Of a stretch of DNA of 64,000 nt, positions 1-64,000 are shown piece by piece. The stretch's first letter is position 1; the number at the start of each line of letters is the position of its first letter. Origin of the DNA: an uncultured Acidobacteriota bacterium (GTDB lineage Bacteria > Acidobacteriota > Terriglobia > UBA7540); the NCBI GenBank assembly GCA_963804995.1, contig CAWDSK010000002.1, positions 704,001 to 768,000 on the forward strand. The letters run 5' to 3'. The notes beneath the pieces were generated by a model, which saw only the letters and a program-made list of their open reading frames with translations, had not been told where the DNA came from and made no database searches. The position numbers and the translations under genes are program-made.

Positions 1-424
1 AATACCACGCGGTTTTCTGTCGCTGCCTTTTGTCATCTGTCACCTCGCTCATTTATTTCAGAAGTCCGATGCTCTCCATTTAGAAATCCAAAGTGTGTGA
101 GCCCCGCCATCGAGCGAGGCGGAGCGCTTGCCGGGTATGACTCGAATACGTGCATGCTCTGAGGCAAGGGGGATATCGCCCCTTCATGCGTCGTTGAGGT
201 CTTCACCAAGAGGCACATGTATATTCTTTCAATCCGCCAAATATCCCTAGCCTCGATTTGTTCTGCTCCATAAAGAACTTAGCTTTAAGTCGTAAGCGTG
301 CAAGCCGGACCTGCCTGGAGCGATGCCTTCGTGGCCCGCTTGACATTAAGCGATGCCGTAAATCGCCATTCGGCTTCTGGCTTGCCGTGAATCTCTGCGC
401 TCATCGGCTTCCCATCTCCTACCA

Positions 425-1822
425 TTAGAATCGGTAGGTGCAGAACACCCAGGGGTATGAGCTTCCGATCCCGTGGGCGTTTTCCTTCAGGAATTGACCC
501 CAGAACAAGTAGCTCCACCCGGTACCCATTGTGAGCCAGGGGCGCGGGCTATAGGTGATGTAGAAGTCTGCGTCATGGCCGATATTGGTACTCAAGGCCC
601 CACCCGCCGGCGCGTCCACAACCTCCACGCCGGAGGCGTTGTAAAGGCCGTCGTGGGCGCTTGCTAGCCACAGGAAATGGTAATCGAACGTCACCTTCAG
701 GGTCCGGAGGGGATTGACCTCAGCACTCGCTCTAAGGTGCCGGATGTTGCGCCAACCGAACAGGTCGGACATGCCGTAGATGTTGTGAAAGGCCCCATAC
801 ACCTGATCAAAGGTGGTCACTCTGCCGTCCGATTTGCCGCTACCGCCGGTTGCGAAGGTGTACTCAGTGGAAAAACGAGGTTTCAGGGGGACCTTGGGGA
901 CCGTGTATCCGGCAACCCAGTAGCCTGCCCAGGAGTCAAGGTCGTCGGTCGACAAGTGGCCACCTTGTCGGTCCATTTCCACTGTATAGTCGAACCCGGC
1001 GGGGAGTTTGCCAAACCAAAGAGCGCCCACAGTGTAAATATCGGCATTGCCCACTACGCCGGTTCCGCTTTTAGCCGTGGGCAGGGTCTTCCAGAGCACG
1101 TAGGGTTCAATCGTCGCTTTGGGAACGAGCTTGCTCAAGGTGCCATAAACGCCATACAGGTTGTGGCCCGGAGCACCGTCGAACTTATCAAAACGGTTGG
1201 TATTGATGATTACCGGGGTAGCTGCAAAGATGTCGACGCGGTTCCCACCCCTACTCAGTCCGATCTTGGCAACGTCAAAAGTGCGGGTGACGTTACCCCA
1301 ATCACCACCGCCCACCACACGCTGGTTCCCCAGGTTGAGTTCCGTGCGCCCCACCTGCAGGCTGACCCAATTCTTCTCCCCTGGCTTGAATTCGACATAG
1401 CCCTGACGCAGGTCGAACGTATTTTTGAGGCTGCTGCTGACATGATCCGAAGCTATGTCGATAGGGCGGGAGTCCTGCCCCTGGACGTAGAAGTGCAACC
1501 ATTTGGTGGGTTTCAGATCGAGCCCAATCCGCGTGCGGGTCAGTGTATAGGTATCGTTGTCACCCGCCTCATATCCGAGGGAAGTGCGGGCCTCTTCGCG
1601 GGCGCGAACCTCCAAAGTGAACTTCATCCAATGGGGCAAATCCTTATTGAGCTCGTCGCCCGGGTTCTTGGTGGTTTGGACTGCCGCCTGAGTTGTTGAT
1701 GACGCCGTCTGGGCACGAAGGTTGAGGGCACCGAGAATGGCCACCGTCAGTGTTATGATCTTGAGTGAGCGGGACCAACGGTACCTAGCATGTCCACCTT
1801 GAAATTCATCTGTTGAACACAT
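425..1822 (-). CDS. Alginate-export-family outer-membrane beta-barrel protein
   Basis: AGGAGG RBS before the ATG at 1822; signal-peptide-like segment; motifs DLRQGYVEF, VGRTELNLGNQRVVG...DWGNVTRTFD; C-terminal aromatic Y-x-F. Confidence 0.75.
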   Translation of the reverse strand: MCSTDEFQGGHARYRWSRSLKIITLTVAILGALNLRAQTASSTTQAAVQTTKNPGDELNKDLPHWMKFTLEVRAREEARTSLGYEAGDNDTYTLTRTRIGLDLKPTKWLHFYVQGQDSRPIDIASDHVSSSLKNTFDLRQGYVEFKPGEKNWVSLQVGRTELNLGNQRVVGGGDWGNVTRTFDVAKIGLSRGGNRVDIFAATPVIINTNRFDKFDGAPGHNLYGVYGTLSKLVPKATIEPYVLWKTLPTAKSGTGVVGNADIYTVGALWFGKLPAGFDYTVEMDRQGGHLSTDDLDSWAGYWVAGYTVPKVPLKPRFSTEYTFATGGSGKSDGRVTTFDQVYGAFHNIYGMSDLFGWRNIRHLRASAEVNPLRTLKVTFDYHFLWLASAHDGLYNASGVEVVDAPAGGALSTNIGHDADFYITYSPRPWLTMGTGWSYLFWGQFLKENAHGIGSSYPWVFCTYRF

Positions 1823-1841
1823 AAATCCTCCTATGGTGCCG

Positions 1842-2309
1842 TCAAAGTCTTGAGGCTTGGGCGGTTTTTTCATGTCCTTCTCCTGCCACGCTGACCGCGG
1901 CGCCAGTGTCCAGGACATGCATCAAACGATCGCTTAGCTTGTAGATCCCTCGAATAAGTTCTCGCGCCTTGCTGTCTATGGTTCCCGGAGGCAACTCAAA
2001 GGCCTCCTCCCCAACTTCCAAAACATCGCCAATTTCATCCACCAGCAGACTGACCGCGCCGTCCTCGTGACGGATCACAACGTTCATAGGGAGGTCGGTG
2101 GCGGTGCGTTCCCGCAGGCCCAACCGGCGTCGCAGATCAATCGCGGTCACGATCTGGCCGCGCAGGTTGATGAGACCTTTGACGACCGGGGGCGCCAGCG
2201 GCACGTGAGTCATTTCCTGATAGCGAATGACTTCCTGGACTTTTTCCACCTCCACTCCGAAGAGGAGTCGGTCGACCACAAAAGTTGAGAACTGTTTCAT
2301 CCCTGCCAT
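1842..2309 (-). CDS. cheW: Chemotaxis coupling protein CheW
   Basis: VQEVIR...VPLAPPVVKGLINLRGQIVTAIDL...LLVDEIGDV. Confidence 0.95.
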   Translation of the reverse strand: MAGMKQFSTFVVDRLLFGVEVEKVQEVIRYQEMTHVPLAPPVVKGLINLRGQIVTAIDLRRRLGLRERTATDLPMNVVIRHEDGAVSLLVDEIGDVLEVGEEAFELPPGTIDSKARELIRGIYKLSDRLMHVLDTGAAVSVAGEGHEKTAQASRL

Positions 2310-2398
2310 AGCTTGTCTCCTAGGTTCTGGGGACTGGCGGCTGGCTTCTAGGGTATTTCCCCTGTTCCTAATCCCCAGTACTCTGCACCTTTTCCCAT

Positions 2399-5189
2399 TT
2401 AGGCTGCCGTCGGCTCCTCAAAGAAGCTCGGGTCTGCCTCCTGGATGATGCCTTTCACGTCGAGCAATTCGGTAACGCGACTTTGCACGACCACCGAACC
2501 CAAGCTGCCCTTGCGGCCTGCGTGCTTTTGGGCCTTGACTCTCTCGTGGGCGATGTCGAGGATGCGATCCACGACCAGTCCGACGCTGCGGCCATGATCG
2601 TTGTACACAACCACCTGGATCTTCTCGTCTTCCGCTCCCGACTCAGACAATGCGGGATTACGCGGTTGCTGACGGCGCTCCGTAAGAGTGCTGGAGAGGT
2701 GGATTAAGGGGAGGATTTGGCCGCGGTACTGGACAACGTATCGCCCTTCCGCCTGTTCCACGCTGCGGCTCGAAAACTCTTCCAAGCGCGCCACCAGCGA
2801 AAGCGGCATCGCCATCCGTCCATCATCCGGCCCGCGTAACAAGAGGAGCGATTCCCCATCATCGTGATGCTGCTCGGACTCGGCGGTCTTATCGCCTACC
2901 GCGCGGTCCCGAAGCTCGGAAACCACGTTGGCACGTTGTGCCAACCCCAGAACGTCCAGGATCAAGGCCACCAGACCATCACCCATGATGGTTGCTCCGG
3001 CGAACGTGGTGATGCCTTTGAGCTGTTTGCCCAGGGGTTTGACGACGATTTCCTCCGTATCATTGATCTCATCGACGACCAAACCAAACTGGCGATCATC
3101 TGCCTGCAAGACCACGATGTTGACGGCATTGCGGCCGGTGGTATGCTGCTTCGAGCTCCGTCAGCAGGGCGACGATCTGGCCGGAGAGACTCTCAACTTG
3201 CGCTAGTTCCTGCTCGGCGCGAGTAGTCTCGCCCGCCCCCTTTGAGGTAATGACCACCCGGACATGGTTATGAAGCTGCTGGTGCAGGGTTTCCAATTGC
3301 TGCATGGCCGGCAGGTCGCCAAACTGCTCTAATCCCGAGGAATAGAGCCAAATTCCCAGCGCACAATCCTTGTGAGATGTGGCCTGAGCTGCCGTCAGGG
3401 TGGTCTTACCGTCCAGGAAATCTCTCAGCCTCGATTTCCAAAGCAGGTGCTTACTGCGCGCGGCGGCAAAGTCCAAACCTTGTGCCTCAGATCCTGCTCC
3501 GGCCGAGCGCGTCTGGCCCGGTGTGGCTTCCGGATTTGAGCCGTCACCTTCCCCCTCCCCGCGAAGTTGATGTTTCAGGTAGACGAGAGGCAACAGCTTT
3601 CCACGCAGGCGGTAGACGGGCGCACCATGAATCATCTCGATGCCTTTGCGGGCCTGCTCGCTTTCCAGCCGCACAAGCTCCAAGAGGCTGACCTGCGGGA
3701 TGGCGTAACGGTCGCTCCCACTGGTCACAATCAGTGCGGGGATAATGGCCAAGGTCAGAGGAATCTTGATCTTCAAAGTTGTCCCTTGGCCCATGCGGGA
3801 TTGAATGTCGACCGTTCCACCAATCTTCTCGATATTGGTTTTCACGACGTCCATGCCCACTCCACGGCCGGAAACATTGGTCACCTTTTCGGCCGTGGAA
3901 AATCCGGGCAGGAAGATCAGGTTCAGGAGCTCGCGGTCACTCATGCGCGCTGCCTGGTCAGGGGAAATCAGGCCCTTCTCCAAACCCTTCTGTTTGACTC
4001 GCTCCAGATCGATCCCCGCGCCATCGTCGGAGATCTCGATGTTGACCTGCCCCCCTTCGTGGAAGGCCCGGAGGAATAGGCGGCCCTCGGGGAGTTTCCC
4101 CATGGCCAGGCGCTTTTCAGGCGGTTCAATGCCGTGATCGACAACATTGCGGACCAGGTGAGTAAGAGGATCTTTAATGGCTTCGATGATGGTCTTGTCG
4201 AGGTCTGTCTCCTTGCCCTCCATCTCAATGTTGACCTGTTTCCCACACGCGGTCGCCAGGTCGCGCACCACGCGGGGAAACTTGCTCCAGATGTTTCCGA
4301 TAGGCTGCATGCGCGTCTTCATGACGCCTTCTTGCAGTTCGGTCGTGATGAGGTTCAAGCGCTGGGAGGTGTTGAGGAAGGCCGTATCCTGCTGCGAGGA
4401 GGAGAATTGCAAGATTTGGTTACGAGCCAGGACCAGTTCCCCAACCAAATTCATCAGCTTATCCAGCAAACCGACGTCGACTCTTATGTTGCTGTCAGAG
4501 AGGGCCGAGGAGCGGACTTCTGCCTGGGTTTGCAGGGCTTCCAGCACGGCGGAGGGCTGCGTGGCGCCTTTGTCTACGAGGATCTCGCCGAGGCGTCGAG
4601 AGTCCCCCTCCTGCTGAAGCTCCAGCGCCTGCTGAACCTGCTCCGGTTTTACCTGGCCTGCCTGAACTAATATTTCACCCACGGGCGGAACAGGCCCGGC
4701 CTCCTCGGGCTTCACCTGCGATTCCACAATGGCCGTTGGCACCGGGGGCTGGGCTGGGGCAGGAGAAGCCGAGGCTGTTGCAGCTTGGGCGGGCTTTGTC
4801 CCCTCACCGCCCTGCAAGCGCGTCAAGAGTCCGATGAGGGAGCTGTAGTCACCGTCCCCTTCCTGGCCAGTGTTTTCGATATTCATCAGCATCTGGCGGA
4901 TAGCATCCACCAGGGCCAGAAGCCCCGAGGTGATTTCGGCATTCAGCAGGAGACGACCTTCGCGCAAACGGCTCAGGAGGTTTTCACCCACATGCGCCAC
5001 GGATTCCAGCTTGGAGAAACCCAGGAAGCCCGTGGTGCCCTTGATGGTGTGAATCGCCCGAAAGATGCTGGAGAGAATGTCTCGCGCCGTGGGATCCTTC
5101 TCCAGAGTCACCAGATCCCGGTCAAGCTGGTCGAGGTTCTCATTGCTCTCAACGAGGAATTCCTTGACGATGTCGTCCATGTCACCCAT
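2399..5189 (-). CDS. cheA: Chemotaxis histidine kinase CheA (Hpt, MshEN-like, dimerisation, HATPase, CheW with inserted CZB, second CheW); frameshift near 3150
   Basis: FRAIHTIKG (Hpt), IRVDVGLLDKLMNLVGELV, HLVRNVVDHGIE, GFSTAEKVTNVSGRGVGMDVV; ORFs 3096..5381 and 2399..3115 join in different frames; AGGAG RBS before ATG 5189. Confidence 0.92.
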
Positions 5190-5383
5190 GGCTGAATTTC
5201 TCCTTCCAGTTGGAAGCACCCTCACGTCGGTCGGATCGTGGGGGCCTTCATCCTCTCGCGACTCTTGAGTGGGAAAAGGACCTTGTTCACTTGCAGCAGC
5301 ATCTTTCCAGCCTTGCGGCGCTTTTGCCGTGCCTGCCGAATCACCCAAAGGCGTTTGGAAAGCCTTCTCGTGTTCAGACACTG

Positions 5384-5410
5384 TTATCGGCGTAACGCCC
5401 AGTCTCTTGA
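5384..5410 (-). promoter_or_regulatory. Sigma-28 (FliA) promoter of cheA-cheW
   Basis: TCAAGAGA-N11-GCCGATAA on the minus strand, about 195 nt upstream of cheA. Confidence 0.7.
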
Positions 5411-5775
5411 AGGTTTTTTTCGGGGTCGGCTCATGGAGCTATCGGGGAGGGAAGTAATCTGGGCGGGAAATCCCGTGACCCTTGGGAAGAACTTGGTAAC
5501 CTGAAGAGGGATTCATTTGGCGGCGCTCGGTAGAATGCGCCAGGATTCCTGTCAGGTTTTGAGCATAGCCTGGAACTGGCGGCTCCTTTCCCAGATACAG
5601 CCGGAACTGAAGTTAGGTGGTAAGCAGCAGAAAAGTGCGGCGGAGCCGCAAGTGAAAAGTCATAGGAAGAAAACGCATGAAGCTGGGAAAGTAAGTGGGA
5701 CCTCGCCCGCTATGCCCCGCGGAGAGCAACAAGTGGGACAGTCCCACATTGACAAATAGTTGTGAGTCTACATAA

Positions 5776-5883
5776 GTAGAGCAGAAGAGTAGGCGATCCC
5801 GTGCCCGATCTCCTTGCCCCCTGACCAACGTGACCTCCTCACCCCGCGTCGAGCCGGACGTGCAGATTTCCCACCTCCGGTTC
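5776..5883 (-). ncRNA. Group II intron 3' remnant (domains V and VI)
   Basis: Minus strand GAACCGGAGGTGGGAAATCTGCACGTCCGGCTC-GACGCGGGG (DV-like), then a DVI-like stem ending CTGCTCTAC; no RT ORF nearby. Confidence 0.7.
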
Positions 5884-5999
5884 GCACCCCAACGCGCTCC
5901 AAATCAGGAACCGTAGCGCCCGAAGCACGTAGCCCAGCACGGTAGCGCCGCACCCAAGGTGTCGGGGCCAGCGCCTGCGCCCCAGGGCTGGCTTCTGGC

Positions 6000-6096
6000 G
6001 TCCACCCTTAGGATTGGCGGACTTCCAGCCGGGGCGGCGCCGGCCCGGGCCGAACGGTCGTCCACCCTTAAGATCGGCTGACTTCCAGCCGCGGCG
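6000..6096. repeat. Two ~35-bp direct repeats, 60 bp apart
   Basis: GTCCACCCTTAGGATTGGCGGACTTCCAGCCG at 6000 and GTCCACCCTTAAGATCGGCTGACTTCCAGCCG at 6060. Confidence 0.8.
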
Positions 6097-6301
6097 ACCC
6101 CTACAACGTCCGCGAAAGTCCTTGGTGAAATGACAAGAATTTGCGGGCTGGCAAGACAGGGGCCTCACTGGGGACGGTCAACTTCCTTTTTGGTTCTGGC
6201 ACTGTAATGTGGAGGCAGCAGGCCAAGTCGCAGAAATGGTCGAGAAGGGCGGGGGGAGATGAATCCGGGAATGGGGGTCGAAGCCGTCGAGGTTCCTACG
6301 C

Positions 6302-6757
6302 TCAGGCGGTAAGCTGAAGGGAAGGTGGTTCCGACTCCTGGTAGGGGTCAAGGCGTGGTCTAGGGCTGGGGGGCGCGGTGGCGGAGGTAGGGGAAGGACG
6401 AGCAATCTGCTCCCACGCCTCACGAACCGTGGAGAACTGCTCGACCAGCGAGGCGAGGATTTCCTTGGAGTTTTCGACATTAGCTTTCATCGACTGGCCG
6501 CGGGCGTGCGTGTAAAACAGTTTGAGGGTCTGGGCGACTTCGCCGCCGCGCTCGAAGTCCAGGCTGCCTTCCAGTTGTGCGATGATGCCATCCAGGCGGC
6601 ACAGATGGTTGCACTTTTTTTCGATGTCCTTGGCCTCGATGGCGGCGATGGCGCATTGCAGGGCGGTGACGGCGCCATCGTAAAGCATCACGACCATTTC
6701 CAGGGGCGTGGCGCCCTGGACCGACTGTTGCCGATAGGTGGAGGCCGGGTATCTCAT
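6302..6757 (-). CDS. fliS: Flagellin export chaperone FliS
   Basis: YRQQSVQGATPLEMVVMLYDGA...LEGSLDFERGGEVA...VREAWEQ; directly downstream of fliD. Confidence 0.92.
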   Translation of the reverse strand: MRYPASTYRQQSVQGATPLEMVVMLYDGAVTALQCAIAAIEAKDIEKKCNHLCRLDGIIAQLEGSLDFERGGEVAQTLKLFYTHARGQSMKANVENSKEILASLVEQFSTVREAWEQIARPSPTSATAPPSPRPRLDPYQESEPPSLQLTA

Positions 6758-8299
6758 GATGATTTCGGTGGATTGAGCGCGTCAAGTTGACTGTTGATCG
6801 CGGCAAGGGTTTCCGGCAGTTGCTCGAGCGTCGTGTTGATCAGACTGTACTCATTCATGAGCTGCGTCTGGGTCTGCTGGAGCTGATACTGGAAATCAGT
6901 GATCTGGGTGTTGAGATCGGTCACGTTACTGGTGATTCCGGCCATGTCCAGATTCAAGGGGCCGTTGGTAGGGTCGTTGAGCGAGACCAGACTCGTGTTG
7001 AGAGCCGTGGCCACACCCGCGCCCGCGGTCGAAGAAGCGGCCGATTGGAAGAGGTTTTGCACGGCCGAAAAATCATTGGTCAGTGCGTCATTAAGGCTCA
7101 TGCTGTCCGGCGATGTGCTGCTGGCCACCTTTAACGTCCCGTCCTGCTGAAGCTGAATCCCAATTGACTGAAGATTCACCAGGCCATTATTCCCCGTGAT
7201 GCTGGTGGTGATGCCATTCAGCAACTGTGACTGCAAAAGGTCTAAAGAGGGGTCTCCCAGGAGGGGGGGCGGCGTGCCGGAGGTGCCATCGTAGGCGTAC
7301 TGGGCATTGATGTCAGTTATCACCTGGTTGTAGGCGGTGACGAAATTGTTGATGGCCGTACCCACCTGGGTCAGGTCAGGCTGGATGGCCAGCGTCACGG
7401 GCGAAGTTGACGTCCCTGACAACGTCAGAGTCACCCCCGGGATTGCCCCCGTCACCGTATTGCTGCCGCTGGAGACCGGGATACCGTCTACGGTCAGTTG
7501 GGCGTCGGCCCCGAGGACATGGCCATTTCCATCGGTAGCCTGGGTGAAATCCAAGCCACCGGTGCCGGTGGTGTCATTGGTTATATGCAAGGCTCCCGCC
7601 GCGCCGGAAGTCTGGCTGACCAGCGACAGGCGAGCGCCGGAGGTGTCTGTAATTACCGAGGCCGTGACCCCCAGGTTATGCTGATTGATGTAAGTCGCGA
7701 GGCCGGCCAAAGTGTTGGTACCGTCGGTGCTGTCAACCGGGATGGGCTCTACCGTGCCATTGGGGCCCACCTGAAGATCGAAGGATCCGGTGGGAATCAC
7801 CGTCGATCCCGTAAGTTGGCTTTGGGAATAGGACGCGGCGGTGGTGGCGAGGCTCGATGACCTGGATAGCGTGCGAACCCGCCGTGGTGCCGGCCGCCGC
7901 GGTCGCACTGACCACATCATTATTGGAAGAGTTCACCGTCACCTGGCTGAAGGCGCCGTCGGGGTCGTTGAGCGCCTGCACACTGGCCTGCAAAGCCGTC
8001 AGGTCGCTTTGGATGGTTTTGAGCGCGCTGGTCTGGGCGTTGAAGGCCGTCACTTGACTTTGCAGGTTAACTTCGGGTTGGGCGTCGATTTGTAGAATGG
8101 CGTTCACGGTCGAGGTCACATCAATGCCACTCCCGGAAGTGTTGGTGGCTGAGTTCAGGATGGCATTCACGGCCTGCTGGATCGCCGTCGAAGTGCTCGT
8201 ATTCGTCGAAGAGTTGGATTGCCCCAGGAGCTGGCTCAGCGTTTCCGTGGTACTGGGATTCAAGGCGGATAGAAGTGAATTGATCCCGGTGGTACTCAT
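6754..8299 (-). CDS. fliD: Flagellar filament cap protein FliD; frameshift near 7858
   Basis: N-terminal SGIDV...LQSQVTAFNAQTSAL; DAQLTVDGIPVSSGSNTVTGAIPGVTLTL; INNFVTAYN; ORFs 7733..8299 and 6754..7920. Confidence 0.9.
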
Positions 8300-8362
8300 T
8301 CCTGTGTCTCCCTTGCGGCCTGACCGCGAACGTCATAGCCGGCTGGTGGCTTGCCAACTAGA

Positions 8363-8389
8363 GTATCGGCAGATTGCGGAAAAACATTA
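8363..8389 (-). promoter_or_regulatory. Sigma-28 promoter of fliD-fliS
   Basis: TAATGTTT-N11-GCCGATAC. Confidence 0.8.
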
Positions 8390-8400
8390 GGGAAGAGCGG

Positions 8401-8557
8401 AAGACGGGGCACGGGATACGGGCACCGGAAACAACCGGACGGCCTTGGAACGGCAGGGCGGAGGGATAGGTGGCACGAAGCGAGACGCGGGATAACTGTT
8501 CCGGGTCGCTCGTCGCGTGTCCCGTGTCCCGTGCCCCGTATCCCGTTTCCCGTCTTC
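8401..8557. repeat. Inverted heptamer tandem-repeat arms (xxACGGG / CCCGTxx)
   Basis: AAGACGGG-GCACGGG-ATACGGG ... CCCGTGT-CCCGTGC-CCCGTAT-CCCGTTT-CCCGTCTT between flaG and fliD. Confidence 0.75.
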
Positions 8558-8567
8558 CTCTCTTCCC

Positions 8568-8885
8568 CTACGACTTGACGTCTAGGCGCTGCGCCGCCTC
8601 TTCACTGGCCGCAGGTGTGAGGCTTCCCTCCTCCATGGCTCGGATCTGCTCGGAAGGAATCTCGCAGACCACCTGCCCGTTCTGATCATTGACGACCTGG
8701 TAGTAGACATGGTGTTGGCTATCAATCCGCAGGTCGGTGCTATCCTTGGGACTGAACACTTCGACGGGGGTTGGAGCCTCGGCTGCGGGGGCCGCTGGGG
8801 CGGTTACCTTTGGTAAGGGCTCCTTTTCAGGCGCGTGATCGCTGGTACCTGATGACGGCATGAATTGTGCTGGTGTGATGCTCAT
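8568..8885 (-). CDS. flaG: FlaG-family protein
   Basis: YYQVVNDQNGQVVCEIPSEQI motif; lies between fliC and fliD. Confidence 0.75.
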   Translation of the reverse strand: MSITPAQFMPSSGTSDHAPEKEPLPKVTAPAAPAAEAPTPVEVFSPKDSTDLRIDSQHHVYYQVVNDQNGQVVCEIPSEQIRAMEEGSLTPAASEEAAQRLDVKS

Positions 8886-8900
8886 GGTTTTTCACCTATG

Positions 8901-8941
8901 AAAAAGCCTGCGGATGGGGCCGCGAGGCCCCATCCGTCAGG
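8901..8941 (-). terminator. Intrinsic terminator of fliC
   Basis: CGGATGGGGCC-GCGA-GGCCCCATCCG hairpin followed by a T5 run on the minus strand. Confidence 0.85.
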
Positions 8942-8957
8942 AATTCCCCAAGTGAGA

Positions 8958-11074
8958 CTACTGAAGCAGCTTCAGAACCGCTTGCTCGTTGGGTTGGCTT
9001 GCGCCAGGGCCGAAATACCGGTCTGTTCGAGGACCTGATACTTGGACATATTGGCAACGACCGTTCCAACGTTCGCGTCCTGCATGGAGCTTTGGGCGGA
9101 AGTCAGGTTTTGTATTTGCGTATTGATGACATTGGTCGCCGAATTCAACCGGTTAATGCCGGCGCCAATGGTGCCGCGCATGGCGGCCACGTCGGAGATG
9201 GCGGTATTGATGACCGTCAGCGCCGCCGCCGCACCCGTCGAGGTACCAAGGTTTTGGGCTGCGAGGCTGATGGCGTTACTGCCAATCTGGCCGGAAGAGA
9301 GCAACCCGACCTGAACCGTAATGGTGTTGAACAAAGGATTGGTGACCTTGCCATCACTGATGAAAACGCTGGCGCCGCCATTTCCGCTCATCGCGGGTGC
9401 CACGAAAGAGTCGGCGTTGCCACCCTCCAGGGGGTTGCCACCCGTATTCGCCACGTACCCCAGATTGACGTCGTTATTCGTGGCCGCAAGGTCGCCCCGG
9501 TTCTGGGCATCGTTGATCACCAACTGAGTTGTGGCCGCGGGTTCGGCGAGCGCACCCGTTACCGCCGTGGCAGATCCGGCTGCCGCAATGTTGCCGCTGT
9601 AACTAGAGTCCGTGACCTGCAGTTTTCCGCCACTGTCGAGGAAGGCGTGAAACGGAGTGCCGGAGGTGTTGATCGCATCGATCATTCCCTGCACCGTGTC
9701 ATTGCCAGCAGTGTTGAGGACGGAATCCTTAGTGGTAGCAGAGGCGGTATAAGTAAACGTATTGGGGTAAGTACCGTTTGCCTGCTGCGTGCCGCTGGTG
9801 ATGGTCAGGGTCTCGCCGTCGGTTATAGCCGTGGCGCCGGTCAAACTACCCGTTGCTCCCCGGAGTTGGTTCGGGTTGGACACCGACACCAAACTTGCCG
9901 TTACCCCGAGGCCGCTGGCGTTGATCCCGTTGATCAGATCCTGGACGGTGTTGGTCGCCGCCACCGTGCCCAATACGGCGGTCATGTTGTTGTTAGCAAC
10001 GGAAATGGCGCCATTAGAGCTGGTGACCTGGAAATTACCGGCCCCGGTGAGGGACGCCGTCATACCAAAACCGCTGTTGTTGATCGCGGTCATGAGGTCA
10101 CCCACGGTGTTCTGGGTTCCCGCCAGCGCACCCACGTCGGTTATGTTGGCGGCGCTCTGCGTAACGGTGACGTTACCGTTAGCCGCAGTACCCGCGATTT
10201 GGAGATGACCGCCGGCGTCGAGGTACGCCGAAATGCCCGCAGCGGCGCCCGTGGTGTTGATCGCGGTCAGGAGGGCGGCCACTTTGTCGCCAGCCGTAAA
10301 CGAGTAAGTCGCCGAGCCCGCACTATTGGTAACCGTGAGGCTATCGCCGGCGGTGAGTGCTGTCGCTTGGGTCAGTGCCGCAGTGGCCCCCGCGAATTTC
10401 AGCGTGGCAGCCGTGAAATTAACCGTACCACCGGTATTGGTAATACTGATTGTCTTGCCATTAGCGATAGTTGTGTTGGCCGTCAAACTGCCGGCGGTCC
10501 CGAGGAGGGTGGTGGCAGAGGCTCCTGCCGTATAGGTGTAAGCCGGGTTATTCCCCAACTGCACCGTCGTCGTGGTCCCCGCCGTCAAGAGACTATTGAC
10601 CCCCAGGTTGGCGGTGGCGCTGGTGGCGATTTCGTTGGGATTGGCGACGTTCGCGGCGGAAAAGACGGAGGTGCCGTTGAAATTCGTGGCTTGGCCAATG
10701 CGGTTGATTTCAGAGTTGATGGAGGAATATTCATTGGTGATCGCCGAGAATTGGGCGGGCGTAAGCCCGCCGTTGGCGGCTTCCGTAGCCAGGGTCACGG
10801 CGCGGTTGAGCAGCGTGGTGACCTGGGAGAGCGCGCCGTCGGCGACTTGCAGTTGGCCGACGCCGGCCGTGGCGTTCTGCGATGACTGCTGAAGGGCGGA
10901 AATGTTGGCCTGCAACCCGTTGACGATGGACAGTCCGGCCGGATCGTCAGCGCCGCTGTTGATCCGCGATCCTGACGACAATTGGAACAGGGTGTTTTGC
11001 AGGTTGTTGTTGGTGACTTGTAACTGGTTCTGGGCTACCAAGGAAGGGATGTTGTTCAAAACGCTTAGTGCCAT
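8958..11074 (-). CDS. fliC: Flagellin (~700 aa) with a large variable region; frameshift in the last ~12 codons
   Basis: LSSGSRINSGADDPAGLSI, QLQVADGAL, RGTIGAGINRL, QDANVG; the true end ...EQAVLKLLQ* is in an adjacent frame with its stop at 8958. Confidence 0.95.
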
Positions 11075-11201
11075 GCTAGTGCTCCTTTTAGTTTAGGTTT
11101 CCGTCTTGGGTCGCAGAACCTGGGGCCTTTGCGGTGCGCCATCCCTAGAGCCGGTGGTTCTTCTTTCCACCTGACGGAACCGATTCTCAGTCCAATGACC
11201 C

Positions 11202-11228
11202 CTATCGGCACTCGCGCCAAAACCTTAA
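11202..11228 (-). promoter_or_regulatory. Sigma-28 promoter of fliC
   Basis: TTAAGGTT-N11-GCCGATAG about 130 nt upstream of fliC. Confidence 0.7.
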
Positions 11229-11380
11229 TCGCGGAGGGGCATTTTTAGCGGGTTTTGGCGCGGATGGGCGGCCGGCGGGAGGTCTCCATCCTTCTCTTTC
11301 CATCCTAGCCTATAATCTGAGCCTCCTGCGAATTTGCAAGATTGCCCCTGTGGCATGAAGGGGTTGGCGGTGGCTGTCTC

Positions 11381-11523
11381 GTAGCGCGGTCCTCCGTCGT
11401 TGGGGTCCGCGGCTCTTCCTTTGAAGAATCCACAAATCTCAAAGACGGGCGGCATTGCCACGACACATTCGCTCACATTGCGCAGGAAGAACCGCGGACC
11501 TCAACGGCGGAGGTCCGCGCTAC
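11381..11523. repeat. REP-like inverted doublet (GTAGCGCGG...CCGCGCTAC)
   Basis: GTAGCGCGGTCCTCCGTCGTTGGGGTCCGCGGCTCTTCCT ... AGGAAGAACCGCGGACCTCAACGGCGGAGGTCCGCGCTAC; another copy of one arm at 27287..27324. Confidence 0.8.
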
Positions 11524-11730
11524 GAGGGCTCGATCGCGCGGTGGTGCCCCAACCCCCGGCTAAAGTTTCTCCCTGCAAACGAGATATTAAGGATGGAGGG
11601 CGGGCCCGCTCCGGCCGGTCAAGGAAGAGATTCCTTAACTATGGCTGGAGTGAAGGGTGCCCGTTCCACTGGGTTTTGAACGATCGGCTGGCAAGGCTTG
11701 CGTGCTCAGCGAGGATGTCTCACTTTTAGA

Positions 11731-11780
11731 ACTCCCCTCCTCAGATGAGGAGGGGTGGCGCGCTGAGCGACGGGGTGGTG
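11731..11780. repeat. Short palindromic element CCCCTCCTCA-GA-TGAGGAGGGG
   Basis: Perfect 10-bp hairpin followed by GGGGTGGT. Confidence 0.55.
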
Positions 11781-11851
11781 TTGAACAGCGCTCAAGGAGC
11801 GGTTCGCGAACCGGCCCTACTTTAGTCTTGCATTTGGCGTGAGGTAAGGCT

Positions 11852-13637
11852 GTGTCCAGGCAAATGACCCAAGTCCGGAAGGTTTTGAAAGAAGGCATCA
11901 AGCACCGACCTGCGTGGCGCAGGGGGCCGCCGGAACGGAACCGGATTCTCAAGCCTGACCTGGACTGCGCCCCGGCGCCCCAGAGGCTAAGCGGGGCAGC
12001 TCTCGCAGCGGGCCAAGTTCAAAAATCCAGTCAGGAGTTGGGGGAGGCTCTCGCCCTCCATCCCGACGATCCCGAAACGTTGGGCAAGCTGGCGGAGTCG
12101 TGACTGGGCCAGGGTGAGCTTGAACAAGCTGCGGGTCATTTCCGGCGCCTGGAGGAATTGTGTCCCCAATCGGCGCGAGCGCATACCAGCCTCGCCCTGA
12201 CGGAGGAACGGCTGGGAAATTTGCGGGCCGCTGCCGATGCTTACCGGCAGGCGCTGGCTCTTGAACCTGGTTCTCCTGTGGCATACTGCCAACTGGCCAT
12301 TGTTCTACGCCAATTGGACGGTCTGCCTGAGGCGCTCAGGCTTGCGGAAGATGCCGTGGCCCTCGATCCCGCCCGCTTCGAAACCTACAACACCCTGGGC
12401 ATCGTGCTCACCGACATGAATAACCTGGTGGCGGCGAGTCAGGCTTTCCAGTGTTCTGTCGCACTTAAACCCGACTCCGCCCTGACCGCAGTCGACCTGG
12501 GATACTTCTTCGTCAAATGCGGAGAAATACCGGCCGCGGCAGACGCGTACCGTTGTGCGGTCAAGCTCGATCCCCTTCTGTTCGTCGCGCACCTTCGGCT
12601 GGGAACCGCCCTCACCCAATTGGGTGACCGGGCGGGGGCGTGGGAGTGTTACGAACGGGCGCGAGCCTTAAGCCCAACCTCCAGTGAGGTCATCACTTAC
12701 CTGGGACTCTTGCATTTGTCCGAGGGTAACTTCGCGAGGGGCTGGGACGAATTCGACCATCGCGAGAAGCGCCCGTCGCGCCCGGCGAAGGTTCCGCCAG
12801 CCCCAATGGAAGGGTGAGGCACTCGAAGGCGCTCGCATTTTCCTGCACGCCGAACAAGGTATGGGGGACGCCTTGCAGTGCGTTCGGTATGTTCCCCTGG
12901 TGGCGGCGCGGGGAGGGGAAGTCGTATTGGGGGTCCAGAGGAGGCTGCATCGCCTGCTGGCAGCAACTGAGGGGGCGCGGCAAGTCATCCGCGATAGCGA
13001 GCGACCCATGGAGTTTAGTTGGCACTGTCCCCTGCTCAGTCTGCCTCTGGCCTTCGCCACGGATTCGACCACCATCCCGGCCAGAATCCCCTAAATCCAT
13101 CCAGACGCCGCGCAGGTGGAGGCCTGGAGGCAACGGCTGCAAGGGAATTCGCTGCGCATCGGGCTGGCCTGGGGGGGCAACCCGAATTATCCTCATGATC
13201 TCTGGCGCTCCATGCGGCTAGAACAGCTCGCGCCGTTGACCCATCTGGAAGGTGCAGCCTTTTACTCGCTGCAGGTGGGGCCGGCGGCCGCGCAAGTGAA
13301 ACAGTTGGGAACTCAGGTGCATTTAATCGATCTCCAGGACGAACAGAAGGACTTTGCCGACACGGCGGCCATTGTCGCGAGTCTCGACCTGGTGATTTCT
13401 GTTGATACCTCGGTGGCCCATCTCGCCGGGGCCATGGGCAAGCCCGTCTGGATCCTGTTAAACAATTCGCCGGATTGGCGCTGGATGCTCGACCGCGAGG
13501 ATAGCCCCTGGTACCCCACGGCGCGCCTGTTTCGCCAATCCACGTTTGGGAATTGGCAGGATGTGGTGGCACGCGTTGAGCGGGAACTACGCGAGTTGGT
13601 GGTAAGAACCGGTGGCGCGGCACGCGACGGACCCTGA
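11852..13637 (+). CDS. TPR-repeat protein with a C-terminal glycosyltransferase-like (GT-B) domain; several frameshifts
   Basis: TPR helices; W.GE.L.G.RIFLHAEQGMGD; LLSLP; RIGLAWGGNP; DFADTAAIVASLDLVISVDTSVAHLAGAMGKPVW; DWRW...SPWYPTARLFRQ; four in-order fragments. Confidence 0.8.
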
Positions 13638-13877
13638 AAGCATGAAACGCGCGGGCGGAGTAAATCACAGACCCGGCTGACTTCACTTTCCACCGTCATT
13701 AGAATGCACTAAAGCAGGCGGGAAATGCCGCCGGCCAACCGCGCCCGGGCGCGCCCATCTCTCATGGGTTTGCTCATTCCGGGCTTGGCAACGGAAGTCC
13801 TTCGGGTAATCTGACCTTAGAAATCACAAAGATTTTGTGGGGAGGCGGATATGTCTGCCCAAATGCCCGCTCGCGAC

Positions 13878-13904
13878 GAAAGTGTGCAGAAGATTTGCCG
13901 ATGT
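13878..13904 (+). promoter_or_regulatory. Possible sigma-28 promoter of flbD-motAB
   Basis: GAAAGTGT-N11-GCCGATGT. Confidence 0.45.
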
Positions 13905-13973
13905 ATTAATGCGGGACAGCCTCGCCCGTCTAAACCAGTGAGGTGTGGGTGTGGCCCCAAGGACTCAGCCGTC

Positions 13974-14225
13974 ATGATCAAACTGACGCGACTCAACAAT
14001 CGGCCATTGGTCGTGAACTCGGAGTTGATCAAGTTCATCGAGAACGCGCCCGACACGGTCATCACACTGATTACCGGTGAAAAGCTGGTGGTCCTGGAAA
14101 CTGCCGAGGAAATAATGGACCAGATCGTCGAGTACCGTCGGCGAATCCTGGCGCCGCCTGCGAGCGTTCCGCCTCTGGAGGCTCCCCGCGAGCGACCGGA
14201 GAATCTGACTGAAGACGAGAAATAA
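13974..14225 (+). CDS. flbD: Flagellar FlbD/SwrD family protein
   Basis: MIKLTRLNNRPLVVNSELIKFIENAPDTVITLITGEK; immediately upstream of motA. Confidence 0.9.
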   Translation: MIKLTRLNNRPLVVNSELIKFIENAPDTVITLITGEKLVVLETAEEIMDQIVEYRRRILAPPASVPPLEAPRERPENLTEDEK

Positions 14226-14237
14226 GGGACGGGAGAC

Positions 14238-15017
14238 GTGGACAAGAGCAGCGTAGGAGGTGTGGTCCTCGCGATAGGAGGCATTCTCGCCGGCCTGCTG
14301 TTGGAAGGTGGGAAGCTGATGCAGATTATTCAGCCCACGGCCGCGATGATTGTCTTTGGGGGTACCATCGGCGCGGTCATGCTGCAGTTTCCTCTCCCCG
14401 TGGTGCTGGCCAGTTTCAAGCGCTTAGCCTCGGTCTTTCTCGATTCCCAAAAAGACGCGCAAAAGCTGGTTAAACAGATTGTGGGGTTTGCTGACAAGGC
14501 TCGCAAGGAGGGCATTGTCTCCCTGGACCGCGAACTCGTGAACATCCCCGAACCCTTCCTGCGCAAATCCCTGATGCTGGCGGTGGACGGCACCGAACCC
14601 CAGGAGTTACGCAAAATGATGGAGCTCGAACTCGACAACCAGGCCGACCACGAGGAGCGTATTCCCCAGGTTTTCGAGGCGGCGGGCGGCTTTTCTCCCA
14701 CTATTGGCATCCTCGGCGCCGTTCTTGGACTCATCCAGGTGATGCAACACCTGGACAACATTGATGAGGTAGGGAGGGGAATCGCCGTGGCGTTTGTCGC
14801 CACGATTTACGGCGTGGGCGCGGCGAACCTGTTCTTCCTACCCGCGGCGGGCAAACTGAAAATCCGTATCCGGAACGAACAACAGATGCGCGAGATGATG
14901 CTGGAAGGGATCATTTCCGTTCTGGAAGGCCTGAACCCGCGTATGGTCGAAACCAAGTTGCAGGGCTTTCTAGCCCACGCTCCCGGCGAGGAGAAGCCCC
15001 CGGAGCCCGCCTCATGA
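14238..15017 (+). CDS. motA: Flagellar stator protein MotA
   Basis: AAMIVFGGT, ARKEGIVSL, GGFSPTIGILGAVLGLI, AFVATIYG. Confidence 0.95.
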   Translation: MDKSSVGGVVLAIGGILAGLLLEGGKLMQIIQPTAAMIVFGGTIGAVMLQFPLPVVLASFKRLASVFLDSQKDAQKLVKQIVGFADKARKEGIVSLDRELVNIPEPFLRKSLMLAVDGTEPQELRKMMELELDNQADHEERIPQVFEAAGGFSPTIGILGAVLGLIQVMQHLDNIDEVGRGIAVAFVATIYGVGAANLFFLPAAGKLKIRIRNEQQMREMMLEGIISVLEGLNPRMVETKLQGFLAHAPGEEKPPEPAS

Positions 15018-15772
15018 GGCGAAAGAAAAAAGACGGCAGTCACGTCAGCCACGAACGTTGGCTGGTTTCCTACGCGGACTTCATCACCCTGATGTTTGCG
15101 TTCTTCGTAGTAATGTTTGCTTCCTCACAAGTGGACAAGCATAAGGCCGTAAAGCTAGCGGCGGCCATCGAGGATGCCTTCCAAGGGATGGGGATTTTCC
15201 AGACGGGAAATTCCCGGTCTCCCCTGGTCACCGCCGACCTCGCACCTGCGGAAAACGTACAAATCATCCCGCACAAAGAGTTGGCGGGTTTGAAAAAGCA
15301 GCTTGAAGGGGCCCTGGCGCCGGAACTAAAGCGTCACGAGGTGGCGCTGACCGCCGGACATGATGGTCTGATTATCAGCCTGCGTGAAATCGGATTCTTC
15401 GACAGCGGCTCGGCGCAGCTACGACCCACCTCCGAAGCCACAGTCCGGCGTATTGCGGAGGCCTTGGCAGCTCAGCCTAACAACATTCGCATTGAAGGCC
15501 ACACGGACAATGTTCCCATTCACAACGACCACTTCGCCTCCAATTGGGAACTCTCCACCGCCCGCGCTACGGAAATGGTCAAAGTCTTCATCACCCAGTA
15601 TAGCTTTCCTCCCGTGCGCCTTTCGGCGGGCGGATACGCGGAGTTCCATCCCGCGGCGACGAACAAGACGGATGAGGGGCGCGCCCTGAACAGGCGCGTG
15701 GACATCGTCGTGCTGGCTTCTGCCCCGGCACAGATTGCCGAAGACCCGCCGTCGGCTGTGTCAGCTCGTTGA
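15014..15772 (+). CDS. motB: Flagellar stator protein MotB
   Basis: WLVSYADFITLMFAFF; OmpA-like EGHTDN...NWELSTARA...NRRVDI. Confidence 0.95.
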   Translation: MRRKKKDGSHVSHERWLVSYADFITLMFAFFVVMFASSQVDKHKAVKLAAAIEDAFQGMGIFQTGNSRSPLVTADLAPAENVQIIPHKELAGLKKQLEGALAPELKRHEVALTAGHDGLIISLREIGFFDSGSAQLRPTSEATVRRIAEALAAQPNNIRIEGHTDNVPIHNDHFASNWELSTARATEMVKVFITQYSFPPVRLSAGGYAEFHPAATNKTDEGRALNRRVDIVVLASAPAQIAEDPPSAVSAR

Positions 15773-15874
15773 GCCCGTCCTGGTTAGAGTCTCAGGCAAG
15801 GGGGGCGACACCTTTTTCCTCATGATGAGGAGGGTTGTGGCCGATAGGTTAAGGGAGGTTCAACTAGGCCTATC

Positions 15875-16768
15875 ATGACCCCTACTCTTCGAGAGCTGAT
15901 CCGCGAACGCGTGGAGAAGTTGAACTCCATCCCCACCGTTCCCGCCATCATTCGACCCCTCCTCCATTACCTCGAGCGGTCGGTCGATCAGATTGAAGTG
16001 CGCCGCATTGTGGACCTGGTTTCGTGCGACGAGTCGATTTCCGCACAGTGTCTGCGCGTGGCGAATTCGGCCCTGTTTTTCCGCTCCCGCGAGGTTAACT
16101 CCGTGCATGGCGCTGTCGTCGTGCTGGGGGTGCGGCAAATCCGCGAAATCCTGCTTTCCTGCAGTCTGCTCAATCTTTTGCCCAAGGACAGTTGGGTCAT
16201 CGAACCGCTGACCTTCTGGGAGCACTCGCTGGCTTGCGCGCTGGTGGGCCGCTATTGCGCACGCAAGGTTCGGTTCCGTGAGCCGGATCGCGCCTATCTG
16301 GCTGGACTGCTGCATGACCTCGGCGAGCTCGTGAACATGCTCTCGTTCCAGGAGGAGTTCCGGGCCGCGGCGCATCTGGCGCGCTCCGAAAAAATCCCTC
16401 TGCATAAGGCCGAGTATGCAGCTTTGGGTTTCACCCACTGCGACACGGGCAGAATCCTCGCCGACCATTGGCGGTTGCCCGAAGACATCACGGAAGTCGT
16501 GGAGCACCACCATGATGTTCAGCAGGCGAAGCTTCATCCCGTCCTGGTGGCGATCGTCGGCTTGAGTGATAGCCTCTGCGACCATAACGAGTTAGGTTAC
16601 TGTACGGAGGCGCCTTCCGACTGGAAACTGGAGAATGACCCAGCCTGGGCAATCCTGACCAGGGAATATCCCATGCTCGCTCAGACGGAGCCCGAGCGCT
16701 TCCTCTCCGACATGGAAGAGTTTATCGCTGAAGCCCGGAAACTCGTTCGCTCGATCCTGCGGAATTGA
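15875..16768 (+). CDS. HDOD domain protein
   Basis: LRVANSA, AVVVLG, FWEHSLACA, AGLLHDLG, GFTHCDTG..LADHWRLP. Confidence 0.9.
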   Translation: MTPTLRELIRERVEKLNSIPTVPAIIRPLLHYLERSVDQIEVRRIVDLVSCDESISAQCLRVANSALFFRSREVNSVHGAVVVLGVRQIREILLSCSLLNLLPKDSWVIEPLTFWEHSLACALVGRYCARKVRFREPDRAYLAGLLHDLGELVNMLSFQEEFRAAAHLARSEKIPLHKAEYAALGFTHCDTGRILADHWRLPEDITEVVEHHHDVQQAKLHPVLVAIVGLSDSLCDHNELGYCTEAPSDWKLENDPAWAILTREYPMLAQTEPERFLSDMEEFIAEARKLVRSILRN

Positions 16769-17071
16769 CGCCCGCGCACCAGGCGGGACATCCCACCCCG
16801 CCGCAGACCATGAAAATGCTGGTAAGCAAATGCCGGGGCTGCCCCACCGGCGGCCACGCACCACCCTTATCGTGGCGGGGTTGATTAGAGGAACGAGAAG
16901 CGCAGATCGGCGTCTCCCTCTTCCTGGCCGTCCGGGAAACACCTGAGCTTACGATGGGAAATCTGACCCACGAAGGAGCAGGTCCAGCAAGGTAACCGCG
17001 TGGCTCGCCTTATGGCGCGAGGACCCTGCGGGGGAGGAATTGACCGGGTTAGGCTTCCAGGCCCTCGCCTT

Positions 17072-17431
17072 TTAGGCGCTGGTGGCTTTCTGGAAGCTGG
17101 CGATCGCTTTGGCCTCGTCGTCGTGGACGTCAAAAACCGTATAGAGCTTCGTGATCTGCAAGAGGTCGTGAACTTTCTTGGTCAGGTTCAGGAGCTTTAA
17201 GGATCCGCCTTGCTTTGCGACACCGGTGAAACCGCTGACCAACTCGCCGATCCCCGAACTGTCGATGTAAGTTACGTCGGCAAGGTTCAACAGAATATTC
17301 TTGTTGCCTTTGCTCAATTGGTCGCGGATCAACTCCCGCAATTGCGTACACCCTTCTCCCAGGGTGATCCTGCCGCTGACATCGACAACCGTCACTGAAT
17401 CAACTTGTCGAATTGTGGCTTTCATGCTCAC
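17072..17431 (-). CDS. STAS-domain anti-anti-sigma factor (RsbV/SpoIIAA-like)
   Basis: LLNLADVTYIDSSGIGELV...LLQITKLYTVF. Confidence 0.92.
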   Translation of the reverse strand: MSMKATIRQVDSVTVVDVSGRITLGEGCTQLRELIRDQLSKGNKNILLNLADVTYIDSSGIGELVSGFTGVAKQGGSLKLLNLTKKVHDLLQITKLYTVFDVHDDEAKAIASFQKATSA

Positions 17432-17885
17432 GGTCGGTTCCTCCTTGTTTTGACTGGATTCCGGAACTTAGGCGTTTGACCATGGTCACTTCGGTCCCCA
17501 AACCGTTGATGTGCTCCACGCGGAACTCGTCCATGAAGCTGCGGATCAAAAAGACCCCTCTCCCGGACACGTTCAGCAGGTTCTCCTGCGCCAGCGGATT
17601 GGGAACGTGGTTCGGATCAAAGCCGCTACCCTGGTCCCGGATGCGAATCTCCAAACGGTCGCGATGGATTTGAAACCGCAACCAGACGGTCTTGCTCGAA
17701 TCATTTTTATTGCCGTGCCAAATGGCGTTGATCATTGACTCGTGCACGGACATCTCGATGCGACGCTGTTCGTCCTCGTCGAATCCTGCCGTGCCCGCTA
17801 CCCGGCGAGAGATCTCCTCCGCCACCTCGACATTCTTGAGGTCACTCTCCAAGGTCACTTCCACGACGCTGCTTTCAGGAGTCAT
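17400..17885 (-). CDS. Anti-sigma factor Ser/Thr kinase (RsbW-like)
   Basis: HESMINAIWHGN, IRDQGSGFD, SGRGVFLIRSFMD. Confidence 0.9.
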   Translation of the reverse strand: MTPESSVVEVTLESDLKNVEVAEEISRRVAGTAGFDEDEQRRIEMSVHESMINAIWHGNKNDSSKTVWLRFQIHRDRLEIRIRDQGSGFDPNHVPNPLAQENLLNVSGRGVFLIRSFMDEFRVEHINGLGTEVTMVKRLSSGIQSKQGGTDREHESHNSTS

Positions 17886-18316
17886 AGGGTACGGGAAGGG
17901 CCACCTGGCCCATTTGTGAAATTAACCCAGGGGTGTGGGAAAGTCAATGATCGCGTGGACTTTCTCACTACCTCTTCCCCCCATTTCTCATTCTCCATTT
18001 CTTCCCACAGTGCTGATTAATGGTTCAGAGCCTCGCCGCGGGCCTTTCCAGCCGCGAGGGCGCTGGAGTAGCACAACCTCCATCACCAGGATCCAAGCCG
18101 CCTGGTTCACTAACGGGCGAAGAGAATAATCGAAGCCCCTCACGGCGTCAATGAATTACCAGAGGTGTGAACCGGAGTGCCTTGACCCTCCGACGAATCC
18201 CACTGGACCCAGACGCGATTTCGGTACAATGGGGCCGGCAACCCGTAGGCTGTGACGCACCCGGTAGTGCGTCGCGGCGCCCTGCCGGCCGGGGCCTGAA
18301 AGGAGATAGAAGTCGC

Positions 18317-19075
18317 ATGTTCCTGATGAAAAAGATTGTCTCTCGCTTCCTCTTCCCCCTTCCATTTTCTTTAGAGGTCATATGTGTGGGGTTATATCTA
18401 GTCTGGTTTACGCGTAAGCAGCGGGCCGGAAAAATCGTGATCACTTTCGGAGTCCTGCTGCTCACGGCGCTGAGTTACCGCTTCACCTCGGATGGGCTCG
18501 TGCGCGTGCTGGAGCGGCGCTACCCGGCCTATATCGTAGCGTCACGCGCCGAGATCCCCACCTCTACCGCACCTTTCATCGCGGTGTTGGGAGGACATGC
18601 GAACCTTGACCCGGCAGTTCCTGTCACCAGCCACATTTCCTCCTCCCTGCTGGCCCGCTTGGCGGAAGGGATACGCCTTTACCACCAAACTCCCGGCAGC
18701 AAACTCATCCTTTCCGGGTATTCCGGGTCGGCGGAAGGCATGTCAAGCATCGCCCAGGCACTCGGCGTCAACCCGCAGGACATTCTGCTGACGCCCGAGC
18801 CGCGTGACACCGAGGAAGAGGCACGCCGGATTAGTAGCCTCGCCGGAAAAGCGCCCCTTATCCTGGTCACGTCCGCCATCCACATGCCGCGCGCCATGGG
18901 ACTGTTTAGAAAACTGGGCGTCGAGCCGCAGCCCGCCCCTGCTGACTATCTTGCCCCTCAGTATCCACTGGAGACCGACAACCTCTTTCCCAATGCCGCG
19001 CAGCTTAACAAGTCGCAAATCGCCATCTACGAGATCCTGGGCTTGGCCTGGGGGAAATTGCGGGGAAAGATTTGA
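18317..19075 (+). CDS. YdcF/ElyC (DUF218) envelope biogenesis protein
   Basis: Two N-terminal TM segments, IAVLGG, RLAEG, LILSG, RDTEEEA, LVTSAIHMPRA, YEILG. Confidence 0.88.
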   Translation: MFLMKKIVSRFLFPLPFSLEVICVGLYLVWFTRKQRAGKIVITFGVLLLTALSYRFTSDGLVRVLERRYPAYIVASRAEIPTSTAPFIAVLGGHANLDPAVPVTSHISSSLLARLAEGIRLYHQTPGSKLILSGYSGSAEGMSSIAQALGVNPQDILLTPEPRDTEEEARRISSLAGKAPLILVTSAIHMPRAMGLFRKLGVEPQPAPADYLAPQYPLETDNLFPNAAQLNKSQIAIYEILGLAWGKLRGKI

Positions 19076-19786
19076 GCCAAGATCGCACAAGCCTGCGAGT
19101 CGCCCCGCGAAATGAAAATGCGCCGGGGCTTTCCTCTCTTTGACAAGGAGAGCGTGGGCGGTCGGGGCAGCGACAACCGCTAAGAGTTTGGCGGGCGCGC
19201 TATCAGTTACCGTCGGCCCGCGAGCCGTGCCGTCGCATGATGGAGCGCCAAAACCCGGCGCTGTGGATCTATTTTTGCTCACTTCCCTGCCTTCCTCTGC
19301 CGATAAACGATGCGGAGGAGTGTGGGCGGCCGGGGTGGTGATGACCACTGAGAGTTGCACAGTCGCGCTGTCATTTGCCGTGGGCCCGGGGGCCGTGCCG
19401 TTGAATGATGGTGCTCCAGGATCCGTCACGGCGGGACAATCTTTACTCACTTCGTTGCCTCCCTCCGCCGATAGACGATGTAGGGGAGTGTGGGCCGCCG
19501 GCGCAGGAGATTCAGGGATTCCTCGGAGATCAGGCGCGCAATCGTTTGTCGTCGCAAAAACGGTTAGCACTGCGTCAAGTTCTGTTGTGGTGTGACCATT
19601 TTTACTCACTTCGCTGTCTCCATCTGCCGATAAACGATGCGGGGGAGTGTGGGCCGCCGGCGCAGGAAAATCAGTGCGAGTTCGGAGATCGGGCGGATGG
19701 CCGCTTGGCGTCATGACTGCGGCCAGATCTGCGTCAATACCTGGCGCTGTGAAGCCATTTTTTCTCACTTCCCTGCTTGCCCCCAT
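18743..19786 (-). CDS. Hypothetical protein with four 53-56-aa tandem repeats; the 3' part overlaps the YdcF gene and is doubtful
   Basis: AAHTP(P/L)HRLSA(D/E)xxxEVSK three times plus a partial copy; DNA repeat periods 168, 159, 159 bp; GGAAGGGG before ATG 19786. Confidence 0.4.
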   Translation of the reverse strand: MGASREVRKNGFTAPGIDADLAAVMTPSGHPPDLRTRTDFPAPAAHTPPHRLSADGDSEVSKNGHTTTELDAVLTVFATTNDCAPDLRGIPESPAPAAHTPLHRLSAEGGNEVSKDCPAVTDPGAPSFNGTAPGPTANDSATVQLSVVITTPAAHTPPHRLSAEEGREVSKNRSTAPGFGAPSCDGTARGPTVTDSAPAKLLAVVAAPTAHALLVKERKAPAHFHFAGRLAGLCDLGSNLSPQFPPGQAQDLVDGDLRLVKLRGIGKEVVGLQWILRGKIVSRGGLRLDAQFSKQSHGARHVDGGRDQDKGRFSGEATNPACLFLGVTRLGRQQNVLRVDAECLGDA

Positions 19787-19860
19787 CGACCCCTTCCGTG
19801 GTAAAAGATAACTGCTAACCACCTTTTTTCATCAACATAATGGGTTAGCGACACTAACTA

Positions 19861-21018
19861 GTGTCCTGAGTCAGAAGTTCGCTCAATAAATGGCAGTTCC
19901 CGTGCATTGGGTTTATAACCAGGAGGAATCCAATGCCACGAGGACGCCCTATACCGAAATTGAGTTTGAGCTTGGAAGAGCGCGAAACCTTGCAGCGCTG
20001 GGCACGGCGGCCGAAAACGGCGCAAGCGCTGGCGTTGCGCGCGCGCATTGTACTGGCCTGCGCGGAGGACCAAAGCAATACCGAAGTGAGCCTTGCCCTG
20101 CGGTTGTGTCAGCGAACCGTGGGCAAGTGGCGAGGCCGATTCGTCGCCCAGCGTCTGGAGGGGCTGCTGGACGAACCCCGCCCCGGAGCACCGCGCCAGA
20201 TCCACGACGCGCAGGTGGAACAGGTATTGACCATGACGCTGGAATCGATGCCGTCGAACGCGACCCACTGGAGCACCCGACTGATGGCCCGGCGTTGCGG
20301 GATGAGCCAGAGTGCGGTCAGCCGCATCTGGCGGGCCTTTGCCTTGCAACCCCATCGCAGCGAAACCTTCAAACTGTCGCGCGACCCGCTGTTTATCGAG
20401 AAGGTGCGGGATATCGTGGGACTCTATCTGAACCCGCCCGAACGGGCCTTGGTGCTCTGCGTGGATGAAAAGGCCCAGATCCAAGCCTTGGACCGAACCC
20501 AACCTTTGCTCCCCCTGCGACCCGGGCAGATCGAGCGGCGAACGCACGATTACGAGCGCCATGGCACCACCTCGCTGTTTGCCGCTCTGGAGATGGCCAG
20601 TGGCCAAGTCATCGGCGAGTGCCATCGTCGGCATCGCGCCATCGAGTTTCGCCAGTTTCTGGACACGGTCGATGCCGCCACGCCCGCCCAATTGGACGTG
20701 CACCTGATTCTGGATAACTATGGCACGCACAAGACGCCCTCGATTCGACGCTGGCTGGTGCGCCATCCTCGCTACCATTGGCACTTTACTCCCACCGGGT
20801 CGTCCTGGATCAACTTGGTCGAGCGCTGGTTCGCGACCCTGACCGAACGACAACTCCGGCGCGGAGTACACCGCAGCACCCAAGAACTGGAAGCGACCTT
20901 GCGGCACTACGTGGAAACTTATAACCAAGACCCTAAACCTTTCATTTGGACCAAAACGGCTGACCAAATTCTTGAAGCCGTGGCCCGATTTTGTAAGCGA
21001 ACTTCTGACTCAGGACAC
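19861..21018 (+). mobile_element. Complete IS630-family insertion sequence
   Basis: Perfect 23-bp terminal inverted repeats GTGTCCTGAGTCAGAAGTTCGCT; duplicated TA (CTAG target) on both sides. Confidence 0.97.
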
Positions 21019-21021
21019 TAG
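19933..21021 (+). CDS. IS630-family transposase
   Basis: [54 protein letters not shown]; the stop codon uses the duplicated TA. Confidence 0.97.
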
Positions 21022-21207
21022 CTTATTTTTCAGTAATATAATGGGTTCAATGGAGACTGAAATATTTTCTACATGTGTTTTCAACAACATAATGGGTTCA
21101 ACCTTCATTTTTAATTCCCCCTTTTCTGCTGCACCCACTCCGTCAGATTCAACTAAGTTATTTAATTTCAGACACATAGACGTTTGGACATTTCTGCCAT
21201 CCCACCC

Positions 21208-22312
21208 TTAAGTTCCTTTGTTTTCTAGTATATATTGGGTTAGAAGGTCCTCTTCGCTCGCTTCCACTGCTTCCCTTTTGCCCTCTTGGCGTTTGATTTT
21301 CAGCAGCAGATTGGTGAGTCGGCGCACTTCTCGCAGGTTGGCATCTTGCATGCGCCGCATCAGCAAGCCATCCGCGTGGCTGGGCGCGACTTCCGCCGCG
21401 CGTTCGTAGGGCGAGGGCCCCGCCCAGCGACTGCTTCAGCAGGGCCTTGCGTTGCGTCTCACAACCCTCCGCCTGCCGGCTCAGGATATTCCTCAGGAGC
21501 TTGCGCGCCCGCTCCCGTGCCTTCCAGTCGTCCTTCGTGATCTTGGGGTACCGATCATCCTTTTCCGTATCTTCTCCCTCTTCATCATCGGGAAGTCCAT
21601 CGATCTCTTCGGAGCCTTCGGGCCGGAGCACTATGCGCTCTCCGGAGGGGGTTAGCATAGAGACCGGCGAATCTATCGTCTCCAGTCCGAAGATTGACCG
21701 GAAGCTGTTGATGGCGCCGCGATACCTCTCCTCTTGGGAAACTCCCGCCTTGTCCGCGCCAGGGTCCCGCAGTTGGTAGAAGAGGTCCAGGGCAATCTCA
21801 CCCATTTCGGCCGCTACCCCGTCCTGCTGCAGTTTTTTCATGACTTCCAGGTCTTCGCAGGTGGTGACGTAATGCCAGCAGGCCACCGAGCGGGCCAGCG
21901 AGCGCAGCATTTCCACCGTCATCTTGAGGCGCATCATCCGCGCGTGCAGCCGGTTGGGACGTCCCTGGTCGGCGTTCTGGGCACGGCGTAGCGCGTCGCC
22001 CTCCTGGGAGCGATCGGCACGGTCCATCAGCCACAGGACCCGCGCCAGACGGATCACCAGTTTTTCCTGCAAGGCACCTTGGGGAGTGAATTCCTCGCGG
22101 AGTCCAGAGAGCAGTTCCTCAAAGTGTGCCGGGTCCTCCCCTAAACCGCACAAAGCCACCTCCTGCGCCCGGGCATAGAAGCCATGACGCAGGCGCGCGG
22201 CGCCAGCGCGCTCCTTCCCCTCCACGGTCGCCGGGCCTTGGGATTGATTCCCGTTGAGCCGATTGGCGGCCAGTTTCTTGTCCGACAGTTTATGTTTCTT
22301 AACTAGAGACAT
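21208..22312 (-). CDS. Hypothetical protein with N-terminal 'ANRxNxxxSxGPxTxEGK...HG' motif; frameshift near 21424
   Basis: KLAANRLNGNQSQGPATVEGKERAGAARLRHGFYA, GEDPAHFEELL, EEFTPQGALQEKLVIRLARVLW; removing one G gives ...SPYERAAEVAP...RRMQDANLREVRRLTNLLLK...QYILENKGT*. Confidence 0.75.
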
Positions 22313-22668
22313 GGAAAACCTCCAAGAGCAAAAACGCGTTCAGCCATCAGCCGTCAGCTTTCAGCTTACTGCCTAATGCCGATTCCGACTTGTCAGGACT
22401 CGCAAAGGGGTCTCGCTGCCTGCTGCTTTCTGCCTACTGCCTTCTGTTTCTCCCCAGGCCCCAAGCACCTAGCACCTGGCACTCAGCGCCGGGCACTTCA
22501 CATTAAGATTAACATTTATCGTAGGGGTAATTGCAATGAGAAGATTTACGCTTGGGCTACCGGTAGCCCAAATCGTACAGGAGGGGCGTCTAATTGTCCG
22601 AAATCGTCCCGGCGCTACCCCCGATGTCCGCAAGGCCTTTCGGACGGCTTGCCGCCGGACCAGGAAAC

Positions 22669-22744
22669 GTAGGGGCACCCCTCGTCGGTGCCCTAAGGGG
22701 GCCGACTCGGCCCCGGCCAGGGCAGGCACGAGACCTGCCCCTAC
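22669..22744. repeat. REP-like doublet GTAGGGGC...GCCCCTAC
   Basis: GTAGGGGCACCCCTCGTCGGTGCCCT ... AGGGCAGGCACGAGACCTGCCCCTAC. Confidence 0.75.
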
Positions 22745-22752
22745 CTCCTCCT

Positions 22753-23120
22753 AGCCCCAAAGGGGCGAGCTTCCATAGCCCAGGCCAACGGCCCATAAGC
22801 GCTAAGATAAGGTGCCAATGCGGCCAAATTTGCGGAATCGGCAACTCAAAAATGGCCAGAATCTCATCGTATCTTAGCGCTTATGGGCCAACGGCCTGGG
22901 TAACGGCCTGGGTGAGGCACCCAATTCCCTTTTAATTCCATTCCAGCCCTGAAGGGGCGAGCCAATTGCAGGGGGCCGTACCGGCAGGCGCATCCTTCTA
23001 TCACGCCCATTCAGGGCTCATGCGTCGAAATGGTTTATGCCGTTTACCCAGGCCGATGGCCCACCATTAAGACCGGCGGACCTTCGGCCTGGGCTGTGAT
23101 AGGTCGCCCCGTTGGGGCTC
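22753..23120. repeat. ~370-bp nested palindromic element (REPIN/MITE-like)
   Basis: AGCCCCAAAGGGGCGA/TCGCCCCGTTGGGGCT, AGCCCAGGCC/GGCCTGGGCT, GGCCTGGGTAA/TTACCCAGGCC, AGCCCTGAAGGGGCG/CGCCCATTCAGGGCT. Confidence 0.8.
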
Positions 23121-23288
23121 AGAGGTTGTATGACCCGGAGGTAGCCACGGCCAATTCATCTTAGGAATTGACCGTGGGTTCGCTTTGCACGCCGTCGATT
23201 TCGGCGGAGCCCGTGCCGCTCGATTCGACGGTGAGGTTTAGGCTTGCGTGTAACTACAAAAAGAGCTACATTCAGAAATGAGACGGAA

Positions 23289-23560
23289 ATGAAATACGAA
23301 TGGGACGAAGCGAAGAACCGGAAGAACGTCGCCAAGCATGGCCTCAGCTTCGAGGATGCCGAATCGGTATTTTCCGGACCTTGCGTCACATTCGAAGATG
23401 ACCGTTTCGACTACGGGGAAGAACGCCTTTGGGCTTACTGGCCGGGCGTCTGGTGGTCATAGCCCATTCACCGCGCGATGAGGGAACGCGCATCATCTCC
23501 ATGAGAAAGGGGCGCCGACGTGAACAAAAAATCTATCAAAAGCGACTTGGCACGGATTGA
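23289..23560 (+). pseudogene. brnT: BrnT-family toxin, frameshifted near 23427
   Basis: MKYEWDEAKNRKNVAKHGLSFEDA...DYGEER, then in another frame GLLAGRLVVIAH...RIISMRK. Confidence 0.85.
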
Positions 23561-23777
23561 CCGCATGCGGGATGCCGATATTGACTATTCGGACATTCCC
23601 CCGCTCGACAAAACGTTTCTCAAAAAGGCCACGACGCCTTGGCCCCCGGCGAAAAGGCAATTGACGATTCGTCTCGATGCGGACGTGCTCGATTGGCTCA
23701 AGGGCCAGGGCCGGGGCTACCAGACGCGCATAAACCGCATTCTGCGCATTGTGATGGAGAATCAGCCCCACGGCTAG
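23520..23777 (+). CDS. brnA: BrnA-family antitoxin
   Basis: DIDYSDIPPL...TIRLDADVLDWLK..GRGYQTRINRILR; overlaps brnT. Confidence 0.9.
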   Translation: MNKKSIKSDLARIDRMRDADIDYSDIPPLDKTFLKKATTPWPPAKRQLTIRLDADVLDWLKGQGRGYQTRINRILRIVMENQPHG

Positions 23778-23809
23778 GTCATCGGTAGAACCTTTCGAGG
23801 GCCCTTTGC

Positions 23810-23930
23810 GCCATTGCGCTGACCTACCGGAAATGGCCGTGAGGCTGTCCAAGGTTTTCGGAGGCAGCGCCGAAACCTGGCTTACGCAGCAGGCGCACTG
23901 CGACCTTGCCGAGATTCACGCCGAGCGTCC
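23810..23930 (+). pseudogene. HigA-family antitoxin C-terminal fragment
   Basis: PEMAVRLSKVFGGSAETWLTQQAHCDL; the N-terminal HTH is missing. Confidence 0.7.
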
Positions 23931-23934
23931 GGAA

Positions 23935-24837
23935 TCAAGGAGATTTCTTAGGAGGCATTCCCTTTGGAGGAGGGACATAGATCGTCCTGATAAACTGGCC
24001 CAATGGGTGTGCGAAGGTACGGCGGGGGCCGATCGGCGGGAAATGTAAACCTTGTATTCCCGCTTCGTCGCAAAGTCCAGAAAAGAGACTTACTATTTCA
24101 AATCGTGTGGCATCCATCCACTCCGCCACTTGCTGATCGTTAATGCAGTAGAAGCTTGAGCCGTCGGCTTCGGGGCCAAGATGGATTTGTCCATGGCGAA
24201 CCGCGAAATCGTATCGAGATCGGATGGCACGAAGCATGTCAACAATGGTATCGAGGGTAGTGCGCCATTCGGGATTTGAGATGAATTTCTTGCCCCGCGC
24301 TCGCTGAAGCACCGGGCCATCTCGCGACCGCAAGCAGCCGGTGTTAAACGCTGTAATAGTGTCCTCCATGGCTCGGTCAAAAGCCTCCATCGATCCCTCT
24401 TGATGGAATTGATCCTGGAAGGCGGGCCGATCAAAGCATTGAGCGTAGAATCGCAAGAGCTCGATATCCGTCTTGAGAGCAGCTTCGTCGCACCCCGATT
24501 CGACGGCTAATCTTGCTGCCTCCTCAGATAGCTGCTTCCAGCGACGGAGCAATTCGCTCGTGTAGTGCGTTTCGTCCCTGTCGACCAGCCTTTCACACTT
24601 CCCACAAAGCCATATGCCATTGTCAACTGACTTTCTGGCCTCCGAGGTCAGCGCGGCGTCAAAACGAGGGCCGCCCGGAGAGGCTGCAGCTATGTGCGCC
24701 GCCACGCCAACGTTGACGGATTTCCGGGAAATGTCTTGTGGGCCGCTTGTTGGGTTGCGGCAGTTGGGGTTCGAACATCGGTACCCCACGCGTTTGGCTA
24801 GGACGTCCCTTACTGGCTTCGGGAACTCGTCGCGCAT
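23935..24837 (-). CDS. HNH-endonuclease-like N-terminal domain plus an unknown C-terminal domain
   Basis: LAKRVGYRCSNPNC...AAHIAAASPGGPRFD...NGIWLCGKC..LVD...Y..ELLRRWK; AGGAGG RBS. Confidence 0.75.
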   Translation of the reverse strand: MRDEFPKPVRDVLAKRVGYRCSNPNCRNPTSGPQDISRKSVNVGVAAHIAAASPGGPRFDAALTSEARKSVDNGIWLCGKCERLVDRDETHYTSELLRRWKQLSEEAARLAVESGCDEAALKTDIELLRFYAQCFDRPAFQDQFHQEGSMEAFDRAMEDTITAFNTGCLRSRDGPVLQRARGKKFISNPEWRTTLDTIVDMLRAIRSRYDFAVRHGQIHLGPEADGSSFYCINDQQVAEWMDATRFEIVSLFSGLCDEAGIQGLHFPPIGPRRTFAHPLGQFIRTIYVPPPKGMPPKKSP

Positions 24838-24966
24838 AGGTATTATTTGGACTCCTCCTTTGAGCCATATCGAGTAGCGCCGACCTGTTTCTTGGTTTCG
24901 CGGCGCTTGGTGCGACTGAGAAAGGCTCCTCGCATGCAGTGTCGGGTTGCGGGGGCGTGAATTGAA

Positions 24967-25383
24967 TCAAGATTTGTGAACTTGCACGACTTCCATCGTG
25001 TCTAAATAAAAGATGGCGTAATCTGTGGCCAAACCTAAAACGATTGTTGTGCTCTTGAGTGGTTTGGTCACGAGTAGCTGCCTGTGCTTTCCGTCCACGG
25101 CGAGGATGACGCTTATGTTGTCCCCGGCGAGGTGTAGCTGCGTTTGTTTTCCAACGATCGTTGCCGGGAGAGTGGTTGGCTTCTGGGAATAAGCGAAGAT
25201 CACAAGCGCACTTTCGTCTTCGTTTCTGAGGCCAGCGCGTACAGTTCCGCTAGGGTCTCGGAGCGGGATATAATCTTTTAGGAACACCGCAACGGTGGTG
25301 GCAGGGGTCTGGCCCGGAAGGCGGTACGCCAGAAACTCCTCGTCCGGCGCAATTCCCAAGAAGGCGAATAGGTCAACTTCCAT
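24967..25383 (-). CDS. Hypothetical protein
   Basis: Co-oriented ORF between the HEPN-like and HNH genes; no recognisable motif. Confidence 0.5.
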   Translation of the reverse strand: MEVDLFAFLGIAPDEEFLAYRLPGQTPATTVAVFLKDYIPLRDPSGTVRAGLRNEDESALVIFAYSQKPTTLPATIVGKQTQLHLAGDNISVILAVDGKHRQLLVTKPLKSTTIVLGLATDYAIFYLDTMEVVQVHKS

Positions 25384-25466
25384 AGGTTTCACGATACAGA
25401 AGAACCTCACTTGTGGCAAGTTGCGTGATGGACCCATTCTGAAACGAAGGGCGGGCTTTACCCGCT

Positions 25467-26417
25467 CTAGCCGGTCTTTCTGGCTGCGTAAAGATCCTCG
25501 AGGATCTTCCTTGTGTTCAACAGTACTTCGTCAAACTTATCGTCGGGAAACTCTCGCCTGAACTTCTCCAGATCATGCACTGCCCAGTTGCCAGCCTTCC
25601 TGATTCTTTCTGCCCACTCAGGTCGGTCATCAGCAAGGATTCCCAATCTTTCGGCTTTCTCCACTAAATCGGTGATATAGGATTCGCCCTTCCCTCTTAC
25701 CCGTCGCTCGAGAACACCGCCGCGGTCGATAGTCTCCTTTAATGCCTCTTCCAAAATCGCCCTACACATCACGGCACACGCAACCCTGAAACCATAGAGG
25801 TAACAGTGATGCACTTCACGGAAGTATTCTCTGACAGGAGGCGGCGGGACTTTCCCCGCCTTAAAAGGGTCAAGCCGGCTGACGCGCGACACTATCTTCG
25901 CGATCTTTCCCACAACCTCGTGCGCGTACCGCGCATCTAGGTTGTCCACTTGGGGGTCATAACCCGCCGATTCGGATCCATGCGCCAATTCGGATCGATG
26001 TACCCTTATAAATTCCTCAATCTCTCCGCGTGATTGCTTTATCTTTTCGCACATCGCGAGGAAGGCCTCTATCCCCTGCGGCGAGTGCTTGTCGATATCG
26101 AATGGGGATTTCGGTTCAGGGATGTCGCCCATGGTCGTCCGCTGGGCGGAAAGCGCATCCCCTTCCATGGTCACGTTCCTGCGGACTTCCTGAAGAATGG
26201 CACGACCTTCCTTCTCAGCCTCCGATATCCCCGGGCCACTGAGGATTTTCCGCGCCAATTCAGCGGTTTCGTCGTCGGAATTCTCCAGCCACGTCGCTAC
26301 CGGCCCAAAAATCAAATAATCCTCGCCTTCGTACCAATCGCTAACGTCAAAGTGGTCCAGAACCTTTTTCAGGATTTCAGCCCGTCTGGACTTTGGGGGT
26401 TTATGGTGGTGGTTCAT
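25467..26417 (-). CDS. DUF4145 (HEPN-like) domain protein
   Basis: YFREVHHCYLYGFRVACAVMCRAILEEAL...IRKAGNWAVH (RxxxNxxxH); GAGG RBS. Confidence 0.75.
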   Translation of the reverse strand: MNHHHKPPKSRRAEILKKVLDHFDVSDWYEGEDYLIFGPVATWLENSDDETAELARKILSGPGISEAEKEGRAILQEVRRNVTMEGDALSAQRTTMGDIPEPKSPFDIDKHSPQGIEAFLAMCEKIKQSRGEIEEFIRVHRSELAHGSESAGYDPQVDNLDARYAHEVVGKIAKIVSRVSRLDPFKAGKVPPPPVREYFREVHHCYLYGFRVACAVMCRAILEEALKETIDRGGVLERRVRGKGESYITDLVEKAERLGILADDRPEWAERIRKAGNWAVHDLEKFRREFPDDKFDEVLLNTRKILEDLYAARKTG

Positions 26418-26436
26418 ATACAATTACCTCTTCGGG

Positions 26437-27024
26437 TCACTTTCTAGGGCCCGCTTCCGCCAAGCGAACTTCCTGAAGGTAGTCATCCGTGGGCTCAAAA
26501 TCGATTCCGCGTTCCTGGACCAGCATGGTGACGCGGTGGCTCGGCACACCGCCTGCCAGAAGTGCGAAAACCTGCACTTGATTCAGCGGCTTCTTGCCGC
26601 TCGCAGGCGCAGGCGGCTTGGCGGCGCGCAGGGCGTTAAGAAACGCCTCACTCGCGCCTGCGGCCTTGAGGGTTCGGATAAAATCTTCCGCCGGGGCGAA
26701 ATCAATCCCGCGCTGCTCGATCAGCTTGGCGCCCGACTCATCGCCCAACCCGTCCCGCACCAGGCCTTGCACCTGTTCCTGCGTAAAGGGCTTTGCCGGG
26801 TTAATGCCCGGAGTTGTAGCGCTGACCTTGAGGTCAGCATGCCGTAGCGGCGGCTTCATGCCGCCATGGCGAGGTAAACTCGCCGCTACATGAGCATGTG
26901 CCGACCCTTCGTTCCACTCAGGGCAGGCTCTCAAGGTCGGCGCTACAAGTTTCTGGTTCGCCCTCACGGGCAGCGTCAGAATCAGGGGTATGACGAGGAT
27001 GAGCAGGAATAATCGGGGCCGCAT
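26437..27024 (-). pseudogene. Truncated secreted protein with two short helical repeats and an in-frame REP insertion
   Basis: Signal peptide; repeats PFTQEQV...IEQRGIDFAPAEDFI and PLNQVQV...VQERGIDFEPTDDYL; ends abruptly in repeat 2. Confidence 0.55.
26815..26947. repeat. Nested REP-like palindromes inside a CDS
   Basis: Outer TGTAGCGCTGACCTTGAG...TCAAGGTCGGCGCTACA; inner GTAGCGGCG...CGCCGCTAC (same family as 50807..50881). Confidence 0.8.
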
Positions 27025-27099
27025 CGGCGCCTCCCGAAAGCGGGAATGGCGGCATTCTACCACTTAGCGCAGCGCTGCGTAGCCGCAACCCAGGCAGGA

Positions 27100-27240
27100 C
27101 TCACCGCAGAGGCGCGGAGGCACAGAGTCTTGAAATCCAAAGGCCTTTTCTCTGCGTCTCAGCGCCTCGGCGGTAAATATTATATTTGCTCGCAGCTTTT
27201 CCTCTGCTCGGTCTCCGTGACCTCTGTGGCCTCGGGGGTG
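27100..27240. repeat. CACAGAG/CTCTGTG-type degenerate inverted repeat
   Basis: CCGCAGAGGCGCGGAGGCACAGAG ... CTCTGCGTCTCAGCGCCTCGGCGG; a similar element at ~54793..54893. Confidence 0.6.
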
Positions 27241-27363
27241 AAATCCTTTTGGGTCGCAGCTCGGCCGTGCAGGTTTTTTCCCTACAGAAGAACCGCGGAC
27301 CCCGAAAACGGGGGACCGCGCTACGAAACGGGTCCGCGCTGCATTACCGGCTGGGAAACAGGA

Positions 27364-28635
27364 TCATTGCTTGCTTGCCGCGATTCGCGAGAACTCGAGC
27401 CGCAAGAACTTGTTCGAATCGGGCGGCCCCATGGTCACCTGAAAGAAGGGTTTGTCGGACAGGGTCATGAGCGTGGCACCAAAGGAGAACGATGCATCGC
27501 CCACCCCCAGAGATCTGCAGATCGGGTTATCCTTCGAGTCCTTTGAGCGGAGCGTTGCTTTGACCACTTGTTCGTCGATGGCTGAAGCGGGCATTCGCAG
27601 GTGTGTTGCCAGCGAGTTGAGCCTTACTTCGCTGTTGTCCCGGTTCTTCTCCTCCAGCGTCATCGCCCGGATCCGTTTCAAGTGCCAGGGCTTCAAATCA
27701 TCATTTGCGAGCGGGTGGTTGGTATGGTACACAACGCTTCCGTCAGGCGAGGGCCGGAACTCAACGACCTTATGGGCCGAGGCTTCAAAATCGTAGACGC
27801 GGTCGCCCACGCCAACTATGTAATTCTGTCCTGAGGCATGCTTAATGGTTTTGATAAAACTCAACACGTCTTCGCCCTTCGCTCGCGCCAGCACTCCGCG
27901 CACAACGCAAGCGACCGGGAGTCCGTCGGGCGAGGCGCTGAGTTGCAAAAGTGTATTGGTCGTGATCGCAATAGACCGGTTGTTCATGCCATTGGTGGCG
28001 ATCAGGCCGGCCACGGTGAAGACAAACTGTTCGGGGGTGGTGGGGCCGGGGGCGATGTGCAGGACAACCTGCGAGCCATCCCGGTAACTTTCCAGGTCCA
28101 TATTTTGCGCAATGTAAGCCGGATGCGATTCGCTCCGTATCACTCCCAGGCTGCTGCAATGATGCGAATCGGCCTTATCGAAATAAACCCAGATTTCATC
28201 GACCATCTGATAGGCCAGCATGGTCTGATAAGGCTGGCCGGAACCTTCCGCGATACCCTTGATTTCGTCCAGCAGTTCGGGGGTCCACCGCTTGATGGCG
28301 GGCAAGAAATTCGTTTCGGCAAAAAACTTCTGCACAAAGGCATCCGGATCCATCTTGGACTGTTCTTGCAGGTCCTTTTTCCAGAGGCCCACCATCCTGG
28401 CGATTTCCGGGCGCATCGCCCTGCCATGCTGCAGCCCTCGCTCGTAGGGCGACCCACTGAGCTGGAGAACCCTGGGCATTCGCTCTCCCTCAGGAGGCGG
28501 GGCGGCAGTGGAGGCGCCGGAATCCATGGCCTCGAAAGAGAGCAGTGCCAAGGCCACGACCACCAGCGCCCTCAGAACTGGATTTGCTGAACGGGACGGG
28601 GGTGAAGTGACATTCCAGTTACCGGACTTGTTCAT
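27364..28635 (-). CDS. Peptidase C45 family (Ntn-hydrolase) protein, probably secreted
   Basis: GSPYERGLQHG, EIKGIAEG, HCSS (nucleophilic Cys), AQNMD, GMN, HTNH. Confidence 0.85.
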   Translation of the reverse strand: MNKSGNWNVTSPPSRSANPVLRALVVVALALLSFEAMDSGASTAAPPPEGERMPRVLQLSGSPYERGLQHGRAMRPEIARMVGLWKKDLQEQSKMDPDAFVQKFFAETNFLPAIKRWTPELLDEIKGIAEGSGQPYQTMLAYQMVDEIWVYFDKADSHHCSSLGVIRSESHPAYIAQNMDLESYRDGSQVVLHIAPGPTTPEQFVFTVAGLIATNGMNNRSIAITTNTLLQLSASPDGLPVACVVRGVLARAKGEDVLSFIKTIKHASGQNYIVGVGDRVYDFEASAHKVVEFRPSPDGSVVYHTNHPLANDDLKPWHLKRIRAMTLEEKNRDNSEVRLNSLATHLRMPASAIDEQVVKATLRSKDSKDNPICRSLGVGDASFSFGATLMTLSDKPFFQVTMGPPDSNKFLRLEFSRIAASKQ

Positions 28636-28960
28636 GAAAGGTTCTCCTCAGAAATGCCGTAGGCCTGGCATCGGCGCAGTTTACAGGACACGACCAAGGG
28701 ACGCATACATAAAAAATAATGTACGCGCCACCCGTGATGGGATGGGTCCCGGTTGGATTCGTGCACTCGCAGCTTGCCTCCGCTAAGTTACTGAGGAGAT
28801 TGATCAGTCGGCAAACGCCTTTTGATTCCCTCGCTTACGCCGGACCAACGCGGCAATTGTGGGACATTTCACACCGATGCAACCTACTTGAGCCTTTACA
28901 CCTCTATAACGGTATGGGATAATTTGTGTATACGTCTCTAAGCGGGGCAAAAAAGGAACT

Positions 28961-31054
28961 ATGACAATGAACGTTAAGAAGATCTGCATTGTATTGAGCC
29001 TCCTACTATTTTTGGGAGGAAGTTTATGGGCGGCGCAAGACCCCGCACAGGCGGGCCCGGGAAAGGGGCCAGGGCAGACGCCGACGGCCTCCTCGGCCAC
29101 TCCGGACCACGCCAAGGCTTACTACCACTTCATGATGGCCCGGCGGTACAAGGAACTGGCGGGAATCTACAATCGTGGCGATTACATTGACCGCGCGATT
29201 TCCGAATACAAGGAAGCCATTGCCGCTGACCCCACCTCGCTCTTTCTGCGGGTCGAGCTGGCTGAGCTTTATTGGCGCTCGAGCCGGATCGGGGACGCGG
29301 TAAATGAAGCTGAAGCCGTCCTAAAGGAAGACCCGGATTATCCTGACGCCCACCGTCTGCTGGCCCGCATTTACTTCCACATGTTGGACAACACCCAGGC
29401 GGATCGTAATACCACCAAGGAAAGCCTGGGCAAAGCGATTGAGCATTTGGAAGCCCTGGTGCGCCAGACTCCCAACGACACCGATTCCTGGCTGTTGCTG
29501 GGGCGGCTCTACCGGGCCAGTAATCAGCCTGCCAAGGCGGAAGAGGCTTTCCGCAAAGTATTGAAGACGGATCCGGACTCGAAGGTGGGCCTCGCCAACT
29601 TGGCGGAACTTTATTTTCAGGAGGGCGATTACCAGCAGGCTGCGGACGCCCTGACCAAGATACCTGAGGGCGATGCCGATTCCCAGATTCTCGGAATGCT
29701 GGCTTTTGCCTACACCCAGACCCATGATTTCGATAAGGCCATCGCGACTTACGAGAAGGCGCTGGCACAGGACCCTGACAACTCAGAACTCCGCCGGGCT
29801 TATGCGGAGGCGCTTCTGAACGCCGGTAAGAACGACGCGGCGCGGGTGGAACTACAGAAGGTCCTGAAAGCCGAGCCCGAGGATGATGCCAGCTACATGC
29901 ACCTGGCCCAGATTGATCGCCAGGAAGGGCGCTTCGACGAGGCTCGTCAGGAACTGGAGAAAGCCAGAAATATTAAGCCCGACAACCTGGAAGTCCCTTA
30001 CCAGCAGGCGATGCTGGAAGACACGGTCGGCAACTCCGACAAAGCCATTCAGATTATGCAAGGATTGGTGAAGCAGTCGGAGCGGCCTGAAAATCAATAC
30101 ACCGTGGCGGAAGCCAACAACCGGGCGATTTTCCTGGAACGGCTGGGACTGGTTTACCGCGAGCAGGAGAAGTTCCCTCAGGCCATGGACTGCTTCAAAC
30201 AGATCCAGGCGCTCGGCAAAACGCAAGGCCCGCGCGCGGAGTTCCTGATCACTGAAACCTTGCGCCTGGAACACCAACCGGACAAGGCGCAGGCCGAAGT
30301 CGATAGCGCCGTCCAGGCCTATCCGCAAGACCATGCCCTGAAGATTCTGCGCGCCACTATGCTGGGTGAGAAGGGTCATGTGGACGAAGCGGTGGCGCAG
30401 CTCCAGGCCTTGCTCTCCAAGAGCGCCGGCGATCGCGAAATCTACATTTCGATCGCCCAGGTTTATTCCCAGGCCAAGCGCTTCGAAGATGCCGAGCAAG
30501 CAGTGCACAAATCGCTGGAACTGACACCCAATACGGACGATCAGGAATACGCGCTTTTCGTGCTCGCTTCCATTTACGAACGGCAGAAGAAATACGAGGT
30601 GGCGGAAGAGACGTTCAAGAAGGTGCTCGCGGTGAATCCTCTGAATGCCTCTGCCTCAAACTACCTCGGCTATATGCTGGCGGACCGCGGCATCCGGCTG
30701 GAGGAATCGGTCAAGTACATCAAGAAGGCCGTGGATCTGGAGCCCAATAACGGCGCCTACCTCGACAGCCTGGGCTGGGCGTACTTCAAGATGAACCGCT
30801 ACGACTTGGCGGAACCACACTTGGAAAAGGCCGCCCGCCTGATTCAGAATGATCCGACTATCCACGAACACCTGGGCAATCTCTATCTGCGCATGGGTAA
30901 GTCGACGATGGCTGAGGAAGAGTGGGAGCGCGCCCTGAAGGAATGGCCCGAGGCGGTTTCCAGTGACTTCGATGCCGGGCAGGCCGCCAAGCTCCAGAAG
31001 CAGCTTGACGATTTGAAGGCCCAGGCGAAGCACGATAAATCCGCGCATAAATAA
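28961..31054 (+). CDS. Exported tetratricopeptide-repeat protein
   Basis: Signal peptide, many TPRs, NYLGYMLAD...AYLDSLGWAYF...HLG; upstream of ispE. Confidence 0.92.
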   Translation: MTMNVKKICIVLSLLLFLGGSLWAAQDPAQAGPGKGPGQTPTASSATPDHAKAYYHFMMARRYKELAGIYNRGDYIDRAISEYKEAIAADPTSLFLRVELAELYWRSSRIGDAVNEAEAVLKEDPDYPDAHRLLARIYFHMLDNTQADRNTTKESLGKAIEHLEALVRQTPNDTDSWLLLGRLYRASNQPAKAEEAFRKVLKTDPDSKVGLANLAELYFQEGDYQQAADALTKIPEGDADSQILGMLAFAYTQTHDFDKAIATYEKALAQDPDNSELRRAYAEALLNAGKNDAARVELQKVLKAEPEDDASYMHLAQIDRQEGRFDEARQELEKARNIKPDNLEVPYQQAMLEDTVGNSDKAIQIMQGLVKQSERPENQYTVAEANNRAIFLERLGLVYREQEKFPQAMDCFKQIQALGKTQGPRAEFLITETLRLEHQPDKAQAEVDSAVQAYPQDHALKILRATMLGEKGHVDEAVAQLQALLSKSAGDREIYISIAQVYSQAKRFEDAEQAVHKSLELTPNTDDQEYALFVLASIYERQKKYEVAEETFKKVLAVNPLNASASNYLGYMLADRGIRLEESVKYIKKAVDLEPNNGAYLDSLGWAYFKMNRYDLAEPHLEKAARLIQNDPTIHEHLGNLYLRMGKSTMAEEEWERALKEWPEAVSSDFDAGQAAKLQKQLDDLKAQAKHDKSAHK

Positions 31055-31223
31055 ACATTCGGCATTTCCCAACGCTTCTCCCATCGCGGCGCAAAGTGGA
31101 CCGCGCCGCGTCTTTCTGAGGTAAGATTCACCTGCCTGTACTTGCTTCGCACCTTGCGTGCGGAGCCATCCGGAGATCATCCCGGGCTGGCCGCATGGGG
31201 TCCCGCCCGGCTGCGCACCTGCC

Positions 31224-32117
31224 TTGAAAAAGACACTACGCCTTCGCGCTTTCGCCAAGATCAACGCGGGTCTGAAGATTCTCGCCAAACGGCCCGACGG
31301 CTATCACGAAATCCACACTGTTTACCAAACCATCGCGCTCCACGATCGCCTGAAAATCACCTTGGCGAAACCGGGGAAGGGGATTGTTGTTGAGTGCGAT
31401 GACCCCAGCGTGCCCGCCGGGCGCGGCAATCTGGTTTACCGCGCCTGTGAGTCCTGGGCGAGCGCGCTCAACTGGCATGGCGGCATCGAAGTTCAAATTC
31501 AGAAGAGAATCCCGGTCGGCAGCGGGTTGGGCGGGGCTAGCACCGACGCGGCCGCCACGCTCCTGGGCCTCGAGCGCCTCACTCGCGATCGTCTGGATTC
31601 ATCCGCACGCCACAAGCTTGCAGCCGCGCTCGGCTCCGACGTTCCGCTGTTTCTGCTGGGGGGCCGTGTCCTGGGCTGTGGCCGTGGTGAGGAGATCTAC
31701 CCGCTCAGCGACCTTCCCTCGCGGGCCTGCCTGGTGGTCTTTCCAGGTTTCGCGGTTTCCACGGCGGAGGCCTACCGCGAGGCTGGATTGCGGTTGACAG
31801 GGCAGGCCGGAACCGCTTACATTGGTAGTGTCGGTGCGTGGCCACAATTTCCCCTGATGAGCTGGGGACCGGCCGAGAACGACTTCGAGTACGTCGTTTT
31901 CGCGAGGTGGCCTGAGCTGGCGCGCTTGAAGCGCCGGCTTATCCGGGCCGGGGCCGAAGTTGCTTCCTTGACGGGCAGCGGGTCTGCTGTGTACGCCCTC
32001 TTCTCTTCCGCTCGTCAAGTGGCCCACGCCTCGAAACTCATCCCCAACGGATGGCTCTCGTTCCGGACGCGCACACTGACGCGCCCCGGCTACCACCGGA
32101 AGGTATTTGTGGATTGA
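31224..32117 (+). CDS. ispE: 4-diphosphocytidyl-2-C-methyl-D-erythritol kinase (start codon uncertain)
   Basis: AKINAGL..RPDGYH, KRIPVGSGLGGASTDAA, LGSDVP, LTGSGS. Confidence 0.95.
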   Translation: MKKTLRLRAFAKINAGLKILAKRPDGYHEIHTVYQTIALHDRLKITLAKPGKGIVVECDDPSVPAGRGNLVYRACESWASALNWHGGIEVQIQKRIPVGSGLGGASTDAAATLLGLERLTRDRLDSSARHKLAAALGSDVPLFLLGGRVLGCGRGEEIYPLSDLPSRACLVVFPGFAVSTAEAYREAGLRLTGQAGTAYIGSVGAWPQFPLMSWGPAENDFEYVVFARWPELARLKRRLIRAGAEVASLTGSGSAVYALFSSARQVAHASKLIPNGWLSFRTRTLTRPGYHRKVFVD

Positions 32118-32210
32118 CCTATTGCATCATCGGGTCAATGAATTATTGAATGCCTGGGGACGTGGATCGAGCCCCGCAATGGCTCAATGACCCGATGGCT
32201 CAATTTTTTT

Positions 32211-32284
32211 TGGGAGGTCGTCCAGTGGTAGGACACATGCCTTTGGAGCATGGAACTCTGGTTCGAATCCAGGCCTCCCAGCCA
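32211..32284 (+). tRNA. tRNA-Gln (UUG)
   Basis: Acceptor stem TGGGAGG/CCTCCCA, anticodon arm CATGC-CT-TTG-GA-GCATG, GTTCGAATC, encoded CCA. Confidence 0.97.
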
Positions 32285-32323
32285 GTTTATGTCCCAAGTT
32301 GATAGGTTCGCGCGTGAGGTGAA

Positions 32324-33280
32324 ATGAATTCCGAAAGGGTTCGGCACACGCTCAAGGTTTTCACAGGAAACGCACATCCGGCGCTGGCGCGGGAGATCTG
32401 TGCTGACTTGGGGGTGCCGTTGGGGAAGGCCCACGTGGGCCGCTTTCCGGATGGCGAAGTGCGGCTGCAAATCCAAGAAAACGTGCGCGGCGCCGACGTT
32501 TTCGTCATTCAGCCCACTTGCCGCCCCGTGAATGACAACCTGGTGGAGTTGCTGGTCATGCTCGATGCCTTAAGCCGTGCCTCCGCCAATCGCATCACGG
32601 CCGTGATGCCTTATTTTGCTTACGCCCGCCAGGACCGCAAGGACCGGCCGCGCGTGCCCATCTCTTCGAAACTGGTGGCGGACCTGCTGACCTCCGCGGG
32701 AGCTGACCGCGTGCTGGCGCTGGAACTGCACACGGGCCAGATTCAGGGATTCTTTGATATTCCTGTGGATCACCTCTACGCCACGCCGGTCACGGTGGCT
32801 TATTTTCGCCGCTTGAAGTTGAAGAACCTGGTGGTGGTTTCGCCTGATACCGGCGGTGTGGATCGCGCCCGGGGCTTTGCCAAAAAGATGAGCGTGCCTC
32901 TGGCGATTATTGACAAGCGCCGGGAAGACGCGAACGTCGTGGAAATGTTCAACGTTATCGGCGAAGTCGAAGGCATGACCTGTTTGATTGTCGACGATAT
33001 GGTGGATACCGCCGGGACGCTGGCCAAGGGCGCCCAGGCGCTGATCGACAAAGGTGCAGCAAAAGTTTACGCCTGCTGCACGCACGGAGTCTTCGCCGAT
33101 AATGCCATCAAGAAGATCAGCGCGGCGCCGCTGGAGCAAGTGGTGGCAACGAACTCCATTCCCCTTACTGCGGAAGCGGAGCAGTGCGGCAAGATCAAAG
33201 TTTTAAGTGTGGGCAAGTTGCTGGCGCACGCCATCCGTTCCATTCATGACGAGACTTCCGTTAGCAAGCTCTTCATTTGA
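32324..33280 (+). CDS. prs: Ribose-phosphate pyrophosphokinase
   Basis: FPDGE, YARQDRK, QIQGFFD, VVSPDTGG, VDDMVDTAGT. Confidence 0.98.
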   Translation: MNSERVRHTLKVFTGNAHPALAREICADLGVPLGKAHVGRFPDGEVRLQIQENVRGADVFVIQPTCRPVNDNLVELLVMLDALSRASANRITAVMPYFAYARQDRKDRPRVPISSKLVADLLTSAGADRVLALELHTGQIQGFFDIPVDHLYATPVTVAYFRRLKLKNLVVVSPDTGGVDRARGFAKKMSVPLAIIDKRREDANVVEMFNVIGEVEGMTCLIVDDMVDTAGTLAKGAQALIDKGAAKVYACCTHGVFADNAIKKISAAPLEQVVATNSIPLTAEAEQCGKIKVLSVGKLLAHAIRSIHDETSVSKLFI

Positions 33281-33327
33281 AGAACCGAAGGCGCGAGCAC
33301 AACCCTCACGACGAGGAGTAGAAAGCC

Positions 33328-34041
33328 ATGAGCCAAGCATTTACTGTGGAAGCTGAGCCCCGCGAGGATTTCGGCAAAAACGCGGCGCGGCGCACGCGGC
33401 GCGCGGGACGCATCCCCGGCATCGTCTACGGTGGAGGCGGCCCCGTGATTCCGGTCACCGTGGATCCGGAGGGAATACGCGAAATCCTCCACTCGGAATC
33501 GGGCCACAACGCCATCTTCACGTTGGAAGTTCGGGGTAAAGCGCCGGCGCGCGCCATGATTCGCGACTGGCAGTCGGAGCCTATACGCGGCGGCCTCCTG
33601 CACGTCGATTTGGTGCGTATTGCGCTGGATACCAAACTGAAATTGAAGGTTCCGATCCACATTACCGGCGAGCCCCAGGGCGTGAAAGTGCAGGGTGGAA
33701 TTCTTGAGTTCATCCTGCGCGAGATCGAAGTTGAGTGCCTCCCGGACAACATCCCGGAGGCCATCACCGTGGACGTCACGCCGCTCACTATCGGCCAAAA
33801 CCTGCGCGTAGCGGATCTGCCCTTGGGGCCTAAGGTGAAAGTCCTGACCGATGCAAACCGCGTCGTGGCGCATGTGGTCGTCTTGAAGGCGGAAGAAGAG
33901 AAGCCGGCGGAGGTGGCGGAGGCCGCGCCCGCCGAACCTGAGGTCATCCGCAAGGGTAAGACAGAAGAAGAAGGCGCCGAGGAAGAAGCCGGCGGAGAGA
34001 AGAAAGAAAAGGGCAAGGAAAAGGGCAAGGAGAAGGATTAA
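33328..34041 (+). CDS. rplY: 50S ribosomal protein L25/Ctc
   Basis: GKNAARRTRRAGRIPGIVYG, HVDL, GVKVQGG. Confidence 0.96.
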   Translation: MSQAFTVEAEPREDFGKNAARRTRRAGRIPGIVYGGGGPVIPVTVDPEGIREILHSESGHNAIFTLEVRGKAPARAMIRDWQSEPIRGGLLHVDLVRIALDTKLKLKVPIHITGEPQGVKVQGGILEFILREIEVECLPDNIPEAITVDVTPLTIGQNLRVADLPLGPKVKVLTDANRVVAHVVVLKAEEEKPAEVAEAAPAEPEVIRKGKTEEEGAEEEAGGEKKEKGKEKGKEKD

Positions 34042-34108
34042 CCGCGGGCATGAGCCCGAATTTCGAGTTTCCCTTTTCGAGTTTCGATTCTCAGGTTTCG
34101 GGTTCTGT

Positions 34109-34690
34109 GTGAAGCTGATCGTTGGTTTGGGGAACCCCGGCTACGAGTACCACCGGACACCTCACAACCTGGGGTTCATGGCCATCGACCGCTTGGCAGA
34201 TGCTTGTGGCGTGCAATTGGCGCGCCGCGAAGCACAGGCGCTGACGGCCTCTACGGAACTCGCGGGTGTGCGCGTGGTGCTCGCCAAGCCGCAGACCTAC
34301 ATGAACCTGAGCGGTCTGGCGGTGGCGCGATTGCTCCAGAACCACGAACTTGCTTCGCGTGACCTGCTGGTGCTGGTCGACGAGATTGAATTGCCGCTGG
34401 GCACGCTGCGTATACGCCCGCGCGGCAGCGCCGGCGGGCACAATGGATTGAAATCCATCATCGGCGCGCTGGAGACCGATGATTTCACGCGGCTGCGAAT
34501 GGGTGTGCGGCCGGACCGGCAAGTGGAAGATTACGTCTCCTATCTCCTGGGGGCGTTCCGCCCGGCGGAGTGGGAGTTGGTGACGGAAATGCTCGACCAG
34601 GCCAGCGAGGCCGTCCGGGTGATTCTTTTGGAAGGTGTGCAAAAGGCGATGAACCGCTTCAACCGGCGTGTTCCATCCCCAGAGTCGTGA
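34109..34690 (+). CDS. pth: Peptidyl-tRNA hydrolase
   Basis: LIVGLGNPG..Y..TPHNLGF, KPQTYMNLSG, GSAGGHNG. Confidence 0.97.
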   Translation: MKLIVGLGNPGYEYHRTPHNLGFMAIDRLADACGVQLARREAQALTASTELAGVRVVLAKPQTYMNLSGLAVARLLQNHELASRDLLVLVDEIELPLGTLRIRPRGSAGGHNGLKSIIGALETDDFTRLRMGVRPDRQVEDYVSYLLGAFRPAEWELVTEMLDQASEAVRVILLEGVQKAMNRFNRRVPSPES

Positions 34691-34696
34691 GGTCCC

Positions 34697-35110
34697 ATGC
34701 GTAATTACGAGATGATTTTTATTGTGCGGCCCGATGTGGCTGACGATGACGTGCAAAAGCTCATCACGCAGATGGAAGGCGTAGTGGGCTCGGCAGGCGG
34801 CAAAGTGGAGAAGGTCGAAAAGATGGGCCGCCGCCGGCTGGCTTATCGCGTCCACAAACAGCGCGAGGGTTTCTACGTGCTCTTCTACGTGCAGGGCACG
34901 GGAGACACGATCCGCGAATTTGAGCGCCGTCTCAAGGTGACCGACACCGTGATCAAGTATCTCACCGTGTGCACGGACGAGATTTTACAGCGCGCGGAGA
35001 AATTTAAGGCTCTGCGGACCAAGCAGGAGGCCAAGCGTCGCCGGAGCAAGCCTGCTCCCGCTCCGGCACCCATGCCCCCCGTCGCTCCGGCTGAAACCGC
35101 GCAGGCATAA
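34697..35110 (+). CDS. rpsF: 30S ribosomal protein S6
   Basis: [12 protein letters not shown]...GRRRLAY. Confidence 0.96.
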
Positions 35111-35124
35111 AGGAGTCAATAACC

Positions 35125-35424
35125 ATGGCTTATCCCAAAGAAAACGCGCCCCCCGGAGAACGCCCGCCCCGGCGGGAAGGGGGAGGAGGCGGCGGAGGCC
35201 GAAAGCAATACTTCCGCCGGCGCAAGGTCTGCAAGTTCTGCGAAGAGAAAATCGATGTGATCGATTTCAAGGATGTGCGGCTGGTTGGTGAGTTCATCGC
35301 CGAGCGCGGCAAGATTCTGCCCCGTCGTCTGACCGGCACCTGCTCCACGCATCAACGCGCGCTGTCCGAAGCCATTAAGCGCGCCCGGAATATAGCCCTG
35401 CTGCCGTTCGCGGCGGGAACCTAA
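35125..35424 (+). CDS. rpsR: 30S ribosomal protein S18
   Basis: RRKVCKFC...[12 protein letters not shown]...[12 protein letters not shown]. Confidence 0.97.
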
Positions 35425-35521
35425 ACGCCAGCGGCGCACTGTTGCCGCCGGGAAAGGACGCCCCAGCCGGGGCGTTCCCCCGCCCGCGCCGCCGTGCCGT
35501 TTCAATTCAGGGAGTCTCCGT

Positions 35522-36103
35522 ATGGAAGTTATCCTTTTAGAGAATATTGATAAAATTGGAACGCGCGGCCAGGTGGTGAAGGTGGCCGCGGGATATGGGC
35601 GCAACTTCTTGTTGCCCAAGAAGCTGGCCGTGGCGGCCACTCCGCAGAACCGCAAGTGGGTGGAGCAGCAGCGCGTCCGCTTCCTCAAGCTGGAAGCCAA
35701 GGAGAAAGCTGACGCCGCCGACCTCGCTACACTTCTTCAGGATGTTAGCGTCACCTTGATCCGCAAAGCCGGTGAAAAGGGTAACCTCTTCGGCTCCGTC
35801 ACCTCGATGGACGTTGCGGAAAAGCTGCTGGCCCAGGGCTACCATATTGACAAGCGCAAGATCCAGATCAGCACCCCCATCAAGGTGCTGGGCGAGTATG
35901 GCGTCCCCGTCAAGCTGCACCGGGAAGTGACGGCGACGGTCAAGGTGCTTGTCGAGCCCGATGAGGAATCGCGAGCCAAGATCCAGACCGCCGCGGAAGC
36001 CAAGGCGAAGGCGGCTGCCAAAGCACCGCCCCCCCCGGCCCAGGAAACTGCGGTTGCCCCTGCGGAGGCTCCTGCCGCCGAAGCTACTCCAGAAAACGAG
36101 TAG
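35522..36103 (+). CDS. rplI: 50S ribosomal protein L9
   Basis: MEVILLE...GYGRNFLLP...LFGSVT. Confidence 0.97.
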   Translation: MEVILLENIDKIGTRGQVVKVAAGYGRNFLLPKKLAVAATPQNRKWVEQQRVRFLKLEAKEKADAADLATLLQDVSVTLIRKAGEKGNLFGSVTSMDVAEKLLAQGYHIDKRKIQISTPIKVLGEYGVPVKLHREVTATVKVLVEPDEESRAKIQTAAEAKAKAAAKAPPPPAQETAVAPAEAPAAEATPENE

Positions 36104-36588
36104 CCGTACCCGCTCCGCCTTACCCCAACTCACCCCTCTGCCTCTGGCAGAGGGCGGGTGAAGAGTTTCCTTGCCTCTGATGAGAACTCTTATTTCCTAA
36201 AGTCGGCTGAACATCCCACCCCACGCCTCCTCAGCGACCCTCACGAGAAATCCACAGCCCCGCCTGACTTCTCCACAGGTATTCGAGGCCTTGCACAGGA
36301 ATTCCACAACCCGTGAGCACCTTTTCCTGTACTCCATCCTTGGGATGCTGCACACTTCATGACCAGTAGAGTCAGAGCACGTATCAAGAAAAGACATTCG
36401 CTTTGGCAGCGGGCGCCCCGAACTCCTCCGGGCCGGGCCATGAGGTGGCACGCCAGAAAGGCTGCCGCAATTTTCGCCGCGCTTGAAGCCAGCGCTGGCG
36501 GGTGTACGGTGCGGGTCATGCAATCTTCCCCCGGCCGTTGCTGGGGTGACCACAGCGGGTCGAGATAGTGTAAAATTGGAATCAGCCG

Positions 36589-37968
36589 ATGCCCACCGCG
36601 ACGATCAACGACCGGACTGTTCCTCATAATCTGGAAGCGGAACGCGCTCTGTTGGGCTCGATTTTGCTCAACAACAGCGCCCTGAACTCCGCCCTGGAAG
36701 TCCTCTCGAAGGAAGACTTCTATTCGGAATCCCACCGCCTGATCTTCGAAAAAATGGTTGTGCTGTCGGAGAAGAGCCGCCCCATCGATTTGGTAACGCT
36801 CTCAGAAGAGCTTTCGAGGGACGGCTGGCTGGAAAAGTCCGGCGGGGCGGCGTATCTCGCTGCGCTTACGGACGGCGTCCCCATCGGTACCCTGGCGGCG
36901 GTGGGAGAATACTGCCGCATCGTCAAAGAGAAATCCACGGTCCGCCGCTTGATCAACGCCTCCAGTAACGTGATCTCGAGGTGCCTGGAAGGCACGGATG
37001 ACCCCGAGACGCTGATCGACCTCGCGCAGACCCAGGTTTTCGACATCGCTGAGCAGCGCGTGCAATCGGGGTTCTCAACCATCCGCGAAATCGTCAAAAC
37101 GAGCTTCGGTCAAATTAATGTCTTGTTCGACCGCGGCCAGCGTGTGACCGGCATTGAGACGGGTTTCGTGGACCTTGATAATATGACCTCCGGGTTGCAA
37201 GCGGGTGAGTTGATTGTGGTTGCGGCGCGTCCCTCCTTGGGCAAAACTGCGTTGGCCCTCAACATTTCCGCCCACGCTGCCATCGAAGGCCGTAGGAAAG
37301 TGGGGGTCTTTTCGCTCGAAATGAGCAAAGAATCACTGGTCATCCGCCTGCTCTGCTCGGAGGCGCGCATTGACAGTCACAAGCTGCGCACCGGCTTTTC
37401 CAACCGTGACGACTGGAAGAGGATGACCGACGCTTTGGGCAGGCTGTCGGAAGCGCCGCTTTATATCGATGACACGCCCGCTCTGAGTATCATGCAGATT
37501 CGCGCCAAGGCCCGGCGCATGAAAGCGGAAAAAGGACTTGACCTGCTTATCGTGGATTACCTGCAACTGGTTTCCGGCCATGGCCGTTTTGAGAACCGCA
37601 CCCAGGAAGTCAGTTACATTTCACGCGGCCTGAAGAGTATCGCCAAGGAACTGCACGTCCCGGTGTTGGCGCTCTCACAGTTGAGCCGTGCCCCGGAGCA
37701 GCGCCCCGGCCAGCGCCCGCAACTTTCGGACCTCCGTGAGTCCGGGTCAATCGAACAGGATGCCGACGTGGTAATCTTCATCTTCCGGGAGCGGAAGTCA
37801 GCCGAGGAGCAGGAGGGCGAAGAAGAGTTTGTGCACGGCGGCTCCGAAACTCGGCTGATCATTGGTAAACAGCGCAACGGTCCCACCGGAGAAGTCCCGG
37901 TTGTCTTCCTGAAGCCCTATGCTAAATTCGAAAACAAGGCTCACGAAGACGGTGGGGCCTACGCGTGA
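36589..37968 (+). CDS. dnaB: Replicative DNA helicase DnaB
   Basis: PHNLEAE, AARPSLGKT, FSLEM, VDYLQL, LSQLSR, SDLRESGSIEQDAD, KQRNGPTG. Confidence 0.98.
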   Translation: MPTATINDRTVPHNLEAERALLGSILLNNSALNSALEVLSKEDFYSESHRLIFEKMVVLSEKSRPIDLVTLSEELSRDGWLEKSGGAAYLAALTDGVPIGTLAAVGEYCRIVKEKSTVRRLINASSNVISRCLEGTDDPETLIDLAQTQVFDIAEQRVQSGFSTIREIVKTSFGQINVLFDRGQRVTGIETGFVDLDNMTSGLQAGELIVVAARPSLGKTALALNISAHAAIEGRRKVGVFSLEMSKESLVIRLLCSEARIDSHKLRTGFSNRDDWKRMTDALGRLSEAPLYIDDTPALSIMQIRAKARRMKAEKGLDLLIVDYLQLVSGHGRFENRTQEVSYISRGLKSIAKELHVPVLALSQLSRAPEQRPGQRPQLSDLRESGSIEQDADVVIFIFRERKSAEEQEGEEEFVHGGSETRLIIGKQRNGPTGEVPVVFLKPYAKFENKAHEDGGAYA

Positions 37969-38125
37969 GCAAGCCGGCACCTGGCGAGGAAACAAACGCG
38001 CTACGGTTGAGTGATCTGGAATTCTGAATCTTGAATCTGACATTTCAGATCTCAAATTCTGAATCTTATTACTGGAAGGCCGACGTAACGTCCTGGGGCT
38101 ATCCTATCTGAATAATACGTTTTCT

Positions 38126-39277
38126 GTGAGCCACCCAACTGATAAACTCCTCCGTCCGACCTGGGTCGAGATTTCGCTCTCCAAGCTGCGGCGCAACTAT
38201 CAGCGTGTCCGTGATCTGGCCGGCGCGCGCAAGGTCATGGCCGTCGTAAAAGCCGACGCCTACGGCCATGGCGCCGTACCAGTCGCGATGTGTCTGGCTG
38301 CGTGCGGTGTGGATTGGTTCGGCGTGGCAACGGTCGAGGAGGCCCTGGAACTGCGCGCAGCGGGAATCCAGCAGCCGGTGCTGCTGTTGGGCGGGCTTTA
38401 CATGAGCGACCCCGCCCACTTGATCGAATACCGGCTGACGCCCTCGATATCCTCCACTATGCGCCTCGACACTTACGCGGAGTGCGCGCACCGCTACGGC
38501 CGGCCGATAGAATTTCACTTGAAAGTGGATTCCGGGCTGGGGCGTCTGGGCTTGCCGCTTGACCGTGTCGCAGCGTTCGTTGAACATTACCGCGAGCTGG
38601 AGGGGCTGCAAATGAAGGGGCTCTTTACGCATCTGGCATCGGCAGAAGACCTCGTAGCCTCACAGACTGATGAGCAAGCGCAGCGCTTTACGGCAGTGCT
38701 CGAGCAAATGCATAGGCTGCGAGTTGAACCGGAATGGATTCATGTCTCGAACAGTGCGGCGCTGCTGACCGGCCGGAAGTTCTCTGAAAACCTGGTGCGT
38801 GCGGGTGCGCTGCTTTACGGCTATTGTATGCCGCTGGTGGTGCTGCCGGGGCAGGAGCTTCCCAAGGTCCCGGAATTTGAACCCATTCTGACTTTCAAGT
38901 CCAGGATTGTCTATATGAAGGATGTTCCCAGCGGCACCCCGTTGGGTTATGGCGCAGCGTTCTTCACTCGCCGGCCATCGCGCATCGCTACGGTGCCGGT
39001 TGGTTACGCCGACGGTCTCAGCCATGCGCTTTCTAACCGCGGCTATGCCATTGTGCGCGGCAGGCGCGCGCGCATCGTGGGCAGCGTCAGCATGGACCTG
39101 TCGCTCCTCAACGCCACTGACATTTCCGGAACGGACATCGGCGACGAAGTTATCCTGATCGGCGAATCAAACCACAGCTCGATTACCGCCATCGAAATCG
39201 CCCAACTGCTCGATACGGTTCCCTACGAAGTCCTCTGCTCTATCGGCAAACGCGTGCCGCGGATTTATGTGGATTGA
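38126..39277 (+). CDS. alr: Alanine racemase
   Basis: AVVKADAYGHGA, HLKVDSGLGRLG, VPVGYADG, IVGSVSMD. Confidence 0.97.
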   Translation: MSHPTDKLLRPTWVEISLSKLRRNYQRVRDLAGARKVMAVVKADAYGHGAVPVAMCLAACGVDWFGVATVEEALELRAAGIQQPVLLLGGLYMSDPAHLIEYRLTPSISSTMRLDTYAECAHRYGRPIEFHLKVDSGLGRLGLPLDRVAAFVEHYRELEGLQMKGLFTHLASAEDLVASQTDEQAQRFTAVLEQMHRLRVEPEWIHVSNSAALLTGRKFSENLVRAGALLYGYCMPLVVLPGQELPKVPEFEPILTFKSRIVYMKDVPSGTPLGYGAAFFTRRPSRIATVPVGYADGLSHALSNRGYAIVRGRRARIVGSVSMDLSLLNATDISGTDIGDEVILIGESNHSSITAIEIAQLLDTVPYEVLCSIGKRVPRIYVD

Positions 39278-39423
39278 TTACGGTGCGCCTCAACGGACGG
39301 AAGCACCACGAACACCCCACCCAGTCCCAGGGGAGAGGGTGCCCGATGGACGATGGCGGGTGGGGGGTTCTTCTTAACTTGCCCGATTACCCCTGGAATG
39401 ATTGCCCACCTTGGGACGCAATT

Positions 39424-40131
39424 TCAGTTCCCCCCGGGATTACGCTCTGCAAAGAATTCCGGAAAGACCTTTCGGTAGATCGCCATCCCCAGCGCCGCGT
39501 GCATACCGAGTTTTTCGAGCGCCAGGATTTCTTCGTCGGTGGTGATGCCGCCCGCGGCGGTGATAGGAAGTTCGGTGACAGCGCGCAAGCTGCGGAACCA
39601 ATCTAAATTTGTTCCTTGAAGCCTTCCTTCCGCATCGATATACGTACAAAGGAATCCCGAACAATAGGGCTCAAGTTGCGGCAACGCCTGGGCGGAGGTG
39701 ATCGGCAGGGTTTCCCGCCAGCCGCGAATGGCCACGCGGTCGCCCAGAGAATCCACGGCGATCAGGATTCTTTCACGCGGTACGGCGGCCACGAGGCTGC
39801 GCAGGAATTCATCATTGACGCCCTGCGAGGTGAAGGCGCTGCTGCCCACAATCACCTGCGACGCACCGTCATTAACCACTGCCTGCGCGCGCTCAACGGT
39901 GCGAATGCCGCCGCCCACCCGGCAGGGCTTGCGTCGGCAAAGCTCGCGGACGATCGCCTCGTTGTTCTCCGCCTTGCCCATCGCCGCGTCGAGATCAATT
40001 ACTTGGATTTCCGGGTAGCTCGAAAATTTCTCAAGCACGGCCACGGCGTCAGGCAATTCCAGGAATTTCTCTTTGCCTTGGACAAGTTGCACGACCTTGC
40101 GAGCCATCAAATCGATGCAGGGGATGATCAT
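39424..40131 (-). CDS. hisA: ProFAR isomerase HisA
   Basis: IIPCIDL..VVQL.QG, IDLDAA, VGGGIR, AAGG; last gene of the his operon. Confidence 0.9.
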   Translation of the reverse strand: MIIPCIDLMARKVVQLVQGKEKFLELPDAVAVLEKFSSYPEIQVIDLDAAMGKAENNEAIVRELCRRKPCRVGGGIRTVERAQAVVNDGASQVIVGSSAFTSQGVNDEFLRSLVAAVPRERILIAVDSLGDRVAIRGWRETLPITSAQALPQLEPYCSGFLCTYIDAEGRLQGTNLDWFRSLRAVTELPITAAGGITTDEEILALEKLGMHAALGMAIYRKVFPEFFAERNPGGN

Positions 40132-40166
40132 GGAGACACCGGTTTTAGGTTCTTGGGACTGGGGCC

Positions 40167-41021
40167 TTAAATCCTAACCGGCACGCCTCGCGTGCGCAGG
40201 TACTCTTTCAAACTGCGAATCGTGTGCGTCTCATAGTGAAAAATCGACGCGGCCAAGGCGGCGTCGGCGGCGCCTTGCAAAAACACTTCGGCGATATGCT
40301 CCGGGCTGCCTGCCCCTCCGGAGGCAATGACTGGGATGTGCAGCGCGCGTGCGATGGTTGCGGTCAAGGCGCAGTCGAAGCCCGCTTGCGTTCCGTCCGC
40401 ATCCATCGAGGTCAGCAGGATTTCGCCCGCGCCCAGTTCCTCAACGCGACGCGCCCACTCGAGAGCGTCGATGCCCGTGGGTTTCGTCCCGCCGTAAGTC
40501 ACGACTTCCCAGTGAGGTGATTGCTGATCTGCCGAAGGCTTTGAGGAATTCTCCGACTCGATATGCGAAGCCCCGCTCTCCGCTGCCAGCGAGTCCCGAG
40601 TTTCGGGCGTCGCCTTTCGAACCCGCCGCGCATCGATCGCTACCACGATAGCCTGCCGCCCGTAGTTTTCCGCGATAACTCGGACCACCTCAGGCGATTC
40701 CACGGCCGCCGTGTTGATGGCAACCTTGTCGGCCCCGGCGGAAAGTAATCGCCGCGCGTCATCGAGCGCCCGAACTCCCCCGCCCACGGTGAGGGGAATA
40801 AAGAGCCGTCGGGCCACACGCCGCACAGTGTCCATCAGTGTCACACGGCCTTCGCGCGAGGCAGAGATATCGAGCATCACAAGTTCGTCCGCGCCCTCGC
40901 GGTTGTACATCTCCGCCAGGTCACCAGGGTCACCGGCATCGCGCAGATTGACGAACCGGATGCCCTTGACCACACGGCCGTCCTTGCAGTCCAGGCACGG
41001 AATGATGCGTTTGGCGAACAT
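40167..41021 (-). CDS. hisF: Imidazole glycerol phosphate synthase subunit HisF
   Basis: [46 protein letters not shown]. Confidence 0.96.
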
Positions 41022-41104
41022 GGTTTGGCCGTCAGCAATCAGCGCGCAGCTTTCAGCTAAAGCTTTTGCCGCTTTGGGCTGACCACTGACAGCTCTCGCT
41101 CCCC

Positions 41105-41698
41105 TCACATATCCAGAAAGTTTCTCAGCACCCGCAGCCCCACCTCGCCTGACTTTTCCGGGTGAAATTGCACGGCCCGGATATTCTTCAGCTCAACGCC
41201 CGCGGCGAACGTTTGGCCATACTCCGTTACGGCACAGCTTTCCGGGGTGACGGGTCCATAATAAGAATGGCAAAAGTAAACGAAGCTGCCAGACGCGACA
41301 CCTTGGAACAATCCACCATCACGGCGCAACTCAAGCTGGCTCCAGCCGACGTGCGGCACTTTGAAGACCCCTTGGAAGCGCGTCACGCGGCCGGGCAGGA
41401 TTCCGAGGCCGGCAACGTCGAGCGCTTCTTCGCTGGTCTCGTAGAGCGCCTGCAGGCCTAGGCAAATGCCGAGAAAAGGTTTGCCTTCGGCAAGCGACTC
41501 GCGCAGCGGCTCCAGCATCTTGCGCTCCGCAAGAGCGTTCATCATGGCGCCGAAGTGGCCTTGCCCGGGAAGAATGATTTTGTCGGCGGAACGGAGCCCT
41601 GCACCCTGATCGACCGGCCGCCCTTCGAAGCCCAGGTAGTCGACCGCCTTGAGCACCGAACCAACATTGCCGGCGCCGTAATCGAGCACGGCAATCAT
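41105..41698 (-). CDS. hisH: Imidazole glycerol phosphate synthase subunit HisH
   Basis: DYGAGN, LPGQG, GICLG, QFHPEKS. Confidence 0.96.
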
Positions 41699-42288
41699 AG
41701 AAGCCCCTTCGTGCTGGGGAGCTGCGACTTCAGACGGCGGTCGCGCGAGCACGCGTAGCGCAGGGCGCGCGCAAACGCCTTGAACACGCCTTCCACCGCG
41801 TGGTGACTAGAGCGCCCGTACATCACCTTCAGATGGACGTTCGCCGCCGCACTGGTTGAGAATCCGTGAAAGAAATCTTCCAACAGCTCAGTTTGGAGAT
41901 CGCCCACGTACCGTACCTTGAGAGGAGCATTCAACACCAGGTAAGGCCGTCCGCTCAGGTCGATGGCGGCAATCGCCAGCGTTTCATCCATGGGCATCAG
42001 AAAGTAACCGGCGCGGTTGATCCCCTTCTTTGAACCCAGCGCCTCGCGTAGGAGCTGGCCGAGCACGATGCCCACATCTTCCACCGTGTGGTGCTGGTCC
42101 ACATCCAGGTCGCCGCGTGCCTGGAGGTCCAAATCGAAACCCCCATGCCGCGTGAAGAGTTCGAGCATGTGATCGAGAAACCGAATACCCGTTGAGATGT
42201 GATAGCGGCCGCGTCCATCCAGATTCAAGCGCGCGCGGATATCTGTTTCCGCGGTCTTGCGTTGCAATGTGGCGATGCGCGCTTTCAT
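41695..42288 (-). CDS. hisB: Imidazoleglycerol-phosphate dehydratase
   Basis: [32 protein letters not shown]. Confidence 0.97.
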
Positions 42289-43413
42289 GCAAACCATCCC
42301 GTGGAGGAGTAGGAGGCCGTATTCTTCCAGGCCTTCGCGGCGTTGCGTGTTTCAATCATTTGCTCAAGACGCTCAAGCTCCGCCATCAGCCGGCGTGTTT
42401 GGGCCACAGAGCCGATGGTGAAGCGCAGGTAGCCCTTCAGGTGCGGATCGTAGCTCCAATCCCTAACCAGAATACCTTCGGCACGTAAGAGCTTGGCGAT
42501 TTCCGGAGCCCTCTCGCCCACGCGAGTCAGGACAAAATTCGCGGAACTCGGGACGTATGGGATTCCTCGGGCCTCAAGCCAGCGGGAGAAACCCGTTCGA
42601 TTCTTGCGAATTGACTCTGCATACTTACGCACCTGCGCGTCATACTTAATCGCGATCCCCGCGGCGATCAAAGCCAGCGTGTTCACGGCAAATGGGTTCT
42701 GCCCGCGCTGCAGCGACTCAATGAGCGGTGCGTTCGCGAACAGGCACCCCAAACGCAGCGCCGCTAGGCCAAAGGCTTTTGAGAAGGTGCGCGTTACGAT
42801 CAGGTTCGGATATTTGCGAATCCAGGTCAAAATCGACTCGCCGGAAAAATCGTGATAGGCCTCGTCGATCAGCACCACTGTCTCTGGGGCGGCTAGCAGA
42901 ATTGTTTTCAGATCCGTCTTGGGTATCTGCGTGCCGGTGGGATTGTTGGGATTGGCCAAGGCTACCCAGCGGACCTTCTCCTTCTTCAACGTCGCGACAA
43001 AGGCATCGGTGGGCAGACGGAAATTCTCATCGTAGCGGATGCGCAGAGTTTTTCCGCCCGACACGTTGTTGAAAAATTCGTATACGGGAAAAGTGGGGGC
43101 GGGAACCAACAGCGCGTCATCGGGATCGACGAAGGTGTCGCAGATCGTTTTGATGGCGTCGTCGGTGCCATTGGCGAGGAGTAACTCCGCCGGCTCGACG
43201 CCAAAATAGGTGGCCAGGGTGTTACGGCTTTCGTCGTATTCCGGGTAACGCGTCACCATTTCAGGGGTCAGGGCACGTCGCAGAGCGCGAATCACCTGGG
43301 GGGGGCAACCGACGGTATTTTCATTGAAGTTCGAGCCGCATCTTGCCGCCCCGGCCCTCCTGGGGAGGCCGATACTTTTTCAGGCGTTCAATGGCTTTGC
43401 GCGGTCGAATCAT
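42285..43413 (-). CDS. hisC: Histidinol-phosphate aminotransferase; frameshift near 43330
   Basis: One extra A breaks [38 protein letters not shown] overlaps with hisD and hisB. Confidence 0.92.
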
Positions 43414-44699
43414 CGCTTCCGGGTCCTCCCTTGGCCGGCAGGCCTTAACCTGGCCTCGACGGAATAGGCGTGTGCTTTCAGGCCTTCGGTTTGGGCAAGC
43501 GTAACGATGGCCTTTCCGAGACCTGCCAGCCCACGACGGCTGAGGCGCTGTACGGACACGGCCTTCACAAAATCCGCGGCGCTCAGTCCCCCCCGCAATC
43601 GCGCCACACCACTTGTAGGCAGAATGTGATTAGTTCCAGAGGCATAATCACCAGCTGCAACAGGGCTGTAGCCGCCGAGGAAGATGGAGCCAGCAGATTG
43701 GACACGGTTGAGCAGCCCGGTCGCGCCCTCAAAGAGGGTAAGGTGCTCAGGGGCCAGGCGGTTCACGAGCTCAGCGGCCTCTTGGAGGTTCCGTGTCACA
43801 ACGATCGCACCCTGGGCCTCCAGTGCCTGCTCCGCCACGGGCAGCCCCAGCCGCGCCAGGATTCCGCACACTGCTGCCTGCACCTGGAGCGCCAGCTTGG
43901 GCGAAGGCGTAATGAAGATCGCCACCGCGTCGGGATCGTGTTCAGCTTGCGCCACCAGGTCGGACGCGATCCATTCCGCGTTGCCGCGTGCGGCGACCAG
44001 GACGAGCTCCGATGGTCCAGCGATAAAATCGATACCACACTCGCCCGCCACCAGCTTCTTGGCGGCGGCAACGTAACGATTCCCCGGACCGACAATCTTG
44101 TCGACCCGCGGCACGGATTCGGTGCCAAAGGCAAAGGCAGCCACCGCCTGCGCGCCTCCGAGACGGAAAATCTTCTTCACTCCCAAGAGGTCGGCGGCAA
44201 CAAGAACGGCCGGCGCGGGCCGCGGTGAGGTGACGATGACCTCGCGCACGCCGGCTTCCTGGGCGGGGATGACGCTCATCAGCACCGTGGAGGGCAGCGG
44301 GAAGCGCCCACCGGGAACATAGCAAGCCACGCGCTCGAGCGGCCGGATGATCTGTCCAACGCTCACGCCCGCGCTGGTGCTTGACGTCCATGGCCGGGGC
44401 AACTGGCGGCGAGCCGCTTGGCGAATGTTCGCAGCAGCCACCTGTACGGCGGCCACAAAACCGCGAGGAACCTTGCGACAGGCGCGGCGAATCTCCTGGC
44501 GGGTCACGGTGAAGCCGGTCTTGCGGAGGTTGAGGTGGTCGAACTTTTTCATGTAACGCAGCAGGGCGCGATCGCCGCGCCGCCGGACGTCGTCAAGGAT
44601 GGGGCGCACAACCGCCTCAGCTTCTGCCATGGTGTTGGTTCGTGCCCGCAGCAGCCGGTTAATGGCTGCTGCATCGCTGCTGCGAATAATATCAAGCAT
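43410..44699 (-). CDS. hisD: Histidinol dehydrogenase
   Basis: YVPGG, GGAQA, GPGN, AGPSE, QAEHD, APEHL, GDYASGTNHILPT. Confidence 0.97.
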   Translation of the reverse strand: MLDIIRSSDAAAINRLLRARTNTMAEAEAVVRPILDDVRRRGDRALLRYMKKFDHLNLRKTGFTVTRQEIRRACRKVPRGFVAAVQVAAANIRQAARRQLPRPWTSSTSAGVSVGQIIRPLERVACYVPGGRFPLPSTVLMSVIPAQEAGVREVIVTSPRPAPAVLVAADLLGVKKIFRLGGAQAVAAFAFGTESVPRVDKIVGPGNRYVAAAKKLVAGECGIDFIAGPSELVLVAARGNAEWIASDLVAQAEHDPDAVAIFITPSPKLALQVQAAVCGILARLGLPVAEQALEAQGAIVVTRNLQEAAELVNRLAPEHLTLFEGATGLLNRVQSAGSIFLGGYSPVAAGDYASGTNHILPTSGVARLRGGLSAADFVKAVSVQRLSRRGLAGLGKAIVTLAQTEGLKAHAYSVEARLRPAGQGRTRKR

Positions 44700-45571
44700 T
44701 AGACGACGATCTTATTCAGAGGGTATTCCACAATGCCCTGCGCGTTGGCGGCTTTGAGACGTGGAATGATTTCGCGCACGGTTTTTTCCTCAATTACGGT
44801 GTTGACGGCGACCCAATCGGAATCGCTCAAGTTTGAAATTGTGGGGCGCTTCAAAGCGGGAAGAACGGAGAGCACGTTTTCCAGATCGGCGCGGCGCACG
44901 TTGAGCATCAGGCCGACCTTGCCCGCGGCCTCGATGGCACCTTCGAGCAACATGACCAGAGTTTGGATCTTCTGGCGCTTCCAAGGATCTTCCCAGGCCG
45001 CCGGGTTGGCAATGAACTTGGTGTTCGATTCCAGCACCGTCTCGACGATCCGCAGGCCGTTGGCGCGCAGCGAAGAGCCCGTTTCGGTGACTTCCACAAT
45101 GGCATCCGCCAGCACGGGGGGCTTCACTTCTGTCGCGCCCCAGGAAAACTCCACTTTGGCTTTGACGCCGTTCCGGGCGAGGTAGCGCTGGGTCACCCCC
45201 ACCAGCTCCGTGGCGATGATTTTTCCCTCCAGGTCCTTGACGCTCTGGAAGGGAGACTTCTCCGGCACCGCCAGCACCCAGCGCACTTTGCCGAAGGTCT
45301 GCTTGGCGTATACCAAGTCAGCCACCTCCGCCACGTTGGCGTCGTTTTCAAGGATCCAATCCTTGCCGGTCAGGCCGGCGTCCAGGATGCCATCCTCGAC
45401 GTACCGCGCCATTTCCTGCGCGCGGATCAGCATGCACTCGATTTCATCATCATCGATGGAGGGGAAATAGGAGCGCGAATTGACACTGATGTCGTAGCCC
45501 GCGCGGCGAAAGAGCTGCAACGAAGCTTCCTGCAGGCTGCCTTTAGGCAATCCCAATTTCAATACGTTCAT
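44699..45571 (-). CDS. hisG: ATP phosphoribosyltransferase (long form)
   Basis: [38 protein letters not shown]-terminal regulatory domain. Confidence 0.97.
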
Positions 45572-45963
45572 GTCTGGCTCTCCGGGTTTTTGTCACCATA
45601 GACTTTGGCAGGATCGAATTCGCGCGTCAGGATGATTTCCTCGCCTGTCCCGGTAAGTTTGCGGAAGAAGCAGGAGCGGTAACCCATATGGCAGCAGCCC
45701 GGGCCGCCCAGGTCAGCCTGGATCAGCAGTGCATCGTGGTCGCAGTCCACCCGGATTTCGCGCACCAGCAGCCGATGCCCGGAGGTTTCACCCTTGGTCC
45801 AGAGCTTCTGCCGCGTGCGGCTGAAGAAGGTCACGTACCCGGAGGTCAGGGTCTGCTGGCACGCCTCGGCATTCATGTATCCGAGCATCAAGACTTTTCC
45901 ACTGTGACGGTCCTGAACGACGGCGGGAATCAGCCCGTCCGATTGAAACTTAAGCTCTAACAT
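45568..45963 (-). CDS. hisI: Phosphoribosyl-AMP cyclohydrolase
   Basis: [29 protein letters not shown]. Confidence 0.96.
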
Positions 45964-45983
45964 ATAGTGCTCCGATGGTTGGA

Positions 45984-46020
45984 AATAAAAAAGCCCGCTG
46001 AGTCCACGTGCCAGCGGGCT
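45984..46020 (-). terminator. His attenuator terminator
   Basis: AGCCCGCTG-N11-CAGCGGGCT followed by TTTTTATT, just upstream of hisI. Confidence 0.9.
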
Positions 46021-46044
46021 GCTTCGTTAATCAAGCTTGGTGGC

Positions 46045-46119
46045 CTAAGCATATGCCCACTGACACGCCACCTCAAACCTGCAATAATGATGATGGGTGT
46101 GTGCCAGTGCGCTCAACAT
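46045..46119 (-). CDS. hisL: His operon leader peptide MLSALAHTHHHYCRFEVACQWAYA
   Basis: 24-aa ORF with four His codons in five positions, upstream of antiterminator and terminator. Confidence 0.88.
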   Translation of the reverse strand: MLSALAHTHHHYCRFEVACQWAYA

Positions 46120-46127
46120 GAACTTCC

Positions 46128-46157
46128 AAACTACAATGGTAGTCGCAATCTGTCAAT
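46128..46157 (-). promoter_or_regulatory. Sigma-70 promoter of the his leader
   Basis: TTGACA-N17-TAGTTT. Confidence 0.65.
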
Positions 46158-46277
46158 ACGAAATCGCGGAAATCCCTTGGAGGGCGCGCGCCTGAGATTT
46201 CGGGTCGCGTCAACACTCCTTCGGCAGATACTCTTGCAGGGCGCGGTCGCAAGAATTTTCTTGCGACCGCGCCCTGC

Positions 46278-46676
46278 CTATTGTTGGGTCAAAACCTCGT
46301 GGCTTTCCTCGCCCTTAGCTCTGCCTACCAGGTAGCCATCGGCGTTATCAGGTGGCCAGAACTCGGAAAGAGTTCTCACATCCCCGACTTTATCGAACAC
46401 CACCTGCGCGTGGTGCTTCTCTTCCGGGTGGGTCTCCGCGAGCCGCTCGATAATGGGAAGAAACATCGCTTTTTTGGTATCCAGGTTGCGAAGTACCAGG
46501 GTGGCTCGCTGGCCTGAGGTGAGCACAAATTCGTACTTCCCGGTCGGCATCTCCTTCTTGCCCACCATAAACTTGAACGGGACGTCCAACGGTATAGTCA
46601 GCGTACTCTGCCCGAAAACTAACCCCGCAGCCATGAGGCAGAGGAGACATAAGGTGATCAGAACCTTGCATTTCAT
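46278..46676 (-). CDS. Small secreted hypothetical protein
   Basis: AGGAGG RBS, signal peptide, VPFKFMVGKKEMPTGKY motif. Confidence 0.8.
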   Translation of the reverse strand: MKCKVLITLCLLCLMAAGLVFGQSTLTIPLDVPFKFMVGKKEMPTGKYEFVLTSGQRATLVLRNLDTKKAMFLPIIERLAETHPEEKHHAQVVFDKVGDVRTLSEFWPPDNADGYLVGRAKGEESHEVLTQQ

Positions 46677-47176
46677 TAGTTAACCTCCTAAGTTTTTGAG
46701 ATTTCGACGGGGATTTTCTGAACCCCACCCACCTTGCCACTCAGCCGGCCAGGGCAAGCGGCGCAGGTCCGGCATTCACTGAGACACCCTCACGGCATTT
46801 GCACGCATGTGGGAATGAACGCGCAATCAATCAAAAAATTTGCCCAACTGGTTCAAATAATACGACCCTGAATGATGCCAACTGATGCAGAAAGCATACC
46901 ATAACCACAGGAATATCCTGAAAATTTATTGAATCGACGAGCGGGCATACCGGGTATTGGGTTTATGGATTATCAGAACGGCGCCGCTTGGGCAGTCGTT
47001 TACGGATCCGAGGACTACGGCGTGTCCAGCAGCATTTGGGGCAGGGTTTTTGCTGCCGGCGGAATAGGACATGTTGGGGGGCGTCGCAGGCGTCCTTGCG
47101 GCGCCCGTCCCGGAAAAGGGAACCAGATAGAAAGGGAGGGCGGTCGAAGCCCTCCCCGTAGAGCTGTGGAGGCGAG

Positions 47177-48487
<1,311 letters not shown>

Positions 48488-48754
48488 TTAGGACCCGCGA
48501 TTCTAACACACCGGGGCTTCGAAATAACCGGGCAAACAATTGGGGCGGCATTCTGTCGCCTCCTCAGGCTACCGAGCTTCAGTCCCCGCACTCTTCGGCA
48601 GAGGTTGGATTTTGAAATCGGCGGCGGCGTGTCCATAATGTGGGAGTGGGTCGGCCTCGGAAAGAGTGCGGCAGAAACCCCGCAAGTGCACGCTGGGAGC
48701 TGGGTTGAGAAGCGAGTTGCGGTTGTGCAGTGAGCGCTAATCTGGGAGGTAGCC

Positions 48755-50450
48755 ATGAAGAAAGTTGGCAAGATTATTTTGGTGGTGATCGGCGTCGTTG
48801 TGGCGTTGCAAGTGGTGGTTTTCGCTATCGTATCCTTCGCCCGGCGCGTGAAACCGGAAACGGTTCTCTCCTTTCGCATTGAGGGCGAAATTCCCGAGCA
48901 GGCGCCGCAAGACTCCATCCGGGATTGGCTGGTGGGCCCCACGACCACGGTCACCGACCTCACGGAGGCGATTGACAGGGCGCGTACGGATCCGCACATC
49001 ACCGGGCTTGAGATCCGCATCAGCGAGACGACGATGAACATGGCCAAAATCCAGGAAATCCGCGACCGGATTCGCGCCTTCAACCGCACCGGCAAGTTCA
49101 GTGTTGCGTATCTCGAGTTCGCGACCGATCGTTCCTATTATCTCGCTGCGGCCTGCCAGACCCTCCTCATGCTCCCCAAGTCGGAGCTCTATGTTCGAGG
49201 GCTCATGGCATCCACCACCTTTCTGCGGGGCACGTTCGACAAGCTAGGCATCTTTCCTGACTTTATCCACATTGGCGATTACAAGAACGCCACGAACGTT
49301 TTCACGGAAAAGAAGTACACGCCCGCCCATCGCGAGGCGACGCAGGCGCTGGTGGAGGACTGGTATCACGAGTTCTTGCAAGGTACGGCGGAGTCTCGAG
49401 GGCTGAAGGTTGAAGACATGGAGAAGACGATCGCCGCCGGGCCGTTCACTTCGGACGCTGCCCCGGCCGCGCACCTGGTGGATCGAGTGGCCTACTGGGG
49501 AGACGTTCCGCAAACTTGTCGATGAGAAGAACCACGGCCACGACCGGCGCATCAGCCTGCACAATTACCTGGATCGGACGAACAGTGAGAGCGGCACAAA
49601 ACTTGCCGTGATTTACGCCGTGGGCACCATCCTGCCCGGCCACAACGGTCATACGCCGTTGGGCGAAGAAGTGATGGGCTCTGAGACGATTGCGGAGCAG
49701 TTCAAGCACGCGCGCGAGGACGACGCCGTGAAGGCGGTGATCCTGCGTGTGGATTCGCCGGGGGGCGCGGCTTTCGCGTCCGAGGTGATCCGCCATGAAG
49801 TGGAGCTGACGAAACCCTCGAAGCCCGTGGTGGTTTCGATGTCGGACGTCGCCGCCTCCGGGGGCTACTGGATTGCCATGTCGGCCAACCGGATTGTGGC
49901 TGAGCCCGGCACGCTGACAGGTTCCATAGGAGTCTTTATCGGGAAGTTTAATATCCTGGGACTGTTTGAGAAACTCGGTCTGAGCGAGGATACTATTACC
50001 ACCACGGAGAATTCCACGCTCGAATCTCCCTTCCAGAATTTCACTCCGGCGCAACGGCAGGTTGTGATGAAGAATATGCGCTCGACCTACGACGAGTTTC
50101 TCCGGGGTGTGGCGGCGGGGCGCCACATGACGGTGGAAGATGTGGATAAGATCGCCCAGGGACGCGTGTGGACCGGCGAGCGGGCCAAGCAGCTCGGCCT
50201 GGTGGACGATCTTGGCGGGTTGCACACGGCGATCACCCGCGCCCGCGAGCTGGCCAGGATCCCCGCAGATGAAAAGGTAAGCCTGGTGTTTATGCCGCCG
50301 CACCGCTCGCTGCTGGACCGCCTCCTGAATCTTTCGGATGACGACGCCTCCGCCGTCACGCTCTCCCCCCGCGCCTGGCTGGGCAGGCTGGAATCACTCG
50401 CCAGCTATCCGGCCTGGGCGCTGCTGCCGGAAGTGCCTAAAGTACAGTAG
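48755..50450 (+). CDS. sppA: Signal peptide peptidase SppA (two-domain); frameshift near 49510
   Basis: N-terminal TM, GDYKNA, RVDSPGG, SMSDVAASGGY, TLTGSIGV, AQGRVWTG..A..LGLVD. Confidence 0.9.
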
Positions 50451-50605
50451 GCAGAATGCAGCAAGCAGTAGGCAGCGAGCACTTTGTGCGAGTCCCGACA
50501 AAGTCGGGAAAAGCCGCAGGCAGCGAGCGTTCGCTGCCTATCTCAAATTTGTCTGGACTCGCACAGGACGCTCGCCGCCTTCTGCCTACTGCTTTCTGCC
50601 TTCTG
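50447..50605. repeat. Inverted heptamer repeat arms (xxGCAG / CTGCxx)
   Basis: GTAGGCAGAATGCAGCAAGCAGTAGGCAG ... CCTTCTGCCTACTGCTTTCTGCCTTCTG; similar tracts at ~22415-22447 and ~54997-55035. Confidence 0.7.
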
Positions 50606-50806
50606 TTCTACTCCGGCTCTTCAAACATTCCTTGTTCAGGGACGACGACAATTCCGGTTGACGACGTGCCGTTGCCGTGACGGTATCGAACGTGAGAAAA
50701 TTTCGGGGTTGGTGGCCGCCATCAAGATCGGTGGACTTTCGGCCGTGGCGACCCGTGGTTACCCGCTTTCAAGATGTTAGGGCATATAACAGGCTGATGA
50801 AGAACG

Positions 50807-50881
50807 ACGTAGCGGCGGGTTTACCCCGCCATACGCTGTCGAAATCGTTGGCGATATGGCGGGGTAAACCCGCCGCTACGT
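50807..50881. repeat. REP-like doublet GTAGCGGCGG...CCGCCGCTAC
   Basis: ACGTAGCGGCGGGTTTACCCCGCCATA ... TATGGCGGGGTAAACCCGCCGCTACGT, perfect inverted arms. Confidence 0.9.
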
Positions 50882-50934
50882 CGCACCGTTAGGGTTTTCC
50901 ACAACCTGTTAAGATACTAAGGAGATAAACCGCC

Positions 50935-51899
50935 ATGAATGCTGCTGTCGTCAGTGCCTTTGATGCACCTCCCCGCTACAGCGTGTTTGCAGAGCCTGTC
51001 GCTGCCGAAGGAGAAAAGATTGTGACCGTAACCGCAGCGGGTCTCCATCCGATCGTAAAAGCGCTGGCGAACGGAACTCACTACGGCAGTCCGGCAGAAC
51101 TGCCGTTCATTGCCGGAGTCGACGGAGTGGGGCGTTTGCAGGACGGCAGGCGCGTTTATTTTGGCATCTCACGAGGACCGTTCGGTACTTTCGCTGAGCG
51201 CGCGCCCGCGGCCAGCCGGATGTGCCTGCCGCTGCCCGACGGGATCAGTGACGTGACCGCCTGCGGGAATTGCGAATCCGGCCATGTCTTCCTGGGTGGC
51301 ACTTAAGGTGCGGGCAAAGTTTGTGGCGGGAGAAAGCGTTCTGATCCTGGGCGCCACAGGAGTTGCCGGGCGGCTGGCAGTACAAATCGCCAAACGCCTG
51401 GGGGCGCGACGCGTCATCGCCGCTGGTCGTAATCCCCAAGCGCTGGATAAGCTGCACGAACTGGGAGCAGACGCAACCCTATCGACTCGAGCAAGAGCAT
51501 CAGGATCTGCTGTCGGCATTTCGTCGCGAGTGGGCAGAAGCGGGGGTGGATGTTGTGCTCGACTATCTCTGGGGCCATCCCGCAGAGAGCGTGATGGAAG
51601 CGATCTCTCAAAAGGGGCTCCGCATCGCTCCATCCCGTGTCCGGTTTGTACAGATTGGCGCGAGTGCGGGCAATCCCATCTCGCTCGGTGCGGATACTCT
51701 GCGCAGTTCGGGCCTCGAACTTCTTGGAAGCGGCTTCGGAAGCGCGTCGCTCGATCAGATCTGGCAGGCCCTGGCGGAGTTTTTCAACGCGGCAGTGCAG
51801 GAGCCGTTTCAGTTCAATACCAAGGCCGCGCCCCTCGGTGATGTTGAAGCGCTCTGGAACACTCCTGAACAAGGTGTGCGGCTGGTGTTCCAACCGTGA
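50935..51899 (+). CDS. MDR-family (quinone oxidoreductase-like) dehydrogenase; two frameshifts near 51263 and 51485
   Basis: LPFIAGVDGVG, ANPAMSSW, VLILGATGVAG, DVVLDYLWG. Confidence 0.82.
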
Positions 51900-52181
51900 T
51901 TCGGTTTGAGCAGGCCAGGATGAAGCGGCCCGCCGACGCCCCGGTAGCAAACGTAGCGTAGGGTCCGCACTTGTGAGTCCGCCAATCCTTATGGCGGACG
52001 GCTTTTCCATCGCGACGTGGTTTTGACTGCGCGGTTGAAGTTGTGATGATTTCATTTCGGTAAGCTTAGAAAAATCAAGATTGCCCAGGGTGCGACGCGG
52101 AAAAGGCCAAGGATTGGACGTGGCAACAGAGATGTTGCCTCGGTTCGTGGGGTGCCCGATGCATCGGGCGCCCTACGTCAA

Positions 52182-52484
52182 TTATGGAGTGGTTTCAACA
52201 GTGAGCCTGAGCCCGATTGCCTTGGTGACGGCAACTAATGTAGACAAGCGAGGATTGCCGTGCGCTGACAAAGCCCGGTAAAGGCTCTCGCGCTCAATGC
52301 CGGCGGCCTTAGCAACTTTGGCGATGCCCTGGGCTTGGGCGAGGTGGCGCAAGGCAATCAACAGAACGCGGGGTTCGTCCTCGTCCTCCAATGCCGCTTT
52401 CAGGTACTCGGCGGCAAAATCCGAGTCCTTGCGGAGCCGCCGAACGATGGCGTCGTCGTGGCTGACGCTGGCTTTACGTTTCAT
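52182..52484 (-). CDS. Addiction-module antidote protein (HTH), cognate toxin deleted
   Basis: FAAEYLKAALE...LRHLAQAQGIAKVAKAAGIERESLYRALSAHGNP. Confidence 0.88.
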   Translation of the reverse strand: MKRKASVSHDDAIVRRLRKDSDFAAEYLKAALEDEDEPRVLLIALRHLAQAQGIAKVAKAAGIERESLYRALSAHGNPRLSTLVAVTKAIGLRLTVETTP

Positions 52485-52623
52485 GAGGTTTCGCTCCTTT
52501 CTTTATAATCTCTATCGTCAAAGACATCTTTTCCGGCACGGCTGAGGTAGTGGCGAATCTCGATCACAGTTTCTATTGTAACTTATAAATCACAGGCTGG
52601 CAAATCAACAAAGTCGCTCGCTC

Positions 52624-52733
52624 CAAGAAGGGGAGCCAAGGGCGCAGGCGACCAGAAAGCGCGGTGTGCGCCTCCTTGGCGGTGAGAAACCCGCAAGCGG
52701 TGGAAAAAGCCTTCATCAACAAGTCGTGAGATG
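52624..52733 (+). pseudogene. HTH antitoxin C-terminal relic, copy 1
   Basis: Degenerate ...EQGRRRPESAV...RNPQAVEKA; about 80% identical by eye to 55290..55398. Confidence 0.55.
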
Positions 52734-52938
52734 CGAAGGGTATCAGGCATGAGAAAAGCCCACAGTCAGGAATGCGCTGACTGTGGCTACCTGCTTTCCG
52801 ACCTGGATTCAAGTGAAGCCATACTCGCAGGGCATGCTCTTGCCAACAAGGAAGAACCCACGGTCAGCGAACCACTGACCGCGGCTACCCGCTGCACAGA
52901 CGCCCATTCTCCTGCGGCGCACCGATTTTCATGACACG

Positions 52939-53691
52939 CTAGCCATGGCCAAGCAGCCGCTGGATGTTCCCCCCTAACACTTTGGCTTCCTGCTCGGGCG
53001 GCAGCTTGAGCAATTTGATGGCGTAAATTTCCACCCGCGGGTCGCACTCCGGTGCATACGAACCGAAGACGATCTGCTCTGCCGGAAGCTCCTGCGCGGC
53101 CATTTCGAGAAATGAATGAGTGTCGATTCCGGAAGCTTCGAGGTGAATATTGGGATGCCGCTTCGCCAAGTCGATCGCCACAATATGGTCCCACCAAGGT
53201 GAGGTTCTATAGCTTCCCAGGTGCGGCAGGATGAATTTCACGGAGGGATAGGTGGCCGCCATGAGGTGATACATTCTGATGAGCTCGGAGCCAGGATTGG
53301 GCACGGGATAATAAATCACCGGTATGTTCAACTCGGCCACCACGTCCAAAATCTCGCGCGTGGGATGCCCGTCGGTCTTCAGCCCCTTGAGCCCCATTGA
53401 CTTCACTTCCTCGGTCAGCATGGTCTTCAGGCGCCCCGTCTCGCTTTGCGGATTGTGCACCGCAAACCCGATTATTTTGTCAGGATATTTTTCCGAGAGT
53501 CGGGCCACCCGCAGGTTCGCTTGTTCATAGGAAGGATTCTGGGGAGCGGTCACGCAAGAGCGGTCAATGCCCGCCTGGGCAGCGCGCTCCAGGACCAGTT
53601 CTACTTTATAATCCACCGGCCGCTTCGGCTCCGCCCAGGTTTCTCCTTCCCCCACCTGAGTGTGACAATCAATCACCAAGGTTCTGGCCAT
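52939..53691 (-). CDS. Amidohydrolase-family protein with a degenerate metal site
   Basis: IDCHTQ, FILPHLG, IVFGSYAP, LGGNIQRL; GGAGG RBS. Confidence 0.85.
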   Translation of the reverse strand: MARTLVIDCHTQVGEGETWAEPKRPVDYKVELVLERAAQAGIDRSCVTAPQNPSYEQANLRVARLSEKYPDKIIGFAVHNPQSETGRLKTMLTEEVKSMGLKGLKTDGHPTREILDVVAELNIPVIYYPVPNPGSELIRMYHLMAATYPSVKFILPHLGSYRTSPWWDHIVAIDLAKRHPNIHLEASGIDTHSFLEMAAQELPAEQIVFGSYAPECDPRVEIYAIKLLKLPPEQEAKVLGGNIQRLLGHG

Positions 53692-53702
53692 GGTTCCTCC
53701 CC

Positions 53703-54584
53703 CTATAACCGGCCTCCGAGCAGCCGGAGCATGTTCCCACCCAGAATCAACTCTTCCTTCTCTTTGGGTAACTTCTGTACCCGGATTTTGTAGATCTCCA
53801 GGCGCGAGTTGTCGGGCGAGTCCGATCCGAAAATGAGCTTCTCCGCAGGAAGCTCGCGAAGCGCTTTTTCCAGGTATGGCGTAATGACCACCGTGGAGGT
53901 GTCCATGTACACGTTCGGGTAAGTCTTGGTCAGTTGGATACCCGCCAGGTGTTCGCGCCAGTCGCCGGAAGCGTCGCTTCCCAGGTGGCAAAGGATGAAG
54001 TTGACGTCGGGATAGTCAGGGACGAAATCCTGATAAAGCGCCACGCGTGCCGGATGGTACAGAAGCGGGATGCCTAACTCTCTAACAGCATCCAGCATCT
54101 CTGGGCTCGGTTCCTCGTGGATCTCCCCTAGTCCCCGGAGCCCCATTTCGTGCACCTCGCGAAACAGCAAGGAGCGAATCCGTCCTTTTTCGCGCTCGGG
54201 ATCATGCCGGGCAAAGCCAATGAACTTTCCCGGATAGCGACGGCATATCTCCGCAACTTCTTCGTTGGCCTTTTCATAGGTGACGTTCTCAATTGAGCAG
54301 ATGATGCTTCGGTCGATCCCCGCTTCTTCCATGTGTCGAAGAACAAACTCCGGGTCGTTGAAGGTGTACCACGGATCCGTCAGATCCCAGGGACTCCCGG
54401 CCAGCCTGGCAACGCCCACATGAGCATGACAATCAATCACCGGCGCCTTGGAGGGAAGGGGCGCGGGAGGCGAAGCCGGCGCCTCCCCCCAGGCGGGTGG
54501 AATCCGGGCCGCGAGAGGAGCGCCGAACAGCCCCCCAGTGGTTTGCAAGAATCTTCTTCTCGAAGCATTGAATCTATCAGTCAT
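53703..54584 (-). CDS. Tat-exported amidohydrolase-family protein
   Basis: SRRRFL signal, IDCHAH, FILCHLG, LIFGSDSP, LGGNMLRL. Confidence 0.88.
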   Translation of the reverse strand: MTDRFNASRRRFLQTTGGLFGAPLAARIPPAWGEAPASPPAPLPSKAPVIDCHAHVGVARLAGSPWDLTDPWYTFNDPEFVLRHMEEAGIDRSIICSIENVTYEKANEEVAEICRRYPGKFIGFARHDPEREKGRIRSLLFREVHEMGLRGLGEIHEEPSPEMLDAVRELGIPLLYHPARVALYQDFVPDYPDVNFILCHLGSDASGDWREHLAGIQLTKTYPNVYMDTSTVVITPYLEKALRELPAEKLIFGSDSPDNSRLEIYKIRVQKLPKEKEELILGGNMLRLLGGRL

Positions 54585-55259
54585 GGCTCGTCCCCCTGTG
54601 TTGAGGAAATGTAGCGCAGCAGAGTCAGGCGCGGTTTGCCTCACTCTGCGGCCCTTCACCTCGCCGCCGTTGCTGAAGGTATTTCACATGGCAATCAAAA
54701 GCGAGCGTTTTCGTCTCTGGAGGTTGATAAAAAAGCTACCATGTTATAAACTGCGGGGCGGGTAGCGCGGCGGGGCCGCAAGCAAAACGAAACTCTCTGT
54801 GTTCTCTGTGCATCTCAAGCTTTCACACAGAGCGCATAGAGCAGCTCAGTGACCTCCGTGTTAAAGCTCTTCTGTACGCAGAGGACACGGAGAAATGCGT
54901 GCTAAGAAAGCAAGAATTTACGGTATTGCATTGCAGAGGTAGGTGCGGCCTTGGGCTGCCTGCATGGACTGTAGCGGCAAGCCCGGCGCGCCGGAGAGTA
55001 GGCAGTAAGCTGAAGGCGGTAGGCAGAAGGCAGCAAGCGTCTTGTGTGAGTCCCGGCGCGCAGGGATAGGCGCTACAAACAGGCTCGGTCGCATTCGCGG
55101 CCGAGCCTGTTTGCTTTGGTAGCTTGGAGTTGTCGCCTTGGCGACTTGACGTGGCGAGTTCTGGAACCCGGCGGATTGCATCCGCTCGTTTCTTTTCCTG
55201 TGCTTTGGCCAGCTAATGAGAACGCGAGGATTTGAAACCGCAAGCTGCCCCGATGCTTT

Positions 55260-55398
55260 GGGGCGCTACGTCGTTAGCCCGCGATCGCTTAAGGAATGGG
55301 AGCCAGGGCGCAGGCGTCCGGAAAGCGCGGTGCGCGCCTACTTGACGGGAGAAACCCGTAAGCGGTGGAAAAAGCGCTCATGAACAAGTCGTGAGATG
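55260..55398 (+). pseudogene. HTH antitoxin C-terminal relic, copy 2
   Basis: GRYVVSPRSLKEWEPGRRRPESAVRAYLT...AVEKALMNKS with a frameshift and an internal stop. Confidence 0.6.
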
Positions 55399-55476
55399 GT
55401 AGCACAGGCACTCCTGCCTGTGTCCTATGCATGGAATGCATCAGCCCTAGCCACAGGCAAGAGTGCCTGTGCTACC
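55398..55476. repeat. REP-like doublet GGTAGCACAGGC...GCCTGTGCTACC
   Basis: GGTAGCACAGGCACTCCTGCCTGTG ... CACAGGCAAGAGTGCCTGTGCTACC. Confidence 0.88.
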
Positions 55477-55652
55477 GAAGCCAGAACCGGCCACGGATTG
55501 GATGCGGTGACAGAAGTGTTGCCCGGGTTTGTGGGGCACATTCATATAAAGGCAATGTATTCGCTCGTCGCTCGATGTTAGACTATGTGGGGGCAGCGCA
55601 ATCTCCGACGTGCTTGCCAAGTGCCCCATGAGACCCGGAGGACGGTGACACC

Positions 55653-55943
55653 ATGGCAAAAGCAACCCTGAATCGGCGGTCGAAGGTTGGCATGTCGCGC
55701 AATTCCAAGCCGGCATCCAAGCGTGGCGCCATCGGGAGGACTGGCGGAAAGTCGGCGGCGGGTCTTTCGGAACGAAAGTCCATTGCAGAGCTCGCGGCGG
55801 AGCAAGGCGTCAGGCTGGAGGGTCAGCTCGAAAGGATTCTGGGCGCCGGCGCTGATCTCTGGACGAGCGACGAAGAGTTTGAGGGATTCGTCCGGGGGAT
55901 ATACGACCGGCGCAGAGAGGGTCTGAGCCTCGGCAAACCGTGA
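55653..55943 (+). CDS. Putative antitoxin of a PIN toxin-antitoxin pair
   Basis: GGAGG RBS; SIAELAAEQGV...LWTSDEEFEGFV; GTGA overlap with the PIN gene. Confidence 0.6.
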   Translation: MAKATLNRRSKVGMSRNSKPASKRGAIGRTGGKSAAGLSERKSIAELAAEQGVRLEGQLERILGAGADLWTSDEEFEGFVRGIYDRRREGLSLGKP

Positions 55944-56069
55944 ACAACCTGCTATTGGACACGAATATAGTCTCCTACCTGATGAGGAGTGATCCCCTCG
56001 CCCGCCTTTATAGGCCGCATCTGGCCAATCACTCGCTGGCAATTTCCTTCATGTCCCTGGCTGAACTAT
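55940..56069 (+). pseudogene. vapC: VapC/PIN toxin N-terminus truncated by an IS
   Basis: MNNLLLDTNIVSYLMRSDP...AISFMSLAEL, then the IS terminal repeat. Confidence 0.8.
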
Positions 56070-56091
56070 CTGGCCTTTGGCCTTTTGCAGT

Positions 56092-57540
56092 TCAAGCATT
56101 GGCGTAGCAGAGGGCGGAGGCGAGGGGGAAGGTACAATTCTGGGGCTTCGTTGTAGAGGGTTGGGGAGGCGCGAAGCCGGAGAAATGATCGAGACCCAGT
56201 CCCCGGCCCCAGACCTCGGCGCGCAGTTGATGGATGGCGTGTTGGGTGGAGATGCGGGCAGTGGGGGCAGCGTGGATCCACTTGGGGCGCGGCAGCAGGC
56301 CGTGGCGGGTACGGGCGAAGGCGCGATGGGTAGCGAGGAGCAAGAGGGCATAGGCGGCCACGGTGAAGGCGGGGGCAGACTCGACCGAATGGGGGGAGCG
56401 GACCTGGGCTTGGCCCACTCCCAGCAGAGTTTTTTCATCGCGGAAATTAACTTCAATGTCCCAGCGTTGGAAGTAAGTTGTGATGAGGAGTTGGGGGTCG
56501 AGGTTTTCGTCGGTGCAGAGGAGGAAGGCGGGTTGGCGATAGAGCAGCTTGGAACCTTGGCGCAGACGATAGGCGAGCGGCGCGATGACGACAAGTTGCA
56601 GGAATTGGTGGGCGCCGGCGGCACGCCACAGGAGGCCGGTGCGGCGCTTGAAGCGGAGTTGATGGGGAATGCCGTGATGGGTAAAGGTCAAGGTCTGCCA
56701 GGGAGCATCGTCGGTGCGGACCTGCTCGGGAGTGGGAGCGGGAGGCCCGTAGCAGAGACGGCGACCGCGCGCCTTTTGGGTTTGGGGATCGGGCCGGAAC
56801 AGCAACTGAGCATCTTTGCGGAGCCGGCCGATGGCGGTGGTATGGGGAGGAAGGCGTTTGAGGACGGTGCGGTTGGTGTATCCGCCATCGAAGGCGACGA
56901 GGAGAAGGCGCGAAGCGGAGGCGGGATCGGAGTCAAGGGCCGCACGCAGATCGTGGATCTGTTCGCTGGCGCGTTGACCGAGGCGGGCAGCGCGCGCTTG
57001 GGTGCGGTACTGCTGCTGCTCGGCGGCGGGGGCCTGCCGGGAAGGCTTGCGGGGCGTGGGGGCATGGCGGAAAGCAATGGGGAGCAAGCGGCAGGAGCCG
57101 TCGGGAGTGGGGAGCGCGAGGGAGGTTTGAAGAAAACGCTGGGCGCGCACGAAGTTGGTTTGAAAGCGCGGGCCCAGCGGGTCGCGGCGCCAAGCCACCC
57201 CGGGAGTGCGCCGACCGGAACGACGCAACAGCGAGTCATCGAGGAGGGCGCAGACGGGAGCGCCGGGTGCGAGTTCGCTCACCACCGCGCGGCGCACCAC
57301 GGAGAAGAGCGCCTCAACCCGCAGACGGTGCTGGGAGAAGAGCCGGTAACTGGAGGTCCAGTCACGGAACTGCAGGCCGCAAGTGGTGAGCAGACCGGTC
57401 ACGGTATGGCGTCCCAGACAAAGCAAGGTGCTCAGCGCGAGGGCTTGGGCGTGCGCGGCAACGCGGCGCTGGCGGAAGCCCGGGAAACATTGGCTCCAGA
57501 GTTGTTCGAGTTCGGCGAGGACGCCGGTAGAGTTTTTTTT
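56092..57540 (-). CDS. DDE transposase, probably the downstream frame of a frameshift fusion
   Basis: LLDDS..RRSG, VAFDGGY, YFQRWDIEVNFRDEK..LG; no convincing start codon of its own. Confidence 0.85.
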   Translation of the reverse strand, partial: KKNSTGVLAELEQLWSQCFPGFRQRRVAAHAQALALSTLLCLGRHTVTGLLTTCGLQFRDWTSSYRLFSQHRLRVEALFSVVRRAVVSELAPGAPVCALLDDSLLRRSGRRTPGVAWRRDPLGPRFQTNFVRAQRFLQTSLALPTPDGSCRLLPIAFRHAPTPRKPSRQAPAAEQQQYRTQARAARLGQRASEQIHDLRAALDSDPASASRLLLVAFDGGYTNRTVLKRLPPHTTAIGRLRKDAQLLFRPDPQTQKARGRRLCYGPPAPTPEQVRTDDAPWQTLTFTHHGIPHQLRFKRRTGLLWRAAGAHQFLQLVVIAPLAYRLRQGSKLLYRQPAFLLCTDENLDPQLLITTYFQRWDIEVNFRDEKTLLGVGQAQVRSPHSVESAPAFTVAAYALLLLATHRAFARTRHGLLPRPKWIHAAPTARISTQHAIHQLRAEVWGRGLGLDHFSGFAPPQPSTTKPQNCTFPLASALCYANA

Positions 57541-57719
57541 AGCACGGAAGGCGGCGGCGAGGCTCGTCGCAGGGCCAGCAGACCTTTGTTTTCGACGAAC
57601 CATTCGACCGATTCGCCGCGCGCAAACTCCATGGCTTGGGCGAGGGCGGAAGGAAAGTTGATGTACCACTGCTCGCTCGCCTGGCGTTTGATAAGCTGTA
57701 CTTTGGTAGGGAACCCCAT
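57432..57719 (-). CDS. AbrB/MazE-like DNA-binding ORF inside the IS
   Basis: AGGAGG RBS; MGFPTKVQLI...WYINFPSALAQAMEFARGESVEW. Confidence 0.65.
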   Translation of the reverse strand: MGFPTKVQLIKRQASEQWYINFPSALAQAMEFARGESVEWFVENKGLLALRRASPPPSVLKKTLPASSPNSNNSGANVSRASASAALPRTPKPSR

Positions 57720-57832
57720 GAGAAAAGCCTCCTTGAGGAATATCTAGTCATATAACTAGATATCAGAAGACTGGCTTTTCTGCAAGTAAATACTTTCCGA
57801 CAGCCTTTATCTAGTTAAAGGCCAAAGTCCAG

Positions 57833-57897
57833 GCGGCGGTCTCCGACCGCCGACTTTTGATTCTATAAATTCCGGCGCTTATGGAGTGCCGCTACAG
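57833..57897. repeat. REP-like doublet with its 5' GTA removed by the IS end
   Basis: GCGGCGGTCTCCGACCGCCG ... CGGCGCTTATGGAGTGCCGCTACAG. Confidence 0.65.
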
Positions 57898-58105
57898 CAA
57901 ACGGCACAACCGCCCACCTGTTTATTATCTTGACAGCCCCCACCCCATAGGCTAAAATGAAAGTGTGAAGGGAGGCTGCTTCCGCCCGCTGGCCAGCGCC
58001 CCACCCCTTCGGCGCCTTCGAGCGGAGCAAGATCAGTGGCAGGGGTTGACTGACAAAATGGCACAATGACATTGTGACAGATTGTCCCTGAATGTAAAAG
58101 ATACA

Positions 58106-58196
58106 CAAAGCTGAGAACTTATAGAAAACAAAGGCTCCGAAACAAGGTTTTTGCTCCTCCCAAAGCTGAGAACATACTGAAAGAAAACCCACTTAC
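58106..58196 (+). repeat. Two AT-rich direct repeats 55 bp apart, related to the 19.8-21.2 kb motif
   Basis: CAAAGCTGAGAACTTATAGAAAACAAAGG and CAAAGCTGAGAACATACTGAAAGAAAACCCACTTAC. Confidence 0.65.
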
Positions 58197-58387
58197 AAAC
58201 AATTCCAAAAAGGGAAATTCACAGGACATATTGCCCGACGTAGGGGACGCCAAATTGTCGGTGCTAGACGGCAGAAAAGTACCTAGCGCGGACCCGTTTC
58301 TGGTGTACCGTTGTTGATTCCAGCGTTGGATGAAATCGAGTTATCTTCAACGGCACCGCACAAAAAATAAGTGAGCTTGTGCGCCAA

Positions 58388-59275
58388 ATGAAATCAGAAT
58401 CCACATCGCGGGGAACTTCACAAGCCGTTTCCAGCCAGGCGCCGGGCGATGGCGCGCTGCCGCGGCTTGCGAATCTCGGTCACCAGTGTCCGCCCCTGCT
58501 GCGCCTGGGACTCGCGACGCGGGGCAATACGCATCTCGCCGCAGACGATGTGGCGCATGCCGTGGCCCAGGGAGTGAATTACCTGAACTGGTGTAGTTAT
58601 GACAACGGTTTGGCGAAGGCGATACGCGAAAAGCGATTCGACCGGCAGAATGTTGTCCTCGCCATGCAGCTCCATGGACGAACCCGTTCCGCCGCCAGCC
58701 GCGAACTTGCCAGAGCCCTTCACACTTTGCGAACTGAGCGGATCGACGTGGTGACGTTCTATTACGTGGAGGAAGAAAATGAGTGGGAGGAAATCAGCGG
58801 GCCGGGAGGGGCGCTCGAAGCTCTGGAGGAGGCACGCAGGCACGGCCTGATCAGGGTGGTCGGTCTAACCACGCACCAACGGGCGCTCGGAGCAAAATGG
58901 GTGGAGAGCAGAAAGCTGGATCTCCTGATGATTCGCTACAACGCTGCCCATCGCGGTGCGGAACAGGACGTGTTTCCCGTTACTGACCGACTGGGAATTC
59001 ATGTGGTGGCTTACACCGCGCAACGCTGGGGAGCCCTGAGGAAGTGTACGACGGACAACCCCGCGGGCTTTGTTCTACCCCCTGCCCCGGAGTGGTACCG
59101 GTTTGCTCTGGCGAATCGCTCGGTAAGCGTCGTCCTGATGGCGCCCGGGAATCGACGTGAACTGGAAGAAGATTTGCGCTTACTCAACGATTGGCGAGCG
59201 CCCCATCCGGAGGAGTTTGAGAAGTTGTCAGCCTATGGCCAGCGCGTCCGGCGGCATGGGGGGTCGTTTCCCTGA
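58388..59275 (+). CDS. Aldo/keto reductase-family protein
   Basis: RLGLA, GVNY, LRTERID, GLIRVVGLTTH, MIRYNAAHRGAE..VFP, YRFAL. Confidence 0.8.
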   Translation: MKSESTSRGTSQAVSSQAPGDGALPRLANLGHQCPPLLRLGLATRGNTHLAADDVAHAVAQGVNYLNWCSYDNGLAKAIREKRFDRQNVVLAMQLHGRTRSAASRELARALHTLRTERIDVVTFYYVEEENEWEEISGPGGALEALEEARRHGLIRVVGLTTHQRALGAKWVESRKLDLLMIRYNAAHRGAEQDVFPVTDRLGIHVVAYTAQRWGALRKCTTDNPAGFVLPPAPEWYRFALANRSVSVVLMAPGNRRELEEDLRLLNDWRAPHPEEFEKLSAYGQRVRRHGGSFP

Positions 59276-59337
59276 CCCGTTAGCCACTATGCGTCTTGAT
59301 TTCTTTTGCGGTTCTACCGCGCGGCGACCGTGCCTTC

Positions 59338-60063
59338 TCAAGTCCCCGGCGCAAGCGGCTGTTGGAGCTCCCCGTATCCCGCGAGCGTGGTGAGCAGTTT
59401 CTTCAGGTCGGAGCCCACTTCCTGGAAGACGGCCTCCAGATCACGCGCGCGCTCCTCGGGACTTGCGGAAAGGAATTTTTCCGCCGGGATATAGAAGGGG
59501 TTGTCACGCACCAGCGTGCCTTCGACCAGAAGATGCCGATGCACGGCGATGGCTGAGAACAGGTTGGGAAGTTCGAGGTCATCGATGTCGTACTGGCACA
59601 AAGCCACGCTGGGGTAGTGCTTGACGAGGTAGTTTAAACGGGCGTGGAACTCGAAGAACTGCGGGGCCGGAATATCCTTGGGTTCCGGCCAGATTCCCTC
59701 TTCCATCCAGCGGACGGCGGGAGCGTGCGCCGTCTCGGCATCGGCAAAAAAACTCTGCGCCCATTCCTGTAGACGGCGTGGGTCCTCCATGTTCTGGGGG
59801 AATTGCAGAATCCGATCGTGGAGATAACGTTCCACGTCCACACCGAAATCGCGCAGCCGGGCAAGCATATGGTCGTGTAGGCCGCTGGGCGCCAAAAAGC
59901 AACACCAGTTTCCCAGGCGTAAACCTTCGCTCACAAATCCCGCCCAGCGCAGGGCCGTTGCTTGTCCACGATGGAGAATGGCCACGTGCTCATGAGCGCG
60001 CAAGGGCGTCCGGGAGTCGAGAAAGGTTAAGACATGCGGCGATGTTGATGGCTGGTCCGGCAA
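59338..60063 (-). CDS. Stand-alone MEDS domain protein
   Basis: HEHVAILH, FVSEGL..G, VRW, EFHARLN, LCQYD, AVH...NPFYIP. Confidence 0.8.
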   Translation of the reverse strand: MPDQPSTSPHVLTFLDSRTPLRAHEHVAILHRGQATALRWAGFVSEGLRLGNWCCFLAPSGLHDHMLARLRDFGVDVERYLHDRILQFPQNMEDPRRLQEWAQSFFADAETAHAPAVRWMEEGIWPEPKDIPAPQFFEFHARLNYLVKHYPSVALCQYDIDDLELPNLFSAIAVHRHLLVEGTLVRDNPFYIPAEKFLSASPEERARDLEAVFQEVGSDLKKLLTTLAGYGELQQPLAPGT

Positions 60064-60517
60064 CCGGGATTCTCCCCCCGCGGGTTCTTCCGTTTTATGG
60101 GCGCGGCCCGCGGTAAACAGGGCCAGAGGGCGATCGGCCCTCTAAAACTCTGCGGGTTTATAGACCACAACCTCCGCAGGGTTTCGCGAACCATGGATTA
60201 CCCAAACCCGCGCGAGCTCCCCGCCGGTTCTGCCCGCGCGTTCTACTTGGCCGCGATTATGCGTTCGATAGAATAAGGTGTCAAGCAGCGCGGGGCAGCA
60301 TTTTCAAGACGTCGCCTGCCATCGGCCCAGGTTCTCGGGATTCGCGCGACTCGCCAAGCCATAACGGCAGGTCTGGCGGGGTGCTTCAAATCTCCTCCAC
60401 AGCTAAGGCTCCACAACCAAGCGCCAACTTGGCATGGCAATTGCCACCAATGGGCTCTTGAACCGTATCGGCTGTGGGGGATCCAGCAGTTTCTGACCAA
60501 CACAGGAGGAGTTTCAA

Positions 60518-61432
60518 ATGAGCAAAATCTGTCGCCGTGACATGCTACGGAATTCTCTGGGGCTTTCTGGCGCTATCTTGGGCGGAATCGGCTTGGAGCA
60601 AAAGGCTCTTATGGCCCAGGCAGCGGCCCAAACCCCGCCCGCGAAAGTCGAGGAGCCCATTACCGGACTGCCACGCGGAAAGTTCGGCAAGTATGAGGTT
60701 TCCCGCCTCATCATTGGTGGCGACCCGGTCTCAGGTATCGCCCATGCCGGCGAGCTTGTCTACCAACAGGACTTCATGCTGCAATACTTCACCACCGAAA
60801 AGATTCTTCAAACCCTGGCGCTGGCGGAGCAAAACGGCATCAACACCCTCCTGATGCGTGCCGATGACCGCATCATCAAACATTACAACCTGCACAAGAA
60901 GGATGGCGGAAAGCTCCAGTGGATTGCCACCTCGGCGCCCGAGACGGGTGACCCGGTGGAGAATGCCAAGCGCGCTCGCGACAATGGCGCTATTGCCATG
61001 TACCTCCACGGCGGGGTCGCGGATCGCATGGTGACGGCCGGTAAAGTGGACGAAATCGGTGAGATCGTGGAAGGCTTCAAGAAGGTAGGCATCATGGGCG
61101 GTATTGGCTGCCATTTGACAGCAACCTCGCGCGCCTGCTTGACGGCCGGGCTTGACCCGGACTTCTTCATGATGACCATCAACCGGGTGAATTACTGGTG
61201 TAGCGAAGCGGCCGAGGTCGGCAACTTCATGAGGTCATTTAAGAAGCCATGGATTGCCTTTAAAGTCCTGGGTGCCGGCAGAGTGAAGGCGGAGGAAGGG
61301 TTCCATCTCGCTTTCCGGAGTGGTGGCGACTTCATTGCCGTCGGGATGTTCGACTGGCAGGTGCGGCAAAATGCTGCCATGGTTAAGGAGATGTTGGCTA
61401 AGGGAATTGAGCGAGACCGCGAGTGGTCCTAA
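60518..61432 (+). CDS. Tat-signal aldo/keto-reductase-like protein
   Basis: CRRDML signal; LPRGKFGKYEVSRLIIGG; KPWIAFKVLGAG; AF..GGDFIAVGM. Confidence 0.75.
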   Translation: MSKICRRDMLRNSLGLSGAILGGIGLEQKALMAQAAAQTPPAKVEEPITGLPRGKFGKYEVSRLIIGGDPVSGIAHAGELVYQQDFMLQYFTTEKILQTLALAEQNGINTLLMRADDRIIKHYNLHKKDGGKLQWIATSAPETGDPVENAKRARDNGAIAMYLHGGVADRMVTAGKVDEIGEIVEGFKKVGIMGGIGCHLTATSRACLTAGLDPDFFMMTINRVNYWCSEAAEVGNFMRSFKKPWIAFKVLGAGRVKAEEGFHLAFRSGGDFIAVGMFDWQVRQNAAMVKEMLAKGIERDREWS

Positions 61433-61689
61433 TGAGCCGGTGAAGTTTGTCTAGTCCAAATTGAGGTTCCTTAGCTCCGCAAATGGCAAAGCGGCAGAGT
61501 CGGTAGTGGATAGCTCAACAATCCCCCATAATCCCCTGATAAGGCGTGAAAAGCCTCAATAGGTACCACCGTAACCAGCGCCGACATTTCGTCATGTGAC
61601 AATTTGTCAGTCTCGCACTGTTCATTCCCCTCCCGCGCCCTTCCTTCCCCTTACCTGGATGGTCTTTCGGTTGCATAACCTTTCCTGCT

Positions 61690-62250
61690 ATGGGTCATAA
61701 CGCGATTTATAGTCGCCGAAAATTCATGCAGATGGCCGTGGTGGCCGCGGCTGCGGGACCCATTGTGTCCTGCATTGGCACCAGCAATCCCTGGCGTCAT
61801 CTGAGTGAGGACGAAGCTCGCACCCTTGAAGTCCTGTGCGACCGGATCATCCCCGCCGACCAGGATCCCGGGGCGGTCTGGGCCGGAGCCGTCAATTTTA
61901 TCGACCGGCAATTGGTGGGGTCGTACCGGAAGCTTCAGAAGACCTATCACCTGGGCCTGGCGGGTGCGAATGAAACCAGCCAAGCGATGTTCGGCAAACG
62001 TGTCGCGGCGCTCACCGGGGAGCAAGCCGATGAAGTGTTGCGCAAGCTGGAAAAAGGTCAGGCGCCGGGCGACACGTGGAAACAGCTCCCGGCCAGGCAG
62101 TTTTTTGATCTGGTGTTGAACCACACGATGCAGTCGTTTTACGGTGACCCGCGGCACGGCGGCAATCGCGAAAGGGTGAGCTGGAAGATACTGCGCCTGC
62201 CCTATCCGCCGATTCGCGGTCGGCTGCAGTATGACCTGACGAAGGGCTAG
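61690..62250 (+). CDS. Gluconate 2-dehydrogenase subunit 3-family protein (Tat)
   Basis: SRRKF; RIIP...PGA..AG..FID; FF..V..HT...FYGDP.HGGN. Confidence 0.88.
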   Translation: MGHNAIYSRRKFMQMAVVAAAAGPIVSCIGTSNPWRHLSEDEARTLEVLCDRIIPADQDPGAVWAGAVNFIDRQLVGSYRKLQKTYHLGLAGANETSQAMFGKRVAALTGEQADEVLRKLEKGQAPGDTWKQLPARQFFDLVLNHTMQSFYGDPRHGGNRERVSWKILRLPYPPIRGRLQYDLTKG

Positions 62251-62450
62251 GAGTCAGGAGCGAGGAGTTAGGAGCTAGAAGTCAGGAGTCAGGAGACAGA
62301 AGTCAGGAGATAGGAGTGAGAAGCTAGTAGTAACAAGTCAGAAAGTGGTGAGAGGCATTCCACAAACGGGTCGGATACTCAAATACCACCTCCTGACTTC
62401 TGACTCCTAGCTTCTAACTTCTAACTCCTAGCTCCTAACTTCTAACTCCT
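62249..62450. repeat. Inverted heptamer tandem repeats (AGrAGnn / nnCTyCT)
   Basis: About 12 AGGAGTC-type units, then about 8 complementary units, forming a long fold-back inside an operon. Confidence 0.88.
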
Positions 62451-62466
62451 TTCAGAATTAATTGCC

Positions 62467-64000
62467 ATGTCCCTCAAGCGCGTCAACGCGGTGGTAGTAG
62501 GAGCGGGAGCCGGCGGCGGCATTGTCGCCAAGGAGCTTTCCGAAGCCGGCCTATCCGTCGTGTTGCTCGAGCGCGGCAAATGGTACACGGCGGCTGACTG
62601 CCACAAAGACGACCTGCGCAATCAGCGGACCTCCGTGCTGGGCTGCGCGTTTGGTCCTGACGACGAGCGCAATCGCCGCGTGGCGGTGGACGCAAACGGC
62701 AAAGAGCGCGTGGTGGTGCCGAGTGAAGGCGCTTACCAGAACGATGCCGCGTGCGTGGGCGGGGGCACGTTCAGTTACGGCGCCATGGCGTGGCGTTACC
62801 TCGAAAAAGACTTCCGCATGCGCACGACCTACGGCGCCGTGGCAGGCAGCACGCTCGACGACTGGCCCTGGAGCTACCAGGATCTGGAGCCTTACTACAC
62901 CCAGGCGGAATGGGAAATCGGAGTATCGGGCGACGACACGAACAACATTTTCAAGGGACCGCGCAGCCGGCCCTTGCCCATGCCGCCTCCGTTCCCCAGC
63001 CGCGAGCACCTGATTCTGAAGGCCGCCGCCGAGCATCTGAAGCTTCACCCCTTTGATCTTCCCATGCTGCGTAATACGGTTCCCTACAATGGCCGCGGAG
63101 CCTGCATGCGCTGCCGCTGGTGCGTGGGATTTGCCTGCGAAGTGGACGCCAAGTGCGGCACGCACAACACGGTGATCCCGCGCGCGCTCGCGACCGGCAA
63201 TTGCACGCTGCGCACGGAATGCGTGGTGAAGGAAGTCCTGACTGACGGGCAGGACCACGTGACAGGCGTTACCTACTTTGACGAACGCGGGAAACTTCAA
63301 GAGCAACTTGCCGATTTTGTCGTGGTCTCCGCCTCCGCCACGGAAACTCCGCGCCTGCTGCTCAACTCCAAAAGCCGCCTTTTCCCCAATGGCCTGGGCA
63401 ATCGCTACGACTGGGTGGGTCGCAATCTGATGGGCCACGCCTATGCGGGCGCTTACGGGCTGTTTGAGTCTGACACTTACGACGACCTTGGCCCCGGCGC
63501 TTCCATTGCCCTCTGCGATTACAACCACGGAAATCCGGGTCTGGTGGGTGGCGCGATGCTCTGCAACGAATTCATCCGCCTGCCCATTCACTTCGCCGCT
63601 TTGCGCCCACCGGGAGTGCCCACTTGGGGCGCCGCGCACAAGGAATTCATGCGCAAGTTCTTCAATCGCTGCATCGCAGTGCACGGACCGGTGCAGGAAA
63701 TGCCGGTGTTCGATGCGCGCGTGCAGGTTGATCCACGCGTGGTGGATGATTGGGGAATCCCGGTGGCGCGCCTTTCCGGCACGCGGCACCTCCAGGACTT
63801 GGACGTGGCGAATTACATTTCGGGGAAGGCCGACGCCTGGCTGAAAGAAGCGGGCGCCATCACGACTTGGCCCAAGCTTCCCGGCAAGGGTCTGAGCGGC
63901 GGACAACACCAGGCCGGAACCTGCCGCATGGGGAACGATCCCAAGACTTCGGTGGTCGATCGCTATTGCCGCGTGCACGATATGCCGAATCTGTTTGTGG
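62467..64000 (+). CDS. GMC-family flavoprotein oxidoreductase (runs off the window end)
   Basis: VVVGAGAGGG..AKEL..AG..VVLLERG, CVGGGT, DWP.SY.DLEPYY, C..C..C..F.C, LLLNS, VGRNL, HQAGTCRMG. Confidence 0.93.
   Translation, partial: MSLKRVNAVVVGAGAGGGIVAKELSEAGLSVVLLERGKWYTAADCHKDDLRNQRTSVLGCAFGPDDERNRRVAVDANGKERVVVPSEGAYQNDAACVGGGTFSYGAMAWRYLEKDFRMRTTYGAVAGSTLDDWPWSYQDLEPYYTQAEWEIGVSGDDTNNIFKGPRSRPLPMPPPFPSREHLILKAAAEHLKLHPFDLPMLRNTVPYNGRGACMRCRWCVGFACEVDAKCGTHNTVIPRALATGNCTLRTECVVKEVLTDGQDHVTGVTYFDERGKLQEQLADFVVVSASATETPRLLLNSKSRLFPNGLGNRYDWVGRNLMGHAYAGAYGLFESDTYDDLGPGASIALCDYNHGNPGLVGGAMLCNEFIRLPIHFAALRPPGVPTWGAAHKEFMRKFFNRCIAVHGPVQEMPVFDARVQVDPRVVDDWGIPVARLSGTRHLQDLDVANYISGKADAWLKEAGAITTWPKLPGKGLSGGQHQAGTCRMGNDPKTSVVDRYCRVHDMPNLFV

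Follow-up and report, generated by a model that had tools for sequence, protein, structure and literature searches.

The DNA analyzed here is a 64,000-nucleotide stretch, referred to below as the window, and the locus of interest within it holds a damaged copy of a cassette that is dispersed through the genome and consists of a 16-bp palindrome, a promoter, a gene for an all-helical protein, and five phased motifs. The features of this copy, listed in the direction in which the gene is read, are as follows.

22592..22641, minus strand: 5' edge of the cassette, with a conserved TTCGGACAATT block at 22592-22602; similarity to the closest paralog fades near 22641
22554..22569, no strand: perfect 16-bp palindrome GGGCTACCGGTAGCCC, a putative activator site
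22506..22536, minus strand: predicted promoter, with -35 box TTGCAA at 22531-22536, a 19-nt spacer, and -10 box TAATCT at 22506-22511
21208..22312, minus strand: gene belonging to an unnamed family of all-helical proteins; it spans 367 codons in the reading frame of relatives and is broken in this copy by one extra base near 21423
21209..21242, minus strand: motif 1, overlapping the last codons and stop of the gene
21153..21186, minus strand: motif 2, the weakest of the five, 56 bp past motif 1
21066..21099, minus strand: motif 3, 87 bp past motif 2
21018..21048, minus strand: motif 4, 51 bp past motif 3, its 3' tail cut by the IS630 insertion
19858..21021, plus strand: IS630-family insertion of 1160 bp, with a DDE_3 transposase at 19933-21021 and 34-nt inverted ends
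19814..19847, minus strand: motif 5, 41 bp past motif 4 when the IS630 is discounted
19150..19781, no strand: four GC-rich tandem units of 159-168 bp each, following the array

The gene runs from 22312 to 21208 and stays in frame 0 until ~21424; its conserved C terminus, ...LLTQYILENKGT*, lies in frame 1. Where relatives read ...CTGGCGGG.., the window has one G more, and public contigs from three of four runs have one base fewer at 21423. The first-pass annotation had claimed that, once a G near 21424 is dropped, the gene ends ...TQYILENKGT* inside motif 1. We confirmed this ending, placed the frame change near 21423, and found that genes of close homologs generally terminate within motif 1, many of them with HDVxENKG. 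A paralog at C2:501438, 97.7% identical to the window gene, has the same extra base; the extra G may be a genuine lesion common to both genes or an artifact that arises systematically in the reads. The window copy is probably inactive as a gene. The encoded protein carries the N-terminal motif ANR..STGP.T.EGK..NA.KHG.

The motifs start, on the minus strand, at 21240, 21184, 21097, 21046, and 19845. As the first-pass annotation had described, there are five of them, the array is interrupted by an IS630, and the tract is AT rich (GC of 0.36 at 21000-21199, compared to ~0.55-0.65 in the surroundings). The insertion has CTAG at each end and interrupts motif 4 in its 3' tail, and a second, identical copy of it lies at C3:1066080. 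The IS-free junction of motif 4 agrees with paralogous arrays, and an IS-free joint, 19856->21017, is found in public contigs of all four runs, which come from one study. The IS630 is a later passenger, outside the cassette proper. At the 3' side, similarity among many copies stops a few bases past motif 5, at GTTA, while the 5' edge of the window cassette has no sharp end. Sequence like the GC-rich tandem units trails several other copies of the cassette. In a search for empty sites, no congener spanned both flanks of the window copy, and the relatives are too distant. The 5' half of the cassette (the palindrome at 22554-22569 and the promoter) and the ~60 other copies described below were absent from the first-pass annotation.

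Copies of the cassette in the genome and its relatives

We searched the 7.55-Mb genome with a matrix built from the window's motifs and used block-shuffled DNA as the control. The genome yielded 459 motif matches and 61 clusters of at least three motifs (61 to 62 arrays), compared to 50 matches and no cluster in the shuffled DNA. The ~60 copies support the suggestion that the locus is a noncanonical dispersed element. Arrays occur at about one per 120 kb without strand bias (26 versus 36), and no replichore bias was found in this genome. The cassette is 0.5-1.7 kb long and has one gene; over a span of ~1.6 kb it contains a single open reading frame (ORF).

This genome has 13 ORFs of the gene family, several of them broken or hit by IS elements; an intact one, of 371 aa, lies at C2:130794. 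A motif cluster lies 0.3-1.3 kb downstream of the start in 12 of these ORFs (four such clusters hold only one or two motifs), and the 13th has one motif. In congeners, at least three motifs were found at 18 of 20 gene loci, the other two of which stop at contig ends. These counts support the proposal that the gene and the array form one unit. The spread of the motif independently of the gene had been named as the outcome that would speak against this proposal, and our data are divided on it. Most arrays are gene-less, with a gene N terminus within 1.6 kb in only 8 of 62; on the other hand, the gene-less copies that were examined keep the 5' block of the cassette and often fragments of the gene. 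The palindrome and promoter are kept in 43 of the 62 arrays. Joints of the internal-deletion, gene-less type are also present in public contigs.

Two motif spacings dominate, 51 bp (58 times) and 40/41 bp (51 times), which correspond to about five and four helical turns, and the RNA fold z-score of the arrays averages +0.64 (n = 18). Thus, by these sequence measures, the array appears to behave as DNA rather than as RNA. Farther afield, for stretches from a pattern scan (80 analyzed of at least 120), a related, strand-specific motif, AACGAACCCA, is enriched on the downstream side, being downstream in 14, upstream in none, and antisense in 2; in a phylum-wide sample with 15 candidates scored per genome, matches were found in 3 of 150 other genomes.

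Xer- or IHF-dependent recombination had been raised as one role for such arrays. The TTATGTT core and an AT-rich pseudosymmetry speak for it, but we regard it as highly improbable. Compared to the XerD arm of dif, 272 of 289 motifs have at least three mismatches; there is no XerC arm and no clear dif-like site, and the motifs form direct-repeat arrays, not single 28-bp sites. Matches to IHF were scored against WATCAANNNNTTR, the E. coli consensus, from which the specificity of the acidobacterial protein may differ. On this scale, matches with two mismatches were more frequent than in shuffled motifs (108 versus 65 of 289), but those with at most one mismatch were not (6 versus 9 of 289). Of the resemblances reported for the window, that to dif did not hold up and that to IHF sites was not supported.

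Cassette copies occur in unrelated flanks, near-identical pairs are 94-98% identical, and the internal-deletion derivatives retain both ends, as in MITEs. These features favor a new class of DNA transposon, in which an unrecognized transposase or recombinase would bind the 3' array and move the cassette within the cell, with the palindrome as an operator that times this activity to particle production. The ends of the cassette speak against it. They are fuzzy and mosaic in pairwise comparison, and among 43 copies the longest word shared by the flanks was about as long as in shuffled pairings, whether direct (5.5 versus 5.5) or inverted (5.9 versus 5.7), with no terminal inverted repeats or target duplications above that control. 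GTAG-type hairpins border many of the copies.

An all-helical protein family and its possible tie to small terminases

A profile of 37 sequences matches 36,632 clusters at 50% identity, with 18,594 at E < 1e-10; among protein families absent from Pfam, it ranks with the largest. Within the host's taxonomic family, 117 of 132 genomes carry the gene, and close relatives of the window protein are labeled Terriglobia. The 80 pattern-scan matches listed, out of at least 120, include Acidobacteriota, Planctomycetota, Alphaproteobacteria, Verrucomicrobiota, and others; the family is common in the first two phyla, with which the first-pass annotation had already associated it. Cultured phages and plasmids have almost no matches, with none in the former and one and four in the latter. 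Over 15 intact family genes, the median dN/dS is 0.38, a value that indicates purifying selection on the protein. Conserved residues include E, W, R, R, and H.

Two structure models of the family are all-helical. Searches of Pfam and NCBIfam with the window protein and with alignments of 37 and 13 members gave only scattered weak rows, PDB sequences gave no match, and what the Atlas returned were clusters without a name and SEC-C-fused clusters under 0.9. In five fold searches (four with the two models, plus one more), nothing reached E <= 0.001 and the structures returned were all generic helical bundles with Z <= 8.7; two rows for viral small terminases (TerS), at E values of 1.3 and 1.8, were not significant. 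The family-library searches gave no match to DDE, HUH, DEDD, serine recombinase, or tyrosine recombinase domains, and none of these folds was listed for the all-helical models, although absence from such lists is weak evidence. The size of the family and its conserved residues would suit the transposon set out above; the helical models without a recombinase fold and the near absence from plasmids and cultured phages would not. Weighing these points with those from the cassette ends, we consider a transposon unlikely, if still a serious alternative.

The sole functional pointer of the family, and a weak one, is toward small terminases. A protein encoded on a viral contig just upstream of the large terminase (TerL) and portal genes scores above the cutoff for Pfam Terminase_4 and also matches the N-terminal 46 columns of the family (hhalign, 98%); the region common to both is the N-terminal motif only. 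Among 89 members searched against PHROGs at E <= 0.01, four had a match, three of which were to small terminases, two across the whole core; the other 85 had none, and the window protein had no PHROG match to TerS. A search of 151 genomes for members of phrog_9231 gave one marginal match. TerL is nearby in five of nine viral loci of the family. The apparent homology to TerS is therefore thin, since most members lack a PHROG match, the overlap is limited to the N-terminal motif, and there is no significant fold match.

A palindrome shared with a phage-derived operon

The palindrome GGGCTACCGGTAGCCC has 56 exact copies in this genome, some of which are at the promoter of a head-tail operon, a tie that the first-pass annotation had not anticipated. 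It stands 16-18 nt before the -35 box, so its center is ~60 bp upstream of the start, which is the geometry of an activator site; in class I activation, the activator binds at about such a distance upstream of the start. The palindrome is thus likely an activator site, a role predicted from its position. A 19-nt spacer occurs in 48 of 60 palindrome-linked promoters, and a consensus promoter scan with 16- to 18-nt spacers reported none in the window copy. The palindrome with its promoter lies upstream of the array within 1.6 kb in 43 of 62 cases and within 4 kb in 47, with one on the wrong side, and the distance from palindrome to array is 0.2-1.5 kb. Conversely, at 57 of 61 palindrome promoters a cluster of motifs lies no more than 4 kb away. 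The core of the palindrome contains CTAC/GTAG.

Four palindromes without arrays stand at the head of the operon (C5:301168-333120, or C5:300717-333120 with the palindromes), which encodes an endolysin, TerL, a Mu-type portal, a protease, a capsid, and tail-like proteins. Its capsid is found in 23 of 28 congeners, mostly as one copy and at 90-95% identity; across the host's family, 109 of 132 genomes have it, with identity falling by genus. Host genes upstream of the operon are common to five congeners. Among the ORFs seen at either end in this genome, which are part of those flanking the operon, there are no replication or integration genes, and a cI/cro-like pair remains. TerL is split into two ORFs here and is intact in genomes G191, G001, and G005. 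The pattern is that of a domesticated cluster like a gene transfer agent (GTA), vertically kept in single copy, for which particle production is predicted. The operon contains no motif array and has its own ORF at the TerS position, as would be expected of the target of a redirecting parasite, although this also fits no packaging role for the cassette. In congeners, the operon promoter is immediately preceded by a gene for an Ogr/Delta-like zinc-ribbon protein (Pfam Ogr_Delta, E = 2.3e-4, below the cutoff); in this genome that gene lies elsewhere on the same contig (C5:135951), near the cI/cro-like pair. Transposable units that carry a capsid and are related to the operon also exist in congeners.

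The variant of the palindrome tracks lineage at the operon and at the cassettes alike, although the relatives compared are not independent. This genome has 56 sites of the GGG type and none of the TTCC type. In 7 of 11 congeners the operon promoter has tandem TTCC-type palindromes, and those genomes hold 17-62 such sites and no GGG-type site; in one of the 11 the operon palindrome is degenerate. Congeners G004, G005, and G020 lack an operon palindrome and have one or two TTCC-type sites each, while G015 has a hybrid palindrome at the operon and at its cassettes (13 copies). In G191, a TGCC-type palindrome is found at the operon and in 6 of 15 sampled arrays. Many exact TGCC palindromes were expected in that genome; only two were found, and five degenerate ones were seen on inspection. 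The operator is absent from the other 9 of the 15 G191 arrays and from all six G004 arrays. Because the operon promoter of this genome has flanks that resemble the cassettes around the same genome (0.49) more than they resemble the operon promoters of congeners (0.37-0.39), part of this covariation may come from sequence exchange and not from coevolution with a factor.

The same resemblance between operon promoter and local cassettes would follow if the cassettes were passive repeats, spread by REP/RAYT activity, IS elements, and gene conversion; the operon promoter would then owe its sequence to a cassette end, by descent or by conversion, and there would be no functional tie. The hairpins beside many copies and the CTAC/GTAG in the palindrome core fit such an origin. 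However, 56 copies keep the 16-mer unchanged amid flanks that are ~50% alike, its distance to the -35 box stays at 16-18 nt, the changes between lineages are symmetric, and the gene is under purifying selection. We therefore hold passive spread to be quite improbable.

Shared control could also serve a coinduced inhibitor or decoy, whereby the cassette's transcript or protein would dampen or titrate the head-tail operon, or else phages and satellites related to it, and would not redirect packaging. Gene-less copies keep the operator and a promoter aimed into the array, the ~55 extra operators could titrate an activator, and the capsid-bearing transposable units of congeners could be a sign of conflict. 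Yet the arrays show no RNA structure, their fixed helical spacing fits a DNA-protein complex, and inhibition gives no account of how the copies multiplied. This explanation strikes us as quite unlikely.

Packaging as a possible role, and relation to known systems

Our preferred but tentative reading, to which we give somewhat less than an even chance, is that the window cassette acts on the packaging of a GTA, as a minimal parasite or as a helper. The cassette anatomy, the coupling of operator and array, and the covariation are observed; we infer the binding of protein to array, coinduction, contact with the terminase, and mobility. An activator encoded by the host or the operon, for which the Ogr/Delta-like zinc-ribbon protein is a candidate, would bind the palindrome ~60 bp upstream of the start and turn on the operon and the cassettes together. 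Protein made from the few intact copies would then bind the helically phased arrays in trans as pac-like sites, and the operon's terminase would start packaging there, so that cassette DNA and its flanks would be overrepresented in particles. In recipients, recombination with resident copies and flanking repeats would fix the DNA, which would explain the fuzzy, mosaic ends without target duplications. If true, the arrays would amount to a genome-wide map of packaging start sites. Several observations stand against packaging: 15 to 19 of the 62 arrays here lack the operator, as do, by eye, about 11 of the 20 gene loci in congeners; the operon has a TerS-position ORF of its own but no array, and its TerL is in two ORFs here; members of the superfamily are spread over many phyla; and the family gene is not directly upstream of TerL in any of the 13 copies here. 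Gene-less copies keep their promoter, though a pac site needs none.

A related but quite improbable alternative is that the host has domesticated the arrays as its own distributed start sites for packaging of the whole chromosome by the GTA, with the protein as a separate DNA-recognition subunit. The high prevalence of both gene and capsid across the host's family and the density of about one array per 120 kb without strand bias agree with this, as does the lack of a DNA-binding domain in the small terminases of known GTAs (PMC11841831). A network serving the host is harder to reconcile with copy numbers that differ widely among relatives, with broken and IS-hit genes, and with copies in differing flanks instead of conserved loci.

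Returning to the parasite or helper reading, a broader and still more tentative form of it can be stated: the unnamed superfamily of 36,632 clusters may be a packaging adaptor derived from small terminases which, with its own phased array, forms one-gene selfish elements that hijack an undescribed acidobacterial GTA via its late activator. As genetic parasites of a GTA, these would be the first. They bear on what makes GTAs persist and on whether the DNA that GTAs package can be biased by selfish elements, with ~60 candidate start sites per genome here. A huge family that Pfam lacks is thereby given a specific role that can be tested, and a GTA-like operon emerges that is kept across a family of abundant soil and sediment Acidobacteriota. 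Even without packaging, a dispersed element that lacks the hallmarks of a transposase and has an operator covarying with a phage-derived operon is a new arrangement in the literature searched. That search, of openly accessible papers, found no description of the cassette or of the operon as a GTA, and no paper on the domain HGGxSTG; the consulted part of a survey that lists acidobacterial prophage clusters contains neither a GTA nor the cassette (PMC5900883). The cassette is real, widespread, and undescribed in that literature, and its mechanism is moderately uncertain.

Among known systems, IS families combine few gene-bearing with many gene-less internal-deletion copies (MITE derivatives). 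The cassette resembles them in its gene-less copies with both ends but differs in having no terminal inverted repeats, target duplication, or recognizable transposase. In phage lambda, cos comprises cosN and the R sites of cosB, to which the small terminase binds. Both lambda and the cassette have phased direct repeats beside a gene tied to packaging, putatively so in the cassette, where no cohesive-end site was found and the palindrome sits at a promoter. In P2-P4, the satellite promoters share the Ogr/Delta late-activator site of the helper. The Ogr/Delta-like gene near the operon may parallel this arrangement, although the palindrome differs in sequence and integrase, replicon, and size-determination genes of the P4 kind are all missing from the cassette.

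The operon itself resembles the GTAs RcGTA, DsGTA, and CcGTA in that its head, tail, and lysis genes form one cluster, single-copy and present family-wide, at whose ends no replication gene was seen. According to PMC11841831, known GTAs need no pac site, and DsGTA shows packaging peaks. The system here differs in its Mu-type portal and in the dispersed arrays and separate TerS-related gene that share the operon's operator. The proposed mode of the cassette resembles that of PICI/SaPI elements, whose own small terminase redirects helper packaging to element DNA (PMC10085698). As described there, however, those elements are ~9.5 kb long and carry an integrase, a regulator, and a primase-replicase, whereas the cassette has one gene in 0.5-1.7 kb and ~60 copies. 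It has no integrase or replication gene, and a search for PICI-like att sites and integrase gave no recombinase match and no flanking direct repeats above the control; what seems to be its helper is an operon inherited vertically, not an infecting phage. The cassette is thus a member of neither the PICI nor the P4 group.

The head-tail operon and putative regulatory genes

The phage-like head-tail cluster of the genome containing the window (G000), a gene transfer agent (GTA)-like operon, and a group of putative regulatory genes lie on one contig.

C5:300717-333120, GTA-like head-tail-lysis operon (stretches L190, L193 and L194)
C5:132547-136172, divergent cI/cro-like HTH pair and Ogr/Delta-like gene

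The operon capsid gene was present in 109 of the 132 host-family genomes, indicating that the operon is conserved family-wide. TerL and portal are each represented by two ORFs in the G000 operon, and TerL is uninterrupted in the related genomes G191, G001 and G005. In G000 the cI/cro-like pair and the Ogr/Delta-like gene stand apart from the operon; in G191 and G015 they directly adjoin it.

Additional capsid paralogs

Five further stretches carry capsid paralogs with 79 to 84% identity to the operon capsid.

L269:3724-10422
L270:951-2972
L271:1143-5134
L272:4093-12692
L273:13978-20000

Each paralog belongs to a short, multicopy unit that also encodes an integrase-core (rve) protein and an AAA ATPase pointing in the opposite direction from the capsid. 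Within these five stretches, neither TerL nor portal nor a motif array was found. The units may represent a transposable satellite of the operon that carries its own capsid gene.

Surroundings and insertions of the cassettes

In the window, the cassette is flanked or interspersed by the following repeats.

19150-19781, four GC-rich tandem units of 159 to 168 bp each, 3' of the array
22350-22460, short heptamer-type repeats between promoter and gene
22669-23130, nested GTAG-type hairpins immediately outside the 5' end of the cassette

The tandem units read open as a 359-codon ORF on the minus strand, for which no family matches were found, and related sequence also trails other cassettes. A BrnT/BrnA toxin-antitoxin pair lies at 23244-23777; its brnT looks truncated or frameshifted.

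Elsewhere in G000, an insertion of ~2 kb interrupts cassette remnants at these array positions.

C3:399654
C6:925434
C5:110755
C6:890595

Because its copies are 96 to 99% identical and recur at the same point within the remnants, they suggest an IS that targets these cassettes. A tail-to-tail pair of cassettes with truncated arrays occupies C6:1401618-1403101.

Family members near phage-like genes

In L061 to L065, alphaproteobacterial-type members of the cassette's protein family come after genes for a RecE-like exonuclease and an Erf-like annealing protein, with TerL nearby in two of these five loci. A distant family gene in L023 (G044:C1:1853618-1857031) is directly upstream of ORFs that, by eye, resemble phage terminase genes.
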